DNA of 63,627 bases, the filler included, from Trichosphaerium sp. ATCC 40318 (taxonomy: Eukaryota; Protista; Tubulinea): NCBI GenBank assembly GCA_038496445.1. It is 3 parts of 3 records of this genome, joined end to end, with 100 filler letters (N's around TTAATTAATTAA, not from the genome) between each part and the next. Parts side by side here need not be neighbours in the genome. Positions count along the whole stretch, not along the records: positions 1 to 26,397 come from JALMLS010000134.1; 2 more parts are not named here. One strand, given 5' to 3'. The notes below the pieces were generated by a model, which worked only from the letters and a program-made list of their open reading frames with translations, did not search any database and had not been told where the DNA came from. Shown here piece by piece: positions 1 to 63,627 of this stretch. How positions within the stretch are numbered: position 1 is the first letter of the stretch; the number at the start of each line of letters is the position of its first letter. The position numbers were made by a program, and so were the translations under genes.

Positions 1-310
1 TGCCTCAGGCAATCTTGGTGAAATGCCACTAACAAATTGTGAATAATTGCTTTAACAAACGTATATTACCTAAGTTTGGCCCTACATCTCCTTTTCCGAG
101 CGGAATATACTCAATTTTGGCCTACAAATGTAAGAAAACTGTCACAAGCTGCAAAATTCTTACTCGTTTATCCTTTCCATGATCATCTACCCTCTTCCTC
201 TTCAGTGACATTGCGCCAATGGGTCGTTTTGCGTCCGGACTAAGACCTTTAAAGACCGAGAAAGTGCGAAGTTCAAAAAAATCTCTCGAGTGTCAGGTAA
301 TGCTGTCGTA

Positions 311-2368
311 ATGTTCCATTTGGCAGTAAGAGTCCTATTGTTTGTATTTGCCGCCATTGTGTTAGGCCATAATGGATACAAGGCCGCTGTGGTTGAGTAT
401 AGCCCCATTTTACCCCCATATAATACAACAAGCAAGTTAGATGCCTCTACGGCGATGTTGAAGAACTTGGCACTGTATCAAGTAGTTATTACAAAGCGAT
501 GCCTGTTTACGCGTGTATAGGACTTCGCTTGTACAGCGAAAGCATCTGGAGCTGAAATAATTGTATTTCCAGAGGATGGTCTATATGGACCTCTATTCCC
601 TACCAGGTGAGTTGTAAATAGTCACAATTGCTAATTTAAATACTAGGGACAGCATTTTACCGTTTCTAGAAGCGATACCGGACACTACAGTGACACCATG
701 CACAGAATGGTCAAATGATATTTCAAAACAAGTGCGTAGCTTTTTGTTATCCACCGTGGCGCCAGCGTACCTCATACTCATCGTAAAATCAGCGACATAC
801 TTGAGTACTCATGTCAATCGTCATTTTTTTTTATTTTGGCTTAGCACGTGACTGATTATGATTTATTGCTAATTGTTTTTCCGCTTTTTTGTAGAAATCT
901 TCTCCTACGCTTTTCAAAGCTAGTTGTATAGCTAGAGATGTTGGTATATACATTGTGCTTGATATGGGGGATGTACAATACTGTAGTTCATCAAATGATG
1001 TAAACTGTCCACATGATGGGCGGTATCAGTTTAATACGCAAGTTGCTTTTTCAAACAAAGGCGCTATTCTTCAAAAATACCATAAAACGCACTTATGGTT
1101 TGAACCTCAGTTCGATACACCAGTAAATCAATCACCAAAGTATTTTGATACAGATTTCGGTACGCTTTTTGTGTTGATGAAGAAATTGTTTGTATTTGTT
1201 GTTAACAATTTTTTGGCAAAAGGTGTTCGCTTTGGTATGAGTATATGCTTTGATATAATGTTTGAGCACCCACTGATTGATCTCATAAGTTTGGGTATTA
1301 CAGACTTTACTTACTCAGCGTGGTGGGTCAATACGCCGCCCGCTTTAACAGCAACACAAGTAAGTTGAATATTGCAGCTCAAAGTTACTCAAAAAACTAG
1401 TTTGTTTTGAGTTGTACTTATATGTGGTAGGTCCAAAGCGCTTTTTCATTATTCAGAGATGTCAATCTTCTAGCTTCAGGCTCTGGGCATAGTTGGTAAG
1501 GATCGTACTATGTCAAACTCACAAATTAATGTACTATTTCAGGTTTAATTCTGGATCTGGTATTTATAGCAGTTCGACGGTTTTGCAGACTTTCTTCAAT
1601 CCATCAGGGAAAGGCCAGTCTAAACTCATGATCGCAGAAGTACCAGCAAACAACGTTAAAGTAGTAGAGTACCAGGAAAAAGTGCTTGAGCTCGCTACTG
1701 GTGTCAAGTTGGGTACCGGTTTTACCTTTTAATTGTATTTTCGAAAAGGGAACAAAGAGCTTATTCTTATTTTAGACAAGTTCAAGTCGATAGAAATCAA
1801 TACTTCTGATATCACTGAAGGTTCAGTTACGATAACACAAGGCAACACTACGTGCTCATTAGAGTACAAAGTAAAGTAAGCTCTTCTTGTTTTATCATCC
1901 TTAATAACCTCTACAAAGGCTTCCTGGTGTTACAGATAATCAAAGATACATACTAGCAATACTAGATGGAGAATTAGGCATACTGAAAACAGTAGCTTGC
2001 TCTTTTCTTGTTTGCCAAAAAAAGTATGTACTTTTTTCTTATTTTTTTCAACAAAAGTGGAGTCTTACGTCTTTGATGAATCATTAAGTTATTGACTGTT
2101 TTATTATTGTAGAGGACATGATAGAGATTGTTTTGGTAAAACTAATGAATTGAGTTCATCTGTTGTATTTAGTTCAGTGTCTCTATCAACGACAATGAAT
2201 GTCAAAGGTGTAAATACTTTCTTGCCTGTTGCATCTTCTGATCAATCTCAACTTTTTCCTAATGATGCATTTCAGTTCACACGTGGACCTAACAAATCAT
2301 TTACTTATACTTCTTCCAAAATCGGTAAATCCCTTTTGAACATAGGGATATTCGGCCTTCATTTTTAG
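311..2368 (+). CDS. Vanin/biotinidase (pantetheinase)-family carbon-nitrogen hydrolase, secreted, multi-exon
   Basis: Signal peptide MFHLAVRVLLFVFAAIVLG then YKAAVVEY. Nitrilase triad motifs IVFPEDGL (~560), KYHKTHLW and ICFDIMF are intact; CPHDGRYQFNTQVAFS is typical of vanins. Exons are separated by short GT-AG introns. Confidence 0.9.
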
Positions 2369-2848
2369 AAGCCTTAAACCAAAAAAATGTACTATAAATA
2401 AAAACACGACTACAAATAACCATGCCCAGTGTCCATTTGAAATTAAAGTACTAATAATAATTATGCACAATGAACTTATACCAAATAGCATCTTAGGAGT
2501 GTATACCACAATACTATCAAGTGTTGTCTTTTATTTCAATGAATGCTATTTGACCAGCTGTGACAACATCAAAAGCTGAAATGTAGAAATATCAAATGGC
2601 GCTATTTTCTTGTTGGAACTCTATTACAAACATTCTAAGCTCTTACATGCTAAAGGACTGTATTTGAAGGTAATATATTTTTTTTATCCTGTAGAGGAAC
2701 CCTACCCTTTTGTAATCTAGCGCTTGTATGCGCAATTATACAACGTAAAAGCCACATCAAGCAACAAAACTCAAATATTTGTAACTCGTGACTTTGAAAC
2801 GCGTGTTTTACCCTAATCGTTAAAGATTGTAAGTGTGCGCCTTCTCCA

Positions 2849-5800
2849 ATGGCGGAATTCCCAGTTATTAAACTTGTTGGTAAAGATGAGTTAAAGAAAA
2901 AGCTCATCAAATCATTCGAAGCAAGACACCGCGAGATATATCAACGTAAAAGCATCAGCAAAGAAGGTGCTTTTTATTTTTATTTATTCTGCTCTTTTTT
3001 ATCTTTGGGCGCACGTGGTGCACGTGACTTTAACATTTTGTTAACTAACTGTAGAGACACATTATATACTAGCAGGGAAAACAGAATTGGCGATACTAGT
3101 ACTACACATTTGCTTACAAACCTTTTGAACTTACTATTGATTTAAGAATACAGATGAATCAGATCCAGAAAGACATTTATATTACCCAGTATGTGTAACC
3201 ACGTGGTTTTCTTTATTTTGTTGAAAGCAACAACTAAAACAAACTCTTTCAAGTTGGCTGATGTCTTCATTCTTATTTTCTCTGTTGTTGACCTTGAGAG
3301 CTTACATTCTATAAAAGATAAGGTACAGGCCTTTATTGAAGTGATTGATTTTGGTGCTTATTTAGTAACTATTAGTGGTTGCCAGAACTAAGACAGTTTG
3401 CTCCATACACACCTTATTTGTTGCTTGGCAGTCAAATAGAACTTAGAGATGACTCAAACAACTCACGTTCCGCTAGTCAAAAAGATACAGCCCTGGGAAT
3501 CAGTGGTTCAGAACATATTACTTTTGAACAAGGTATACCTTGTTTATCACATGATAGTTTATTAATCAACGTAAACAAAGGAAGCCTACTTGCTAATGAT
3601 ATCAGTGCCTTTGATTACTGGGAGTGTTCATTGGATATACTATGGACGGAACATATAAGTGAGGTGTTTGATGCTTGTGTGAATTATGTCGGATCAAAGA
3701 GAGTGCGCCACGTATATAAGTGCGGAGTAAAACTACTTATACTCGGACACGGTGGATCAGGTACCAGTACTTGGCGAATGCTATCTCTTTTAACTTCTTA
3801 ACAGGGAAAACGACTTTGCTAAACAAAGTTGAACAACAGCGATCAAAAGGTGTAACAAAATCCACTATATCTTTGAGTACGCGACAATTGAATTTAGTTA
3901 AGAATGTAGATTGTATTGCATATGACTTTGGAGGTCAGATGGAGTATCTAACAAGTCACAAGTCTTTCTTTTCTGACAGAAATTCTATTTATATTGTTAT
4001 GGTATTTCCAACATTTACTGCGTTTGTTGTTCATTGTAACTAACTTGTTAAATGAGATTGATGTGTCAACTAATTTGAGTATACAAACACAACATATTTG
4101 TCATTGGCTTGATGTTCTTGGTTCCAAGGGATTGTTGTATTCAAGGCAAAAACGTCATTTGATAGTTGTCGGAAACAAACTTGATCTTGTTCGAGATCCA
4201 GAAAATACTCTAGATGATATTGTGGCCAACATAAACAAACAATTGAGTGATCATATATCCAAAGCGCCTAAGAATAAGATTGAAGTTACATTCAGCAAGG
4301 ATATGGTCATGTCATCGTTATCTAGTAAGTGTACACTGACTGGTTACTGTTGTAAACTCTACTAATTCAGTTGTTTCAACTATTCAGATAAAAGTGTTGA
4401 TAAGTTCAGGAAAATACTATCAACGTGTATAAGCTCAACAACAACGTGGTCCATTGAATCACAAGTACAATTTACATATCTAATAGAAGAAACAAGCATA
4501 TTTGATTCATCACAAGTATTGTGGACAGTGTACGAGTTTTTCATACCTTTCATTTTTCTCATAATTTTCTTTCCTTTTGTTGCACTTGGTGCTTATAAAC
4601 GCATTCTAGAGATGACATGTTTATATTATTGAAGGGAAAAAAGAGTACTATAATACCATTACTTGAACAGAAGTTCAAGTACAACGTTTATTCTGGGTTT
4701 TCACCTGATGTGTTCCACAACCTAATGGATGGAATCGAGTATTTACATTCTCTGGGAAAGATAACATACAATAAGGTACCACAACAACCCTTTATGGTGT
4801 TTTTTTACACTGTAGAGGTGGTTCGGGCTTATACGGCCACAAAATATCTTACGGGTTAACCGGCTAGCTGTTACACGCCCATGCCTAGCTTGAATAAATT
4901 GATTCCTTCTCTAGGCAACACAAACGGTGTGTTTGAGACCACAAACTATTGCACGTGTCATTGCAAGTTTTATTGGTCCACGAGAACATATACAAAGAGT
5001 ACATGGAAACACAACAAGCTTATTGACACATCGAACGGCAATTGTTAGTCATGCTGTTGCTGTTAAAAAAATCAAAGCAATATCAGAGCTAACAAAACTT
5101 ACTGACAATGAATGTGATGCCATCATGTTGTACATTGAATCTATGAACATATGCTACAAACTAAGCGATGAAGAAGTTGTACGTCTTGTAAACTACTAGA
5201 CAAGTACTAACGTTGATTGTATAGAAAAACTATGGTCAAGAAGGATACTTGTTTTATTGCTTGAGACCTGAAGCTGAAATGATGTACATGCCTCCACCTA
5301 CGGACAAAGACCACAAAGAGAAGTTTATCAGTGATACCAAAGCAAAAGATATAATCATGAGAGTTCATCACACTGAGACAGGTGCTTTTCTTTGCCCTAC
5401 CCACTAGCCTTAACAATGTTAGGTGAAAGAACTACAACCTATCATTGTGTATTCAAAAAGGCTATCAAGAAAGTGAAAGTGAAGCATTCAGAAATAGATT
5501 GTATCACCTTTCACAACACTGTTAGGGTGCTTGCATTCAGTCTTGTAAAGCAAAATAGAAGCATCACCACTGACACATTCAATGAACTTCAAGGAAAGCT
5601 AAAAGGTACTCACAACTCAGCATTCATCGTTGTTTGTATTTAAGTTTATGTTTAAGGATTAAAAGACAACAGATACAAGTTGTTTGCAAACTCTATGATT
5701 ATTAAAGACCCTGATGGAAACGTGATATCCTTGTATTATAAAAATGGCAGTATTGCGATTGTTGTTAGAGGCATTGCACCGGAGATGTGGAAGGTACTTG

Positions 5801-7952
5801 AAAAAATACAGTGCCAAATTGTTAATCTGAGGCAGATAAATCTCTCCAAAGAGCTCAATGAGTTTGGTCTCAAAGATAATCCGATTTGCCCATGTGGCGC
5901 CCAAATGGGCATGATACTGCCGTTGACAAAACGTGAGCTTAAACATGGAAAAAAGTGTGAATTTACAGGGCTTCAAATAAGTCCGTCAGAATTAGTTCAT
6001 GGCTTTCCTTTTCAGAACGATATTCTCAATCCTCTCTGGAGCACCATTAAGTGCGTTTATAAAACAATACTATATATAATAACATACTACTAGATCCTCA
6101 ATGATGGGTAAGTCTAAGAAACTGTGGAAGCAAAAAGGGAACCTGAAATATACCGATCTTACTGACAATGAATTACATCAGGTTTGGTCTTTTTCTTTTT
6201 TTTTTCACTCACTGCTAACAAAGTTAGGACTGCAAAGAAGAATATCTTCGTATTCGTGATATGTTCTACAAGTTTGTAGGAAACGAGAAGAGTTCTTTGT
6301 TTGAGATGACAAAGGCAACTGTGCTCTACAACCCTTCCCTTGAGAAAAAGTTTGGAGAAATGTACAACAAACTTGTAAAAAGAGTGTTAAAGGCTGATAC
6401 TATTTCACCACCTTCTAGTATGTAATATTTGGTCTGCCTAAAATGTTAACACACCTCTCAAGATCCAGGATCAAATACAACCCAAGAGAAGGATAAAAAG
6501 GAATGGCAGCAATGGTATGAAATAACCACGTGGGTTCAGATTGTCGTAGTTTTTTTCACAGAATTGTTAGGATATTATCTCATCTGGAGCAGTACACCAT
6601 GCGTGTATCTGGAAATGAGCAGATCAACCTTATTGCAGGGTTCAATGGTACTTCTGAAGTAAGTCTAACTAGCATTGCAGAATTTTAACTATACTGGTGT
6701 AGGATACGTGCTTCAAGATAGCAGAAAGTAATTTCTTAGAAGCTGCTGAGAAGAAAAAAATGGGCATTACTGTCACTGATCCTGGATATTTTGGTACACG
6801 ACTCTTCTCAATTACTCCTTAAAATTATTTAGGTAATGGTATATACTTCACACAATACCCTTCATATGGTACAATAGTTAGAACGTCCTTTGTGGTAACT
6901 AAATACTTGGTTAGGTTCTTTGTACGCAAAAGCAAATAAAAAACAAGGAAATGTGAAGTGTATGATCATTTCTTGGATACTAATGGGTAACATTACAATG
7001 TTAGAATTATATTCTTACAGGTTATGCTAGGTAGACCATATCCTGTTACAGAGGATCCTTTCAAAGGTGCCTCAACGTCACTTCTTGGTAAAGGTTTAGT
7101 TGTATGTTTTTACCTTGTTTGTGTACCTTCTAAATGGTGCTGTAGGCGGGATATGACTCACACTATGTTGTTACAAAGAGTACAATTTCCAAGGATATTC
7201 AAGCACCTTGCAAGCCTGGCGAAGTGCCAGACGCTGACGAGATAGTAATTTTCAATAAAGATCAGGTACAACACCAGCTTGTACAACAGAGTAATCATTT
7301 ATCACTTTAACCTAGATTTTACCTCGATACCTTGTGTACTACAAGCGTGTTGATACAACTTCAAGCAATAAAAACTCTGGGTTGGTATTTGCTCAAATGA
7401 AGAGCAAAAATGTTGAGTGGCGTGATGCTGATAAACTTGTTCTTTGGGTTGACAACAACTTATCTTTTCAAAACAAGGAATTAGTAAAGGTCATCGAGAA
7501 ATCAAGCAAACATAAAGTCAAAGTATGTTCTTCAAAAGTCTTTTAGTGTCACGTGTATTAACGTCTAATGTTGATTTTGTTTAGGTGATAAGCATGACAT
7601 CATCTGTAGAACTAAAGTCGTGGCTTGATACAATTGCTCCTCATTTGAAGGGACGGAACTTTATGATTGTAACAAACAGATATCGAAAAAATGATGGTGG
7701 TGATAAAGCAGCACATGACCTCATCAAGTAATTTTGTTTTGAACGGATCAGTCCTTAGATTTAACTCACGTGTTTGTCAATAGGTTAGTACGTGGACATA
7801 AAGGCTGGAAGAGTATTCCTGTTGTTGTGTTTTGTGAAAACATTGCAGATGCAAGGAGTCTTAAAAAGATGAAACATACACAAGTTACTGACAGGTCACC
7901 TGACGTTTTAACATGGTGTTCTTCGCTAAAGAAAAACCCTTTCAAAAAATAA
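2849..7952 (+). CDS. Multidomain protein: degenerate Rho-like GTPase + Roc GTPase + COR + PARP-like ADP-ribosyltransferase + receiver-like domain
   Basis: Hand-spliced exons give Rho-like YYP-LADVFILIFSVVD..KWLPELRQFAPYTPYLLLGSQIELRD; Roc LGHGGSGKTT (split by the intron at 3761), YDFGGQMEY, IVVGNKLD; COR-like IEYLHSLGKI/VCLRPQ; ART-like FNGT..DPGYFGNGIYFT..GYDSHYV..DEIVIF..QILPRYLVYY; C-terminal VLWVDNN..IVTNRYR..IPVVVFC. Some internal exon boundaries are uncertain. Confidence 0.8.
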
Positions 7953-8715
7953 CAAGGAAATACTATTAAGGGTCTAAATTAGATTCAGTAGAAGTCCATA
8001 TTGAATGCCAAAGTAAAGGAAACCGCAAATTGTTTGGAGTTATGACGTAGTTTGAATCCAGTTGTTTAATCCGTATGCACTAATTAAACGAGGATTGTGG
8101 TTAGAAGCTTATATATTGTTACATCTGCTACAAAAATACCAAGGTATGCCATTGCCGCCGGAGCAATTACCTACTGAACAAAAGCATGATACTGTTAAAA
8201 GCGGATTGGGTAGTAAATACGAACATGGCAACTTATCAACTTTTAGAAACTTTATACTTTTGAAAAGCCTCTGCTAGGAGAAATTGTTACAAGCGTTTTA
8301 ACACGTGACTCTTAAGCCCTTTGTCAAAAAATTCATAAGTGTCACCGTGCTTGGTTTTTATTGTGATTCAAAAATACTTATTGCCTCCCATTTACAACAC
8401 TTCACGAGCATGAGTAAGAGTCTTAGTCCATCGGATTACATAAAGCTATTAAGTACAAAAGGCAAATCACTAAAATCAAACCCACTTCGGTCTCTTGACG
8501 TGGTATTTAACGCACACGATGATATGGTAACAGTTCTTTATCTAAGTTCGTTTATTACCTCAAGTTTTATAGATTAGCCTTGGAAATGGTCAGCCTGAAC
8601 CAAATGCAATACCTATAACTGGTATAACAATCAAATTAAAGTCAGGTAAGAAAAATCGTTTGTAATGTCAATTGAACCTCACATAGGAGAATCTATTGAT
8701 GTTTCTTCGCCTATG

Positions 8716-8809
8716 TGTAAGGACGCTTTATTGTAATTAAGTCAGACCTTTAAGACGTATAATAAAGTTAACCTTTATCCCTATCACTCGGACTACCATA
8801 CCTCTTACA
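8716..8809 (+). repeat. 5' LTR of element 1 (94 bp)
   Basis: TGTAAG...CTTACA terminal inverted ends; contains TATAATAAA; identical to 14304-14397. Confidence 0.97.
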
Positions 8810-8810
8810 G

Positions 8811-8824
8811 TGGCGACACTGAGC
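8811..8824 (+). promoter_or_regulatory. Primer-binding site of element 1
   Basis: TGGCGACACTGAGC starts 1 nt after the LTR and is complementary to a tRNA ending ...GUCGCCA. A Ser-type tRNA is inferred, not shown. Confidence 0.8.
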
Positions 8825-8870
8825 AGTTTAAACAAACCAGGAGCATACAGTTACGATTTACGACATTACG

Positions 8871-10004
8871 ATGAACAACAAGAAAGTACACGATATTGAA
8901 GCATACATACCATACAACAACCTTCAAAACGGAACATGGGTATCACGATGGAAAGGAAAGAACAGCTTCACGGAAACACACCTAGTTAAAACCAAGAAGA
9001 CGTTTACCGGCAAAAGAAGCGATTTGCCACAATTTCTCACGAATTTGAGGTTGCTCACAGAAGATGCCGAATTGAGTGAGAAAGGGTTCGTTCTATTTCT
9101 CGAACAAGCGATTGGAAGCAACATCACCACGCTTATCAACGATTGCGAAAGGAAGGCACGCGACAAGATCGAACTATTGGTCAACAACCTCTTTCCCGAA
9201 GATATCATGCGTACGTTGCACATAGAATTTATTAGTGCGACACAGAACGAAAATGAAAGCATTTTGAAATGGTCTATTCGAGTTTCAGAAAAAGGGCGTA
9301 TGGTTAACGCTACCAAGAAGGAGATCGCTAGAAGGTTTCGAAATGGCTTTCGACAAGAATTGAAACTCAAAGTCGACCTCGAGTACGCCAACTACACCGA
9401 TGAAGAGAAGGACGCACTCACCATCAGCGAAATCACGGTAAAAGCTCAAAAATATGTGAAACGCGACAACAGTATCATGGAAGGCGAAGCAGAGGCTATG
9501 AACTATACCTCGAACAAAAGGAAGTACGAAGAACCACCAAGACGTAACAACCAAGTACGAGAGAACAATTACGAGCGAGAAAAACGTTTTGGCACCGGCA
9601 GATTCGACCCAAGGAAGCGTAACCGACGTACCAACACGAGAGTCTATTACGAGGAGTCTGGCGTCAAAGTTGTTGTCTCTGGCGATAACAAGTATCGATT
9701 CACGGCAAAAGGAGAACCGATATGTAGCGGATGTGGACGCTCTCGACACATTTGGCGTAAGTGTTACAACAACCCAGACCGCGAAGAAGATGCACCATCG
9801 CAGTACTACCCAGAACCAGGAAAGCGCCAGAACAAGAACAACGGTGCCAGTAAAGAAGATGTAAACGTCGTCGAAGAAGAAGAAGATGACGACAACGTGT
9901 TTGCCAATACAGATATTAATTTTGATTATGATCGTCTTTGTTTGTTGAGTGAGTGTTTGCGTTTGCGTTGTTGTGTTTTGTGTTTACGTGTGTGTAGAAC
10001 CTGA
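8871..10004 (+). CDS. gag: Gag of element 1
   Basis: 377-aa ORF right after the PBS, with capsid-like QNENESILKW motif and CCHC knuckle CSGCGRSRHIWRKC. Confidence 0.92.
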   Translation: MNNKKVHDIEAYIPYNNLQNGTWVSRWKGKNSFTETHLVKTKKTFTGKRSDLPQFLTNLRLLTEDAELSEKGFVLFLEQAIGSNITTLINDCERKARDKIELLVNNLFPEDIMRTLHIEFISATQNENESILKWSIRVSEKGRMVNATKKEIARRFRNGFRQELKLKVDLEYANYTDEEKDALTISEITVKAQKYVKRDNSIMEGEAEAMNYTSNKRKYEEPPRRNNQVRENNYEREKRFGTGRFDPRKRNRRTNTRVYYEESGVKVVVSGDNKYRFTAKGEPICSGCGRSRHIWRKCYNNPDREEDAPSQYYPEPGKRQNKNNGASKEDVNVVEEEEDDDNVFANTDINFDYDRLCLLSECLRLRCCVLCLRVCRT

Positions 10005-13000
10005 GGATGAAAAGTGTTTACTGACTAGTGCAGAGTCTGCTGCCGTTAAGGAAAATAGATTTATTATCGATGCTTGTTGTGCCCTAGAGTTTGACCAGAG
10101 TAATGCCAATTTTATGAAGCTGTGCGGTTATGAATTTGGTTGCAAGGATGCATGCAACAGTACTACAAACCATGAATACCGATATAGTATACTGAAGTCC
10201 ACGTGCGTCATCAAAGATACGAAAATGAATGCTGTGTTTGATACAGGTGCCTCGGTTTCGCTGATTGATTTGAAAATGATACGCAAATTGGGTTTATTGG
10301 GATCAGTTACAAGACAGTACATGCGACCACTATACTCAGCCGACAATCAACGCATCAAGACATACGGAGTCATCTCGCTGAAGGTGAAGGTCGGTGGTAT
10401 ATTTACAATTGCAGAATTACAAGTTATCAAAGACTTTAAATACGACATTCTCTTGGGTATGAATTACATTACAGACGCTGGTTGTGTCATCGACATTGGT
10501 AACAAAAACATCACGCCACAAGGAGGATGGCCAGTACCAATACAAACAGTGCGACGACGTATCAACCCACAACAAGTGCACGTGCTCACAACAAATGCGA
10601 TAAAATTAGCACCATACAGCGAGACAATATTCATGGCTAAAGTACCACAAACTGTCAGTGGTACATGTGGTATGATTACAGCACATAAGAGTTGCATCAC
10701 ACCAGGTACATACCTCATACGGAGCGTCAGCAAAGTCAGGAAAGGACTTGCACAAGTACAAATATTAAACGCGACGAACAGAAGGATCAGTTTGAAGCCA
10801 CGAATGGATATAGGATCATTCAGCAGTATACGAGAAGAAGACATTGTGAATAACATAGACGAGAAAAGAGAAACAGTGTTAGAAAGAGTTAATGAGATGC
10901 TAAAGAAGAAACGCAGCGACGAAGAGATCGCACACATATACAAATTGTTTAAGATACAGAGTAAGAAGCTCACGAAGCAACAGAAGTTAATGGTAGCCGT
11001 ACTACATCACGAATACAAAGACCAATTCGACGAAAAGTTAGATCCGAAGAACCACGTCACAGCCGTCAGACACAAGATAGAAACGGACAAGAACAAAGAG
11101 CCGATAGCAACGCCATACAGATACATGACACCACTCAAAGCCGATGTTATTAGGAAGGAGATCAGGAAGCTACTAGAACAAGGAATAATAAGAGAATCAA
11201 AATCACCATGGTCGGCGTCAGTAGTATTAGTCAAGAAATCAGATGGAAAATGGCGCTTTTGTATAGATTTTAGAGAACTGAACAAGATTACGAAGAAAAC
11301 AGTCCACCCAATACCACGCATCAACGAAGTACTGGATGCGACAGCGCTATCAATTTTATTCTCGACATACGATTTGACGAGTGGATATTTTCAGATCGAC
11401 AATGAAGAAGAAGATATTGAAAAGACGGCTTTCTCCACGATAGACGGACACTACGAGTTTGTGAAAATGCCAATGGGCCTCAAGAATTCAATGGCCACAT
11501 TCCAGAAGTTAATGAACTTGACGATGTCTGGACTATTATGGAAGATATGTTTATGTTACGTTGATGATATTATAATATTCTCAAGATCATTTCAAGATCA
11601 TATCATCAACACTGCGTTAGTGTTAGAAAGAGTTAAGCAACAAGGCCTCAAGTTAAAAGCCAGTAAGTCGAAGATATTTGAAAATCAAGTACAATTCCTA
11701 GGATACAGGATATCAGCAGAAGGAGTATTGCCAAAAGAGTCAAGTATTGAAGAAATTAGAAGAGCACCAGAACCAACGAAGTTTGAAGAGTTATTCAGAG
11801 TATTAGACGTCACCAATCATTACCGAAGATTTGTTAAAGGATACGCACATAAAATACAACCGTTCCAGGGTCTACGGAAGAAGGACGCAGTATGGGAATG
11901 GACCAAAGAACACAGCGAAGCATACAAAGAACTTAAATATGCATTTACGAACCCACCAGTATTGAAACATCCTGACTTCAGCAAGCCATTCGAACTACAC
12001 GTAGACGCGTCAGGATATGCATGTGGAGCTGTTTTATGCCAAAGAGACGAACTTAAAAGAGAACGAGTAATATCGTACTTCTCAAAGAACTTCACAGAAG
12101 GACAAAAGAAATACTCCACCACCGAAAGAGAACTACTGGGGATATGCGAAGCGTTAAAGAACTATAAAGGCTATTTAGCGTATACGAAATTCACGCTAGT
12201 AGTATTTACGGATCACGAACCACTCACGATGATGTCACGAATCAACACGGTTAAGAATGTTATAGCTAGATTATTATTAAGTATACAGCAGTTCGAATAC
12301 GAATTAGAATATAAGAAAGGAAAATTACACATAGTACCAGACGCATTATCGAGAACTCCATTCGCCACAAAGGAGACAGTCAACGCGATAGATATGTATA
12401 AGAAGAAGTTACATGTACAAGGACACAACGATTCAGGAATAGACTGGAAAACATTACAAGACAACGACGCAACAACACAAGTATTTATACAATTTTTACG
12501 AGAAGGGAAGATTAGCAGAGCAATATTAAAGTCAAGAGGATTTATAGAATCCACATTTTACGCACAAGCGAGAGACCTAAGAATTGATGACAAAGGCATA
12601 CTATACAGGAAGGATCCAACAAAAGCAGAAGATGAGATATTCCAAATATACGTACCCAACATCGTTAAACTGAAGAGAGCCATATACAAACAAGCACACG
12701 ACGCACCGTTCTCAGGACACTTAGGCTTTATAAAAACATACGACAGACTACGAGAAAGATTTTATTGGCCTAGATTATACGCGGATACAAAAGAATGGTG
12801 TAGATCATGTCCGTCATGTTTAAGAACGAAGACGCCAAGATTAAAGAAAGCAGGCAAGATGGGAGGAAAGTTCGGAGCTAGTTACCCGTTTGAGCTAGTC
12901 ACCATGGACATAGTAGGACCATTGAACAGAACAGGAGCAGGAAACAAATACCTATTAGTCATTAATTGCAACTTTACGAAATGGGTAGAAGCGTTTGCCA

Positions 13001-14253
13001 TGAAGAACCAAGAAGCGACAACAATTGCGAAGATATTTGTCAACGAATGGTGTTTCAGATATGGAATACCTAACACGATATTAACCGACCAAGGTAAGAA
13101 TTTAACAGGAGAGATTATGAAGCAAGTGTACGACATATTACACATCAACAAAAAGAGAACGACAGCATACCATGCACAAACGGATGGCCAGACGGAACGA
13201 TTCAACCACACATTAATAGAGATGATACGACACTTTGTAGACGATGATCAAGATGATTGGGACATTTGGATCGAACCATGTTTATTTGCGTATAGAACAG
13301 CGATACACTCAACCACGAAATATGAGCCGTACAGATTACTATTTGGCAGGAAACCAAGAATACCACTAGATGTCATAGCAGGAAACGGTGGATTACTAAA
13401 GAACAAATACAACATGAGCGACTGGGCTGAAACACTAGCACACAGACTGAAATCAGTACATGAGATTGCGAAGAGAAACACGTTAGCAGAGAAAAGGAAA
13501 CAAGCAGAATACTACAACACAGGTAGAAGAACAGTAGAATACAAAGTAGGACAGAAAGTATGGTTATACGTACCACATATTAAAGAAGGGCAAAGAAAGA
13601 AGTTGACACAAAAATGGCAAGGACCGTTCGAAATATTAGAGAAGATCAGCGACATTACTATAAGACTAGACATACCAGAACATAGGAAGTTATCAGAAGT
13701 AGTACACGTAGAGAGACTGAAACCACACATAGATTCATACTTGAGGCCACAAGAAGACATAGAAATAGATACGAGGGATATATACAAGCAACAAAGAGAT
13801 AAATATAAAGAGATAACTGATCCAGGAGAGGATGACGATACCGAATATAAAGAGAATAACGAATTAGAATCAACAAGAGCAGTAGCGAAGAAGATAGAGG
13901 AATCTACAATCAATAGCCCAATGGAAATAGAGGGAACGACAACAAAAAGGAAAGGAATGAGAAGAAGAGGAACAAAGATGACCAGAACGACACATTTAAA
14001 GAAGTTATTAGAATACATATACGGAGTATCAAAGAACCTGTCAAACGATAAACTAGCCAGCATGTTGAAGGAGTTAGTAGGAAAAGGATCGAGATACATA
14101 AGAAGTAGTACCAAGTGCGAGGAGCTAGAAAGCGAGATTAAATATAGCAAAAGAAACGGTAAAGAAGAGCTACGGAAATGGCTAGCGGAATTCATAGCAA
14201 ACTTTGAGAAAACCTTAACGGAAGAATTACTATTAATGATACAAGAATGGTGA
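9998..14253 (+). CDS. pol: Pol of element 1 (protease, RT, RNase H, integrase, C-terminal extension)
   Basis: FDTGAS; YVDD; DASG/TERELL/TDH/DALSR; HHCC (AHDAPFSGH..CPSC); MDIVGP/TDQG/GQTERFN; GPF. The ORF track starts at GTG 9949, in the +1 frame relative to gag. Confidence 0.96.
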
Positions 14254-14292
14254 GAACTGATCGTCATGATGAGGGACCATCATACTTACGTT

Positions 14293-14301
14293 GGAGGGAG
14301 A
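14293..14301 (+). promoter_or_regulatory. Polypurine tract of element 1
   Basis: GGAGGGAGA ends 2 nt before the 3' LTR. Confidence 0.85.
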
Positions 14302-14303
14302 TT

Positions 14304-14397
14304 TGTAAGGACGCTTTATTGTAATTAAGTCAGACCTTTAAGACGTATAATAAAGTTAACCTTTATCCCTATCACTCGGACTACCATACCTCTTACA
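14304..14397 (+). repeat. 3' LTR of element 1 (94 bp)
   Basis: Identical to 8716-8809. Confidence 0.97.
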
Positions 14398-16942
14398 TAT
14401 GGTAGCGAAAGGTGTAAGCTACTCCACAACTGTACGCATTTTTCCGAGCTATTGAAAATTATTTTACGAAATCACGTGATCTTATGTTTTTTTCAATTTC
14501 TTATCAACACTAACAAGTCTTGCAATAGAAAGGTATTCACGAGCTACTAGAGTACCTCACGCAATATCAAAAAGATCTGCATAATCCTAAAGGTGATTGG
14601 GACGTTTGCACACTTGCTGGTACATATCACAGATGATTAAAAGGGCCTCATGCTTGAATAGGAAGTAAGGATGGTATAGGAAAGATATTGAAGATTTTAA
14701 CTGAAACAGGAGACACAATACTATGCTCAGAGGTTCTATACTAGTTAAGTTCTTTTATCACTTGTATTTAAAAGTAGTTACCTAATCAATCAAATAAATA
14801 GTGGAGCAAAGGTTACTCGGGAACAATGTGTTTGGCATGGTATACCAATAGATGAGGATGGTATTAAACCGGATTTGTTAAGGAAGACACTAGATGATTG
14901 GCCTGAAGATAGCAAAAAACCAAAGGTTTACCAGAATACGCTTCGGAGGTTATCTTACTTTCGATTTTAGGTTCTTTATGTAGTACCTACAGGACAAAAT
15001 CCAACAGGAAGTATTTTACCTTACGAAAGACGTAAAGAATTATTGAGTATAGCTTCAGATCATAACCTAATAATAATTGAGGATGACCCATACTGGTTCG
15101 TAGAATTTTCTTAGTTTGTTGGACAAATGAAACAACGTTTTAGGCATGTCTGTCTCGGATGTGAGAAGCCAGTTGAAAGCTTATTATCAATGGATACAGA
15201 AGGAAGAGTGCTAAGACTAGACTCTTTTAGTAAAATCATAGCACCAGGGCTTCGTCTTGGGTGGGTTACAGGGCCAAAGTATTTGGTTGATAAAATAGAA
15301 TTATTGAACCAAGGAGACATTATTCATCCGTCTGGTATGTAGAAATACTTCAAGTTTTAAACATACTTTTATCTGGATTCTGTCCAAGAGCGTAAACTTA
15401 CCAGTAATCACAAACACCTTTTTGTTAAATACGCCATTGGTATTTCACACTCTTGTTCAGAAACTACAATATCGCTCATAGCATTTGTTGACTACAATGA
15501 AATACAGCAATTCCTCATTAATTGTTATTATAAGGTGTCAGTCAAGCGATTGTGCTATCAATACTAAAACATTGGGGAAAGGAAGGCATAGAACAACATT
15601 CAAAAAGTATAAGAACAATATACACTTCAAAGAGGGATGCTTTGATTTCTTCATGTGACAAGCACCTCAAAGGATTAGCAACATGGGTTATTCCTAAAGG
15701 AGGATTTTTCCTATGGCTAAGATTGACTGATGTAGAAGACACTGAGGAGCTTGTACGCAAAGAAGTAGTAGCATCAAAGGTACATGTTCAACATTTAAAA
15801 TCTTCTCATTTCACGCTTACGCATACACTTGCTTTTAGGTATTGCTCAGGTGGGGATCACCTTACACAGCATCGGGGGACAAATCATCGTGTGTTCGGAT
15901 AGCGTATTCTACAGCATCTAAAGAGGTACCAAACAGTTTGTTTTTGTAATTGTATTTTTGGTTGTTTCTTTTTATCACGTGATATAACTATTTAGGATAT
16001 GGAAGAAGCAATAAAAAGACTTGCGACTATTCTTACAAAAAGAAATAATAAGTTGAAGTAAAATGTTTGTGGATATAAAAATATGGTCCAGAGTGTAAAA
16101 CATAATTTCCTGGTATTGTCAGCAGTTTATAATGCTTGAGTGGAAATTGCGTACAGCAGTAATTGGCGTCTTATCGTAATCATCCTGCAAGTGGCCATCA
16201 TTGGCCTAAATAGTACAAAAGTAGAGCCTACAACATGTTGCACAAAACAGTCCTCATTTGAAACTTAGTGTCCGTGGCAGTCAAGTTAATGCCAACAAGT
16301 GACTTTTTACAGAACTTGCAGGTTTTTGTCAGACCTAGACAATCCGACGGGATCTGACAGTTGACAGAACTTACATGTGATTCAGGTGCAGTACAAAAAA
16401 AACAAATCTGTAACAAAGCAAAAAACCGTAACATGATAGCTATTTACTACATTCTGTTTATAGCCATTTTCGGCTGAAGCGTATGATGAGAAGGTAGCGT
16501 TACAAAATGTAATTGCTTCTGTTTTTCTTGCTCAGAATGGTTTCTTCCAAGCAGTACAAACTTACAGTTCGTTTTGAAAGTGTATAGTTAACCAACAAAC
16601 GTGTAACTTCCAAGGAGTGTAGTACTGTTAACGGTACGACTCAACTCGATTTTTTGAGAAAAAACGGTGGGACACAATGTAACAGAGATGTACCTCAATG
16701 TTACGTCGTAAAAGGAGATGAAGACGACTAGCAGCGTGATTAGAGTAAGTCCACAGGATTTTACTGTATTTGACCGGTATAAAAGCGTTACTATCACCAT
16801 AAAGCAACTAGTTCATAGTACGATTACGTACCTTAAGTGACAAATGCCAGTTTCAATGGTACATGGCGGAAACACAAATATGTAGAACTTGTCAAAAAAA
16901 AAGTCAAAAATTCGGCACTAATTATCTTATATTATGCCATAG

Positions 16943-17061
16943 GAACTATTTAGAAGCCCCCCTTTTAGCGAGGGTTAGGGGTGCTGAGCCTAGCGACTGA
17001 GCGCCATAACCCAGTTGTCTCCCTTTGTGGCGAACAGTTCAAAATCACTTTGACATTTTTT
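16943..17061. ncRNA. Candidate small structured ncRNA (unassigned)
   Basis: GC-rich intergenic island with complementary ends (16943-16950/17033-17040), an internal stem (17002-17009/17025-17032) and T-runs downstream on both strands. No family recognised. Confidence 0.25.
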
Positions 17062-17387
17062 CTACTTTTTTTTCGACATTTTAGACACCGTCCATGGAAC
17101 TGACTGGACCTGGACGCTAACGAAAACCCTTTCTTGTTTTTTTAAACTACATTCTGGCTAAACATTTTCTTACACTGACAAGGTGTTGAGCTTTTAGTTT
17201 TCGTCTTACCCTGCAAGTGACTGACCACAGTGGGTCTAAATTGTACAAGAGTAGAGCCACAAACAGTGCAGAAAAACACATCAACTTTTTTTCATTTTTA
17301 CCTTTCGAAACCTCGCCCTTTATCAGTTTCATCTACGTTCACAATAATAAACCAAAATTGGGATAAAGTCATGTATTAGAGTTATTT

Positions 17388-17759
17388 TTAAACACACCGG
17401 TACGTTGTTAATGCATTACAAGAGTGAATGTTACTTCCAGATAATTCTTTGTTACAGCGCAAGTTTCCACCATTGCCATCACTTGGCTTTCTTCTTCTAC
17501 ATCTCTTACACTTACATGTACCACTATCAAGGCTTTTTCCAGCACATTCAGCGCGGTTGTTGTTATAGTTGAATTTATAGTCGGAGTACCATTTGCCGTT
17601 AGCGCCTGGGAGAGGACAGCTTCCCCAGCGCTCAACACAGTATTTGTCTCCGCCCGCAACTTCAAACACACGAGAACCCCAGTCGAAAGCACATGATCCC
17701 CATGAGGAGCTGGCACATGCTGCAATGATTACGAGTAGAGTAGCTAAGTAAAGGTTCAT
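17388..17759 (-). CDS. Small secreted cysteine-rich protein
   Basis: Intronless 123-aa ORF with ATG, hydrophobic signal peptide MNLYLATLLVIIAACA and about 10 Cys in the mature part. Confidence 0.75.
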   Translation of the reverse strand: MNLYLATLLVIIAACASSSWGSCAFDWGSRVFEVAGGDKYCVERWGSCPLPGANGKWYSDYKFNYNNNRAECAGKSLDSGTCKCKRCRRRKPSDGNGGNLRCNKELSGSNIHSCNALTTYRCV

Positions 17760-20155
17760 TCTGTTAGATTTTTACCAGATGGAGACCTGTAGTAAGGTAA
17801 GATACAGCATCACTATATTGTGAGATGTACCGTTAATAAGGTATAAAGCACGTTTGATGAATGTGTTATGGCTAAAAAAAATTGGCTTAAGTGTTGTGAT
17901 ACACTTAACACGGTATATCACGATGTTATAGAGCTGGTAATCAAAGCCGAGGGCGGTCATTTGAAAGAAAAGGAAAATTCACATAACGTTTGTAAACCAG
18001 AGAGTTTTTCCGAAGTTTTCCCGATGACTCGACTGACCCCTTACCAGCAAACACATATTTCATGGAGTTGGTTGCTCGAATATGAAACTAGTGTCCGTCT
18101 CATTCAAGTGTTGTTTATATTTTCTAGCACTTTTAGCAGAGTTCAAATAGATCCATAAAAATGTGAACTATTTGTGTGACTATCCTGTTCATAGCGAGAC
18201 TAACCTGGAACGTACCAGTGATAACAAAATTTTCAATGTCAGTTTCAATAGACCTTGGCAGATGATCGCAGTATTTTACCTACGCACTGTACACGGTGCG
18301 ATCAAACCACAGAAGTGTTCAATGAGCTAAGATCGAATTAAAAAGGTATTGTCCCTGCTGCAAAGCTATCACATTACCGTTAATCACGTATGAATGCCTC
18401 AAACACTGTTTGCTGCATTTTGCTTCAAAAAATCTGCGTACGTTACAGCGCTATGCTAGCGCTTACCCCACGCTAACACCAGCACTCTGGTAGTATCCAA
18501 CCAGCAATACAGGTGTAATAACGTTAAAATCCAAAAACACCGCCAGTGATGCTGTAGGCTTTGTAAACGCTGCCGCGTGTCAAAATATTTTTAATTTTTT
18601 TTGCTGTTTTGTTAATCACGTGGTTCGAAACAGTTGGATTCTCTAGCCAAGCGTGAGGGCAGACCAAGCATCCAATTTCCTACCATCCCTTTTAATCATA
18701 TCTGGGCTCTAGACGCATTGACAGCGCTCTGGCCACGACAGGCAACTTTAATGCTAACGAAAACTGAAATGCATCTCCAAGTGTACACTTGCTCCAGAAA
18801 CCTTTAATACTACTGACATACTAACATCAGTGTCGACAACTTCAATTGCAGTGTGTCATTGATGGTATACTATTGTTAATCTTTGGCCATTGATTAAACA
18901 ATTACTGTGGTGCCAAGCTCTGTCTCTTAACGCAATGTAAAATTATATGCTAAGAGCTAGCACTAGGTTTTATTAATTAGCCAATAAAGACAAACCTGAT
19001 ACTGTACAATGTGGTGTTTATTTGTTACAATCATAGTCGAATTCTACAGACCTTTTTTTTGTCTCGCAATTGATTTATAAGTATGTGAAGCGACCTCAAC
19101 TGATGTCTTACCAATGAACACAATATGTTTTTTCTTTTTCTTCAAAAAGAACCGTTTTAGTTTTCCTTTTTTTGAATCAGCAGATTTTGAAGATTGTCTC
19201 GGCTCACGTGACATCTCACGTGTCACATTGGGTTTAACAACACTTGTAGCATCTATCTCTGTATGTTTTGTTTCTTGTTTGGTTTTTTTAGCTTCGTTTC
19301 GATCACGTGACTTTTTAATTGATTTACTCCTCTTTTTTGGCGGTTTATGATGTTGCTCTATATTTGCTGATGTTGGTAAAGCATATTGATTCAGTAGATC
19401 CAGAAACGATATCAGCAATTGTATCGCATACGTAAAACAGTTTATAAAGAGAGCCATGTCGCTGGTGGGATAGAAACCGAAGAATAATCGGACTGTTACG
19501 TATTTTTAAGTTTTGTGTCTCCTAAATCAACCCAAAATCTCCCTCAACATGCGACGCCTATACATATTATTCTAGCCATAGATCTATACACTGTAATGCT
19601 TGAAGTCAAGCGATAGTACTAAGCCGACTGAAACGCCACGACTCTACAACCACACTCAGAAAACACGTTTAATATCGTCATCAGAATGAGGCTAAATCAT
19701 ACCCGACAGTTCACTAAACCAAAGACAAACTAGCGCGTATTTTAGCTTATCGCGAATGTTGTCTGTATTCAACACCTAGCAGTTAAAACGTGCCCGAGTA
19801 TGCTTTCCAAGGTGTTCCGTGTTTGTCCATAGTGAACCAAAAGTCGCCTATCACCCAAGAACATCCGAATCTTTTTTTTTGCCCAAAACACTCCCAACTT
19901 GTTCACAAGAATTGGTGTCAAATAGATTTGTTTGGCTGGTGCCAATCTGCTTCTTTTAGCTGTTGATCATTGCTTTGCAGTAACACTTGAACCAAGACTG
20001 TTCGCATTCAGAGCATGTTAACAGCAAATACGAAGTACCAACAGTAAAAGTTGGATGTAAAGATACATTCCTCCCTTTCAGCAATAGCAAGCTACTTAAA
20101 TACTTCCTCGTGATATTAGGTTTTATTTATAGTACAACACTAGGGAGGTAAACTC

Positions 20156-21398
20156 TCAAGCAATAAGTTCTCCAATCCACTCACCCTTAGAATAAAGTGC
20201 ACGCTCTGTCTTACCACCACAAATATTCCACCTCTCAAATACGCCATGTTTCTGTCCGTACACATAAGTGCCACGTTCTGACATTTGTGTAGTATCTTTA
20301 TACCAACGTATTCTTATTCCGTTCGTTCTTTGGTGTTAATCTCACGTGACACAATCATTCCTGTATTCTTACTAAACTGTTCTTGTAATCCGTCTAACTT
20401 ACCATCTTTGTACGTTTTCCTAGATATTATTTTTCCAGTTTGCTCGCTAAACACTTCACATAATCCATGAAGATTTCCGTCACAATACTCTGTACTGGAT
20501 ACCAACAAAGCTGTACTATCAATTTGCAAATCTTTGCCGAACTTAGTGTTTCTAGTAAGCCATTAAACTTTCCATCTTTGTATTGTATACAATCGCTTAA
20601 TTTCCATGATCCTTTGTATGATAGTGTCTTTCCGTGAGGAGTTATTTCACGTGTTATAGGAGAGATAATATTCTCAGATATCTCATGTGTATTTAGAACC
20701 TCATTGTTTCTTATAACAAAAACTCTTTTATGTTGCCTAATGCAACATGAAACGCCATTGTTTTGTTGGTAAACACAACCATGCCAAGACTTCGGAATCT
20801 TGGGTAGTGACGTATCAAAAAACTCGTCTTGCGTGCCATGGAACGCTTGGGTATAAGCTAGATAGTCCAAAGATGTTAAAGAACGAACCAATAGTACAAA
20901 TCCATCGTCAGTGTATGTAACTTCCGTTGATTGATTTCTCCAAGTACCAACTTTTTTACCTTTGTTGTAATGGCCCGAAGTGTGTAATAGACCTGTATCT
21001 ATATAGCTTGAAGTGTACAATCCATGTTGCATACCTCCCACAAAGTGGCAAGTATCAACACATAGTTCTTGGTCTTCCTGGCGCCTTGTATTCCATTCAA
21101 AGGTGCCTCGCTTTCGTAAGCCAGTGTCATACCTAGAAGCTACAGCAAACTCATAATTGATAACCGAGAACTGAGTCTTTAAGACTTTGTCTTCCTTAGC
21201 AATATCATATAAGCACCGGAGCACTTCCGGAGGTAGATATTCGACAATGCTTCTGAGGTAGAGGATAAGAATTGGTACATTAAAAAAATGATAACAAGCA
21301 TACTCATCACTTTCTCTGTGTCGCTCAGCAACTTTTTGATTGATCTTGCTTGATACGAATCTATTAATAATATCTTCTGCTGGTTCTTCGGAAGACAT
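20156..21398 (-). pseudogene. F-box-like + MORN-variant repeat protein with two frameshifts
   Basis: YLPPEVLRCLY F-box-like motif and repeats such as GHYNKGKKVGTW, YKDGKLDGLQEQF, GTYVYGQKHGVFERW. The frame changes near 20555 and 20330 without splice signals (decay or assembly error). Confidence 0.7.
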
Positions 21399-23149
21399 GT
21401 TATAGAGTCTCTTAGTTTTTATTCTTCTTTTTTTTCTTTTTTGTTTTCGTTTTTTAGTCGGTTTACATTGTCGGACACGTGTGGAGTTGGATGTAAAGTA
21501 AGGCGATAAAACACTTGACAAAACCCGATATATAATGTAAAAGTATCGTTGTAGTACGTAAATTACGTTGGTAAACATTGCTGAGGTGCGTTGATGGAGT
21601 TTCAATATAAAAAAGGTGCATTCAATGACTTTCATATGAAACAATATTCGCTGAAGTTTACATTGATTTTCTATGCAAGCCATAGCTTAGCACATATAAA
21701 TTGAACAGAGTCGGCCTTTTGCTCTAACGTATTTACATAACTAAATTAGGTACAAGTGAAACGTTAAAGGACACAAAAAAGATGAGAATACGTGTAAGAG
21801 ACGTGGCCTTAGTTGTAGGGTAATAGTGTAATTTATTGTAGTGACATACGTTGTGATCATTCACACTACATTTGTGTATTTCGTCAAAGTTCACAATGAT
21901 TATTTTCGTCGAAATTAGTATGAGAGAAAATAATAAAATAAATGATGTTAAAAAAAAGGTCCAACACGTGGTCGATGTAGGAGGTTGTTTCAAAAAATTT
22001 CAACGGAACACTTACTCTAAGAACATAAGCGTAGACAGAAGAATTAGTCAAAAATGAAAAGTCCCAAATCAGGTAAGCGAAACGAGGCCACTGCGCAAAC
22101 AACGTGTGGAGCGTAACCTTTCGACGTTCAGCCTGATATGTTACGGAACCTAGTTTTAGGTTTGAGAGGTACACGCTTACAACCGTACATGAATTAGCTA
22201 CAAAAGAGCACGTGATAACCAATACAAGCAGAGAATTTGACCATTAACGACACGTTGATTTTGTAAACTCAAATGTAGCGAGTTGTATTGCTTAAAACAT
22301 CATTCAAGTCAACGCATTCTGTCCGTATATACACGTTGGCGTTGTACTAGATCGATAGGGAGTTCAAACAATGTGTTGTCTCTTAAAACTATCAGCTAGT
22401 CGTCTTTGTTACTTGTATACGCGTAAACCATCTATGTTTGGCTAACTGAGGCTTTTGGAGTGCGTATGGCGCACTTAAAGAGGCCAGCGACAAAAATCTA
22501 TCTGCTTTGGGATTTTTTAAAGTCAGCATCCAAAAAGCTTCGGGAATCTTTAGTTAGAAGGGACATGGCATACAATTACACCTACAGAGACATTTTTTAG
22601 CCATGCCAACGTGTTTGTGTAGAAAATAACACAAGAGCACGTGAAACGCCTTTAGAAAACACGATCGACGCGACAGCCACAAGCTTGTTTGATCTTCACT
22701 GGCAGAGTGTATGTATAATCTTTCTTATGTTTGATTAAACAGAGTTAACTGCAGTGCAGTGATTCTCTATTGTCTTATTCTAGCGAACCAACGAGATTGA
22801 GTATTTTTCACTCGTATCAATCTCCGTGTGGACTGGCTATATATCACAAGGCCCCGAATAAGAAAGTTCGTTAAGTTTCTGTTTCAATGATCAATCACTT
22901 ATAAATTAGCTCCGTTAACTTCGTTGCGTTGATAAACACATTGTTCAAGGGCTGTTTAAGGTGATTTTTTACTTCCAAGGTGCCGTGCCCTATCGTGAAC
23001 CCTCTAATAATACAAGTACGTTTGTTTTGAGACTATCAATGATAGGTTAATTAAAAAACAATGCGCAAGAATTCAATGGTGAACTTTTAAATTCACATTA
23101 TTGGGTTTGACTAAAGTGTAGTTTTTTTGATTATTTTTTGTTGTCCCAA

Positions 23150-25666
23150 ATGCTTGCAACAATGGAGATACCTCAAGGAGATAACTTGTTAACCGGAAAG
23201 AATACACTACCACCAGTAGAAGGAGACCCAAGGTACGTCTTAAAACGAATGTGAAAGCATTATTTTCGTAGTGTTTCTTAAAGTACTAATGAACACGTGA
23301 TTTGTAAAACTACGTTGTGGATAAACAACAAAAAAACGGTTTTAGTTCGGTAGTTAATTAAACAACTTTTTTTTGCTACACAGTGCCACATAGCCTTATT
23401 AATTTACAACTACTAGCGCAAAGATATTTGTTGGAGGACTAACTTGGTCTACAACAGCAGGTAAAACAAGTTAATTTAAAGCTGAAAAAAAAAAAAGAGG
23501 AAAACAAAACGCCTTTGTGTCTCGCTTATTTATTTTTGTAACGTTATTTTTATAATACTCACGTGATATATATGATCTAATCACATGTTTAGAGATTTTA
23601 AAAGAGTATTTTGAAAAATATGGTGTCATTCTAGACGCTATTATTATGCGTGATAGAGACTCCGGTCGTAGCCGTGGTTTTGGGTTTGTCACATTTAAAG
23701 ACCTCGGCAGCGCCAATCGAGCTGTGGGAGATGTACATCAGATTTTAGGGTCTCGGGTGCGTCAAAGAGTCTTTTAATTAACTCACCGGTATCGCGTAAA
23801 AAGTTGGAAGTTTCTTTTTTTTTTTTTTGTTTTTGGTTCTTTTATCTTGTTTTTATGCAATTTTGGGTGATCTTGTACCCAAGGCGAGTAAGTTTTCAGC
23901 ACAACGACGTGGTTTCTTTTTAATTGAAAAATATTTTTATAAAGGTTCCTTCCACGTGACCATATTGCATCGCCATCGTTTTGTAAACTAAGTTCTTGGC
24001 TTTATACTAACTTTAAAAAGGTTGAGGCCAAGAGAGCCATACCTAAGGCGAACATGCCTGATAATACTACCAAAATATTCGTAGGGGGTATACCAAACGA
24101 CTGTGATGATGGTACGTCATTTATTTAGTATTGTAGACGAGAAAAAAATAGTTCTTCTACTTGAACAATACAAGTAAAAAAACCCAAACCACTTTTTATC
24201 ACGTTATAACCTGTTTGCCCTATCAATTACCCTTACGTTAAAACACGCTTTTTCTATATAAATTCAAGGCGCTACTAATTTGTTTCATGTGGTGGGCCAC
24301 CTCTTCAGTTTAATAAAAAAGAGGAAGTCCCTCACGTGATTTCAAAGCACAAAACGGGCAAAACTCAAAAAATTATCAAGTTTTTCCCTAAGACGTATTT
24401 TGGGACTTTTTAAGAGCCGCTAGACGGTTGACTTTTGCCTGTGCATTAGCGCTGATAGTCCTAGATCAATTTAGAGAATATTTTAAGCAGTTTGGGGTGT
24501 TAGTTGGGTCGCAACTGATGCGAGACAAACTTACCGGAAGATCTAGAGGTTTCGGTTTTGTAACGTTCAAGGAGGAGGATACAGTCAGCTTAGTACTGAG
24601 CCACCACTCTCATCAAATTAACGGTAAAAGGGTAAGCTAGGAAAATTACTTTACAAAAAACTTACTTGAACCTACATGTTTACTAGCGCCAACAGTGGTC
24701 TTTTGTAAATTTCTGAAAACGCCTTTAACCAAAATGTGGACTTTTTCTTTAATTAACGAACAAAACTTTGTTCTTTAGCGTTTTGTTCGCGTATTATTAC
24801 TAAACATGATGTAGGTTGAAGTAAAGAGAGCAGAACCCCGTAAGTCCTCAAACAATACACCACCTTCTAGCCCTGCACATAACACCGGAAGACCAGAATC
24901 TCCAAACAACCAACCACAGCCATACCAAGTGCCTGCAACGTACTTTTCGCCGTCTTGGGTATGGTCACCTCATTATCCTGTACCTTACGGATACACTAAC
25001 TACGCATGGTACGTTCCAAAGATATTCACACGGTCGCTTTAAAGCGTTTTTGAAAGCACAAAAAAAAAAGTTAATTAGCGTTAATTAACAAACGCATAAA
25101 ATGTGTGAACGGCTCACGGTCATAGTCCGGATCTCCTTGACTACGTCGTTTTTGTGTATCAATAACTATTGGGAGTATAAAACCTACACAACAAAAATGA
25201 ATGAGATTTTTTTTTATTTTTTTTGCGTTTTTTTGCCAAATAATTCACAGCAAAAAAACTCACAATTCAAAACAGAATTCTTCTAATGGCGCGAAACCTT
25301 TTATTTTATAAATCCATGTATACCGATTAACGTTATTATGTTTGAAAAAATATCACGTGATTTTTTGGTTGAAGTTTTACGCTTAGTTTTGAAGTTAACC
25401 AAAATATCAGGACTGCAGCCCCTTATCCGAGCACTTATCCAGCGTACCCTGTACAGGCCGTACAATCTACGAACTTTTATGCTCAAATGTATGGCGAGAA
25501 TTTCACAGACCCTTACAACAACGCCTATGCTCCAAACCTTGACTTTGAAGGAGGTAATACATATGAAGTAATTGGGGCTTATGATAGGGAAGAGTATGAG
25601 CAACAAGTACGAAAGAACGGAGGAGGTGGACATGAATACAAAGATCAAGACCGGAAAGGCGTCTGA
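23150..25666 (+). CDS. hnRNP A1/Musashi-like RNA-binding protein with two RRMs
   Basis: RNP2 KIFVGGL/KIFVGGI, RNP1 RSRGFGFVTF twice, VEAKRAIP/VEVKRAEP, Pro/Tyr-rich tail ending at TGA 25664-25666. Confidence 0.92.
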
Positions 25667-26397
25667 AAAAAAAAAAAAAAAACCAAGTTTGGTCCTTCCT
25701 GGTTTTTTAACGCCCAAGCCACAAGACCTTATACAATTTACTTGTGGCTCTTATTTTTGGTTGGATGATGAATAATCCATTCAAAAATCTTTGATCCTAT
25801 GAAACCTTTTTGTATTCTCTTTTTGGATTTTTTACGGACTTTGTGGGTGTAACTTACTATTGGGGACAAAAAAAAAAAAAAAAAAAAAGGGAATGACGTC
25901 TGTAAAAACAACAAAAAAAGGAGAAACAAAATAAAATCTTGTAATATATTTATAACCTTGTTTGTTTTTCTTTACTTTTTCGAACATAACGCAAGTAAGC
26001 GGAAGATTTTCTTGAACAAATGTCCGTTTTTTAGTCAATAAATATTACGCACGACCCGAAGTGTAATCTTTTCTTATGTATCTGTCAACGAGAATTTCAC
26101 GTGATACTTTGTAAATACTGCAAGCATATCGCCATAAACTTACCAAACAAAGCGCTAGTACAATAACTAGCGAACAGTTGAAAGCAGCGTTTGTGTACTT
26201 TGACTTGTCTACATAATACTGAAGCCATACTGAGCTGTTTATCAATGAACTGTTGCCCGTTTTCCATTTTTGGTTACACCGAGGTGTTTTACAAGCTTCT
26301 GTAATGTATGAGCCCGACAACTATTTTGGGTAGCTATTTATGTCTCGGGTATTTAAGTCACGGTCTGTTGGGCCTTTATCTTAATGGATACTTACAA

Positions 26398-26497
26398 NNN
26401 NNNNNNNNNNNNNNNNNNNNNNNNNNNNNNNNNNNNNNNNNTTAATTAATTAANNNNNNNNNNNNNNNNNNNNNNNNNNNNNNNNNNNNNNNNNNNN
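26398..26497. other. Assembly gap with artificial TTAATTAATTAA linker
   Basis: N-run flanking a six-frame stop spacer; same structure at 50878-50977. Confidence 0.97.
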
Positions 26498-26882
26498 ACA
26501 AGGATTGGGTTGGTTGGTAATAATTGTGGTACTGAAACAGAGTTTCATTTTGATGGTGAAGTGGACTTTCCTCCGTTTTACCGTGACGAATTTGGTATCT
26601 ATGACGATATGTAGTTGGAGTGTTTCCAACAAAACCGTAATAGTGCTAGCAGGAGCTCACACGATTTCCTTCAAGATAGCTCAGCAACAGATAAAGGTGT
26701 TAGAGCTCTGGCTGGAGTACAAACTCAGCACTTTTACAGCCTTTCAAACGAAGATTTTACAATGGGTTTCACTACTTATTTTTGTGAAGCACTTTTCTGC
26801 GCACTGTTGCGTTGTTATTAAAGTGGTAGAAGAATTTGGCAAGTCCATAATATTAATTGCAGGTGAATTGATCTAAACAGTT

Positions 26883-27470
26883 TTAGTTTGTTAAACAAAA
26901 TAAGTGTTGGGTACTCTGTTGTAGCCATCTGATTCCCCACCAAAGAAGCAACAACAGTATACTAATAACATCACAAAAGTAATAACAAAAATTATACCCA
27001 GGACTATACCCACAATAGCGCCAGTACTTAGAGATTTGGCTAACAAAAGTTAAACTGATAATCACTTTCCATAAATTGTGAAAGCAAGCGTACATGTAGG
27101 TGCTGTAGTAGGCGGATATACAGGCAATTGGCGGTTGAACTGTTGGAGCAATTGGCAATGATGGAGTAGTTGGCTCTGTTGGAGCAACTGGTTGTATTGG
27201 AGCGATGGGTTCAGCTGGTACTTCTGTAGGTGTTGTTGGAGCAATTGGTGATTGTGTTGGAGCAATTGGCAATGTTGGAGTAGTTGGTTCGACTGGTGTT
27301 TCTGTTGGAGCAGTTGGTTGAGCAGGCACTGATGTTGGAGACACCGGTGATAGGTTCAAGTGGAGTTGGAGAGGCTGGTATACATGATGGCGAAGTTGGT
27401 GTGGATGGAGAGACTGGAGCAATAGGAGAGGTGCTCGGAGCAGTTGGATATATTGTGTTGTTAGAACCTA
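26883..27470 (-). CDS. Pro/Thr-rich (mucin-like) single-pass membrane protein, partial or frameshifted model
   Basis: PTAPTETPVEPTTPTLPIAPT-type repeats followed by a hydrophobic segment STGAIVGIVLGIIFVITFV in another frame. Apparent frameshifts; ends not defined. Confidence 0.55.
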
Positions 27471-27968
27471 GAAGACAGTTAACTAAATGATAGACCTAAA
27501 AGAAGCATACCACCACACCAAAATTCTGGGTTTGGAATGCAAAACCTACAAATATCCACGCCTAATTGATTACAATCTGTGTGTTCTACACAAGGGTATC
27601 CGCACTCGAGGCCTGAAGGTACAATTAGTTCGGAGAAACGTAATTAAAGCTAAATTATGGCGCATAGAGCACGTGATTTTGTACCGAGAGAGCAAACATT
27701 TTCAAAGCACCTGCTACACTTTAAGTCTTCACAATCACCATTATTTTGACACTGGCCTCTTTTAGACGTTAGGCGTTAGTGTTGAGAACGCAGTTCGAGG
27801 TTTAGGTATTTAAAGAAAACTATTGGGAGCGTACCCACATCCAGATTTGACCTAGGGTGTTATAAACCAGGCCTAGGGCGAGAAAAACAAGTATTGATGC
27901 TGATCTTATTGCCATTTTCGAAATGTTGATGCCTAACCGACTTATCACTAACTTAAAACAACTTCTGT

Positions 27969-29891
27969 TTATTCAACACTTAAAACACCATAGTCATACA
28001 CCACATCTTGTATTACCTGCCCTTCTTTTGTCCATGCAATAGCTCTTCCGTGTAATACATTACAATTCTTTTCAAATTTACGGTTCATCTGTCCATTTGT
28101 ATGCCAAGTAGTGACACTGACTGTTTGTCCATCATCACTATGTATTACTGATTTCTTTAGTTGTCCGCTCTCATACCACTTCCTGCAATCTCCTCGCGGT
28201 TTTCCTTCAACATAAGTTGAATGACTCTTTAGTTTACCATTCTCATGCCACTCTTTAAATTCCCCGTCCAGTTCACCATGTATAAAATTACACTCATTTT
28301 CTAATTGTCCATTTTTATACCAACACTTGTGCACTCCTTCACATGTATCATTGACAAAATTAAACTTTTCTTTCAATTGACTATTTTCATACCAAGAATT
28401 AAACTCTCCTTGTCGTATACCATCAATAAAATTCAGATTCCTAGCCATTGTACCATTTTTATGCCAAAAAGAACATTCTCCATGTTTTTTGTTGCTAACA
28501 AAAAAACATTTCTGCTCAAGTTGTCCGTTTTCATACCATGATAAATACTCTCCTTCTTGTTTCCCATTGATGTAATTACATTGTTTAGATATTTGTCCAT
28601 TTTCGTACCACCTCTTTACTAATCCTTCAGTCTCATGGTTTTCATTATAAAACTCAACACACTCTTGTCTTCCATTCGCATGGAAACTTTTGAAGAATCC
28701 ATTAGGTCTATTACAATGAACTCTAAGGTGACCATTCTCATCCCAACATTTCTTTTCACCACACTCCTTACTATCTTTCATCATCATTTCAAGCTTCTTA
28801 TTTCCATTCTCAAACCACTCTGTATGTAAACCGTTCATCAAATCGTTTTGTAGTGTACCGTGCCACCTGAGATTACCATTATCATGCCACTTCCACATTT
28901 CTCCTTCTGTCTTTCCATTCACAACATTAGACTTGATATGCATTTGACCGTTTCTAAACCATTGTAGTAGCTGCCCATTATCCACATCATCTGTTATGTT
29001 TATACTAAGTTTAATTTGTCCATTGTCATACCACTCTTCATGTAATCCGTTCTCTTTGTTGTCTTTATAATAACAACGTAATAGTAGTTTACCATTAGGG
29101 TGATACTTCAAACACTCACCTTGTGCTTCACCGTTCTTATAAAACGCTTCCAAGGAAACCTGACCACAATCATACCGTTTTATGATCTTTCCATGCTTCT
29201 TGCCGTTAACAAAGTGAGAGTGTTCAACAACCTGTCCGTTCTTAGTAAAATACTTGAACTCACCATGTCTGAGGTTATTGACAATAAAACACTGTTCCGC
29301 CAGTTCGCCAGTTTGGTAGTATGTCTTAACTTCTCCTGTAATTAATCCATCAACACAGTTTTGTTCTTTGACCAAGACTCCAGTATTATTGTTATAAACA
29401 AGAAGCGGTCCTTGTCTTATATTCTTTACAAACGTTGTATGAACACGAATAACATCTTGCTTCCATTCTTTCTTAACACCGTCCAATAAACCATCAACAA
29501 ACTGTTCCTCACTTATTGGTTTACCATATTTTGTCCACGTGCTAGTTGTTCCGTGTAATATACCATATTTATAAGCGCGCGAGCATGTTTTTACTCCATT
29601 TGTATCCCAAGTAATCAATTCTCCATGTAGTTTACCTTCGGCCATAGGTCGCTTTTCATGTAGAACACCATTTGGGTGCCACTCTTCGACTAATATTACT
29701 TGACCATTATCGAACGTTAATTGCTGCTTTTTGCCATCCTTACAGGTTTTAGACCATTTTCCGATCCTGTTTAAAGCGCTGTTGTAGTGTGTTGATGTGG
29801 CAGAGGTTTTACAGAGCAAATGCCATTTAAAAAATGCGTGTGGCGCTAAGGAACAGATATATTGTTGAATTTCGCGTGGTAGAGAAAGCAT
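27969..29891 (-). CDS. F-box-like + long MORN-variant (MORN_2/YwqK-like) repeat protein, intronless
   Basis: 640-aa single ORF: MLSLPREIQQYICSL followed by more than 20 repeats of ~24 aa of the type WYENGQLxxxxxYxNGKxEG. Confidence 0.92.
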   Translation of the reverse strand: MLSLPREIQQYICSLAPHAFFKWHLLCKTSATSTHYNSALNRIGKWSKTCKDGKKQQLTFDNGQVILVEEWHPNGVLHEKRPMAEGKLHGELITWDTNGVKTCSRAYKYGILHGTTSTWTKYGKPISEEQFVDGLLDGVKKEWKQDVIRVHTTFVKNIRQGPLLVYNNNTGVLVKEQNCVDGLITGEVKTYYQTGELAEQCFIVNNLRHGEFKYFTKNGQVVEHSHFVNGKKHGKIIKRYDCGQVSLEAFYKNGEAQGECLKYHPNGKLLLRCYYKDNKENGLHEEWYDNGQIKLSINITDDVDNGQLLQWFRNGQMHIKSNVVNGKTEGEMWKWHDNGNLRWHGTLQNDLMNGLHTEWFENGNKKLEMMMKDSKECGEKKCWDENGHLRVHCNRPNGFFKSFHANGRQECVEFYNENHETEGLVKRWYENGQISKQCNYINGKQEGEYLSWYENGQLEQKCFFVSNKKHGECSFWHKNGTMARNLNFIDGIRQGEFNSWYENSQLKEKFNFVNDTCEGVHKCWYKNGQLENECNFIHGELDGEFKEWHENGKLKSHSTYVEGKPRGDCRKWYESGQLKKSVIHSDDGQTVSVTTWHTNGQMNRKFEKNCNVLHGRAIAWTKEGQVIQDVVYDYGVLSVE

Positions 29892-30251
29892 TGAAGTTTC
29901 GTCGTTGTTTGATGCTAAACGGCTAACAGCACAGTTATATCTAGTTGATTTATACTGATAGCATACCTTTGTTTGTGGTTAGACATGCTTTCAGTTACGA
30001 AGTGCGGTAGTCTTCGTAGAAATACCGTTTGCTAAGTTTTATTGTTGACTTAAGTTGCGTGCCAATAAAGTTGTTTGGCGTTCGGTTTTTTGTTATAATT
30101 TTAACCAGCAGACAGTTTTACACATAAACACGCAACTAACTGGCGCAGGATATCTGAGATTCAACTGTAAGATGTAATATTTGCTAGAGAATCGGATCTC
30201 GAACTACTTTATTCACATTGTACATCTCAGAGTGTTTGTAAAATAACAGTT

Positions 30252-30713
30252 TTACTTTTTGATTGTTGTTATGCAGATTCCATCAGCTTTGAAGTACTTG
30301 TACTCTCCATGTAGCTCTCCTTTATAGTACTTTGCCTCTATATTTATCTTACCATTGAACCGATATAACTTATAAAGACCTGAAGCGGTAAGCTTGGCGC
30401 AAAAAGAAAACTAAATTTCATGGGTAAAGCACTTGCCTTGTCTCTTATCCATTATGTAGTAACACTCCATTTTTTTAACTTTGCCTCCTGGGTACCACAT
30501 TGTGCAAGGCCCATGACGTTGTCCATTTAGAAACATACACTTATATTTTATGGTGTTTGTTTTGTAAAAACTCGTCCAAAGGCCATGTTTTTCCATTTTT
30601 TCGTTGAAGTAAAACGAAGCAGTGTGGCGGCATAAAACCCTGTAGTTTTTGTTTACAACGCTGTCTATACTGCAAATAATATGGTGAAGTTCAGGTGGTA
30701 GATCCAATAGCAT
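30252..30713 (-). CDS. Short F-box-like + MORN-variant repeat protein
   Basis: MLLDLPPELHHIICSID plus MORN repeats. A 57-nt GCAAGT...CAG intron (30380-30436) removes the in-frame stop and continues GLYKLYRFNGK..YYKGELHGEY to TAA at 30252. Confidence 0.8.
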
Positions 30714-31069
30714 ACTGAGAGGGTGTTAAACATAAATAAACGGATAATGTTGGGAGTAAACACAAGGCTTCCTGTGCTTTCAAGAAGTAACTTCTGTAAA
30801 AAATATTACCTATGCAGTTGGAAGTGTCGCATTTTCAGCACGTTGACCTCTTGAGTGTCGTTTGAAACAACAATAATGTCAAAGTGTGGTCAATGTTTTT
30901 TTTCCGATGTTTTCTGCTGGACGAGTATAAGGCTTATTAATAGCTGTTGTACACTCCATAATTGTAGTGTAAGGTTCCAATTCACTCCTGTGGGAGTGTT
31001 AATTACGCTTTACGACCAACCACCCTTTTTAAAATCAAGAAGGAATTTGTAGGTTACTACGTTCTTAAT

Positions 31070-32495
31070 TTATTTGAAGTTAAATCTTGACATAATACAA
31101 ACATGATCAGAAGGAAATCCGTTTGCAGGTAGACCTTTTTTTGAAAAATTGTGTTAGAAAGAATAACACGTGATATATAAATAAAGTACCTTTACCAATA
31201 GAATCACGTAGTTGTGGTAGTGTTGGTATATCCAATACACTTTGTACTGACATTTCATTACTGTTATAGAATATATGATCAACAACATCTTGAGTTTGTC
31301 GAATATAAATTGTGCAATGATCTGTAATATTTATGGTCTCTCCAGGTTTCTCTTGACGTCTTTGTTGTAGCGCATTTATCATAAAATTATCATAAGCACT
31401 GACTATAGTATCACCAAGTGGATTAAGATGTTTTGGTATTTGATTTTTAAGAAATGCTGTAACCTTTCAGAAGGGAATTAGTTTTTATTTCAAAAAAGTG
31501 ATAAAGTTGTTGAATGAATACCTTGCTATTCACGCCATCATTAAAATCACCACATAAAATTACCTTTGCTTCTTTGAATTTATATTTACACCTACGCATT
31601 AATAAAGCGTTAGACAGGTTTGAATTGCTCTTATCTGAACAATTATGAGCGTACAGTTTTGCCATTTGCATAGCCAAATACGCAATTTGTCTTGCGCGTA
31701 TTTTAGCGCCATGTGGCTGCCAAAATAAGTGACATGTACTGTAGTGTAAAAATCAATAACACTGCACCATACAAAGAACCATGAAACGTACGCTACCATT
31801 AAGGTATGTGACTCATCAACAGATTTTAAAATTACAATAAGTCCATTATTTCCTGTTCTATAATCTTTACCACCTTTTTTGGCAAGGTCATTAAAATCAA
31901 CCTCCTGGCTCTAGATGCCGTTACAACACGTGATTCTAATTTTGTTGTGTTTTTTTTTAACGCACGTGTGCAACGTAATATTTAGCTGTGTTGTAGAAAA
32001 TAGCCACACCGTGACCTTTGGATGCACTCATAGCATTTACACCAAGTAAGTTATTCTTGGCAAGTTCAGGGCTGTACCACTCTAAAAAGACTGTCAGGAG
32101 CAACGTGGATGTATTGAATGATACCTGAGTAATGGTCTACCTCTTGCAGACATCTTAGTATTAGTTAGAGTGACTTGAGAAAGAAACATGAAGTTTGCTG
32201 AAAAGTGGTTCGATGGTATTATTGGCGTACACGATATCCGGCTTATATTCAAGTATGCGTTTCACCACTTGTATTTTACGCGAATGGAAGCGTAAATGTT
32301 CGTCTGCACAATAGGGGTAGTATTTTTTGGTAGAGGATGCGTAACTACGCTAGTTATTGATCTGATAGGGTTGGTACTTACGTACCATAGTATATTGTAC
32401 GATAAAACGGTTAGGTCTGCGTCAACGTCTTAAAGGTGTTTAGAAGGCGATGGTTAACTCTTAGTACCGTTGTATGTCGTAATATGCCTGTCCAT
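31070..32495 (-). CDS. CCR4/nocturnin/angel-like endonuclease-exonuclease-phosphatase family hydrolase
   Basis: Spliced motifs TVLSYNIL, ILCGDFND, VDHIFY, GFPSDHV. Confidence 0.85.
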
Positions 32496-32622
32496 TGAGT
32501 TCTGTAGTAAACAGAAACGCAAATGTCAATTCTACACAAGTCAAATTATTGTGACAGGCCTGTATACGCCGTTGTATGAGTCGACAACGTTGTTCCACCA
32601 GATTATGCAGATAATGTAGCAA

Positions 32623-35041
32623 ATGGTTCCAAGAGTGCGGTTGAGACCTTTACTGTATCCACCAGCGCGGTGGATACCAGATAGGATGCGTAGACCACAC
32701 CGCAAGTTTATAGTAAAAAAGATATTTAAACGGGAGCAATCGCGTAAAATGGATACTATAGCGAAGAGGTTGTCTATTTTCTTGTTTAGCGACTGGCTGA
32801 AAGTAGAATCAAAGTCTATGTACAAAGTACAAGGTGGTGATGAATTAATGCGTTGGTGCGTAGTATCTCTGTTTGAAGTCATTTATTGAATGTATGTCAG
32901 CAATAACAATAACTTGTACCAAATATTAAAAGAAACGTACCCAAACGCGCCTACAGATCACAGGTACGCTAAAAACAATACCTTTTGTTCAAGAAAAAAA
33001 TACCAAACCGATTCTGGATACAAACTCACTGAAAACAAGGCGTATAGCCTCAATAGGCTTCTGGGATAGTATGAATAACATTCATCATCGATTTTCAGAG
33101 ATCGCCGAAGATTTAGGCGTGAAGATGCTCTCTGATTGGTATGACATTTCCAAAAAGCGCTTATTTCAAGAATCTGTTAGAGGGATAACGGCAAGGTACA
33201 CTTTTTCACTCGTTTATTCAGTGACTAACTGACATTTTTTTTTGGATTAGATTCTACAGTGAGATGCTTTCTGAAGTCTTCAAAGGAATATATCCCAATT
33301 ATCCTTGGAAACCATGGAAGTTTAGGTATGATATCTAATCTATTGCAACAACAGTTGCATTGTCAAAACGTGTTTTTTTGAAAATCACGTGTTGGCTGAA
33401 GACATTTTTCTGTTTTTATTAGAAGATCTTGTTGTTCAAATTGACGTATGCTGTCACGTGTTATTACTACTGTCGCAGTTGCTTACAGAATTGTTTGTTT
33501 TGTAGGAACTCTCCTGGAGGTTATTGGTTAAGTTTAGAGAACGTATATCTTGCAATTAATGATTTGGCAAAAAGCCTTGATGTAAAGGACGTATCAGGAT
33601 GTTATGGTATAACATTCCGAGAATTTCATGATTTTGGGCTCGGGGGATTAGTTAATAGGTACACGCATATCACTCAGACATAGTTCGTTAGGCTACTTTT
33701 TGTTTTATTCTCTAAGTATTAACTTTGAAAAAAGGTACAAAAACTCAGTGGCTGGTTTATTTTTAGCAGTTTTCCCTCATTATGAATGGAAAAAACATCT
33801 CTTCACGTACGTCAAACAAACAAAATCAGTCATTTGCTGTTGGAGTCATAAGTACCTTTTGTTTTTTTGATTTACAATGAAACATTTTCAAGTGTTAAAC
33901 TTTTCTTTGATTGTTTTATTTTAGGCAGGCACCAAGAAGAGTTGATGCATATCCTTCAGGGTATTGGCACAAGATTGAAAATCAACGTAATTTTTTATTA
34001 AAGGCTCAACAGCGCCTTGGTATTCGTTCTCCAGAAATGTGGTACGTTCCTGATTTTAATGCTAGTTTTCTTCATTCTTTTCTCACTTCCTCAAGGTATC
34101 GTGTATCTAGAGAACAACTATGCGGTGATTTCCTTTGTGGTATGACAACTTACTTCCCATATGCGTTACAGCATGTGTACCCTGATATAAAGTGGAATTG
34201 GCGGCGCTTTTCGATTGATTTGAAGCGTGCAAGGCAAAGGTACATACTCAATTTTGAACGTCTTGCCTGTTTGTACTGATTAGAGATCCTCTAGAGAGTT
34301 AAGAATGTTGGTACAGAAAATTTTTCCTAATTTGAAGGTTACAGAGGAGCATCGCGGATCTGATAGTGGTGATCATTCTATCACATTAGATGTTTTTATA
34401 AGCGATATAATGCTTGCTTTTGAATACCAAGGTATGTAATATTTAGGAAATAATACTGATGCAATTTTTTATCGTCACGTGATATTACGCGTGATTTTTT
34501 TTATTGCAAAAATAAGGGTTTTTTCTTGTAGGTCAGCATCACTACACAGACGCATACAAGTATGCTGTACCGTCGGATATGTACAAGGCAAAGGATGTTT
34601 TGAAAACACACCGTTGCATGAAAATGGGTGAGTCTTTTTTTTGTTTTTGAAGTTGTTGTTCAAAAAATAGAACTCTACGAGTTTGCTTTGTCTTCTATGA
34701 CTTCGAAACTATTTGAATTTACATACTATGTATTCACTCATGGTTAATGGGTATTTTAAGGCGTAACAGTGGTACCTGTACCGTATTGGTGGAAAGGTGA
34801 TAGAAAGACAATACTTCAATTGATTAATTATTACGCACCACACATTAATCTAAAAGAGCGTGTTATGTTACCAAAAATTCCAATATCAGAGTTAAAACCA
34901 GACGTGTATGGCGATGGTACGTACCTTTTAGTCCGGACGGAAGACAAAAGTTCTGTTTTTTTTGTTCCATGCTTTTGCTTACTTTTCAATTTAGAGGATG
35001 ATATAATTATGTCACCTGCTCCAGTAAATATTACTGCTTAG
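32623..35041 (+). CDS. Tryptophan-rich repeat protein with C-terminal PD-(D/E)XK / DUF559-RAP-like nuclease domain
   Basis: Repeats such as PWKF..PGGYW..LEN and PSGYWHKIENQRNFL..LGI...WY; C-terminal LDVFISDIMLAFEYQGQHHY...VVPVPYWW. Start (32523 or 32623) and last exon are uncertain. Confidence 0.75.
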
Positions 35042-35893
35042 TGATGCGACATATTTTTCCGTGCGCCGATCATTTTTTGTGCTTGTGTAGGAAACTTCAA
35101 GGTGATTTTTTTCTGACGCAATAAATAAACCCAATGTACTTTTACAAACATATTGTTGACGATTGTACGCCAATTAAATTTAAAGTTGAACTAGAAGTAA
35201 CAATAAGCCTTTTTTGAATACGAAACTCCGTCGGAGATGATGACGCTCGCGACACTTTCTATTTTACTCCCGACATAAACACCAATTACACTTTATTGTT
35301 TCAATTATGACTGAGATAATTGGAAATAGTACTGGAGCGAATATTACAGCCCTAGAAGATAATGGTGAGGGATTATCAAGTACTCAAGTAACAGTTCTTG
35401 ATACTCTTATCATCATACTTGCTATTACTTCAATGTTTGCTCAACTATTCATCATAACAAATTATGCTCTTTTCCCGCGATTACGCGGCGCTGTAGGTCG
35501 CTTAGTAGTCGCTATGGCCGCTAGTAATTTTTGTTTAGCGATTACTTTGGTACGCCAATACTTCTTATCACGTGACAACCTTTTTATGGATTCCTTTAGC
35601 TTGTTGGTTTACCCTCATTTAAAAACAGTATTCTTACTTCTGAACCACTTTGTACTGCGCAAGTAAGTGGCTTGTTCCGCGCAATCGCTTACAAAACTTC
35701 TAAATTATTGTAGGGAACCTTTAATCAATTTTTTTCGGTCCAAGGCGGAGTGTGGCCACCGTTTATTTCGATTGCACTTTATCTCTTTGTTACAAAGTAA
35801 GTAAGTTCCTTTATTTCGTTCTTCGAACTGATGGTTTTCAGAGGAAAAGAGGCGGGTGTCATGGCTTCAAACGTTCTGTTGGTAATAGGATAT

Positions 35894-38800
35894 CTCTGTC
35901 GACTGAATAGACTGTGATCTACTAATAAACTCTAAAATGCTTTAATAAATACTGCGAGAGTATGTTAAACAACATGTTGGAGTTAGAGCTTGTAACAAGC
36001 TGATTTTGTGTCTTTTTATTTTCTGTAATTGTATTTAGAAAACTCACATTTTTTCACTCATCAACTTCCTCGAACTGCTTCATAGTCACACTATCCATAT
36101 TTTATGACTGCTGAATATACACAAGGGCAGCTGATAGGTATGTACAAGTCATTAGGTTACTTAGAATCAAAAGTGTTGAAAAATACCGTGTAATACACAT
36201 TCTTTGCATCTCATAGTGTTTGAGAGTAGTTTTGAAACACGTGATACATTTTGTAGAGTTTACACTTCAAATCAAGTAAAAGTAGTCACAAACCGTGTTA
36301 TACGCACGTTTATTGCAGTTTGTGGTCACTTTGGCTGATAACAAAATCGTTTATCCTTTTTAGTATCACATGTATCAAAACTACTCGGAACTGTGTTGAA
36401 CACGTGTTTATTAAACGTTGTGGCCATTTTTAGCCAATTTTAAACTGCTTGTACTGTACTTACTGTTACTTAGCTAATTTACCCAAGTGGGATGCTCATA
36501 GTTGTCCGTGGGATGCTGTTTACATTGCGCTGTGCTCAGTTAATGAAGTTTGTGTATGTAAACATCAAATTATGTGCATTTGTTTTGCTTAGCACAAAGT
36601 TAGGTATTTCCACAACACCCAACTTTGTTAACGGACAACAATACTTCACAAAGTCGAAACAAACTCATAGCTCTCTTTGAAGAACACTGCTACTACACTA
36701 ATCCAAAACAGCAGACATATCTAGCAAAGCAGTTTAGTAAGCAGCGTAATGGGCAGTATGCTTTTGAATGCAGTGTAACAGAAGTACACAGATACGCTAG
36801 AAAAATGTGTACAGCATTTCATTTTATTGAGTGTTACGAAAATAAATGCTCATGTCAAGGTACAACACAATTACTTTTATGGTATTCACACATTTAAAGA
36901 CAGTTTCAAATCTCTGGAAAGGCTGTTCATTGATTATGGAGATTTAGAAGAGCGAATATCTACTTGGTTGAATCAAAGATTACAGTCAAACCATTGTACA
37001 GAATGTACTTCTGGTGGAATAAAAACTGCTATGGTAATTCTATGTCATTATCTACAACTTATCATTGATAGAGCATCACAATACCAGCGCTGATAACAGT
37101 GTGTCCTTCACCTACAGTGGTATCCAACTTTTTTGGGTTGCCTCAACAATTAATTCTACACGGAAGGTACATACAAACACAAGGCTGTGTGTTAATGAAA
37201 TTAGAGTGTGGAAAGCAACGTATTTATTAATGTGGCAAAAGAACCCAAAGCACTACACTACATATGTGAATGTAAATGGTATTTGGTGGTTCATTGACTG
37301 TTACCAACCAGAAAAATCTTGTCGCTCCAATCCTTGTAAGCCATTTTTCTACTACCTATGATTAACGCTTGAAAGGGGATAGCTCTGCATCACATGGCAC
37401 CAACCCTGATTTTTGGCGTGTTTGTGAGGTTGTTTATAAAGGAGAACCACATCAAGTATTTAACACAAAGCCTTACAAACCACCAACTCCGCCCTCCATC
37501 TATGAAAACTACAGCTCAAACAGTGTCAGGTATTGTGAATTACATTTTGTGGCAAATAGTTAACCTAAGTAGTGACGTTGTGTGTATTGAAGATAGTAGT
37601 GATGAATTTAGCCCATATGATGTACATCCAATTGATTCGAATGAATTCAGTGACGAAGATTCATGTAACATTTTAATGGTATCTAATTGTAAGCTACCTT
37701 CCGATAGAATATTGGCAAAGGATGACATTTTGGGTAAAACGGTAACAATACTTAAAGTAACAGACAAACGAACTATCACCAAGAAAGAAAAGAAAGTAGG
37801 ACAGCGAAAGTGGGTTGTAGAAGTAGAAATTAGTGTTGATGGTGAAAACAAACATTGTAGGCTATGGGACTGTGATGCAAAAACATTACAAGGATACAAG
37901 ACAGCAATTGCACACTGGAAAACACAAAAGTACATTACTGACGGGGTACTTTTCTACCAGTTAATGAAGGCACTAACTTGTTTAGAACTGGGAGCCTGGT
38001 ATAAATGCACCACATTTAAAGCATACATCTGCAGATAATGTGCTTGGTATTGATGAAGGAAAACAGTTTGCAATATGGAACCACAAAAAACCACCAACAG
38101 TTCAAGATGCAATAACAACATGGCTTTCACCTTTGTTTAACATGGTATTAGCGGACTCATCAATAGGTTTGACAGTTTGACAGCTTATGTAGTTTATTGC
38201 AATCAACTCACTCTTTTGTAGGGTTTAAAACGTTGGGTGCTGATTCCAAAAACATCTACAACAAGCTGAAAAAACAAGATATTTTGAAGCACAATTACAA
38301 AAAGCAACTTGAAGCGTTGAAACTGTATCCAGGTAAAGCCAATACCCTGTATTACATTAAATGGTTTATAGATATTAAAAACACATCTTGGTATCAAAAT
38401 ACAGTACCCAAGACAAAACAGCGGCTTGATAAAATAACCCAAAGCTGTGCTTCTGTTTCATATTCTACCTTGCTTTCTAAAATTGATATTCCGGGATACA
38501 TCAAAGCCAAAAAACAAAAAAATCACCATAAATGGACATGTGCCGGTAGTTGGTCAATAGATCTAGTTAGGTACTATTTTGGAGCGCTATTAGGAATGAA
38601 ACTAGCGCCACACCATAAGCTACCAAATTATTGGAAAAAGTTCTCATTATATGGAAATGAAGGTACAAATGAGTTCATTTTGTACATTATTTAGTTTGGT
38701 AGCCATTAAAAATAGTTGTACATTGGAGCAATGGGAAGAAATCACCTCTCAGATAGATTACCATCCCTTAAAAGTTCAACGGTATTGTAATTTGGTTTGA

Positions 38801-41053
38801 TATCTTCTGTGTATTTACAAAAATATTACAGGTTGCTGAATAGTGTTATACAACAGTCGTTTTTACCTGGAAGTATTGGTTGCCTAGATGAATCAGTACT
38901 ACCAGGAGCAAGTATGTCAACACTATCAAGGCATCATTTAAATGGCCATAGAGGTGTGGTTTAGATGTTATTGTTCACGCAAACCTGTAAAGGAAGGATT
39001 TTGGGTTTTTGAATTCTGTTTTAAAGTACGTTACCTCATAAAGCCTTTTTTAATGATTTAAAAAGAATGGTAAAGATGTTTGGCCATGGATGCTTGAAGT
39101 ACGATTTGGAGGAAGCACTTTGCCTCCGTCACACATGGCTCACTTTATTGCTACTACTATATTGAAGAAGTATCCCAACAATAAAATTACCATAGCAACT
39201 GATTCATACTACACTACACCAGCTATGGCAAAGCAAGCATCTAACAACTTTAAATTTGTTGGAGTTATGAATTCGACTAAAGCAGCGGACATGATTTCTC
39301 ACCTGAAAAAAGTACAAAAATTCCATGTCCACATCTAATTGATTGCTAGTTGCTACCCAACAAAAAGGTTGGAACACATGTGTGGGTATATGACGCCAAC
39401 ACATTGGAACAAGATTCTCCAGTCTGTGCTGGTATATTCAAAGATGTTAAATCTCATGTCTCTTATCTATCAAACATTGGAGATCCTACTAAATCTGTTT
39501 CTGTGACAGAAACTATCAAGTCAAAACAACAGGTGATACATAAGCCTGAACCCGTGAAGCTGTATTCAGAATTGAAAAATGCTTGTGATGTATTTAATAG
39601 ATTGTACGCATAAGTTGTAGTTATTAATACTGATTTTATACACAGTGTATTGAAGTACAGAAGGATTCATAATACCAAAAACACTCGGTGGACCACAGCA
39701 TTGTTGACAGCCTACTTGTAACATATTTTGTTAACACCACAGTTAATGTTGTTTAGTGATTTGTTTATGGCATCCTCTTTTTGTTGGTACACAATGCTCA
39801 ACAAACATAGCACAATAACATATGCAAAGTACATGGAAATGGTCGCAACTTCTTTAATGGAATCAAACCACAAACCCATATGTATTCGGCTGAGAAAACC
39901 CACAACTGCAAAAACTCCTAAACCTCAAGCTTACAATGATAGATGTTTACATACTCGGTCTAAAATGAAACCAATTTCAGACATCCAAAGCAATCAAATG
40001 AAATCACGCACAAGTGATCACATTCATCAAGCCAAACAATCAAACAAAAGAAAATTAGAAAAACAAAGTGGACGGGCAAAAAAACGTCAGCGAGTAGCAA
40101 AAACTCATAGTTTGCACTCAATTACAAAGTCTCGCTTTTCTGACAAGCTATTAAACTCACAAGTTGCCAAATGCAAGGTTTGCAATCAACGAAAAATAAG
40201 AAGGTACTATGCCGGCTATTTATTAACAGTATTCACCAAGATTAGGTATTGCAAAGGATGTATGATACAGCGTAAACTTGTTTGTGTGAAAAAAACTGTC
40301 TATTCTTTAAGAGTTCCAACGTTTTACTGTGTTGATTGCTTTCTAAACTACCACATGAACACTTCTTTCAACTACTGAATGGTACCTCTCTCTTTGGTCA
40401 TTTGGGATTGACATGGAATATCATATATCTTTTGGCTCTCACTGGGCTAGCTCCAGGCAGTGACCCAGATTATGGAGAAGACGACTTAGTATCAGGTAAG
40501 AAAAAGAGATTTAAAGAGAAAGCTAACAAGGCGTTCAAGGTTGACATTGATACCATATTGGCAATGAAATAGCATTCTGCCTTGTAGTATCTCTTAGAAC
40601 ATGCAGTGGATATTGCCTCCTACCAATGCAACAGTGGCACTGACACTGAATGCCATAACTGGTACAAGACGCTTTTACACCTCACTCTATGATATCTATC
40701 TAATGGTTGTCTTTTGCAATGCGAAATAATTGGTATTTTTAGGTAATTAACTAACAAAGACGGACTGAAAATGATGGCATTTTTTATTTTTTGTTTGTTT
40801 TACAAGATATTGATACCCTTTGTACATGGGTAACAATTTTGGAAAGTGTTTGGACACAGCAGCAATGTCCGAAAATAAACTTCCTCTTTCTGTGAACACA
40901 AAAAAAGGCTGCGGATGCTGCTCAAATTTGGGCAAAAAATTGTCCAAAATTCCGCCCGCTTGTACTCCTTGTGTGTAGTCGCTTGTGTGGGGGTAGTGGG
41001 TATATGTAAGAAATAACCAGCTACCTATTTGTGTTGTTATTCAGTCGATAGAG
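35894..41053 (+). mobile_element. piggyBac-superfamily DNA transposon, 5160 bp
   Basis: 16-bp TIRs CTCT(G/A)TCGACTGAATA (35894-35909; 41038-41053, one mismatch), flanked by ATAT on both sides (35890-35893; 41054-41057); encodes a piggyBac-type transposase. Confidence 0.93.
36104..40378 (+). CDS. USP-like cysteine protease / chromo-like / piggyBac transposase fusion, about 16 introns
   Basis: Cys box WDAHSCPWDAVYIAL (Cys 36503); His box KHYTTYVNVNGIWWFID (37251-37298); YFGALLGM..PNYWK; DDD triad CLDES (38887), TDSYYTT (39201), KNACD (39587); RKPVKEG; C-terminal CKVC..YCKGC..CVDCFLNYH. The checked introns joining the domains are phase-compatible. Confidence 0.85.
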
Positions 41054-42059
41054 ATATACTCTTGCAGCATTCAATACGGCTATACCTCTAATCTTAAAGG
41101 TATATGGAACAGCTGGACAATGGTGCGTTGTTTTTTAAGCATAGTATCATTTCATCTTCTAAAACGCAAAAGGTGTTGGATAAGTGGTGAGAAACTTGGT
41201 GGAAACTATAGAATGATATTCTACTACGCTCAAATATGGATTTTGTGGATTGTTTGTGTTACAATGTGAGCCTATAAATGTACTATAACGAAATGTTAAT
41301 TAATGTTTTTAGGTATGTGATGACATGGTCATTTTATCGGAATGTTGTTGTTACAACTGAACAAGGAACACATACTTTCAAAGTAAAGACAAAAGCTGTA
41401 CGTATATTCAGTTTCAGAATAGTGGAGACGTTCTAACCAATTATTCTAGATCAAAAAATTCATATACTATCCACTTGTGTTCATTATTATTTTTATTGGA
41501 CCCTCATTATTCCGAGTGTGGACACTCATTGAACCACATCCAGCGCAAACGCGATTATTTATATTAATACTATTCCATCATGTATGTTTCACTGGTATGG
41601 GTATCATAAATGCCGTCAGTACGTTCTGAATAGCAAAAAGACTGCAAAGAGCTTATTTGCTAATCTGCCTTTTTTTACTAGTTTACGGCATCAATGAGAG
41701 TGTGGTGAAGGAATGGAAAAAGATACTAGGAACACAACGTGAAAACTCTACTATTGTTCTAGAAGCTACCAAAGTAGAGGGAGCGGCGAGAACAGTATCA
41801 CAAATAGAAGATGAATCAAGTGAAGGTGGAACAAAGCGTAAAACTGGGGAATCATCTGAGAGCAAAGAAAGCAACTCAATAGCCTCTAGTATTTCAGATT
41901 CATCTTCTAGTAATAGCATAGGAATGTCTGACGCACTAACAGATACTTCTACGTCTGAATAAAATTGTACAAAAAATAAACAAAAAATATTTAATCTTGG
42001 TTTACGGACGAACATAAATACTTATTAAGATAATTCTTTGTCTTGTGTAAAAGCCTAAT

Positions 42060-43287
42060 TTCTTACTGGGACAATAATTGAATCCTTGCCGCATTTGCCT
42101 CTGGTGTAATCTAAATAAATTAAGTAAAAATAAAAAGTAAAAATAGAAACATTGCATACTGCATTGGCACATTGCATAGGAAAACCAACATAGAAAAAAG
42201 GTGTAGGTATGACAGGTATAGGGAAAAGGGGAGTACTAATCTGTGATCTACCTTAATAAAAGTCTCAAAAAAGAATGTAGAACCAATAAACATGATAAGG
42301 AGGACTTTAAACCATAAAATAATACTATACCTGTAGCCCTATTAAGCGCACGTGCTATCAGCATACCTCCGTCATTCTGTGATAGCAATAAATTGGAATC
42401 ATCTAGTCTGTTAAGCAGATGTACACCTCGTATTGCGTTTCCAAGTTGTGGAAGTAATGATAAATCAATAACGCAACGGTCTGTCAGCGTAGATGTTTCT
42501 AATTCCAAAACGGTTGTACTGGAACTTGCGAACCTAGCGAAATATGTTGTATCACCTTCAATCCGCACTAAAACAATAAGTGTTGTTGATGAGACATATA
42601 TATAAACTCATCCATGTTCATTTTTGGAAAGAATCAAAATGACAACGGAATAGAAAAAGAAGGCGAGAACAAAATTGTTTTCGCGTACTTCCCATAATAC
42701 TCTCTGTCAATGCACAAGTTGATAATGGACCAGATATACAATCGTTGGGGTTTGTGATATCCAAGCTGTATCTACTTACAACAAGAGGACCCCTAGCTCC
42801 AGCCCAAAAGTTTGTTTCATCAATGAATTGACCAAAGTCTATCTCTTCAGGTACAGTATCAAAGCAAATCTCAGTATTATCTAATCTTCTGACAGATATT
42901 TGTGTAGAAAATCCCCTTAACTTGTAGACAATAGCGATAAACTGGCCATCTAGCGAAGGTACTAAACAGGTAACTCAACAAAAATCCTTAAGTCAAAAAA
43001 AACCAACGAAGCGTACTAACTGAGATGACCCCAACAGCATTAGGGACAAAAAAAAACTGAGCAGTCACACCTGTAGATGTCAAACCTAAAATCACGTGAG
43101 CAAACAAAAGTAGGTCGCGAACGCATTCACCATTAAACTCCGAGTCTGTTGAGAATATTTCTGTATCAATAGTGTTTGTGTTTTCATTAAACCCAATAAA
43201 TAAGAACCTAGAATCTCCTTGGCAGATACAAGTTGATACAAGCGCTGAGATTGTTATTATTGCGGTAATTAAAAGGCTGTTGTGCAT
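42060..43287 (-). CDS. Hypothetical secreted protein, multi-exon
   Basis: Signal peptide MHNSLLITAIITISALVSTCIC followed by several exons with GT-AG boundaries. No family recognised; 3' end approximate. Confidence 0.55.
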
Positions 43288-43749
43288 CGAGAGATAAAGC
43301 TTTTTGGAAATCAGTCAACAAGGTTCTATCAAATGTTGAGAACCTTAAATGCATGAAGGAAAAAACAAGTTTGTGTAACGGACAGTTGTGACTTGTGTGG
43401 TAACTAATTTATTATATATCTACAAACACTTAAACACGTACAATCGCTAGATAGCGATATACACACGGAGTCTCTCTCTAAGCACGTGAATACTCTAAGT
43501 ATTCAATGAATCCAATCCTCGAGACTTCTCATCTAACTTATCGTTACAGTTTGGGCGTTCTAATCACACGGTAGCTAACGCTTGTTGGATATGCCGGTTG
43601 AGATTTTATCACGTATTTTACAACAAGCTTCGAAAATACAATGTCATCTTTTTTCTTCTATCACTCACGACATTATTGGACACTGTCGTGTCACATTAAC
43701 AACGATTGAACAACCCAAAGAAATTGTGCAACAGCATGGCATTATGAAG

Positions 43750-44090
43750 CACAAGGATTAGGTTGGCTTACACATTATGAAGAGTTTCAGTTTGATTATC
43801 TTCTGGAACAATTTAAAGATTCATACAATCATGCTTTGTGACTCTCAGGTGAGCACAATCGCGATCTACAATGGCGAACATTTACGACTGTGGAATCAAA
43901 GCATTTACCAATGTCAAATACCTACATCTTGTTTGTTGCATGAGCATGACAACGGACTCAAGTTTGAAGACATTGGTTAGTCAACCTCGAACAACTTGAA
44001 CTGACTAGGTGTCCTATGAAACATGTTGTAGTATGTTGTTGTCCCCAGGTCACAGAAGGGGCTTTAAAGTCATTGGTATTAAATTTTATT
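43750..44090 (+). pseudogene. Possible degraded Cys-containing LRR gene fragment
   Basis: Frame-broken pieces NVKYLHLVCCMSMTTDSSLKTL and LEQLELTRC..CCPQVTEGALKSL resemble LRR_CC repeats. Confidence 0.3.
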
Positions 44091-44313
44091 GTACGAAAGA
44101 AAAACAACAATGCTGTTAAGTTTGACGCTTTAAGCTGCAGTCTTCACGTGATTAGAAGCTGTAACAACTCCTTCATGACATAAGGAATAGACACCATTAT
44201 TAATTTGCTTTTAACTGACCTTCGGCTGGATAAGTCCAAGACATTCTGACATTTATTGTCTGTTTGTTGAAATCTTGTCCCATCGTGGCTGTTAATGTTA
44301 ATTGATCACCACT

Positions 44314-47300
44314 ATGGATGACGAGTTGAACGAAGCTAAATCTAGGGTAATAGTAAACTAATTGGTTAGAAAGCCAATTTCGCTTATTTTGTCAGGGCCC
44401 TGCGAGCGCTAAAGCGAATACAATCAATCTTTCTGGGTTTAGAGCGCTGCAAAATGGTATAGTACAAATTTGTTAAAATAGAGCTTACCGCGCATAGATG
44501 AAGCTGTTGAATGCGCATCGACAAGTTCAATGGATTCTACGCAATCAATGCGTTTAGATTATACGAAGAACTCTTCGTACGCACCAATCGTCATTACTAC
44601 GCCCAAATAACTATTTTATTACATTAGAAGCGTATCTAAACGCCAGAAAAAATCAACAGTACGCAAACGCCAACTAACTGCCTCTTTTATCATTAACGTG
44701 AAGTAGTCTAAACTGAGACGTACTTACAGCGAAACTGAGAGAAAAATCAGGAGCAAACTCCGATCAAAGTAACTAAAACGTCACAAACGTCATAAAACTA
44801 ATCATTGTAGACACTCTACTACGCGTGGAACCTTTGTTGATGTTGACATAACACGCGTGGACAGAACAGAAGGCAACTCTTCAACATCTCCAAGATCGCC
44901 TCGATCACGTCTTTCTCCACGGTCTCCATCGTCTAGCAATGATTCTAAGGAATCAAAGAAATCTTTAAAACGAACACTTTCAAAAGCGCGATTGATGCGT
45001 CTCATACGCCCTACAGGCTCAACACGCAACCGTCAAGGTGATACTTAAAGTAGAAGTTGCTTGTTCTGACCTTTCAAAGCACGTGTAGAAAAAAAACTTC
45101 AGAGGACTCATATCATCGAAGAAATCATTGAAACGGAACGTAGCTATGTTAAATCTCTCCAAATAGTTCTCAAGTTATTCTATAAACCATTACAAACTTC
45201 TTCAAGCTCGGTACGCCTTCAGTAGTCTTAAAGTTAGTGAGTCTAACTAAATTCGCTGATCTTTATTCTTCCAAAAAAGGAAACCCCTCTTATGGCTGCT
45301 GATAAAGTTAAATATGTATTCTCTGAGCTTCATTCTATTTTGAAGCTCAACGTAGAATTCCTTGGTGATTTAGAAGTACAACTACAAAAAAAGAACGGAA
45401 CAATAGGTGATGCTTTTGAACGCTTTGTTAGAAAGGTATCAATTCACTTGTCATCATTTGTTTACTTTTTTTCAACACGTGGTTTCTGTGAAATATAACT
45501 TGTATTTAGGCAGCACATATGCGTGTATATTCACAGTATATAAACAAGTTTGATGAAATAGTTGATGTACTTAAACGCGAGGAATCAGCTAGCGAATCTT
45601 TTGCATTTTTTTTAAGAGTATGTTTTATTTATAAATATTCATGCTCCTCGAATAATATTATTAGAGAGCCAGTAAGCATCCTGATGCTGATTATAGAGAC
45701 ATATCAGATTTTTTAATAATGCCAGTTCAACGTATGTTGTGTTTTTTGTTGTACAACGTTAGACTCACAACGTCGTTCATAGGTATTCCACGGTATGAGA
45801 TGCTCTTAAAGGTATTAGCTTTATTCACTTTCATTCAAGTTGACATGTTCTTTAAAGGAATTGGTGAAGAGTACGCCTTCACATCATTCGGATAGATCTA
45901 GCCTTACCAATGCGCTTGCAATGATAAGTGCTACTGCTATGAGGATAAATCAGAACAAGAACGAAAATGTAAGTTCTATAGCCAATTGTCTGCTTTTGCT
46001 TAAAATTTTAGGTTGCATCTGAAAAAGTGATAAAGTTGCAACTCTTGATTGGAGATAAAATGAGTATTATTCAACCACACAGGCATAATGAGTTGTTTAA
46101 TGTTTAGATACTTATATTAGTCCTTTAGACGGCTTATATTACAAGCTGAAATTGTTGTACATACAGAAGTACCTTCGTGGAAAGTAAAACAAAGGCTTAC
46201 TTGCATATTTCTATTTAACGATGCATTAATGTTCACACAACGCAAAGGCATTAAAGACTCTAAAACAGGGATATCAAACAACCCATTAAACTCTTTAACG
46301 TGAGTATATAACATCAAGTTAAAAAGCAAAAAATCCATTAATTACCCAACTAACTCTCATTTGTTAAAGTGCGTTGGATGTTCTGGAATTCTTTCCTCTG
46401 ACAGAACTTTTCGATCTTACTATTTTACGGGATACGTTGGAAGGTATGATTCTTTGATACTACTTGTACCTGTATGCTGATCGATTTAGTTCCCTGTGGG
46501 CTACTACTGGGGTTTTTTGATGTTGAATTTCGATTGTTTTTTTCAAGCGAGAAACAAGTCATTCAATGGCGTGATAATATCTTAGACTGCTTAAATACCA
46601 ATGTTGTTCGTGCTAATATGTTCAATAAGAACAAGTACTATAGAGATAAGATACGTGAATACAAAGAGGAACAAGCTGCTGAAGCACGTGATGCTGCAAG
46701 AAAGTCAAAGGGAAGATTATCACGCCGTTTTTCGTAAGTCAACAAAACTAGCTTGAACTCAACAAACTAAAACAAACCTTTTAGCTTGAGCAGTTCTAAA
46801 AGTGAAAAGAAACGATCTCCATCTTCTCCACCTATTTCACCTACTCTACAACTGAAGCGTAGAAACCAATCTAGTACGTTATCTCGACCTTCTTTCGATG
46901 CCTTACCGCCACCTTCTAGCGGCAGCGGGACATAGTATAAGTGGATGGAAATTACCAAATCTAAAGGACTTAATACAAGCTGATACTGCTCTTGGCGAGT
47001 GCTTAACAGCAAGTTACGAAGCTGCAGGAAATGCTATATTATACTGGTCAACAATTAACAGTATACCATGTACTATGGTGCAGAAGAAGATAACACCAAG
47101 AAAGCGCATTGCCAAGAACCTTCCAATGCTTAAACGATCTCAGACTTTTGAACCATCTACAACACCTCCTCGCTCAAACAAGAAAAAGAGGATTAGTTTT
47201 ACAAAGAATATAGGCTCTCTTACTAGGAGTAAGTCAATGGAGCCTTTTAGGTCCCTTTGGGGACCAAAGGAAAGAAGTACTAGTAAAGGTACAGCAAATA

Positions 47301-47455
47301 AGAAAAAACAAGGATCACAGTCAGCAAGACTATCAACTCTCAAGTATTCTTCACCACTTCCTTTAATTAAGGAAAAGAAGAAGGAAAACGACTTGAGCAA
47401 TATTCACGATGAGCACATGCTTTCACGAAAGTACTACTTCAGTAAACAGGTATGA
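44314..47455 (+). CDS. Dbl-family RhoGEF (DH-PH)
   Basis: RTHIIEEIIETERSYVKSL, FLIMPVQRIPRYEMLLKELVKSTP, PH-like LHIFLFNDAL, Ser/Arg/Pro-rich flanks. The 3' end is uncertain (possible stop near 46935). Confidence 0.88.
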
Positions 47456-47821
47456 AACAATAACAATTATCTCTTCATCCGTTTGTCTTTTCTCATATTT
47501 TTCTAACTTTCTAACTTTTTTTGTTCTGCTTTAGGAGCACGCTCGTGTGGATTTTACTATTGTTTCTTTTCGTGACAAGTTAAGGAGATGTCCTCCACCT
47601 TCGCCTACTGTAAGAGATAGAGCATTATCAGTATTAGTTAAAGAAGGAATACTCTGATAATAAAACGCAAATTGTACTTTACCACTATGGAGTATTGAGT
47701 AACATTGAACACCTGGTTGCACTAAACTACACGACAGAAGTTGTTCGAAGAATCGTTTTCGCAATTGTGCGGCACAAGTAACTTAGTTTGCACTTGCGTT
47801 AAACCTCAACCCTTCAACATC

Positions 47822-49040
47822 ATGGCACGAACAAAGATAACACGGAGAGGGCAAACCAAACTACCAACTAAATCATCTGGAGATAACACAACTAAAAGAT
47901 CTCTATCAACTCTTGATTGTACTTCAGCGAGCCTTTCAGCGGCGCCAGAAGCTGTGTGGATAGCTTTATTTTGCAAGTGTAGTACAATAACACTTGCCAG
48001 ACTTGTATGCGTCAATAAAACGTTTAAACGTATTTTACACACGCATGAGGATCTTTCTGAAGAGATGTTTACATATTTCAAAATATTTCAAATATTTCAA
48101 ATATTGCAAATGTTTTAAATGTTGCGAAATTGTTGAAAAACCTGCCAAACTTTTTGTCAGTCGGTTGTTAAAAGTTACGCTAAACACCTGAAAAGCGTTC
48201 TACGGTAGTTTGGTCGCGCTTTTCTGTTTTGTTTCAAGTGTTACATTTATTTCATAATATTTGGTATATTTGTAATATTTGAAATATTTGTAACCAGAAA
48301 ACATCTCTTGAGAGTATTAGTAGAGGTTCGTTGTTTAAACAAGTACTGGAAGCCCTAAAACCATAAAACTAGGAACCTCTGGTACTGTGTTTTCCTGGCA
48401 GTTCATCATTAACGTAATGAATGAGGTTGAGGAAGCGCCAGAACAGACTTTTTTCAAAACAACCGACAATAAGCCTCAACCGTGGCTAAACAATGAATCA
48501 ATCAAGGATAAATATCCTAACCTACTCTCCAAGTACATGTTATTGATTCAAAATGCAGGAAATGACACGTGGGAAGTAAAGAAAGGTTCCCAAATGAACA
48601 ACCCTCCAAAACCGGGAGACAGTCCCAGTGACGTTATATGGCCTTGCATTCAAAATAGAAAGCCTTGGAAGCGAGCGTTGACAATTCATTGGGTATCTAA
48701 CAGTGGACATAACTTGTATATGTCACTTTGTGATCATGAAGGTGCACTTGGTTTTAACACAAAAAAAAAAGATGGAATTGTTATTGGGCTAGCAAATGGT
48801 TTACCTTATGTGTACAGCAGTGATGTATGCTATATTAATGGAAGTGGGTGTATGCGGCTTTGGAATAGTATAGATTTTTGCTATGATAAGATGCCTACTG
48901 TTAAAGATGCATTATCTGAGTTTGAAAGAAGTATTTTGAGATTCTTTTCTAATGATAACGGTCCATTACCATGTGATAAGATGCTCTCCAAGCACCTATT
49001 AAAAGAAATAAAGATAAAGAAAGGTGATAAACTGGCTTAG
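47822..49040 (+). pseudogene. F-box protein interrupted by a MITE in exon 1 (this allele)
   Basis: APEAVWIALFCKCSTITLARLVCVNKTFKRIL. Removing 48061-48308 plus one TGA gives DLSESISR, then a phase-1 intron into GTSGTVFSWQF (ORF 48387-49040). Confidence 0.7.
48061..48308. mobile_element. MITE, 248 bp (PIF/Harbinger-like by TSD)
   Basis: 10-bp TIR AGAGATGTTT/AAACATCTCT, 3-bp TSD TGA (48058-48060; 48309-48311), mirrored subterminal AAATATTTC-type repeats, no coding capacity. Confidence 0.85.
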
Positions 49041-49627
49041 GCATGTCATGCTTTAACACTTGCACGATGGGTGTACTACTGACACTAATGACAATTTTTG
49101 TGTTAGTCAGATACAACTTACTTGAAGTACAGTAGTTTCAAAAATAAACTACCTTGTTGGTCTAACATGCCTGTGTAGTTAATCTGCCATTGGTTAAATA
49201 ACCTTGTAACAAATACCACTTGTGAGAAATACAAAAACAAACAAGAGCCATCTTACAAAACCTAAAGTGCTACTAACAGAACGTAAAAAATCGAGACACT
49301 GGATGTACTATATATCTATCTCCAGAATTAAACTGTCATTGTACATTGCACTTGTCAAATTGGGGCAGCAACGAGCATTCCTTGTCACTCATATTTTACT
49401 TTTAAGTTCAAAAGTCAACTAGCAGTCAATTCCAAGAGAAAAAAAACTCGAAACTTTTATTACATATTCATAAACTCGATGAACGCTATAAAATACCTTG
49501 CACTCGTATATGGATAGCAATAAGAAGTCCGGAAAAATAAACCTCCCAGAATTTACAATGGAACTGTCGATGGATGAAATTTACCCCCGCGCTCGCTTAA
49601 TAGTGTAATCATATAAACACACTCAAC

Positions 49628-50454
49628 ATGTACGCAGTAACAACAACCAGAAGCTGTTTAGTAGCAATAAACCAAAACAAAACTACACGCTATCTAAAGG
49701 CTGTCCCAACACACAAAAGGCACTATAGTACAGGTACGTTCATTAATAAGCAGTTAAAAGAATTATTCATACCAAGTTTCTAAAAACCGTTTAGAAACGA
49801 GCAAATACGACGAAAAGGAAGCAAAAGATATTGTAGACAACGTTCTTCGCGTTTATAACTGTGACATCACTCCTGCTTCTTTCGCAAACTACGCGGATAC
49901 TATGGTTTTCGAAGACCCTGTAATACGCACAGTTGGTACTACTTTCCCATTTAAAACGGTTTAAGCCTAAAACTAAATCCTAGGCGCAAGGAGGTTCCAA
50001 TCCGCAATGTTCTTTATGCCACTATGCTTCAAGGAGCCTCAACTTGACGTAACGAACATTGAGAGTAACACAAGCGACAAAGGTACGCTACAACCGGAGA
50101 AATCTGTTTGTTTTTTTCTGACTTTTGTGTGAAGGTACAATCGACGCTCTTCCAACTACAGACCAAGTAGTATCGTTTAACTTGAAGATGTCGTATAGAC
50201 TAAGAGGTATTGGGCTCCGTCTATCACTACCAACAAAGATTTTTCTCGAACTCCAAAACGGTCAAATTGTAAGACATCACGATTGTTGGTTTGGTAGAAG
50301 AATTTTTGGTATGTCAAGATTGAACCCTCTGTTCTATGTACGCAGCTTCGAGGGTTGGTTTTGTGGGTTCCTATTCAGCAGTAAGCGGGATAGAGTGTGG
50401 GAACAGCAACAACAACAACAGAGCGGTGTTGACGCTGCTGCACCTTCAGTGTAG
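49628..50454 (+). CDS. SnoaL/NTF2-like fold protein, possible mitochondrial presequence
   Basis: YADTMVFEDP..G and GQIVRHHDCW motifs; basic, hydroxylated N-terminus lacking acidic residues. Confidence 0.7.
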
Positions 50455-50877
50455 TCAATTTGGTTTCTGTTAACAAAGTATTTGTTACGCCAACAGAGAA
50501 CATTTTGTTTGGCAAGATGAACTCTAACATTTGTAAATAATTCAATAACGATAGCAACAAACTTTTATCGGATACATTTGATTCTTGTGATAAGTACATT
50601 ACCATGAGTGACTACCCTGTAAGTTGTATTCCTGGATATACATCAGAAAAGGCAGACAATGTTTTTGACTAGACTCAGGCGCTAGATCGTGGTGATGGAA
50701 AAGATACCTCTAGCTGATCTTAAAACTACTTATGTCGTGCATTTGTAGTCACCAACTTACGATCAAATTATCATAGGCGATTTTGTCTAAGCTTACATTT
50801 ATTCGATTTTTTTATTATTATTGGTCACTGTCATCCAGTGGACCCATAGCTGTTGTAGCAAGTGCTCCTTTGCCTGC

Positions 50878-50977
50878 NNNNNNNNNNNNNNNNNNNNNNN
50901 NNNNNNNNNNNNNNNNNNNNNTTAATTAATTAANNNNNNNNNNNNNNNNNNNNNNNNNNNNNNNNNNNNNNNNNNNN
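50878..50977. other. Assembly gap with artificial TTAATTAATTAA linker
   Basis: Same N/linker/N structure as at 26398. Confidence 0.97.
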
Positions 50978-53900
50978 TGACACACCTTTTAAGAAGATCC
51001 GTAAAAACTGCATTAAGGAGGAAGTCAAGAGTTAGATCTATTTTCTTTGGAGGTACACCGAGAAACAACTGAATTCTTCGTTGTTTTATTTTTGAAAGAA
51101 CGACATTCAAAGTAATGCCTTGTTTTAGGTGTCTCTGAACCTGAATACATGGAAGAGTACGTACTTTTTATTAATACCAGCCAATGCATACTAACGTCTA
51201 TTTGTGCTAAAGTGAGATCATTAAGATTGCTACCAATTGCAAGAACTTAAAGGCTGTCGTAAGTAATGAAATAAGAAAAACGAGATTTTCTTAATTTTTT
51301 TTCTTCTCTTACGTTGTGTAGACTATAGATAGATTATCAAGTAAGGGGATAAGACCACTTCATGGGTTATATATGGGACACCGTACCATGCATAGATTTA
51401 TGTTTGGGATGCAAGATGTGGTATGACAAAAAAGAGAAGACGATTGAACTAACGTACATAACCAATGTTTTAGGTTCACACAGTAAGTGTTAATTGGCTT
51501 ATCGAACTGGCCAAGCATTGTCCACTTGAGCTTATATCAATAAGTAAGCAATTGTGCCATGCTGGCCTTCTTGATGTCGTTACCCATCTTCTTAAAAAGT
51601 GCGTTATCAGATGGACTACTTTAAAGCTGTATTTTTTTGAAGTATTATTGTGTACAACTAATTGTGTTCATTAGAGGTGCCCTTAAGAATTTAAAGCATA
51701 TAAAACTTGGATTATCAACATTTAGAATTGAACTATTTAATCTTCTTAAAGCGTACGACACCAGTCCAACTGATATTTTTCACAAAAGTTTTAACACTGT
51801 TCGATTCACTCTGTTTTTTTTTCATTTCTTTTTTGCACCTTCTTTTTATGACTATTGTCTTTATACTATATATAAGTATAGTATCCATAGTATCAATATG
51901 TAGTTTGACTTGTATTGTAGGTGTAAAACAATTCATATAAATTTTAAAGGAGAATCAAAAGACTATGTTACCATGCTTAATAGCGCCAGCATGCTAAAGA
52001 ATACATCAAGTCTTGCTCTTATGAGTTCAGGTGATTACCGTATATGGAATACTGTAAAGACAGTATTCCATAATGACTTTAAATTAAGTCTTCCAAACAT
52101 AAGGTATGAAAGCAATGTTTTAAGTTATCACTTTCATCAACTGTTACTTAATCATTTCTTTTGTACTGTAGGACACTTAAGATCTCTCAAGTTGATTTTC
52201 AAAAAGACTTCTTTCTTGACTTGCCAATGCTCAGGAAATTAAAATTATCTCAAATCAGCCTTACTAGAGAAGCGGTAAGAAACATACAAACCAATAGCTG
52301 ACATTGATGCTAATTTTTTTTTTCTTCACCTTACAGATAGAACATATTGTAGAACTTACCAAGAATCTTGAATATCTAGACTTGATTGTAGAGTGTCCTG
52401 ATGAAGCACCAACTATTAAGATTGTATCAGAATCTTTGACTACATTAAACTTGGTTAATTATGATGGTATTGTGAGTAGTACTGCCTTCATCATAAGAAG
52501 CTATTTTTAACTCTTTGGGTTTAGATTTCTGTTGAAGCGCCTAAGCTTTTGAGAGCTCTTCTTTATGCAAATCAACTCATAGTTAATTGCGCAAATCTTA
52601 TAAAACTTACAAGTCTATACAGATGTGATATTATAGTATTGAAGTGTCCTAAACTTCGTTTTGCCGAATGCTCTAGACTTCCAGAACTGTACTTCTTTCT
52701 TTTCCCATTTTTTCTTTTTTTTTTTTGTTGCTGGTATCACCGGTGCTTAGTATCTTATTTTCTTCTTCTTTTTCTTTAGGTCAGCGAATACTATTGAAGT
52801 GCTTTCTATCAAGGATAGCAGGAGGAGAATTGAAATGCCTCCAAAGATGAATTTTATTAAACTTCGTCATTTGTCAGTTAATCGTGTTGATATGTTACAG
52901 ACTTCAGAGTTCCCTGTACTGGAGTGTTTCACCGCTACTGGTATGTACTAATATTTTTTACAAATCACATGAAATCGGTTGCTACAACAAGAGACCAAAC
53001 TTGACAATCATCCTGTATTAAACCACGAGCTACCTTTTTTGTTCGGAAGAGTTGAGAAATTTTTTTTCTGAAAATTACAGTCGGTGGGTACTGGAACGTT
53101 ATTGTTTTTTACCCATAAAATACGATAAACAGCTTAGTTTTATTATTCAATAGTAGGCCACTGACATTGAAAATTAGGTAGCAATAAAAAGAGTATTGAT
53201 GCATTGATGAGAAGTAAAAAGTTAAAGTTTTGTACTATTAATGGATTACACAACTCGTTTCCATTCTGCAATGAAACCTTAGTATACTTGGATTTATCAT
53301 TAACATCAAAAGCTCCAGGATCAGTAATAGATTGTCCAAATCTTGTACGTCATTTCCTTAAACCACGCAGTTAACATTTTTCTCATTTTTTTCTTATTTT
53401 TATTTAGAGATATCTTGGCTTTTCTTGTTCTTCTTTGCCTAGACTTTCAAAACGTACATATAAAATCAAGGAATTAAGATTGTCTTCCATGAATCAGATG
53501 AATGTTGTTGAGTTTACAAACATGATTAAACAGTTGAGAAGATTGGAAGCTCTTTATATATTTAACTTTACAGAAGTCACTGAAATAGTCATTCAAAGCA
53601 ATAAGTTGAGTTCTATCAGTACGTATTCATTTACTATGTCTGTATTACATCACATTAGCTCCATATCACTTATTGCTGATCAGTTAACTTTCATCAAATC
53701 TTAGCTTTGAGAAAGGCAAACGCATTGATTTCTTAGCTTGCAGTTTTTTTTTCTTTGTTTTTATCTGTTTCTGCGTTTACTCATCTTGTTGTTTTTATTA
53801 GCACTTCTCCGTACAAAAAGTCTTGAAACTCTTAAATTGAATGCACCAAGATTGGTCAATGCTCATATTCGGGATATACCTCAATTATCATATATATCAT

Positions 53901-54438
53901 GGGGTAATAAGCCAATGAATGCACTTAGTACACTAGATTTAAGTGGAAACTACAGTCTTGGCGATAATGGGCTAAACCTAACTACTTCAAAAGTATTTCC
54001 TTTTCCTAACCTTGTTAATCTTGGACTTGCTTCAACATGTATAAGTATAAAAACACTCAACATAATCAATGAAAACTGTAATTCATTACTCAGGGTACAA
54101 AAAAACAAAGACATGGGCTTGAAACTTTATTTTGTCCAAACGCTTACCCTTTATTTTTCTAGGTCGATGTGAGTTATATTAAAACAATCCAAAACAGAGA
54201 TAGACAGAAAATGCGTTATAAATTAACTGGAAGGCGTGGTGTCAGAGATAATATCCCAGGAGCCCGTAAGTAACTTTTCTGTTTACAAACTTTTTGTTGT
54301 TGCTAGTTTGTAGCTAAACTAAAATTATTTCTAGAGTCATCACTACATTGTACAGAGTATAGTAAACATATCAAAGGTGTTGATGCTATTCTTAAACGTC
54401 CTACAATTGGAAGATTTGATAGAAATGGCCGATATTAA
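50978..54438 (+). CDS. Leucine-rich repeat (FBXL/RNI-like) protein, 5' end lost in the gap
   Basis: Many short exons with NLEYLDL, CPKLRF, LETLKLNAPRL, LSTLDLSGN, FPNLVNLGLAST; stop TAA 54436-54438. Confidence 0.75.
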
Positions 54439-55300
54439 GTCAGAACATAGTTATTTATTATGGAGGAACTTGGGCGTTATTTTCGGACACTTAGAAGAAG
54501 TTGTAGTGGTTCTCAAAAAAGATACTTAGTATCTCGAGTTTTTACCTTGTAAACGTTGATTGATGAGTTGCTTTCAGAGCTTTAGAAACTTATACTGCAG
54601 TCTCATACATTGTTGAGTGCAATCGGCCAACCATTTTTTAGTTTTACATCTTCACACCATGTAATCACATGGCTTTCGGCCCAAGTCGTCCATTTTCATG
54701 TCATGATTTAGCTTCACCATGTAGGTTACCATCACAAATTGACCATACTACACACTTGTGTTAACAGTATACAACTGAAACAACGATTTTGTTTGCTACT
54801 CATGTGTAGTTTAGACGCTCAATATGTAGTACAGGCTCACAATTCTAAGTCACTGGCCGTATGTTTGACGCTTAAGCAAACAATAAGCCAATTGAAAGGC
54901 ACAACACAACGGCTAAGAATTGAACACCATGCAAACCGCATAACCAATGAACACATCAAACACGGAAAAAATAAGACAAAAGTATCCCTGTAACAGCATT
55001 CCCAATTGATAGAGGCAAATAAGAACATAAAAAAAGGCAGAATCGAACAATCCTGTTCAAAGACCTGCCTTAACAAAACAATAAACTAACTAACACAACA
55101 CAACGGCTATGCTCTTGCGTGGGCTTCTTACGCCACGCACCCGAGTTTACCAGACGTACCAAGAGTATTTAACAGGCACACACAAACTAATTCAACCCAA
55201 AAGCAGTCGCAAATGCCAAATACGGCGTAATCGAAGGGACCAGAGGCATATTTCGACAACGTCGATTCGTAGATGTACAATTAGTTCTTTGGCTGATATT

Positions 55301-57079
55301 ATGAGCTACAGAGACAGCTACAGCGAAAAAACAACTTATAAAGACCCTTTGGATTTGTCTAAGAACGGAAAACGAGAGTACAACGTTACAATTTGTAAGT
55401 CAATTTTTACTTTTTTTGACTCAACGGTCGTGACTAAAAATACCAAGCGTCAACTTTAAAGGAAATGTCGAATCACTACGAGAATCAAAACGTATTACAG
55501 TCACTCTGGAGTATGGAACCTGAAAAAGAAATTCCAGATACACTACATGTACCTACTATTTATGCTGCAACCACCAGCGTTTACCATAAGTGTTCGTTTA
55601 CATTCAAACCCACAAAATCTGACTTTGTTGAAATTGATATTATTCGAGAAGGTGAGGCTATAACTCCAAACAACAAAGGTAAGTTACTCACTATCACGTG
55701 TTGAAAAACCGCCCTACCCTTTTTCATTATTGTAATTTCAGCAAGTGAATATATGGTTGCCACACATGTACATTCTCAACTGTATTCCAAATCGTAACAT
55801 TGGCTGTACAGTTAACTCAAAAGTATTTTAGACTTTTTTTTGTGTTGTTAAGGGTTCTTAAGCTAAGTGCGGTTTTTAGCACAGTTTTATACTGAAGCAA
55901 TGCGCATGTTAATGTACTTACATTATGCAACCTATGTACCAATCGGCTATACGGGTAGCGTAAATAGTCTCCGAATATCAGATATAATCTTTAAATTCAT
56001 AAACCAGTCAGAAGTACCTCTGGATTTATACGAAAGGCTTAAATATGATGGAGAATTTGCTACGCTCTACTTTTCGATTTTTTCAAGACATGGTCTTAAG
56101 AGTTTGATATTGCACCATGTATTGGTTAATCTACCAGAATTGCAATGGGCAGAGAAGTTTCCCCGTGTGTGGACCTCTCACAAGTGAGTAGCGATATCAC
56201 ACTTTTTTTTTTCTTTTTCTTATTATTTTCTACTAGCGAGCCAGTACTGGATTTTCAAATGGATGCAATGAACGTGTGTGTTAGAAGCTTAACCAACTCA
56301 AATAGTACATAGCCACTGATTTGATTCTTTTAGCGTCCACCTTATGAGCATAGAAGTTTGTTTTACGACGAAACATTTGCTAGCATAGAGCTTTCGGTTA
56401 AGAGAGTTTTTATCTTCAATCTAAGTATGTGCTCTATTAATAGACTTGACATATTTCTTTATATATTTAACAATTGAAGATTAATCCTTTCCCCTTTTAA
56501 TTAATATATTTAGACCGAAAGATGTTGCTTGGCTATGTCGAGCACATGGACAAACATAATTACTTTAAACTTCATAAAAAATACGGTACTCCTCCTCTTT
56601 TTGAGCCTTTTTTTCCACTTGAGGCAAAGATTGATTGGATGCGATACTTGTCCCGTTTCACGCTGATAAGACTACTTCCTCGCAGACTTCGACTGTGGCT
56701 ATTGCTTGAATGTAGGATTTCACTATGGGACCGTGCGAAGGTGCAGATGCTAGAGCAAGTTGTCAAGAAATTGAGATTAGAACAGAAGGAGAAAGGAAAA
56801 ACGATCAAGAAATTGAGATTAGAATGGGAGGAGATAAAAAGAAAAAAAGATGAGAAATTGAGATTAAAACTGGAGGAGATAAAAAGAAAAATAGAGGAGA
56901 AAGAAAAAAGGAACAAGAAATTGAGATTAGAACAGGAGGAGAAAGAAAAAAGGATCAAGAAATTGAGATTAGAACGGGAGGAGATAAAAAGAAAAATAGA
57001 TGAGAAATTGAGATTAAAACTGGAGGAGAAAGAAAAAAGGAACAAGAAAATGTTTAAAAACACGAAAACGAAACATTAG
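55301..57079 (+). CDS. Hypothetical multi-exon protein with repetitive Lys/Glu coiled-coil tail
   Basis: Co-linear ORF pieces 55109-55704, 55867-56187 and 56522-57079 with splice-like boundaries; AATAAA downstream. Start uncertain. Confidence 0.55.
56764..57049 (+). repeat. Coding tandem repeat (150-bp period, 42-45-bp subunits)
   Basis: AGAAATTGAGATTA recurs six times; blocks starting at 56764 and 56914 are near-identical and encode KLRL repeats. Confidence 0.85.
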
Positions 57080-57137
57080 ATCTTGAACAATCTTATAAAT
57101 AAATCACCTACACGTGACGAGTATAAAAGAGTATTTA

Positions 57138-57228
57138 TGTAAAGACTAAAACCGTCACGTGATATCAACTAATTTATTCTGCTCTAAGTGAGCTCATGTA
57201 CATTAAGTTACATTATTTACTCCTTACA
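57138..57228 (-). repeat. Probable 3' LTR of element 2 (~91 bp)
   Basis: Minus strand TGTAAGGA...CTTTACA with AATAAA, directly after PPT AGAAAGAGGGGAG (57232-57244); first 8 nt match the element 1 LTR. The partner LTR is not visible, so the outer end is inferred. Confidence 0.75.
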
Positions 57229-57393
57229 TAACTCCCCTCTTTCTTTAGAGCGTGTCCTCACGTGAGAGTGTTGAACTCCATCAGTTTTAGATGACTCTTT
57301 GGTTCACGTAATTCTATCTTTACTGTTTACTTGACTGAGATATTGGAAACCCTTAGCAACCATTAAACCATAAATATGGAGGTCAATTTATAT

Positions 57394-60300
57394 CTAGTCT
57401 CGTAAACGCCTCTCTCTTTTAAACACTTCTTTCTCTTCTTTTATAATCCTCTGTAACCATTTAATAAAACTCCCATTTGTATTACACTTGGACATTTGTG
57501 ATAATAGCTCCTTCTGCGTGCTACTGCTTCGCATGTAAGGGCTACCTTTATCAATCAAACTTTTCACAATGGATTTGTTATCATCTTTAGTTACTATCCT
57601 GGCTGATTGCAACACATCTCGCAATAGCTCTAAAAGGATGTCTATCCGATGTTCATATCCTCTTCGTGAGTCCTTCACTGGTTCCCTACTCTCTTTATCT
57701 TCTTGCGTTGCTCTTCTTATCTGTTTTGTCAGCTCTTTCGTGGCTGTAATTTCATCTCCTGACTCTCTTAATACTCTCTCCTCCTCATCAACGAAGTTCT
57801 CACTCCTGTCTTGGTCATGAAATTCTACCTCTCTGCCTTCAAACTTACGCATTACTTCATCTTTGTCCGGAGCCCCTTCCGGTCTCAAAAATGAGTCAAT
57901 GTATGGTTTTAGGCGTCTGAAGTTGATAACACGACTCATTCTACTAGCTTCTGGCAGATTGATCAATGCTGTATTAGCACCCATCAACTCCAAAATCTCA
58001 TAGGGACCTCTCCATCGTTTTGCTAGCTTCTGTTTTTGTCCTACTTTCACCTGAGGTACGAATACATACACTAACTGCCCTGGCTTGAAGTTTACATGAC
58101 GTGTTCGTTCATTGTAATACTTCGCCTGTTGCTTTTTAGCTTTGAGGATGTGTTCTCTCGCTATTTGGTATGCGTAACGCAATCTATGTGCTAACACTTC
58201 TGCCCAATTACCCATATTGTATTTATCTTCGATCTCAATGATTTCGTTAGATATCATATCTATGGGTAACCTGGGTTCTCTGCCAAACATCATTGCATAT
58301 GGAGCATATCCAGTTGCATGGTGGACTGCTGTTCTGTATGCATATAACGCGTATGGTACCCAGTAGTCCCAGTCATTTTGTTTTTCATTAACAAATGCTC
58401 TGAGAATTTCTACTAGAGTGTGATTAAATCGTTCTACCTGTCCATCTGTCTGTGGATGGAAAGCTGCTGTTCTACTACCTTCAATTCGTAGTATTTTGAA
58501 CACTTCTTTCATGAGGTCTCCTGTGAAGTCACCTCCTTGATCTGTCAACACTCTATTTGGTATACCATACCGAAAACAAAACTCTTTCACAAATATTGGT
58601 GCTACGTCTACTGCTTTATGTCTAGGTATTGCATACGCATCTACCCATTTAGTAAAGTGATCTGTGATCACCAGTAGATATTTGTTGCCTTTACGTGTCT
58701 CTGGTAAGGGTCCAACAATATCCATAGCTACCAATTGCATCGGTTCCAGTATCGGAAAATTCACTAGGAAACCTGGTTTTGGTAATCGTGATATTTTACC
58801 TCTCTGACACGAACGACATGTACGACACCACTCCTTTGTGTCTGAATATACACCTGCCCAATAAAATCGTTGTATTACTTTAGCATATGTCTTCACAAAT
58901 CCTAGATGTCCTGCAAAAGGCAAATCATGACATTGTCGAAGTACGTATGGCTGTAAAGCTTGAGGTACAACTATTTGTAATGGTGCTTTGTTTCCGAACC
59001 CTCCTCGCGATCTATTAACATGGTACAGCACTCCTGTATCCATGTCATATTTTAATCTACGAGCAAAGGTAACAAACACGTCTCTTCTAAAGTTCTTTTG
59101 TTTCATGACATATGGAGGGACTTTTCCTTTAGTTAAAAACTGGATGTATGCTGTAAGTTCAGGGTCTTTTGCCTGACACTCCGACCAGTTAATATGTTCC
59201 GTCTCCTTTTCTTTTTCTAATACATTCAACACATGTTTCACACTATGGTCTACTTCAAATGAGTAGTCTTTATGCCATAATGACACTGCTTCCATTCTTC
59301 GTGATGAGTATTGATTAATACTATCATCCGATATAGCATTTAACTCTTCTTGTGCCCACGGAGCTCTTGTCAGTGCATCCGCGTCTGTATGGGTGACACC
59401 CTTTTTATACACTAACACGAAATCGAATTGTTGTATTTTTAACAGCCACCTTGCTAACATAGGTCGAGGATTAGGTAAATCCTGTAGATATTGTAGCGGT
59501 TTGTGATCTGTGTATACAATCAATTTGAATTTAGCAAACGACAGGTATCCTCTAAACTCTTCTAACGCTAACACAATACCCAACATCTCTCTCTCAATGG
59601 TAGAATAATTCTTCTGTGGTTTAGAGAATGTCTTGCTGAAATATGCAATGACATGTTCTCTTTTACCATGTCTCTGTACTAACGTTGCACCAGCTGCTAC
59701 ATTGGAGGCATCTACATGAATTTCAAACGGCTTTGAGAAGTCTGGATGCTTCAAGATAGGTGGTGATGACAACAGGTCTTTGATTTTCTCATAAGCCTTT
59801 TGTTGTTCTTTACCCCAGTACCACTTGATGTCTTTGTTCCGTAATCGATTGATCGGTTCTACAATCTGTGCGTATTTTGGTACAAATTTGCGATAATACC
59901 CTGTAAGACCTAAGCAGCGAGCTACTTCTTCTTTACTTGTAGGTCTTTTCGCTCTTTGTATTGCATCCGTTATACGAGGATTTGTAGATATCCCATCAGC
60001 GCTCACGATATGGCCCAAAAACTCAACTTGATCTTTAAATAAAACTGATTTCTTCGCCTTCAATTTCATGTTATGTTCCTCCAATCTCTCGAACAATAAT
60101 TTCAGGTGTACTAGATGTTCTTCAAAGGTATTACTGAACACTATAATATCGTCGACGTAACAAAGACACGTCTGCCAGAGTAGGCCTGACAACATCAGGT
60201 TCATATGTCTTTGAAAAGTTGCTTGCGCATTCTTAAGACCAAAGGGCATACCGACGCACTCGAACAGACCCCACTCTGTGGCAAAGGCTGTCTTATCAGC

Positions 60301-62760
60301 ATCGTCTGCATGCATTCGGATCTGCCAATACCCGGAGATTGCATCAAACGTACTGAAGAACTTAGCTCCAGCCAGTGCATTCATTAGATCATTTACTCTT
60401 GGTAACGGATGTACGTCCTTTTTCGTCACCTTGTTGAGTTGTCTGAAGTCAATGCAGAATCTCCATTCTCCATTGTTCTTTTTAACTAACACAACTGGTG
60501 AGGACCACTCTGATTTGGAGTACTTGATCTGTTTGTTCTCTAGCATCTTTTCTATTTCTGCTTTTGCGATTTCTCTTTGTTTTGGGTTCATTCTTCTGTA
60601 CGGCATACTAACCGGTCTCGTGCCTTTGTCAACAGGTATTCGGTGTTGTATTCCTTTAACCGCTCCTGTCTCCTTCAATGAATCGACAAATATGTGTTGG
60701 TAGCTCGCCATGAATTTGAAAGCTTGCAACTTTTGTTTTTCAGTGAGTCGGTTCCCGTTGACTTTGAATCTCTTTTGAGCTGCTTTGACATCTTCCATTG
60801 TTACATTTGCACACGCCCTTGCTATGTCTTTCTTTTGTTTATCATAGTCAAAGTTCAATGAGCATACTTCTTCTCCTACACCCAACGCAGCAAAACTCGC
60901 AATGTTATACTTCGCTGGTATCCTCCTTTCTACATTACTCGGGTTCATGACACGCACTCTAACCGTTCTTTTTCTAGCTCTGTCCACTGATCGACACAAC
61001 TGTAGACCCAGGTCATTCAATAATGCCGCGTGTCCACCTTTATCTTCCAGTCTATGTGGTTCTACTATACCCACTTTTTCATTGACTGGAATAGATAATT
61101 TGGCCACGAACGTACATTGTGAGTAAGCTGGTATCTTAACAGCGTTAGTTGTCAAAACGTTAGCAAACTCTGTCCTTCTATCATTCACTTGAGTACACGT
61201 TATAGGTGTCTCATCACCCTTGTAGTTGTGTAACAACAACCGACCATAATCCAAGCACATGCCCCATCTCTTCAGCATTGTTGTTCCTAACAATATCTTG
61301 TACTTGAAGTTGTTGATGACAAAGCATGTCACAGGCATAGGCGTCTTACCGATCGCGATGGTTAACTTGATCACTCCCATCGATGGTATTTGTTTGTTAT
61401 CTGCTGTGTAAATAGGTGGTGATGTTTTAGGTATAATACTTTTAGTCAGTCCCAACCTTTTTACCAGTCTTGAATCAACAATACACATGGATGCTCCTGA
61501 ATCCATCAACGCATTAACTCTCACACCATTTACACTCACGTGCGCCTTTGTAACTGTATAATGAAACGCTTTGTTCTCACTCAACTCCTCACACATGTTC
61601 AAGAAATTCGCTGAAGTAGACAAGTGACATGACTGATCAACCGAGGCCTTATACCAAAAACTTTTATTATCTCTTCTACTTCTACTCCTACTTCTACTCC
61701 TACTCCTGTTACGACTCCTATCACGGCTTCTCTCGCGACTCCTCTCACGTCTCCTATCACGGCTTCTGTCACGGCTCCTTTCACGGCTCCTGTCACGCCT
61801 GTCACGTCTGTCACGTCGGTCGCGATCATCTCTTCTATCTCGGCGATCTTCCTCATCTCTGTCGTATCCATCACCATCTTCTTCACCGTCCACATCCATC
61901 GCGTTCAGTTGTAGTCGCGTAGGACACACATCTTGAAAGTGACCAATGCCTCCACATCTGTAACATTTGATGTTGATACGTGGTCTCGGTTGGGAAGGTC
62001 TACGATATTTGTCGATTTGATCTCGACCTTCGTAGCCTCTCCTTTTACCGTAGCCACCGTATCCACCATATCTGCGACCACCACCACGTTTACCGCGTCC
62101 ACCACCACCGCCTTGACGTCGTTGATCACGCCACTGTGCTTGTTGAGCATTGCGGTCATAATCATCCGTACGTCTTCTCTTCGTGTCTCGCTCGTCATCA
62201 TTGTCAGAGCCGTTTCTCTTCGTTGCCACCGAGTTTAGCGTCTCTATTCTCGATTTCTCTATCGCTGCCTTCAATCGTTTGCGTTCTTCATCCTTTCTCT
62301 TCTGTTCTGTATCGCCCAACTCCTTCTTATATGTGTACCAAGATGCTATCTTGTACACTGCAGCCATAGACGTATCTTGCAGCTTTTCTTTAAGCGTATC
62401 TACAATATACTGTCTCATCTCTGTACCAACACACTTCAGAAACGCCGTTGCCTTCTCCTTGTCGGTCATCATCGCTTTATCCGCCAAACTGAGAAAGTAT
62501 TCATAAAATTTGGATACATTCTGGTTTTCTCGGATACGCGTTTGAGCTACTTTCTCTTTAGCTCGCATCATGTTAACCACCGTCTGGAAGCTATCCAATA
62601 AACTATAGATCGCCAACGCGTAATTCTTGTCGAACTTCAAACTCCTGATGACTCGATGGGCTCGTCCTTTTATCCGAGAGCGTAGTACGTACACGCATGC
62701 TTCTTGGTTGCATTTGAACGTTGTACAGTACCTTTGCATCCTCGCCAAAAATTCTTCCAA
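57394..62760 (-). CDS. gag-pol: Gag-Pol polyprotein of element 2
   Basis: CYRCGGIGHFQDVC knuckle, MDSGAS, YVDD, DAS/IEREML/TDH/DALTR, HHCC, MDIVGP/TDQG/GQVERFN, GPY; open for 1788 codons. Confidence 0.96.
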   Translation of the reverse strand: MEEFLARMQRYCTTFKCNQEACVYVLRSRIKGRAHRVIRSLKFDKNYALAIYSLLDSFQTVVNMMRAKEKVAQTRIRENQNVSKFYEYFLSLADKAMMTDKEKATAFLKCVGTEMRQYIVDTLKEKLQDTSMAAVYKIASWYTYKKELGDTEQKRKDEERKRLKAAIEKSRIETLNSVATKRNGSDNDDERDTKRRRTDDYDRNAQQAQWRDQRRQGGGGGRGKRGGGRRYGGYGGYGKRRGYEGRDQIDKYRRPSQPRPRINIKCYRCGGIGHFQDVCPTRLQLNAMDVDGEEDGDGYDRDEEDRRDRRDDRDRRDRRDRRDRSRERSRDRSRDRRRERSRERSRDRSRNRSRSRSRSRSRRDNKSFWYKASVDQSCHLSTSANFLNMCEELSENKAFHYTVTKAHVSVNGVRVNALMDSGASMCIVDSRLVKRLGLTKSIIPKTSPPIYTADNKQIPSMGVIKLTIAIGKTPMPVTCFVINNFKYKILLGTTMLKRWGMCLDYGRLLLHNYKGDETPITCTQVNDRRTEFANVLTTNAVKIPAYSQCTFVAKLSIPVNEKVGIVEPHRLEDKGGHAALLNDLGLQLCRSVDRARKRTVRVRVMNPSNVERRIPAKYNIASFAALGVGEEVCSLNFDYDKQKKDIARACANVTMEDVKAAQKRFKVNGNRLTEKQKLQAFKFMASYQHIFVDSLKETGAVKGIQHRIPVDKGTRPVSMPYRRMNPKQREIAKAEIEKMLENKQIKYSKSEWSSPVVLVKKNNGEWRFCIDFRQLNKVTKKDVHPLPRVNDLMNALAGAKFFSTFDAISGYWQIRMHADDADKTAFATEWGLFECVGMPFGLKNAQATFQRHMNLMLSGLLWQTCLCYVDDIIVFSNTFEEHLVHLKLLFERLEEHNMKLKAKKSVLFKDQVEFLGHIVSADGISTNPRITDAIQRAKRPTSKEEVARCLGLTGYYRKFVPKYAQIVEPINRLRNKDIKWYWGKEQQKAYEKIKDLLSSPPILKHPDFSKPFEIHVDASNVAAGATLVQRHGKREHVIAYFSKTFSKPQKNYSTIEREMLGIVLALEEFRGYLSFAKFKLIVYTDHKPLQYLQDLPNPRPMLARWLLKIQQFDFVLVYKKGVTHTDADALTRAPWAQEELNAISDDSINQYSSRRMEAVSLWHKDYSFEVDHSVKHVLNVLEKEKETEHINWSECQAKDPELTAYIQFLTKGKVPPYVMKQKNFRRDVFVTFARRLKYDMDTGVLYHVNRSRGGFGNKAPLQIVVPQALQPYVLRQCHDLPFAGHLGFVKTYAKVIQRFYWAGVYSDTKEWCRTCRSCQRGKISRLPKPGFLVNFPILEPMQLVAMDIVGPLPETRKGNKYLLVITDHFTKWVDAYAIPRHKAVDVAPIFVKEFCFRYGIPNRVLTDQGGDFTGDLMKEVFKILRIEGSRTAAFHPQTDGQVERFNHTLVEILRAFVNEKQNDWDYWVPYALYAYRTAVHHATGYAPYAMMFGREPRLPIDMISNEIIEIEDKYNMGNWAEVLAHRLRYAYQIAREHILKAKKQQAKYYNERTRHVNFKPGQLVYVFVPQVKVGQKQKLAKRWRGPYEILELMGANTALINLPEASRMSRVINFRRLKPYIDSFLRPEGAPDKDEVMRKFEGREVEFHDQDRSENFVDEEERVLRESGDEITATKELTKQIRRATQEDKESREPVKDSRRGYEHRIDILLELLRDVLQSARIVTKDDNKSIVKSLIDKGSPYMRSSSTQKELLSQMSKCNTNGSFIKWLQRIIKEEKEVFKRERRLRD

Positions 62761-62794
62761 CTCTCCATGATCATTGAAAATACCTCGATGTCGG

Positions 62795-63322
62795 TTATCT
62801 TCTTACATCGTTGTGGTGTGCGATCTTTCTTGTACCAATCCACTCCAACCGTTTTTCTTCGCTGTCGTAGACCAAATGCGGCATCAAGCGTAAAACGGTG
62901 TTACGTTCTACATCATTGATATCCGTCAGTGATTCTAACCGATCTAAGCGCCTTTTCTCTTCTTTCACACTATTTAATCTTCCTGACCTTTCCGATGATG
63001 AAGCTGAGCTACTGCTGCTCTCATCCGGTGTATCAGGTCCCTTCTCTTCCTTTTCTCTGTTATCCTTTCGATCTTTGTGTTTACCCTTTTCTGGCTTCTT
63101 TTCGCTTTCTTCTTTTCCCTTTCCTTCATCCGTATCACTATCCTCTTCCCCCTTCTTTTTCGGAGCTTTTGGTTTCCCTTTTAGTTTTTGTTCACTATTT
63201 GAATCTCCCTTTCGACGTTCCTTCTTATCTTTTGCCGCTTCTATCTCTTCTAACATCTCCTTTTCAATATCATCTTGCTTTTTCAGTAGTAAAATAGAAA
63301 TGGGAATTTTTAAGTAATCCAC
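62795..63322 (-). CDS. Probable N-terminal part of element 2 Gag (charged, low complexity), out of frame with the main ORF
   Basis: Same strand and same A-rich bias as the main ORF; ends 34 nt before it and is offset by +1. Confidence 0.55.
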   Translation of the reverse strand: MDYLKIPISILLLKKQDDIEKEMLEEIEAAKDKKERRKGDSNSEQKLKGKPKAPKKKGEEDSDTDEGKGKEESEKKPEKGKHKDRKDNREKEEKGPDTPDESSSSSASSSERSGRLNSVKEEKRRLDRLESLTDINDVERNTVLRLMPHLVYDSEEKRLEWIGTRKIAHHNDVRR

Positions 63323-63627
63323 CCTGTTTTCCTATGGGAAAAGTAGACGGAAAAACTCTTCCTTAATTCCCATTGAATTTATATGAAATTCCATAAGTAT
63401 TACCCATAGAATTCTTAAAGTATTACTTTTGGAATTGCGTATGTATTTTATATAGAATTCTTTATGTATTCTTTATAGCATTTCTTAAATGTATTTTTTG
63501 TAGATTTCAATAAAAAATACTTTATAAATTACACAAAATATTTGTACTAATTCGATACTTTGGTTCAGATTTAGTGCAAAGTCATTTTATTTATTGATCA
63601 TAATTTCATTACAAAATACAAACATCC

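Follow-up and report, generated by a model that had tools for sequence, protein, structure and literature searches.

A Roc GTPase gene with PARP-type and receiver-like domains in a lineage-expanded gene family of Trichosphaerium sp.

Introduction

Roc-type GTPases drive kinases in proteins such as LRRK2 and DAPK1, and in bacteria they drive assorted conflict effectors. In the bacterial conflict systems that combine a Roc-type AP-GTPase with a COR domain, the effector domains at the C-terminus are variable; sensor and effector modules change around a constant GTPase core and many paralogues can be present in one genome (PMC8195603). In the genome of the marine amoeba Trichosphaerium sp. (Amoebozoa), 1,581 gene models are reported to derive from giant viruses (PMC10521059).

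Here we describe a Trichosphaerium sp. gene that resembles these bacterial systems in its constant GTPase core, variable modules and many paralogues. The gene occupies positions 2849–7952 on the plus strand of the window, a stretch of 63,627 nucleotides of joined genomic records whose first 26,397 positions are from JALMLS010000134.1. The original prediction read the locus as a Roco protein with a degenerate Rho-like head, an intact Roc, a COR-like region, a small Cys cluster, a PARP-like domain and a receiver-like tail, acting as a GTP-gated, NAD+-consuming switch in signalling or defence, with the Rho-like head as a decoy for pathogen effectors that target Rho. We found no published account of these domains in combination.

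Results

Gene structure and integrity

The gene consists of 26 exons with a coding sequence of 3,588 nt, which specifies 1,195 aa and a stop codon. All introns are of the GT-AG type and 39–187 nt long, and the exon phases are consistent throughout. The exons lie on the plus strand at 2849–2966, 3154–3188, 3254–3322, 3376–3532 and 3581–3760 (exons 1–5); 3805–4001, 4057–4324, 4388–4527, 4635–4775 and 4915–5178 (exons 6–10); 5225–5381, 5423–5605, 5657–5793, 5836–6050 and 6094–6181 (exons 11–15); 6228–6417, 6463–6514, 6571–6658, 6703–6793 and 6833–6868 (exons 16–20); and 6915–6986, 7031–7101, 7146–7265, 7316–7522, 7585–7727 and 7784–7952 (exons 21–26). The predicted features were found at their positions along this series of short exons. 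Three boundaries of the model (exon 9 start, exon 10 end and exon 14/15 junction) are uncertain by a few codons, and the 42-nt intron at 5794–5835, which is in frame, may be retained.

Several observations indicate that the modules belong to one multidomain gene, as had been proposed. Phases run continuously across the junction between the COR-position region and the PARP domain (exons 14–16), and the two introns there are 43 and 46 nt long, which leaves no space for a gene boundary. The metagenome-derived homologue L047 crosses this junction in a single-frame ORF of 399 aa that begins in the COR-position exons, includes the Cys cluster and reaches into the start of the PARP domain. A second homologue (L046) is also colinear, and the same domain order was observed in all 28 inspected loci. 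Homologues in two other genomes, L047 among them, show that this domain arrangement is more than an artefact of one assembly. In the transcript-derived paralogue P0004, the PARP and receiver domains are joined, and exons 18–26 tile this sequence from end to end. Searches for a transcript spanning Roc through PARP, including a word search with P0004 for a longer transcript reaching the COR position, returned none.

The three closest paralogues (L010, L011 and L012) are conserved colinearly with the gene down to the same stop codon. Comparison of the two haplotypes, the second being represented by haplotig C111, placed 17 of 17 indel columns in introns and none in exons, and identified 38 synonymous and 15 non-synonymous changes, a pattern that points to functional constraint. 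Only one of the non-synonymous differences falls within the PARP exons. Judged from these sequence comparisons, the locus is one intact gene under selective constraint.

A degenerate Rho-like head and an intact Roc domain

The Rho-family pseudo-GTPase head (2849–3690, plus strand) comprises exons 1–4 and the first part of exon 5. A search of the PDB with exon 4 (WLPELRQFAPYTPYLLLGSQIELRDD) identified TC10 (E 1e-6), followed by Cdc42 and Rac, and all 60 listed matches out of 144 were Rho-family proteins. The first exon of the paralogue L011 matched Pfam Ras with an E-value of 2.9e-4 and a score of 20.9 bits (cut-off 21.6). Like the Rho GTPases, the head keeps the Rho-specific sequence of α3–β5 (WLPEL...LLLGSQIELRDD; ...ECS). 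Unlike them, it has degenerate nucleotide-binding motifs: exon 1 reads ...IKLVGKDELKKK... at the position of the Rho GxxxxGK[ST] motif, giving GKDELKKK as G1, and direct reading shows a G3 region of ...DESDPERHLYYP with no DxxG and SQIE at G4 in place of [TN]KxD. The segment of switch I and β2–β3 is also shortened, by ~17 residues relative to Rac, and the head has no C-terminal CAAX motif because it lies N-terminal to Roc. The predicted degenerate Rho-like domain was thus recovered with G3 eroded as well as G1 and G4, and it is an eroded pseudo-GTPase that is predicted to be unable to bind nucleotide.

The Roc GTPase domain follows at 3715–4324 (plus strand), in the last part of exon 5 and exons 6 and 7. 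Pfam Roc matched the frame at 3720–4040 with an E-value of 4.2e-7 and a score of 30.7 bits, above the cut-off of 27, and the G1 (GHGGSGKT, split by the junction of exons 5 and 6), G3 (DFGGQ) and G4 (NKLD) motifs are intact, in agreement with the prediction of a complete Roc. The first ORF of L047 matched Pfam Roc with 43.4 bits, and its top PDB matches were to the Roc domain of LRRK2, the nearest solved relative. In this respect the gene is like those of Roco proteins.

The COR-position region and the Cys cluster

Exons 8–13 (4388–5793, plus strand) form a region that is assigned as COR by position only. Together with the Cys cluster, it spans ~480 aa, and the COR-position region is conserved in 28 of 28 inspected loci. 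The order of a Roc domain, a long conserved region and an output domain is that of Roco proteins. Unlike in Roco proteins, the region after Roc is missed by Pfam COR-A, a model that does detect further Roco genes of Trichosphaerium sp.: the genome scan gave 48 matches elsewhere and none at the loci of this family. Neither Pfam COR-A nor COR matched the exons or the long ORFs of the relatives (L016:3935–4528 and the two ORFs of L047), and PDB searches with the COR-position ORF and with an exon 10 profile gave no match. A word search with the part of L047 ORF1 that follows Roc returned only itself, and a whole-library HMMER search with a piece of exons 13–14 returned only three spurious repeat proteins. 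Of the predicted COR-like region, what stands is a conserved region in the right place; its identity as COR is putative, since no Pfam or PDB profile recovers it. Membership of the Roco family, which rests on COR, is correspondingly putative, and a dimer switch of the Roco style is an analogy, not a finding, because of the same lack of a COR profile match.

The Cys cluster and linker occupy exons 14–15 (5836–6181, plus strand). The cluster proper, at 5887–5958, reads CPCGAQMG...HGKKC, as foreseen, and is kept in L010–L012. In L047 it takes the form CPIC...C...CPAGH, and in most copies of the type with MORN repeats it is missing or diverged. As predicted, no LRRs or kinase were found in the gene. 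Further departures from Roco proteins are the head, which consists of a pseudo-Rho domain or MORN repeats instead of LRR or ankyrin repeats, and the output, which consists of a PARP domain and a pseudo-receiver instead of a kinase, death domain, TIR, caspase or similar.

The PARP domain and its triad

The PARP-type ADP-ribosyltransferase domain extends over 6228–7345 (plus strand), covering exons 16–23 and ending 10 codons into exon 24. The family profile A7 finds P0004, P0005, P0013 and other proteins with E-values from 5.6e-23 to 1e-9, and these proteins match Pfam PARP above its cut-off with scores of up to 55 bits. Exons 18–24 tile residues 1–206 of P0004 colinearly, and the AF2 model of P0004 resembles the catalytic domains of PARP1/2 (Foldseek E 5e-5, probability 1.00). 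A second profile, A9, gave 71 matches in the PDB, and all 60 of those listed are PARP-family proteins, including PARP2 with an E-value of 8.9e-6. The predicted PARP-like domain is confirmed in this way through relatives and structure, with the fold assigned on models of a paralogue and homologues rather than of this protein.

Direct searches were less productive. When 20 open frames were scanned exon by exon against Pfam, Roc alone was recovered, with no PARP match on the gene's own exons, and the genome scan with Pfam PARP did not list the loci of this family. PDB searches by phmmer or profile returned nothing for the N-terminal half of the PARP domain, the C-terminal ORF or the C-terminal half of L011, and the ESM Atlas returned nothing for the N-terminal half. 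With hhalign, the family N-terminal half gave no significant match to canonical PARP ORFs from this genome. The value for the C-terminal half changed from E 3e-5 to 0.002 once columns of intron read-through were set as inserts, and this comparison was not relied on. Among short exon HMMs run against a local decoy database, only that of the exon with the Tyr motif found canonical PARP (E 0.015).

The positions of the H-Y-E triad could be fixed by alignment with PARP2. The family consensus G[FL]HGT[ST] aligns with WHGS of PARP2 and places the catalytic His at 6644–6646 (plus strand), where this gene has an Asn codon (GFNGTSE). The Tyr lies at 6844–6846 (GNGIYF, aligned with GKGIYF of PARP2) and the Glu at 7239–7241 (DADEIVIF, aligned with YNEYIVY), both on the plus strand. 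The gene therefore carries an Asn-Tyr-Glu triad, whereas most paralogues carry H-Y-E. At the His position, the gene and haplotig C111 both carry Asn and the paralogues L010 and L012 carry Ser; L011 and all inspected copies of the MORN and C3 types carry His. Among 27 inspected copies the Tyr is conserved in 26, with L034 reading GTYF, and the Glu motif [DN]E[IV][IV][VI]F is kept wherever the match of an inspected copy extends that far. Since the NAD-binding His is Asn, NAD+ consumption, which the original prediction ascribed to this protein, is doubtful for this gene, and the PARP output is probably weakened or altered.

The family shares the ART fold with the PARP/ARTD proteins (PARP1/2, PARP12, ZAP/PARP13, PARP4 and tankyrase), together with the motif positions HG[ST], GxGIYF and E-[IV]-V-x-F, followed by PxYL; PARP2, PARP12 and ZAP/PARP13 are among the best sequence matches listed for profile A9. 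It differs from them in that the helical regulatory, WWE, macro and zinc-finger context is absent, in that the domain is fused between a preceding GTPase switch and a following receiver fold, and in an insertion of 35–40 aa that precedes the strand bearing the His, in addition to the His replacement in this gene.

The receiver-like tail

The remainder of exon 24 and exons 25–26 (7400–7949, plus strand) encode a receiver-like pseudo-receiver. A (βα)5 CheY-like fold was found in models of a paralogue and homologues, not of this protein, and Pfam Response_reg gave no match. The codon at 7675–7677 (plus strand) specifies Asn within IVTNRYRK; in both AF2 models this residue lies at the C-terminal tip of strand 3. 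This places it at the inferred position of the phospho-acceptor Asp, an assignment made from strand positions in the models and not from residue alignment. The motif I[IV]TN[RST]YR..DG is invariant among paralogues, and full-length metagenome homologues read I[IV][ST]N. In response-regulator receivers, strand 3 ends with the phospho-acceptor Asp and a conserved Lys is also present; here, unlike in those receivers, the putative phospho-acceptor is an invariant Asn, Asp occupies the expected Lys position after strand 5, the context of a histidine kinase is absent, and the domain, a eukaryotic one, follows PARP in the protein. The models uphold the prediction of a receiver-like fold with Asn in place of the phospho-Asp.

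An expanded family with swappable heads

The family, which is lineage-expanded, matches ~45 places in the Trichosphaerium sp. genome and includes clusters of tandem and inverted copies on contig C3; one copy, L027, is decaying. The core of Roc, COR-position region, PARP and receiver is constant across the family. Most copies carry MORN repeats at the head and a few carry a degenerate Rho/Ras-like domain, which makes the head a swappable module. Searches for sequence relatives among named model-organism proteins found none. Many canonical COR-A and PARP matches are present in the same genome.

Discussion

We favour, with rather more confidence than doubt, the explanation that this locus is one intact, constrained gene of five modules in an expanded family whose PARP domain is switched by Roc. 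The modules are a Rho pseudo-GTPase head, Roc, the ~480-aa COR-position region with its Cys cluster, PARP and a pseudo-receiver of CheY fold. The nucleotide state of Roc may be relayed through the COR-position region to switch the C-terminal PARP domain, while the pseudo-receiver could act as a phosphorylation-independent regulatory or dimerisation module and the head could serve in localisation or sensing. For the family, an ADP-ribosyltransferase output under the control of Roc is plausible and the most economical reading, and this N-Y-E protein may serve as a regulatory or sensor partner of H-Y-E paralogues. The interpretation first offered for the locus survives in its multidomain architecture; its Roco status is putative, and the consumption of NAD+ by the product of this gene is doubtful.

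It is very improbable that the locus instead holds two adjacent genes (Rho–Roc and PARP–receiver) or a decaying pseudogene, with the long model an artefact of reading exons by eye. Such a reading would account for the missing junction-spanning transcript, the recovery of Roc alone by exon-wise Pfam scans and the uncertainty of some exon boundaries, but it is opposed by the unbroken phases and short introns across exons 14–16, the single ORF of L047, the colinear arrangement in 28 loci and two other genomes, the confinement of haplotype indels to introns and the 38:15 ratio of synonymous to non-synonymous changes. We give appreciably more weight, still well short of an even chance, to the possibility that the PARP domain of this gene and its Ser-bearing paralogues is a pseudo-enzyme, a non-catalytic scaffold or a reader of ADP-ribose or NAD+ that pairs with competent H-Y-E members or acts without ADP-ribosylation. 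The replaced residue aligns with the catalytic His of PARP2, the replacement is found in both haplotypes and, as Ser, in L010 and L012, and purifying selection persists, with the single non-synonymous haplotype difference in the PARP exons; human PARP9 and PARP13, which also lack the His, are inactive or partner-dependent. Against this, the Tyr, the Glu and all other family motifs are retained. In diphtheria toxin, moreover, Asn is reportedly the sole substitution of the equivalent His that retains much activity (H21N; a literature search found no report), so that Asn may still support NAD+ binding.

The function of the family can also be read in more than one way. We consider it unlikely, if deserving of attention, that the family serves ordinary cell-biological signalling at the membrane or cytoskeleton, comparable to the Dictyostelium Roco kinases, with the MORN and Rho-like heads targeting membranes or the cortex. 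MORN repeats, which are linked to membranes, head most copies, the Rho family is cytoskeletal, and Pfam scans identified no pathogen-sensing repeat (LRR, WD40 or TPR) in the gene; the abundance of canonical COR-A and PARP matches also indicates that expansions are common in this genome. However, the ~45 places, the clusters on contig C3, the head swapping, the decay of L027, the erosion of catalytic residues in a sub-clade and the lack of relatives among named model-organism proteins speak against it. Expansion, clustering, head swapping, decay and catalytic erosion form a pattern typical of conflict gene families, and the reading that we favour, to which the expansion, tandem clusters and head swapping point, is a putative function in conflicts with viruses or bacteria. 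A more specific version of such a role is improbable: an amoebal class of innate-immune receptors in which a PARP effector is armed by Roc. In that version, the eroded Rho head of this sub-clade would be an integrated decoy through which interference from Rho-modifying effectors of pathogens or giant viruses is sensed, and Asn- or Ser-Tyr-Glu sensors would activate H-Y-E executioners by heterodimerisation.

If a Roc switch does act on a PARP domain linked with a pseudo-receiver, this would represent a new output for Roc and a new mode of PARP regulation. Members with H-Y-E, N-Y-E and S-Y-E triads offer a natural series on how PARP domains turn into pseudo-enzymes. As a large, clustered and head-swapping family in an amoeba that bears giant-virus genes, it is therefore a candidate protist immune-like gene family.

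Gene structure and evidence for a single gene

The gene (2849–7952, + strand) lies on a 26.4-kb contig (C403) with a GC content of 33–45% per kb. No long open reading frame spans the locus; instead, the + strand carries numerous short open frames, as expected of a eukaryotic gene whose introns are short. An exon model was built by reading the DNA and by tblastx comparison with the closest paralogous, Rho-type loci L010 (contig C186), L011 (C37) and L012 (C399). It consists of 26 exons (exon 21, for instance, at 6915–6986, + strand) with a coding sequence of 3,588 nt (1,195 aa), and all 25 introns are GT-AG, 39–187 nt long and consistent in phase throughout. The frame ends at a stop codon (7950–7952) common to the paralogues. 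The exon 9 start, the exon 10 end and the exon 14/15 junction are good to a few codons only. The 42-nt intron at 5794–5835 is in frame and could be read through without a frame change; in the paralogues the exons on either side lie in different frames, so that its counterpart there has to be removed by splicing. In the published draft genome of Trichosphaerium sp. (70.87 Mbp, 37.69% GC), introns average 75 bp and exons 154 bp (PMC10521059). Our genome searches covered 642 contigs (70.28 Mb), and domain searches used single exons, long ORFs occurring naturally in paralogues and homologues, or database proteins rather than the joined protein.

A whole-gene copy that is 97% identical, introns included, was found on the 203-kb contig C111 (104000–113500). 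This copy most likely represents the gene's other haplotype, and C403 is probably an uncollapsed haplotig. The two copies differ at 1.5% of exon sites without indels, at 2.8% of intron sites with 17 gap columns and at 4.2% of flanking sites, and the coding differences comprise 38 synonymous and 15 non-synonymous changes. This pattern argues for the exon model as well as for purifying selection.

We also considered a gene boundary between the COR-position region and the PARP-type domain. At the junction (exons 14-15-16), the introns measure 43 and 46 nt and the phase is continuous, leaving no room for such a boundary. Independent support for one gene came from a JGI metagenome contig (L047; 3300048575, 1–7603; 58% GC), which has very few introns and a truncated 5′ end. 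Here the segments equivalent to exons 10/11, 13, 15 and 16, together with the Cys cluster, share a single frame in one uninterrupted 399-aa ORF (1134–2333), which is flanked by a Pfam Roc ORF and an ORF with the remaining PARP and receiver-like domains. A Logan contig (L046; SRR10663366, 38% GC) has the same module order, and both carry a Roc/COR-position/PARP/receiver gene. In addition, a search with the family profile yielded the protein P0004, which derives from the MMETSP0405 transcriptome of Trichosphaerium sp. ATCC 40318 (Amoebozoa) and is in parts 88–100% identical to exons of the paralogue L022 on contig C3. Exons 18–26 of the gene tile this spliced transcript without overlap (residues 1–28, 29–54, 56–66, 71–88, 90–110, 114–152, 153–206, 210–255 and 258–300). 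Sequence searches with a gene segment and P0004 found no transcript spanning Roc to PARP, so that a single mRNA for 2849–7952 is something we infer rather than observe.

Directly downstream lies a Ty3/gypsy-type LTR retrotransposon (8871–14253, +) with a strong A-skew, a 377-aa ORF and an uninterrupted 1,434-aa pol ORF encoding protease, RT, RNase H, integrase and a Tf2-type SH3 domain (Pfam E down to 2.5e-33). The contig also contains a carbon-nitrogen hydrolase fragment (955–1368, +; Pfam E 2.5e-8), a fragment with weak resemblance to aminotransferases in an open frame (15552–15902, +) and an ORF of 418 aa without a Pfam match (20427–21683, −).

Rho-like head, Roc domain and COR-position region

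Exon 4 of the head (WLPELRQFAPYTPYLLLGSQIELRDD) matched 144 PDB sequences. TC10 ranked first (E 1e-6), then Cdc42 and Rac, and every one of the 60 listed belongs to the Rho family. The G motifs are eroded: MAEFPVIKLVGKDELKKKLIKSF... in exon 1 stands at the Rho GxxxxGK[ST] position, DxxG is lost in exon 2 (ESDPERHLYYP, where Rac has DTAGQEDYDRLRPLSYP), and G4 reads SQIE in exon 4. Compared with Rac, ~17 residues of switch I/β2–β3 are absent. In the paralogue L011 more of the Rho N-terminus survives (Pfam Ras E 2.9e-4), but the P-loop is degenerate there as well. The Rho match and the eroded motifs together identify the head, at the level of sequence, as a Rho-derived pseudo-GTPase, in agreement with the original prediction.

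The Roc domain, predicted to be intact, scored 30.7 bits with Pfam Roc (cut-off 27) and retains GHGGSGKT (split over exons 5/6), DFGGQ and NKLD. ORF1 of L047 scored 43.4 bits; among solved structures, LRRK2 Roc domains are its best matches, with Rab proteins behind. The following COR-position region (exons 8–13; ~480 aa with exons 14–15) is conserved across the family. It gave no Pfam match with exons or long natural ORFs, no PDB match by sequence or profile, and no relatives by word search. Pfam COR-A produced 48 matches at 43 candidate places in the genome, none at loci of this Roc-PARP family; canonical Roco genes thus exist in Trichosphaerium. The Roc part of the predicted Roco assignment held. 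Because nothing identifies the region as COR, Roco membership is unproven, and the product is more safely described as a 'Roc protein with a COR-position domain'. The Cys cluster in exon 14 (CPC...HGKKC; 5887–5958, +) is retained in the Rho-type paralogues and takes the form CPIC...C...CPAGH in L047. A 1,146-aa database protein without Pfam domains (P0001) matched the cluster segment (query residues 74–100) eleven times, and may be a repeat protein of a similar Cys motif or a chance match.

PARP-type and receiver-like domains

Pfam scans of single exons, like several of the profile tests, failed to identify a PARP domain, and the predicted PARP-like domain was substantiated through its relatives. 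A word search with the family alignment (A7) retrieved 27 proteins (E down to 5.6e-23), and 8 of 10 re-scanned matches exceeded the Pfam PARP gathering score (29 to 55 bits; P0013 55, P0005 46 and P0004 38 bits). The AlphaFold model of P0004 (17 homologues; mean pLDDT 73) had 89 Foldseek matches at E ≤ 0.001 (best E 5.3e-5, probability 1.00), the top-listed all being PARP1/PARP2 catalytic domains. When PDB sequences were searched with the P0004 alignment as a profile, 71 matches resulted; the 60 listed were all PARP-family, led by PARP2 (E 8.9e-6) and then PARP12, ZAP, PARP4, PARP1 and tankyrases. In this alignment, WHGS, FGxGIYF and DEIVVF of the family correspond to WHGS, FGKGIYF and YNEYIVY of PARP2, the H-Y-E triad.

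In a census of 28 loci, the triad Tyr is present in all copies but one, the Glu in every copy whose match extends to the motif, and the His everywhere outside the Rho-type sub-clade. The gene and its C111 haplotig have Asn at the His position (GFNGTSE; 6644–6646, +), L010 and L012 have Ser, and L011 has His. Two metagenome relatives also lack the His (P0006, Thr; P0026, Trp). In diphtheria toxin, replacing the corresponding His by Asn reportedly leaves much of the activity. The gene has an ART fold with N-Y-E, and its tail is a receiver fold without the acceptor Asp, in line with the original reading of a receiver-like domain with Asn at that site.

Family expansion in the genome

Exons taken from the COR-position, PARP and tail parts of the gene matched 43–46 genome places apiece, at constant spacing; these figures are minimum counts with haplotig duplicates included. 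From Roc to tail, the 28 fetched loci are all colinear. Contig C3 carries at least 10 copies, and a stretch of ~130 kb holds seven of these, on both strands. MORN repeats form the head of most copies (Pfam MORN E 2e-29); degenerate Rho/Ras-like heads occur in the gene, L010–L012, L020 and L024. At L027 (C354:19000–28999) two members lie head to head, and the + strand copy, whose frames are shifted and which lacks exons, appears to be a paralogue in decay. Just upstream of the paralogue on C186 is a 514-aa ORF (L010:7282–8823, −) whose start resembles an F-box and which contains LRR-like repeats (...IHTIDLRGCRQITDK...); it may be a gene of its own or an additional head exon. Pfam PARP matched at least 86 candidate places, including two intron-free canonical PARP ORFs (C138:28285–28866 and C17:203323–203844), none at loci of this family. 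Since neither PARP nor COR-A scans matched there, PARP genes and canonical Roco genes appear to have expanded independently.

Discussion

The gene, which is under selective constraint, joins a head without nucleotide-binding motifs to a Roc domain with whole motifs, and its domain order recurs across an expanded family. By analogy with Roco proteins and AP-GTPase-COR conflict proteins, the nucleotide state of Roc could gate PARP output via the middle region, while the pseudo-receiver may regulate or dimerise and the head may localise or sense. The shape of the family and the host's heavy giant-virus traffic (PMC10521059) suggest a possible role in defence; that the pseudo-Rho head acts as a decoy is speculation. 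We found no description of a Roco plus PARP or ADP-ribosyltransferase architecture in the full-text literature, although unpublished database entries with such an arrangement may exist, and the Trichosphaerium genome paper mentions neither PARP, GTPase nor Roc (PMC10521059). Bacterial AP-GTPase-COR conflict proteins have at least 24 alternative C-terminal effector domains (PMC8195603). The Roc-PARP architecture is a new variation on a known theme, that of a Roc switch with a variable effector.

Follow-up and report, generated by a model that had tools for sequence, protein, structure and literature searches.

A candidate weakly spliced short intron at the gag/protease junction of a young Ty3/gypsy element of Trichosphaerium

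The stretch of DNA analysed here (the window, 63,627 nucleotides with filler included, from the genome of Trichosphaerium sp. ATCC 40318, assembly GCA_038496445.1) contains a complete Ty3/gypsy LTR retrotransposon on its plus strand, whose features are listed in the table. The element is assigned to the Ty3/gypsy group (Metaviridae) by its LTRs with TG...CA ends, its target-site duplication (TSD), its PR-RT-RNaseH-IN domain order and its zinc-knuckle gag. The first ORF has no match in Pfam, and it was named gag because of its position, its zinc knuckle and its homology to the N-terminal portion of gag-pol ORFs from related elements; the PBS is a putative assignment, made from its position and its TGG start. 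A protein word search with the N-terminal region of pol gave no match at E<=1e-10, and the assemblies collection has no entry for the exact Gag protein. A scan of metagenome and viral contigs yielded no relatives of the protease region either, so that all comparisons described below are confined to the element's own genome.

Table. Features of the Ty3/gypsy element and of its gag/pol junction (positions in the window; a slash marks an element or exon-intron boundary)
Feature	Position (strand)	Description
Complete element	8716-14397 (+)	Ty3/gypsy LTR retrotransposon
Target-site duplication	left 8712..8715 (+); right 14398-14401	TATG; flanks CGCCTATG/TGTAAGG and CTTACA/TATGGTAG
5' LTR	8716..8809 (+)	94 nt, TGT...ACA; identical to the 3' LTR over 94 nt
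PBS region (putative)	8810..8827 (+)	TGGCGACACTGAGCAG, starting TGGCGAC...; directly 3' of the 5' LTR; within a 30-nt run identical in the sister element
gag ORF	8871..10004 (+)	377 aa; stop TGA 10002-10004; CX2CX4HX4C zinc knuckle 9723-9764
25-nt block	9945..9969 (+)	TTGA/GTGAGTGTTTGCGTTTGCGTT; identical in the sister element; holds the candidate donor, UUG_AGU_G and the tandem UUG_CGU_U
pol open frame	9949..14253 (+)	1434 codons; stop 14251-14253; preceding in-frame TGA 9946-9948
Candidate intron	9949..9997 (+)	49 nt (3n+1), GTGAGT...TTTAC-N9-TAG, GU-rich; reads GTGAGTGTTTGCGTTTGCGTTGTTGTGTTTTGTGTTTACGTGTGTGTAG
3' block	9980..9997 (+)	GTGTTTACGTGTGTGTAG; branch-like TTTAC and TAG; 15/18 identical to the sister's GTGTTGACGTATGCGTAG
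Alternative acceptor	10031..10033 (+)	CAG; 85-nt version, also 3n+1; weak, 2.1 bits
PR	10174-10515 (+)	Pfam RVP_2; DTGAS at 10240-10254
RT	11230-11712 (+)	Pfam RVT_1
RNase H	11899-12195 (+)	Pfam RT_RNaseH_2
Integrase Zn	12667-12834 (+)	Pfam Integrase_H2C2
Integrase core	12886-13170 (+)	Pfam rve
SH3	13550-13728 (+)	Pfam SH3_Tf2-1
Polypurine tract	14293..14301 (+)	GGAGGGAGA; just 5' of the 3' LTR; within a 78-nt run identical in the sister element
3' LTR	14304..14397 (+)	94 nt

The pol frame is +1 relative to gag, with an overlap of 56 nt (9949-10004), and Gag ends in CLLSECLRLRCCVLCLRVCRT / DRLCLLSECLRLRCCVLCLRVCRT followed by the stop. A first-pass annotation of this DNA had proposed that the two frames are joined by splicing of the 49 nt at the start of the overlap, and its description of the site is borne out by reading of the frames: pol is offset as claimed, and an RNA that retains the stretch is stopped at the gag TGA. 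Also as described, the stretch runs from GTGAGT to TGTAG, includes TTTAC and has only three A residues (A3 C3 G18 T25) in an element with 38% A. Nowhere else along the 5.7-kb element does a 49-nt window hold five A or fewer (mean 18.8), which makes the stretch a unique outlier in composition within the element. When the 49 nt are taken out, A9948 joins AA9998-9999 (TTG TTG A/AA CCT GAG) and the pol frame continues as CLL-K-PEDEKCLL, in agreement with the annotation; this junction was read directly off the sequence. The second in-frame acceptor that it had pointed out is likewise present, and its context (CAG/AGTCTG at 10033) resembles the TAG/AGTCTG of the sister element described below. Removal of either 49 or 85 nt brings gag and pol into one frame and eliminates the context of the gag stop. 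Folding revealed no significant stable RNA structure within the overlap or 3' of it (z from -0.1 to +1.7). In a genome scan, the 19-mer GTGAGTGTTTGCGTTTGCG was found as an exact match only in the three family-A copies, and an introner or repeat family was rejected, since the two matches with 2 mismatches correspond to the control rate and the one on C29 lies without clear exon context.

The element is very young. A second insertion, at G000:C484:7029-12710, is 99.89% identical to it, has unrelated flanks and its own TSD (GCTA), and carries the same 49-nt stretch and the same arrangement of frames, and this makes the arrangement neither an error of assembly nor a lesion peculiar to a single dead copy. 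Six sites, five of them independent, distinguish the two insertions; at one of these, LTR position 83, the change is present in both LTRs of a copy, so that the copies are separate products of retrotransposition. The four coding differences are all non-synonymous (4/4). No in-frame copy of this lineage (A1) was found in the assembly.

A more distant sister element lies on the minus strand at C296:28555-22885 and has a DNA identity of 78% with the window element (22% diverged). Its 99-nt LTRs, which are young, differ by one mismatch, its TSD is GCGG, and its gag and pol form one ORF of 1828 aa, with a Gag that is 70% identical to that of the window element. Synonymous sites between the two are saturated (dS >2), with dN/dS values of 0.03-0.07 for gag and pol, indicating that both lineages have been under purifying selection for a long time. 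The stretch homologous to the candidate intron measures 57 nt in the sister (C296:27325-27269), where it is in frame and free of stops (GTGAGTGTTTGCGTTTGCGTTTGTGTTGTTGTGTACCGAGTGTTGACGTATGCGTAG). A refined alignment divides it into three zones: a 5' zone that is identical (TTGA/GTGAGTGTTTGCGTTTGCGT, the first 20-21 nt and the four preceding exon bases), a 3' zone in which 15 of the last 18 nt agree, including TT[T/G]AC and GTAG/A, and a middle zone with a net length difference of 8 nt. This is the only indel in the whole coding region that is not a multiple of three, whereas the six others between the two elements (9, 6, 3, 6, 3 and 3 nt) are all 3n. Conserved ends around a middle of free length are the pattern that would be expected of a short intron. 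The identity over the 25-nt block (8 codons) is only marginally significant (family-wise p about 0.03-0.08), and a further run, of seven identical codons, is present in gag. Of what the annotation had proposed to look for in other copies, GT/AG ends are kept in both the C484 copy and the sister, but the 3n+1 length only in the former; conversely, the simple in-frame state that it had named as evidence against splicing is found in the sister and not in the C484 copy.

Most gypsy families of this genome have an open frame of at least 1-1.5 kb 5' of the protease, indicating a single gag-pol ORF, and an A-poor tract at the gag/PR junction was not found in any of the other gypsy families of the genome. 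In the next-closest family (family B, protease region 47% identical), the linker in this place is ordinary and A/C-rich. On this comparison, the GU-rich tract is new to one family and the two-frame state is a derived one. Two possible parallels were rejected. A conserved intron in family B was suggested by TTGA/GTAAGA in the copies on C1, C160, C179 and C535, but this sequence is absent from the C314 subfamily and the linker is A/C-rich coding sequence. The element on C150 (L012) also has a +1 offset, but its break lies 5' of the zinc knuckle and represents a damaged gag. Several other gypsy copies of the genome are visibly broken.

The splice signals of the host were taken from 34 introns anchored on conserved exons (in four tubulin genes, an FtsZ gene and the aminotransferase gene adjoining the element). 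Their lengths run from 40 to 166 nt with a median of 53.5 nt, which makes both 49 and 57 nt typical of the host, as the annotation had stated for the former. YTNAY motifs (CTTAC, CTTAT, TTTAC, CTCAC, CTAAC) lie 10-20 nt 5' of TAG, CAG or AAG acceptors, an arrangement into which the TTTAC-N9-TAG of the candidate fits (TTTAC is 12 nt before TAG; the sister has TTGAC). The donor is another matter. The host consensus is G/GTACGT, with A at +3 in 30/34 introns (G in 3/34) and C at +4 in 21/34; donors beginning GTG occur in 3/34, one of them being GTGAGT. The 'consensus donor' of the annotation therefore follows the textbook consensus and not that of this host. The best-scoring U1 genes start with UUACGUACCUG (ACGUAC) and not with the usual AUACUUACCUG; U1 has evidently changed in step with the donor consensus. 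A lower-scoring U1 variant on C289 has a canonical ACUUAC 5' end, and the candidate donor would suit this canonical-type variant better. Short introns and Tor-like gypsy families of low copy number had suggested Oikopleura dioica as the host (PMC4402516), but a search for the 40-nt spliced leader of that species (PMC6883708) found it absent; the genome has FtsZ genes with introns, and neither LHC hits nor nuclear-receptor zinc fingers were found in it.

With a splice-site matrix built from the 34 introns, the candidate donor (TGA/GTGAGT) reaches 3.6 bits, where the host median is 8.9; just 5/34 host donors lie below it, and 29 of the 257 GTs in the element score at least as high. The acceptor at 9997 is much closer to host values (5.3 bits, host median 5.6) and is among the top 10 of the 528 AGs of the element. 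As a pair, the two sites rank 23rd of 1698 GT-AG pairs in the element and are the best of 70 frame-restoring pairs around the junction, a rank and a number of competing pairs that leave the splice-like signals, taken alone, within chance. The base composition is also atypical, with 6% A (host introns 25.5%, minimum 11%) and 37% G (host introns 15.7%, maximum 24%). Compared with the U2-type introns of the host, the candidate thus agrees in its GT/AG ends, its length and its branch-acceptor spacing, and departs in its donor and its composition.

Taken together, a splicing interpretation of the junction is plausible from sequence, and it seems weaker than the first-pass annotation held as regards donor quality and composition, and stronger as regards the second insertion and the conserved ends and non-3n middle seen with the sister. 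The reading that we favour, tentatively and as somewhat short of an even chance, is that the Ty3/gypsy element is active and that the 49-nt stretch at its gag/protease junction is a short spliceosomal intron with weak splicing. Unspliced full-length RNA would give Gag alone, the ribosome reading 18 codons into the intron and stopping at TGA 10002, while a minority of transcripts lacking the intron would bring pol into frame and give Gag-Pol. The sister would keep the homologous intron as its 57-nt version, and since this version is in frame and stop-free, its unspliced RNA would already encode Gag-Pol; a net length change of 8 nt inside the intron could thus have converted a single-ORF element into one that depends on splicing. 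Such an intron would account for a non-3n change tolerated under strong purifying selection, for the conservation of both ends and for a change of frame exactly at the gag/protease boundary. We infer that the sites would be used by the host spliceosome, that splicing would be partial, a need of retroelements which a weak donor would fit, and that it would have some role in the Gag:Pol ratio or in packaging. The stronger form given by the annotation, in which the Gag:Pol ratio is determined by splicing and copying is restricted to unspliced RNA, is pure inference. A more elaborate version, quite improbable as a whole, would make the stretch a translatable mini-intron that acts as an evolutionary switch (a single ORF on C296, a splice-dependent Pol in the window), the zinc-knuckle Gag recognising its conserved UG-rich 5' block as a packaging signal, which would restrict copying to unspliced RNA and keep the intron from ever being lost.

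Several observations weigh against splicing. The donor is of a weak, minority type with respect to both the GTACGT and the U1 of the host, the quality of the GT-AG pair does not go beyond chance, the composition is more extreme than in any of the 34 host introns, and the identical 25-nt run is of marginal significance. Most gypsy families of the genome manage with one gag-pol ORF and without the tract, and the stretch may simply be translated in the sister, its in-frame and stop-free state having a chance of about 0.15-0.2 if it were nothing but an intron. The changes in the 3' block, moreover, fall mostly at third positions of the pol frame (three of five differences), which fits coding constraint as well and would be expected if pol were reached by programmed +1 ribosomal frameshifting inside the overlap, the conserved 25-nt block being the shift site with a flanking stimulator. 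This alternative is unlikely overall. Pol is in +1, and the short overlap can be read in both frames, which the A-poor composition keeps open; a shift in the 5' block would yield a polyprotein collinear with that of the sister (SECLRLR from the 5' block and V[Y/D]VCVE from the 3' block in both). In the gag frame the block has an AGU and two CGU codons, CGT being rare (8% of the Arg codons of the element), and the candidate shift sites are UUG_AGU_G (9945-9951), at the first possible position, the tandem UUG_CGU_U (9957-9969) and the antizyme-like stop ACC_UGA_G. UUG_AGU_G can be likened to the GCG_AGU_U of Ty3 and the CUU_AGU_U of EST3. The known heptamers themselves (CUU_AGG_C, GCG_AGU_U) are nevertheless absent, AGT is a common codon (22% of the Ser codons), and the block is perfectly kept in the sister, where a +1 shift would end translation 18 codons on. 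Frameshifting is a proven mechanism in Ty1 and Ty3, although pol was in +1 in only 2/51 animal LTR elements surveyed (PMC5009743). The lack of stable RNA structure in or after the overlap also counts against it, yet the stimulator of Ty3 is thought to act without structure (PMC5009743), and the conserved 25-nt block could do likewise.

A rather improbable alternative dispenses with any special mechanism and holds that a recent frameshifting indel occurred in a slippage-prone, GT-rich coding linker, the copies having been mobilised in trans by a functional relative, which would be an unsampled A1 sibling or the C296-type element. The tract is of low complexity (GTTTGC GTTTGC GTT GTT GTG) and as such prone to indels by polymerases or reverse transcriptase, gag-pol is read as one ORF in the sister and in most gypsy families here, and trans-mobilisation is conceivable because the LTR ends and the PBS and polypurine tract regions are conserved with the sister. 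The wholly non-synonymous set of coding differences between the A1 copies, and the visibly broken state of several other gypsy copies of the genome, would also fit this reading. Both copies, however, have identical LTR pairs and otherwise intact ORFs of 377 and 1434 codons, their five independent differences suggest more than one cycle of replication with the two-frame arrangement, and the assembly has no in-frame A1 copy. The frame changes, furthermore, exactly at the gag/protease boundary and leaves a complete Gag with a stop 18 codons on, as in functional two-frame elements, and with a sister Gag that is just 70% identical cross-packaging becomes less likely. That a lesion keeps some probability is due to there being just two, nearly identical, A1 copies. 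Very unlikely, finally, is that Pol is translated alone by reinitiation or internal initiation at its first ATG (about 10111, MKLCGYEF). The distance from the gag stop to this ATG is about 107 nt, which still places it 5' of the protease match, and a separate initiation of this type is established in LINE-1 ORF2 and, from spliced mRNA, in foamy viruses. It has also been discussed for TART-B1 (PMC5009743). Reinitiation after an ORF of 377 codons is, on the other hand, inefficient in eukaryotes, the relatives make Gag-Pol fusions, and the pol frame is conserved and open from the ATG back to the junction, with 3n indels only. Two further mechanisms were rejected: bypassing of the T4 gene-60 type (with a gap of about 50 nt), for which a matched pair of take-off and landing codons and a stop following take-off are both lacking, and premature polyadenylation with the GU-rich tract as downstream element, in which cleavage would precede the gag stop.

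A central question in retroelement biology is how Gag is made in large and Pol in small amounts; the known routes are frameshifting, readthrough and protein degradation and also, in plants, splicing (as in Ogre, BARE1 and copia-type elements). The closest precedent for the favoured splicing reading is Ogre, a plant Ty3/gypsy element of the Tat lineage with a proven, partially spliced polyprotein intron (PMC6317226). Ogre, like the candidate, has the intron between two ORFs, its removal gives one polyprotein frame and the unspliced RNA gives the upstream product only; in contrast, splicing of Ogre was shown experimentally and in a plant host, whereas the candidate is predicted from sequence in a non-plant host, would lie between Gag and protease and has 49 nt. 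In BARE1, a Ty1/copia element of barley, an alternative intron of 104 nt at the end of gag sets the balance of Gag and Pol (PMC3735527). The candidate is also small, at the gag end and frame-altering, but the logic is reversed: unspliced BARE1 RNA carries gag-pol as one ORF and splicing introduces a stop that limits the product to Gag, whereas here unspliced RNA would give Gag and spliced RNA Gag-Pol. The C296 sister resembles unspliced BARE1 in having one ORF, although its 57-nt version leaves the frame unchanged if removed. Ty3 and Ty1 of S. cerevisiae share with the window element a pol in +1, a short overlap near the end of gag and sites of the X_AGU_N and rare-codon kinds, while their exact heptamers are absent here and the P-site codons differ (PMC5009743). 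The sister and most families of this genome are similar to single-ORF gypsy elements of the Tf1/sushi type, with Gag-PR-RT-IN in one ORF and a Tf2-1-type SH3 domain in the integrase; the window element differs from these in that the single ORF is split into two frames at the gag/PR junction.

The value of the pair lies in the fact that two young and intact sisters differ in the relation of gag to pol only through a non-3n change in a GU-rich stretch of 49/57 nt, providing a clean natural test of the shift from a single ORF to two frames. If the stretch is spliced, an Ogre-like mechanism would exist outside plants, at the gag/protease junction and with a mini-intron of host size; if it holds a frameshift site, it would represent a new +1 signal in a host with unusual splicing machinery; and if it is damaged, trans-mobilisation would be documented in a family of very low copy number. 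As to the opposite strand, an antisense ORF (13512-14267) was dismissed, because it is closed in the sister and is one of many antisense open frames that result from A-rich coding sequence.

The best-scoring U1 snRNA genes of the host start with UUACGUACCUG, carrying G, not U, at position 5, and the host donor consensus, GTACGT, agrees with this start; position +4 is C in 21 of the 34 introns that are anchored on conserved exons of host genes. In this host, U1 seems to have co-evolved with the 5' splice sites. The canonical ACUUAC is retained by one lower-scoring U1 variant (on contig C289), and the host may have two donor classes.

Features in and around the element and elsewhere in the genome (C, contig of the same assembly, G000; L, locus handle)
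Feature	Location	Strand	Remarks
Carbon-nitrogen hydrolase exon	window 955-1368	+	upstream of element
36-nt in-frame insertion relative to sister element	window 9998-10033		encodes PEDEKCLLTSAE
Antisense ORF	window 13512-14267	minus	251 aa, ATG start; within 3' end of pol
Pol tail	window 13730-14250		~170 residues, after integrase SH3 domain
Aminotransferase class I/II gene	window 14749-15950	+	
Gypsy copy L012	G000:C150:101733-105680		
43-nt GT...AG stretch L055	G000:C29:411365-411407		
FtsZ locus L049	G000:C56:126393-129587	minus	
FtsZ locus L048	C509:16720-18844		
U1 snRNA gene L056	G000:C122:19165-19328		best-scoring class
U1 snRNA gene	C144:124528-124691		best-scoring class
U1 snRNA gene	C144:125555-125718		best-scoring class
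U1 snRNA gene	C100:91164-91327		best-scoring class
U1 variant L060	C289:12258-12417		lower-scoring

At the gag/pol junction, the peptide encoded by the 36-nt insertion resembles the gag end DRLCLLSE (common pattern D-x-x-C-L-L-S/T); the insertion could have arisen by partial duplication of the junction. Elsewhere in the genome, the gypsy copy L012 has a 396-aa upstream frame with pol at +1 to it and an overlap of 206 nt, and was rejected as a gag/pol recoding site because its frame break lies upstream of its own zinc knuckle, so that it looks like a damaged gag instead. The first 19 bases of the GT...AG stretch L055, which begins GTGAGTGTTTGCGTTTG, match the candidate intron (9949-9997) at 17 positions; this likeness is probably due to chance, because near-matches of this type are as numerous as in the control.

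The element lies between two host genes, one with the carbon-nitrogen hydrolase exon and the other the aminotransferase gene. The aminotransferase gene, which starts a few hundred bases downstream of the 3' LTR, contains introns of 45, 59 and about 209 nt. Several short spliceosomal introns also lie inside a bona fide FtsZ gene (…AAGMGGGTG|TGAAPIIA…), which carries an N-terminal extension. This intron-bearing FtsZ, together with the lack of matches in the genome to LHC, nuclear-receptor zinc fingers or the O. dioica spliced leader, speaks for a heterotrophic eukaryote outside the animals.

The antisense ORF is closed in the sister element. The element has six antisense open frames of at least 120 aa, this ORF among them, and it was discarded as a side effect of the A-richness of the sense strand. 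The pol tail is acidic and lysine-rich and has no Pfam match; comparison with the sister element shows that it is still under purifying selection (dN 0.10, dS 1.8).

Follow-up and report, generated by a model that had tools for sequence, protein, structure and literature searches.

A putative ATAT-targeting piggyBac-type transposon in Trichosphaerium with a predicted USP-like protease fused to its transposase

Within a 63,627-nucleotide stretch of DNA from Trichosphaerium sp. ATCC 40318 (the window; filler included) lies what is probably an autonomous, recently inserted, ATAT-targeting transposon of the piggyBac superfamily, from a divergent and intron-rich protist lineage, that makes one fused protease-transposase. 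One spliced mRNA would encode a single protein of roughly 1,080 aa, in which a USP-fold cysteine isopeptidase is followed by a SIM-like linker, a chromo-like module, a DDD transposase and a Cys-rich tail (Table 1).

Table 1. Features of the element and of the interrupted host gene, in window coordinates
Feature	Position	Strand	Basis or remark
Host gene, 5' half	35307..35889	+	multi-TM, GPCR-like by eye; sequence inspection
Left TSD, ATAT	35890..35893	.	empty-site reconstruction returns the host reading frame
piggyBac-type element	35894-41053		5,160 bp; TIRs and TSD
Left TIR, 16 bp	35894..35909	+	starts CTCTGT; fits piggyBac terminal consensus (PMC5381638)
Predicted single spliced gene	36104..40378	+	18 exons, 17 introns, 1,087 aa; ATG 36104, TGA 40378
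Introns 1-6 (predicted)	36138-36473, 36554-36603, 36860-36899, 37034-37071, 37167-37204, 37336-37375	+	
Introns 7-12 (predicted)	37530-37572, 37946-37985, 38167-38221, 38663-38702, 38782-38831, 38912-38951	+	
Introns 13-17 (predicted)	39026-39065, 39312-39349, 39604-39645, 39718-39756, 40204-40245	+	
Long first intron (336 nt)	36138..36473	+	folds into a long hairpin, z -2.9
USP-like cysteine protease domain, exons 2-7, aa about 12-267	36474..37450	+	divergent-USP HMM/profile and ESM Atlas
Cys22	36503-36505	+	
Protease Cys pairs	aa 115-120 and 156-159	+	
His216	37251-37253	+	aromatic Tyr217 next
Asp231	37296-37298	+	
SIM-like motif, aa 297-306	37577..37606	+	VVCI and acidic/serine run; pattern match only
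Chromo-like domain, aa about 349-415	37733..37933	+	small beta-sheet and helix; weak
Divergent piggyBac transposase core	37986..39860	+	alignment, PF13843, relatives
D672	38887-38889	+	
D750	39201-39203	+	
D866	39587-39589	+	
C-terminal Cys-rich domain, aa 1034-1080	40172..40354	+	three CxxC pairs and terminal His
Right TIR, 16 bp	41038..41053	-	starts CTCTAT
Right TSD, ATAT	41054..41057	.	perfect copy of left TSD
Host gene, 3' half	41058..41962	+	still intact

Element ends, target site and predicted gene

The terminal inverted repeats, described as intact in an earlier note on this DNA, are identical at 15 of 16 positions, and a search allowing up to 4 mismatches found no further TIR copy in the piece. 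Their termini agree with the consensus C[CAT][CAT][TGA][TAG][TGA], and a survey of piggyBac-like elements (PBLEs) gives TIRs of 12-19 bp, a 4-bp AT-rich TSD and element sizes of 1.7-8.5 kb, with ATAT as a rare target site (PMC5381638). A TTAA target was rejected, there being no TTAA at the element ends; the ATAT TSD excludes a canonical TTAA PBLE, not the piggyBac superfamily. Repbase holds an ATAT-targeting piggyBac group.

The element interrupts a coding exon in a host gene for a membrane protein, the exons of which, scanned singly, have no Pfam match, and in-silico removal of the element together with one ATAT copy restores the frame of that exon. Mobility is indicated by the intact ends, the perfect TSD, the unrelated insertion site and the two intact halves of the host exon. 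The identity of the TSD and the rescue of the host exon extend the earlier description.

The earlier note had proposed one spliced frame from ATG 36104 into a transposase, and such a model, complete and free of internal stops, is indeed predicted; the three introns that it named, 37530-37572 (43 nt), 37946-37985 (40 nt) and 38167-38221 (55 nt), have GT-AG borders and preserve the phase, and the protein motifs that it quoted are all found in the order claimed. The other 14 introns were missing from that note, and the fusion depends on 37336-37375 no less than on the named three. The junction after the Cys box can be read either as one 50-nt intron (36554-36603) or as two introns (36554-36592 and 36604-36653) around an 11-nt micro-exon, giving a protein of 1,074 aa; both options are in frame, and the gene parser prefers the micro-exon. 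The first intron has a splice score of 19.9, above all 181 decoys, and contains a 24-nt inverted repeat (36224-36247 and 36363-36386).

The assignment of the C-terminal half as a putative piggyBac-type transposase with a DDD triad and a Cys-rich tail, also made earlier, is supported. End-to-end global alignment of the core with a canonical piggyBac fossil, which itself matches the piggyBat transposase 9c0f (E 5.6e-8), pairs all three Asp residues (3/3; z 6.1; 0/500 shuffles); a local three-sequence HMM missed the fossil, and global alignment alone detected the relation. PF13843 (DDE_Tnp_1_7) gives weak colinear matches (E 0.0075-0.11), below the cut-off on single exons. Two metagenomic relatives, L001 and L002 (JGI samples 3300044452 and 3300044453), on contigs of about 1 kb that end before the N-terminus, are 39-42% identical and keep the triad residues. 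Each of the eight introns on the transposase side (the last eight of the model) is shared or confirmed by them. The tail, which is common to L002, is preceded by a basic NLS-like stretch, and exon 10 encodes about 100 aa of basic sequence (fold pLDDT 40) absent from canonical piggyBac. A word-index homolog search with the D3 alignment returned L001 and L002 alone; exon 10 and the His exon, as queries, drew no match. Scanning contigs from metagenomes, viruses and genomes for the locus likewise yielded nothing, and in these searches no relative carrying the N-terminal half was found. Exon sequences searched against PDB produced noise.

The predicted protease domain and linker

Identification of the N-terminal domain as a USP-like protease, with a predicted Cys-His-Asp triad in canonical register, is supported by several comparisons. 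A divergent-USP HMM picks the Cys box and then the His box, in order (C22, H216, D231), the latter with the gap-free register H-x10-W-x3-D. Against a 34-sequence profile of divergent USPs the glocal z is 4.5-5.9, and still 3.0-4.6 once the selected Cys motif is masked, with controls at most 2.1; the comparison profiles were built from environmental giant-virus contigs, their members match Pfam UCH (one Peptidase_C98), and they were used for scoring alone. In ESM Atlas features the His exon leads to UCH clusters, with 10/10 best family matches in agreement (recognition 2370). USP-family enzymes have an aromatic gatekeeper after the catalytic His (PMC7391069), here H216-Y217. A Ulp1/CE-clan reading was rejected, as the Cys precedes the His. 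Of the USP/CYLD-like domain claimed earlier, the triad and the family likeness hold up; the fold is predicted from sequence likeness.

Some observations count against this assignment: against canonical USPs z is 2-3, the Atlas scores for the His exon (0.88-0.90) are at lead level, and the Atlas gave nothing usable for the Cys-box and helical exons. The protease exons, taken singly (26-85 aa), match neither Pfam (including PF00443, PF13423 and PF15499) nor, by sequence search, PDB. The region might be coding without being a USP-type isopeptidase, its boxes a chance likeness aided by free intron choice; it could be a papain-like enzyme of a different sort, a domain that binds Zn, or a remnant that has lost catalysis. 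The lack of a curated-family match at any threshold would fit, as would a Trp at Cys-5 and a Cys after Asp231 in place of the usual oxyanion residues of retrieved USPs. We regard this as improbable, given that a parser blind to protein motifs picks identical introns, two independent methods (ESM Atlas and the USP profile) point to UCH, the full catalytic triad and gatekeeper aromatic are present, and the Cys-to-His distance of 194 falls at the edge of the retrieved family range of 194-277. It is equally doubtful that this copy alone captured a host USP-like fragment as a passenger that plays no part in transposition. A single copy is visible, and L001 and L002 are too short to reach the N-terminus, but the GC3 (0.25-0.42) and 38-50-nt introns of the protease exons match those of the transposase exons, the protease exons carry no frameshift or stop, and the protease is distant from canonical USPs, all of which is consistent with a long-standing resident under selection.

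Two features absent from the earlier note, a SIM-like motif and a weak chromo-like domain, lie in the stretch that separates the protease from the transposase. A motif such as the former occurs in 9% of shuffled proteins, and the region that holds it is a Pro/Ser/acidic linker; SUMO proteases carry SIMs (PMC12687455), and the position of this motif beside the protease is at most a hint of a preference for SUMO over ubiquitin. The candidate chromo-like domain has a single-sequence AF2 pLDDT of 61 and a topology that fits a three-strand sheet with a C-terminal helix, and chromodomain proteins make up about 14 of the 50 best VIA matches (Z 3.5-4.5). Pfam, Foldseek and Atlas gave it no support, and an aromatic cage for methyl-lysine is not evident by eye.

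One product or several, and proposed function

A single fused gene is the best parse of the element. From the Cys box to the transposase each exon scores best in the modelled frame, the frame shifts solely at 38-55-nt introns, and no AATAAA is present between 37018 and 38356. The motif-blind parser finds all of the joining introns unaided, and a forced split of the gene costs 11-43 bits, compared with 6-56 bits for splits within the homolog-confirmed core, although the parser is imperfect and makes a false split at 39707. The earlier fusion claim therefore stands as the best parse, with the fused product itself a prediction from sequence. A start at ATG 37394 was rejected because its frame scores non-coding, as were an acceptor at 37382 (8.1 vs 12.5 bits) and a second, minus-strand gene at the 3' end, which has no coding signal.

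Alternatively, most of the protease could be translated as a shorter product apart from the transposase: a stand-alone protein that stops at 37361 or 37563, or one that includes the SIM-like and chromo-like parts and stops just past donor 37930. The transposase would then initiate at ATG 37502 or 37677 or arise via minor splicing; such an element would resemble a Crypton or Mutator with an accessory protease gene in trans. If intron 37336-37375 were retained, the protease would close with a credible final strand, aromatic and fitting the USP profile with a slightly higher score; donor 37930 is stronger than 37946 (20.0 vs 16.3) and leads to stops that would truncate the protein past the chromo-like domain; a 214-aa ORF (37394-38038) has its own ATGs; and two of the junction introns score in the middle range (12.3-12.5 bits, reached by 7% of decoys). 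Separate products nonetheless seem unlikely. Exon 37376-37529 is coding in a frame without an ATG (LLR +15.8 vs -6.1) and so must be spliced from upstream, and an open alternative frame over it is expected 76% of the time; exon 37986-38166 must also be spliced, because an in-frame stop precedes it; and there is neither an intergenic gap nor a polyA signal, quite apart from the cost of forced splits.

In the fused protein that we favor, the transposase half would bind the TIRs, excise the element and insert it at ATAT, with boundaries and triad seen in the sequence and chemistry by analogy to known piggyBac. Judging from the triad register and the His-aromatic gatekeeper, the protease half would cleave a ubiquitin-family modifier behind its terminal Gly-Gly. 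Tethering to the transposase would most likely keep its action local, with SUMO or ubiquitin stripped either off the transposase itself or off the chromatin and repair proteins of the donor and target sites. Such local deconjugation could shield the complex from degradation or silencing. The substrate could well be SUMO, and just as well ubiquitin/NEDD8; a different substrate, or a dead protease, is improbable. A more ambitious proposal, which we consider rather unlikely, is a so far undescribed, intron-rich protist clade of ATAT-targeting piggyBac elements with a three-part chromatin counter-defence module (USP-fold SUMO isopeptidase, SUMO-binding motif and chromo-like reader) that would bind silent chromatin bearing SUMO and remove this mark in cis; if true, it would mean that a mobile element had independently evolved or captured a USPL1-like deSUMOylase.

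Comparison with known elements and proteases

Ubiquitin/SUMO proteases have been gained repeatedly by unrelated transposons (Ginger1, Mutator, Crypton and Helentron), and authors have so far proposed that they take part in repair signalling or protect the proteins of transposition. Few eukaryotic transposases are as well studied as piggyBac, whose excision and integration are simple to assay, and a natural piggyBac with an intact predicted protease on the same chain would make the protease's part in transposition, and its modifier, directly askable. The ATAT target and strong divergence would also widen known piggyBac diversity, and the case illustrates how intron-dense protist elements evade ORF- and Pfam-based annotation.

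At the level of the protease, divergent giant-virus USPs likewise have Asp at Cys+3, a His-aromatic motif and H-x10-W-x3-D, features that USPL1 and CYLD presumably share with the element's protease. USPL1 (peptidase C98) is a SUMO-cleaving USP relative (PMC7391069).

With piggyBac-like elements (T. ni piggyBac, piggyBat) the element shares the TIR start, a 4-bp AT-rich TSD, the DDD triad, a C-terminal Cys-rich domain and the size range. It differs in using ATAT rather than TTAA, in its 17 introns, in PF13843 matches that stay sub-cut-off on single exons, and in an N-terminal extension of about 420 aa (protease, SIM-like and chromo-like parts) and a core insert of about 100 aa. The PBLE survey never mentions a protease or peptidase (PMC5381638).

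Other transposon groups do carry Ulp1 or OTU proteases, as the earlier note held: Ginger1 transposases have OTU or Ulp1 domains (PMC2836005), Mutator and Crypton elements Ulp1/C48 (PMC3212892), and Helentrons (HLE2) UCH, OTU or VTD domains, with USP (UCH) stably carried (PMC11417382); VTD domains are active deubiquitinases (PMC9741609). Ginger1, Mutator and Crypton likewise are TIR transposons in which a ubiquitin/SUMO protease is joined to a transposase that has introns, but their proteases are OTU or CE-clan and C-terminal or in a separate ORF, whereas here the protease is USP-like and N-terminal. Helentrons also bear a USP, on a rolling-circle element with RepHel as opposed to a cut-and-paste DDD transposase. 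Trichomonas vaginalis XP_001314237.1 combines a pfam01609 transposase and peptidase C19 in one protein (PMC2836005), and so is likewise a DDE-type transposase with USP/C19, although, compared by description, its family is pfam01609 and not piggyBac. The novelty suggested earlier is narrowed, since USP/C19 on transposons is known (PMC11417382, PMC2836005); we found no report of a ubiquitin/SUMO protease in piggyBac, and the piggyBac carrier, the N-terminal position of the protease and the SIM/chromo-like linker may be new.

Element ends, gene model and transposase

The element is bounded by an inverted repeat (35884–35909 and 41038–41063) corresponding at each end to ATAT and a 16 bp TIR. The two TIRs, described as intact in an earlier note, differ at one position, and no further copy is present within the piece at 26498–50877. 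With 35894–41053 and one copy of ATAT removed, a hydrophobic exon of the host reads through in frame, and both halves of the interrupted host gene are still intact, which argues that ATAT is the true target duplication and that the element inserted recently. The start of the TIR matches the piggyBac consensus, the TIR length and 5,160 bp element size are within the reported range, and ATAT is a rare but reported target site (PMC5381638).

Seventeen GT-AG introns yield a predicted stop-free frame of 1,087 aa from the ATG at 36104 to the TGA at 40378, as the single in-phase spliced frame of the earlier note required. A sensitive one-exon search found two relatives (L001 and L002) in JGI metagenomes (3300044453, 3300044452), which after splicing show identities of 39% across 297 aligned residues (E 2e-63) and 42% across 113 (E 3e-29). 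By our own reading of the alignments, their introns match positions 38663, 38782, 38912, 39026, 39312, 39604 and about 40204, validating the transposase half of the model; L002 is uninterrupted across 39718–39756. Both contigs are 1.1 kb and end short of the N-terminal region. These relatives are further members of a divergent intron-rich piggyBac clade, and L002 has additional introns and a Cys-rich tail with different spacing.

Single-exon matches to PF13843 are weak but colinear on the model (E 0.061, 0.11 and 0.0075). A decayed canonical piggyBac retrieved by motif (L177, its breaks read as X) matches the piggyBat transposase 9c0f (E 5.6e-8), and residues 585–932 of the predicted protein align end to end with L177 (z 6.1, 0 of 500 shuffles; N-terminal control, z -0.6). 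D672, D750 and D866 fall on the three catalytic aspartates and a Cys-rich tail lies downstream of the core, in keeping with the piggyBac-type transposase originally proposed. The transposase is a divergent member of the piggyBac superfamily and not a canonical TTAA element. Its N-terminal part includes about 100 basic, probably helical residues (38224–38560) absent from canonical piggyBac, for which a homolog search was empty and the predicted fold unusable. L177 (CBDATR010000041.1, an archaeal MAG) and L178 (a Rubritalea MAG) are decayed eukaryote-type piggyBac sequences in prokaryotic bins, most likely through host contamination.

Features of the element and its surroundings
Feature	Position	Strand	Details
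Left TIR	35894–35909		16 bp
Right TIR	41038–41053		16 bp
First intron	36138–36473		336 nt; other introns 38–55 nt
Coding-scoring frame 3' of transposase stop, within element	40414–40572	+	LLR +10 over 90 nt
MORN_2-repeat gene	27969–29891	-	intronless, 640 aa, Pfam E 2e-56
MORN_2-repeat gene	30411–30713	-	intronless, 100 aa
Host RhoGEF gene	about 43800–46737	+	at least 10 short introns
185-aa ORF	46898–47455	+	no Pfam match; basic tail after initial motif

The N-terminal domain and its junction with the transposase

Pfam, NCBIfam and PDB searches with single exons (26–85 aa) gave no protease match. Language-model features of the His exon point to UCH (PF00443) and unnamed basidiomycete clusters (0.88–0.90, scores the tool grades as leads), with the 10 best family matches all in agreement; the same comparison was uninformative for the Cys-box and helical exons. 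Comparison USPs were natural sequences retrieved by DNA motif. In glocal alignments, 103 canonical USPs (Pfam UCH) gave z 2–3, or 1–2 with the selected His motif masked, whereas 34 divergent USPs picked by Cys box alone (Pfam UCH, one also Peptidase_C98) gave 4.5–5.9, or 3.0–4.6 with the Cys motif masked; three other stretches of the predicted protein reached at most 2.1 against the divergent set. A divergent-USP HMM finds the Cys and His boxes in the correct order, and the His box is in register with this family without gaps. The residue after His216 is Tyr, at the aromatic gatekeeper position, and such gatekeepers are enriched among Gly-Gly-cleaving proteases, USPL1 included (PMC7391069). 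The divergent USPs, which have Asp at Cys+3, form a family that occurs widely in environmental giant viruses (IMG/VR contigs L127–L176); one member also matches Peptidase_C98.

The four introns joining protease to transposase (37336–37375, 37530–37572, 37946–37985 and 38167–38221) score 12.5, 12.3, 16.3 and 17.0 bits in a splice model trained on host introns, including those of the RhoGEF gene, and homolog-confirmed introns (true introns 8.4–20.6, median 15.3; decoy 95th percentile 12.9). The coding model favours the modelled frame in every exon from the Cys box through the transposase. A dynamic-programming gene parser blind to protein motifs, with one known error (at 39707), recovered all four junction introns at all settings, as expected of the fusion first proposed.

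A split or alternatively spliced product is suggested by the plausible last strand with which retention of intron 37336–37375 would close the protease, and by a stronger donor at 37930 that runs into stops. We consider this unlikely, since a forced break between protease and transposase costs 11–43 bits, comparable to breaks within the confirmed core (6–56 bits), AATAAA is absent between 37018 and 38356, and exon 37376–37529 scores +15.8 in a frame without ATG and must therefore be spliced from upstream (the chance of finding the other frame open over this exon is 76%). A single fused protein is the likely product predicted, possibly with shorter splice products alongside. The earlier assignment to a USP-like protease is supported by the scores against divergent USPs and by the UCH features; a USP-like fold is predicted with high confidence, and that the domain is no USP seems improbable. 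It is similarly doubtful that the protease is a one-off passenger.

The protease is followed by a stretch rich in Pro and Ser, then a SIM-like motif (aa 297–306; chance rate 9%) and a small domain predicted to form four strands and a helix (AlphaFold, pLDDT 61). Chromodomain proteins account for about 14 of its top 50 structural matches (Z 3.5–4.5), with no support for this identity from Foldseek or Atlas, and both motif and chromo-like domain are candidates, as leads only. Because SIMs are frequent in SUMO proteases (PMC12687455) and the motif adjoins the protease, it is the sole hint towards SUMO.

Other features of the element and host piece

The first intron is predicted to fold into a long hairpin (z -2.9) and contains repeats of 24 nt (inverted) and 42 nt (direct). 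One possible origin is a MITE-like insertion; another reading is a regulatory fold-back with the potential to yield dsRNA. The 40414–40572 frame runs from hydrophobic through acidic to basic stretches with a strong donor at 40496, and has no defensible ATG or in-phase splice to other coding sequence.

The host piece (26498–50877) comes from a compact eukaryotic genome (36% GC, introns mostly 38–75 nt) and carries RhoGEF, MORN-variant and GPCR-like genes, features suggestive of an amoeboid protist. Its most over-represented hexamer is CACGTG (19 observed, 3.9 expected), frequently in introns and intergenic DNA. Both MORN_2 genes have, by eye, a common F-box-like N-terminus and are without introns although the genome is otherwise intron-rich; ORF 47822–48118 is a further weak F-box match. 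The 185-aa ORF is possibly a decayed transposon, its opening motif resembling the end of the SWIM zinc finger of Mutator transposases.

Proposed role and comparison with known transposon proteases

We observe the element's ends, its target site, intact triads and a best parse as a single gene. In known piggyBac transposases, the DDD and Cys-rich domains serve TIR binding and cut-and-paste transposition. A tethered isopeptidase might act on the transpososome, or on nearby chromatin and repair factors, by stripping off SUMO or ubiquitin, which could counter degradation or silencing. As an overall explanation, a fused protease-piggyBac transposase with local isopeptidase action is reasonably probable.

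Transposon-borne ubiquitin/SUMO proteases are already known: OTU and Ulp1 domains occur on Ginger1 and Mutator transposases (PMC2836005), Cryptons carry C48 (PMC3212892), and Helentron VTD domains are active deubiquitinases with a proposed protective role (PMC9741609). What may be new in the present element is the piggyBac carrier; a literature search (Repbase and subscription papers outside its reach) found no piggyBac with a ubiquitin/SUMO protease. Helentrons carry a UCH domain (PMC11417382), and a Trichomonas DDE transposase is joined to a C19 domain (PMC2836005), whereas in the fusion predicted here the carrier is a piggyBac.
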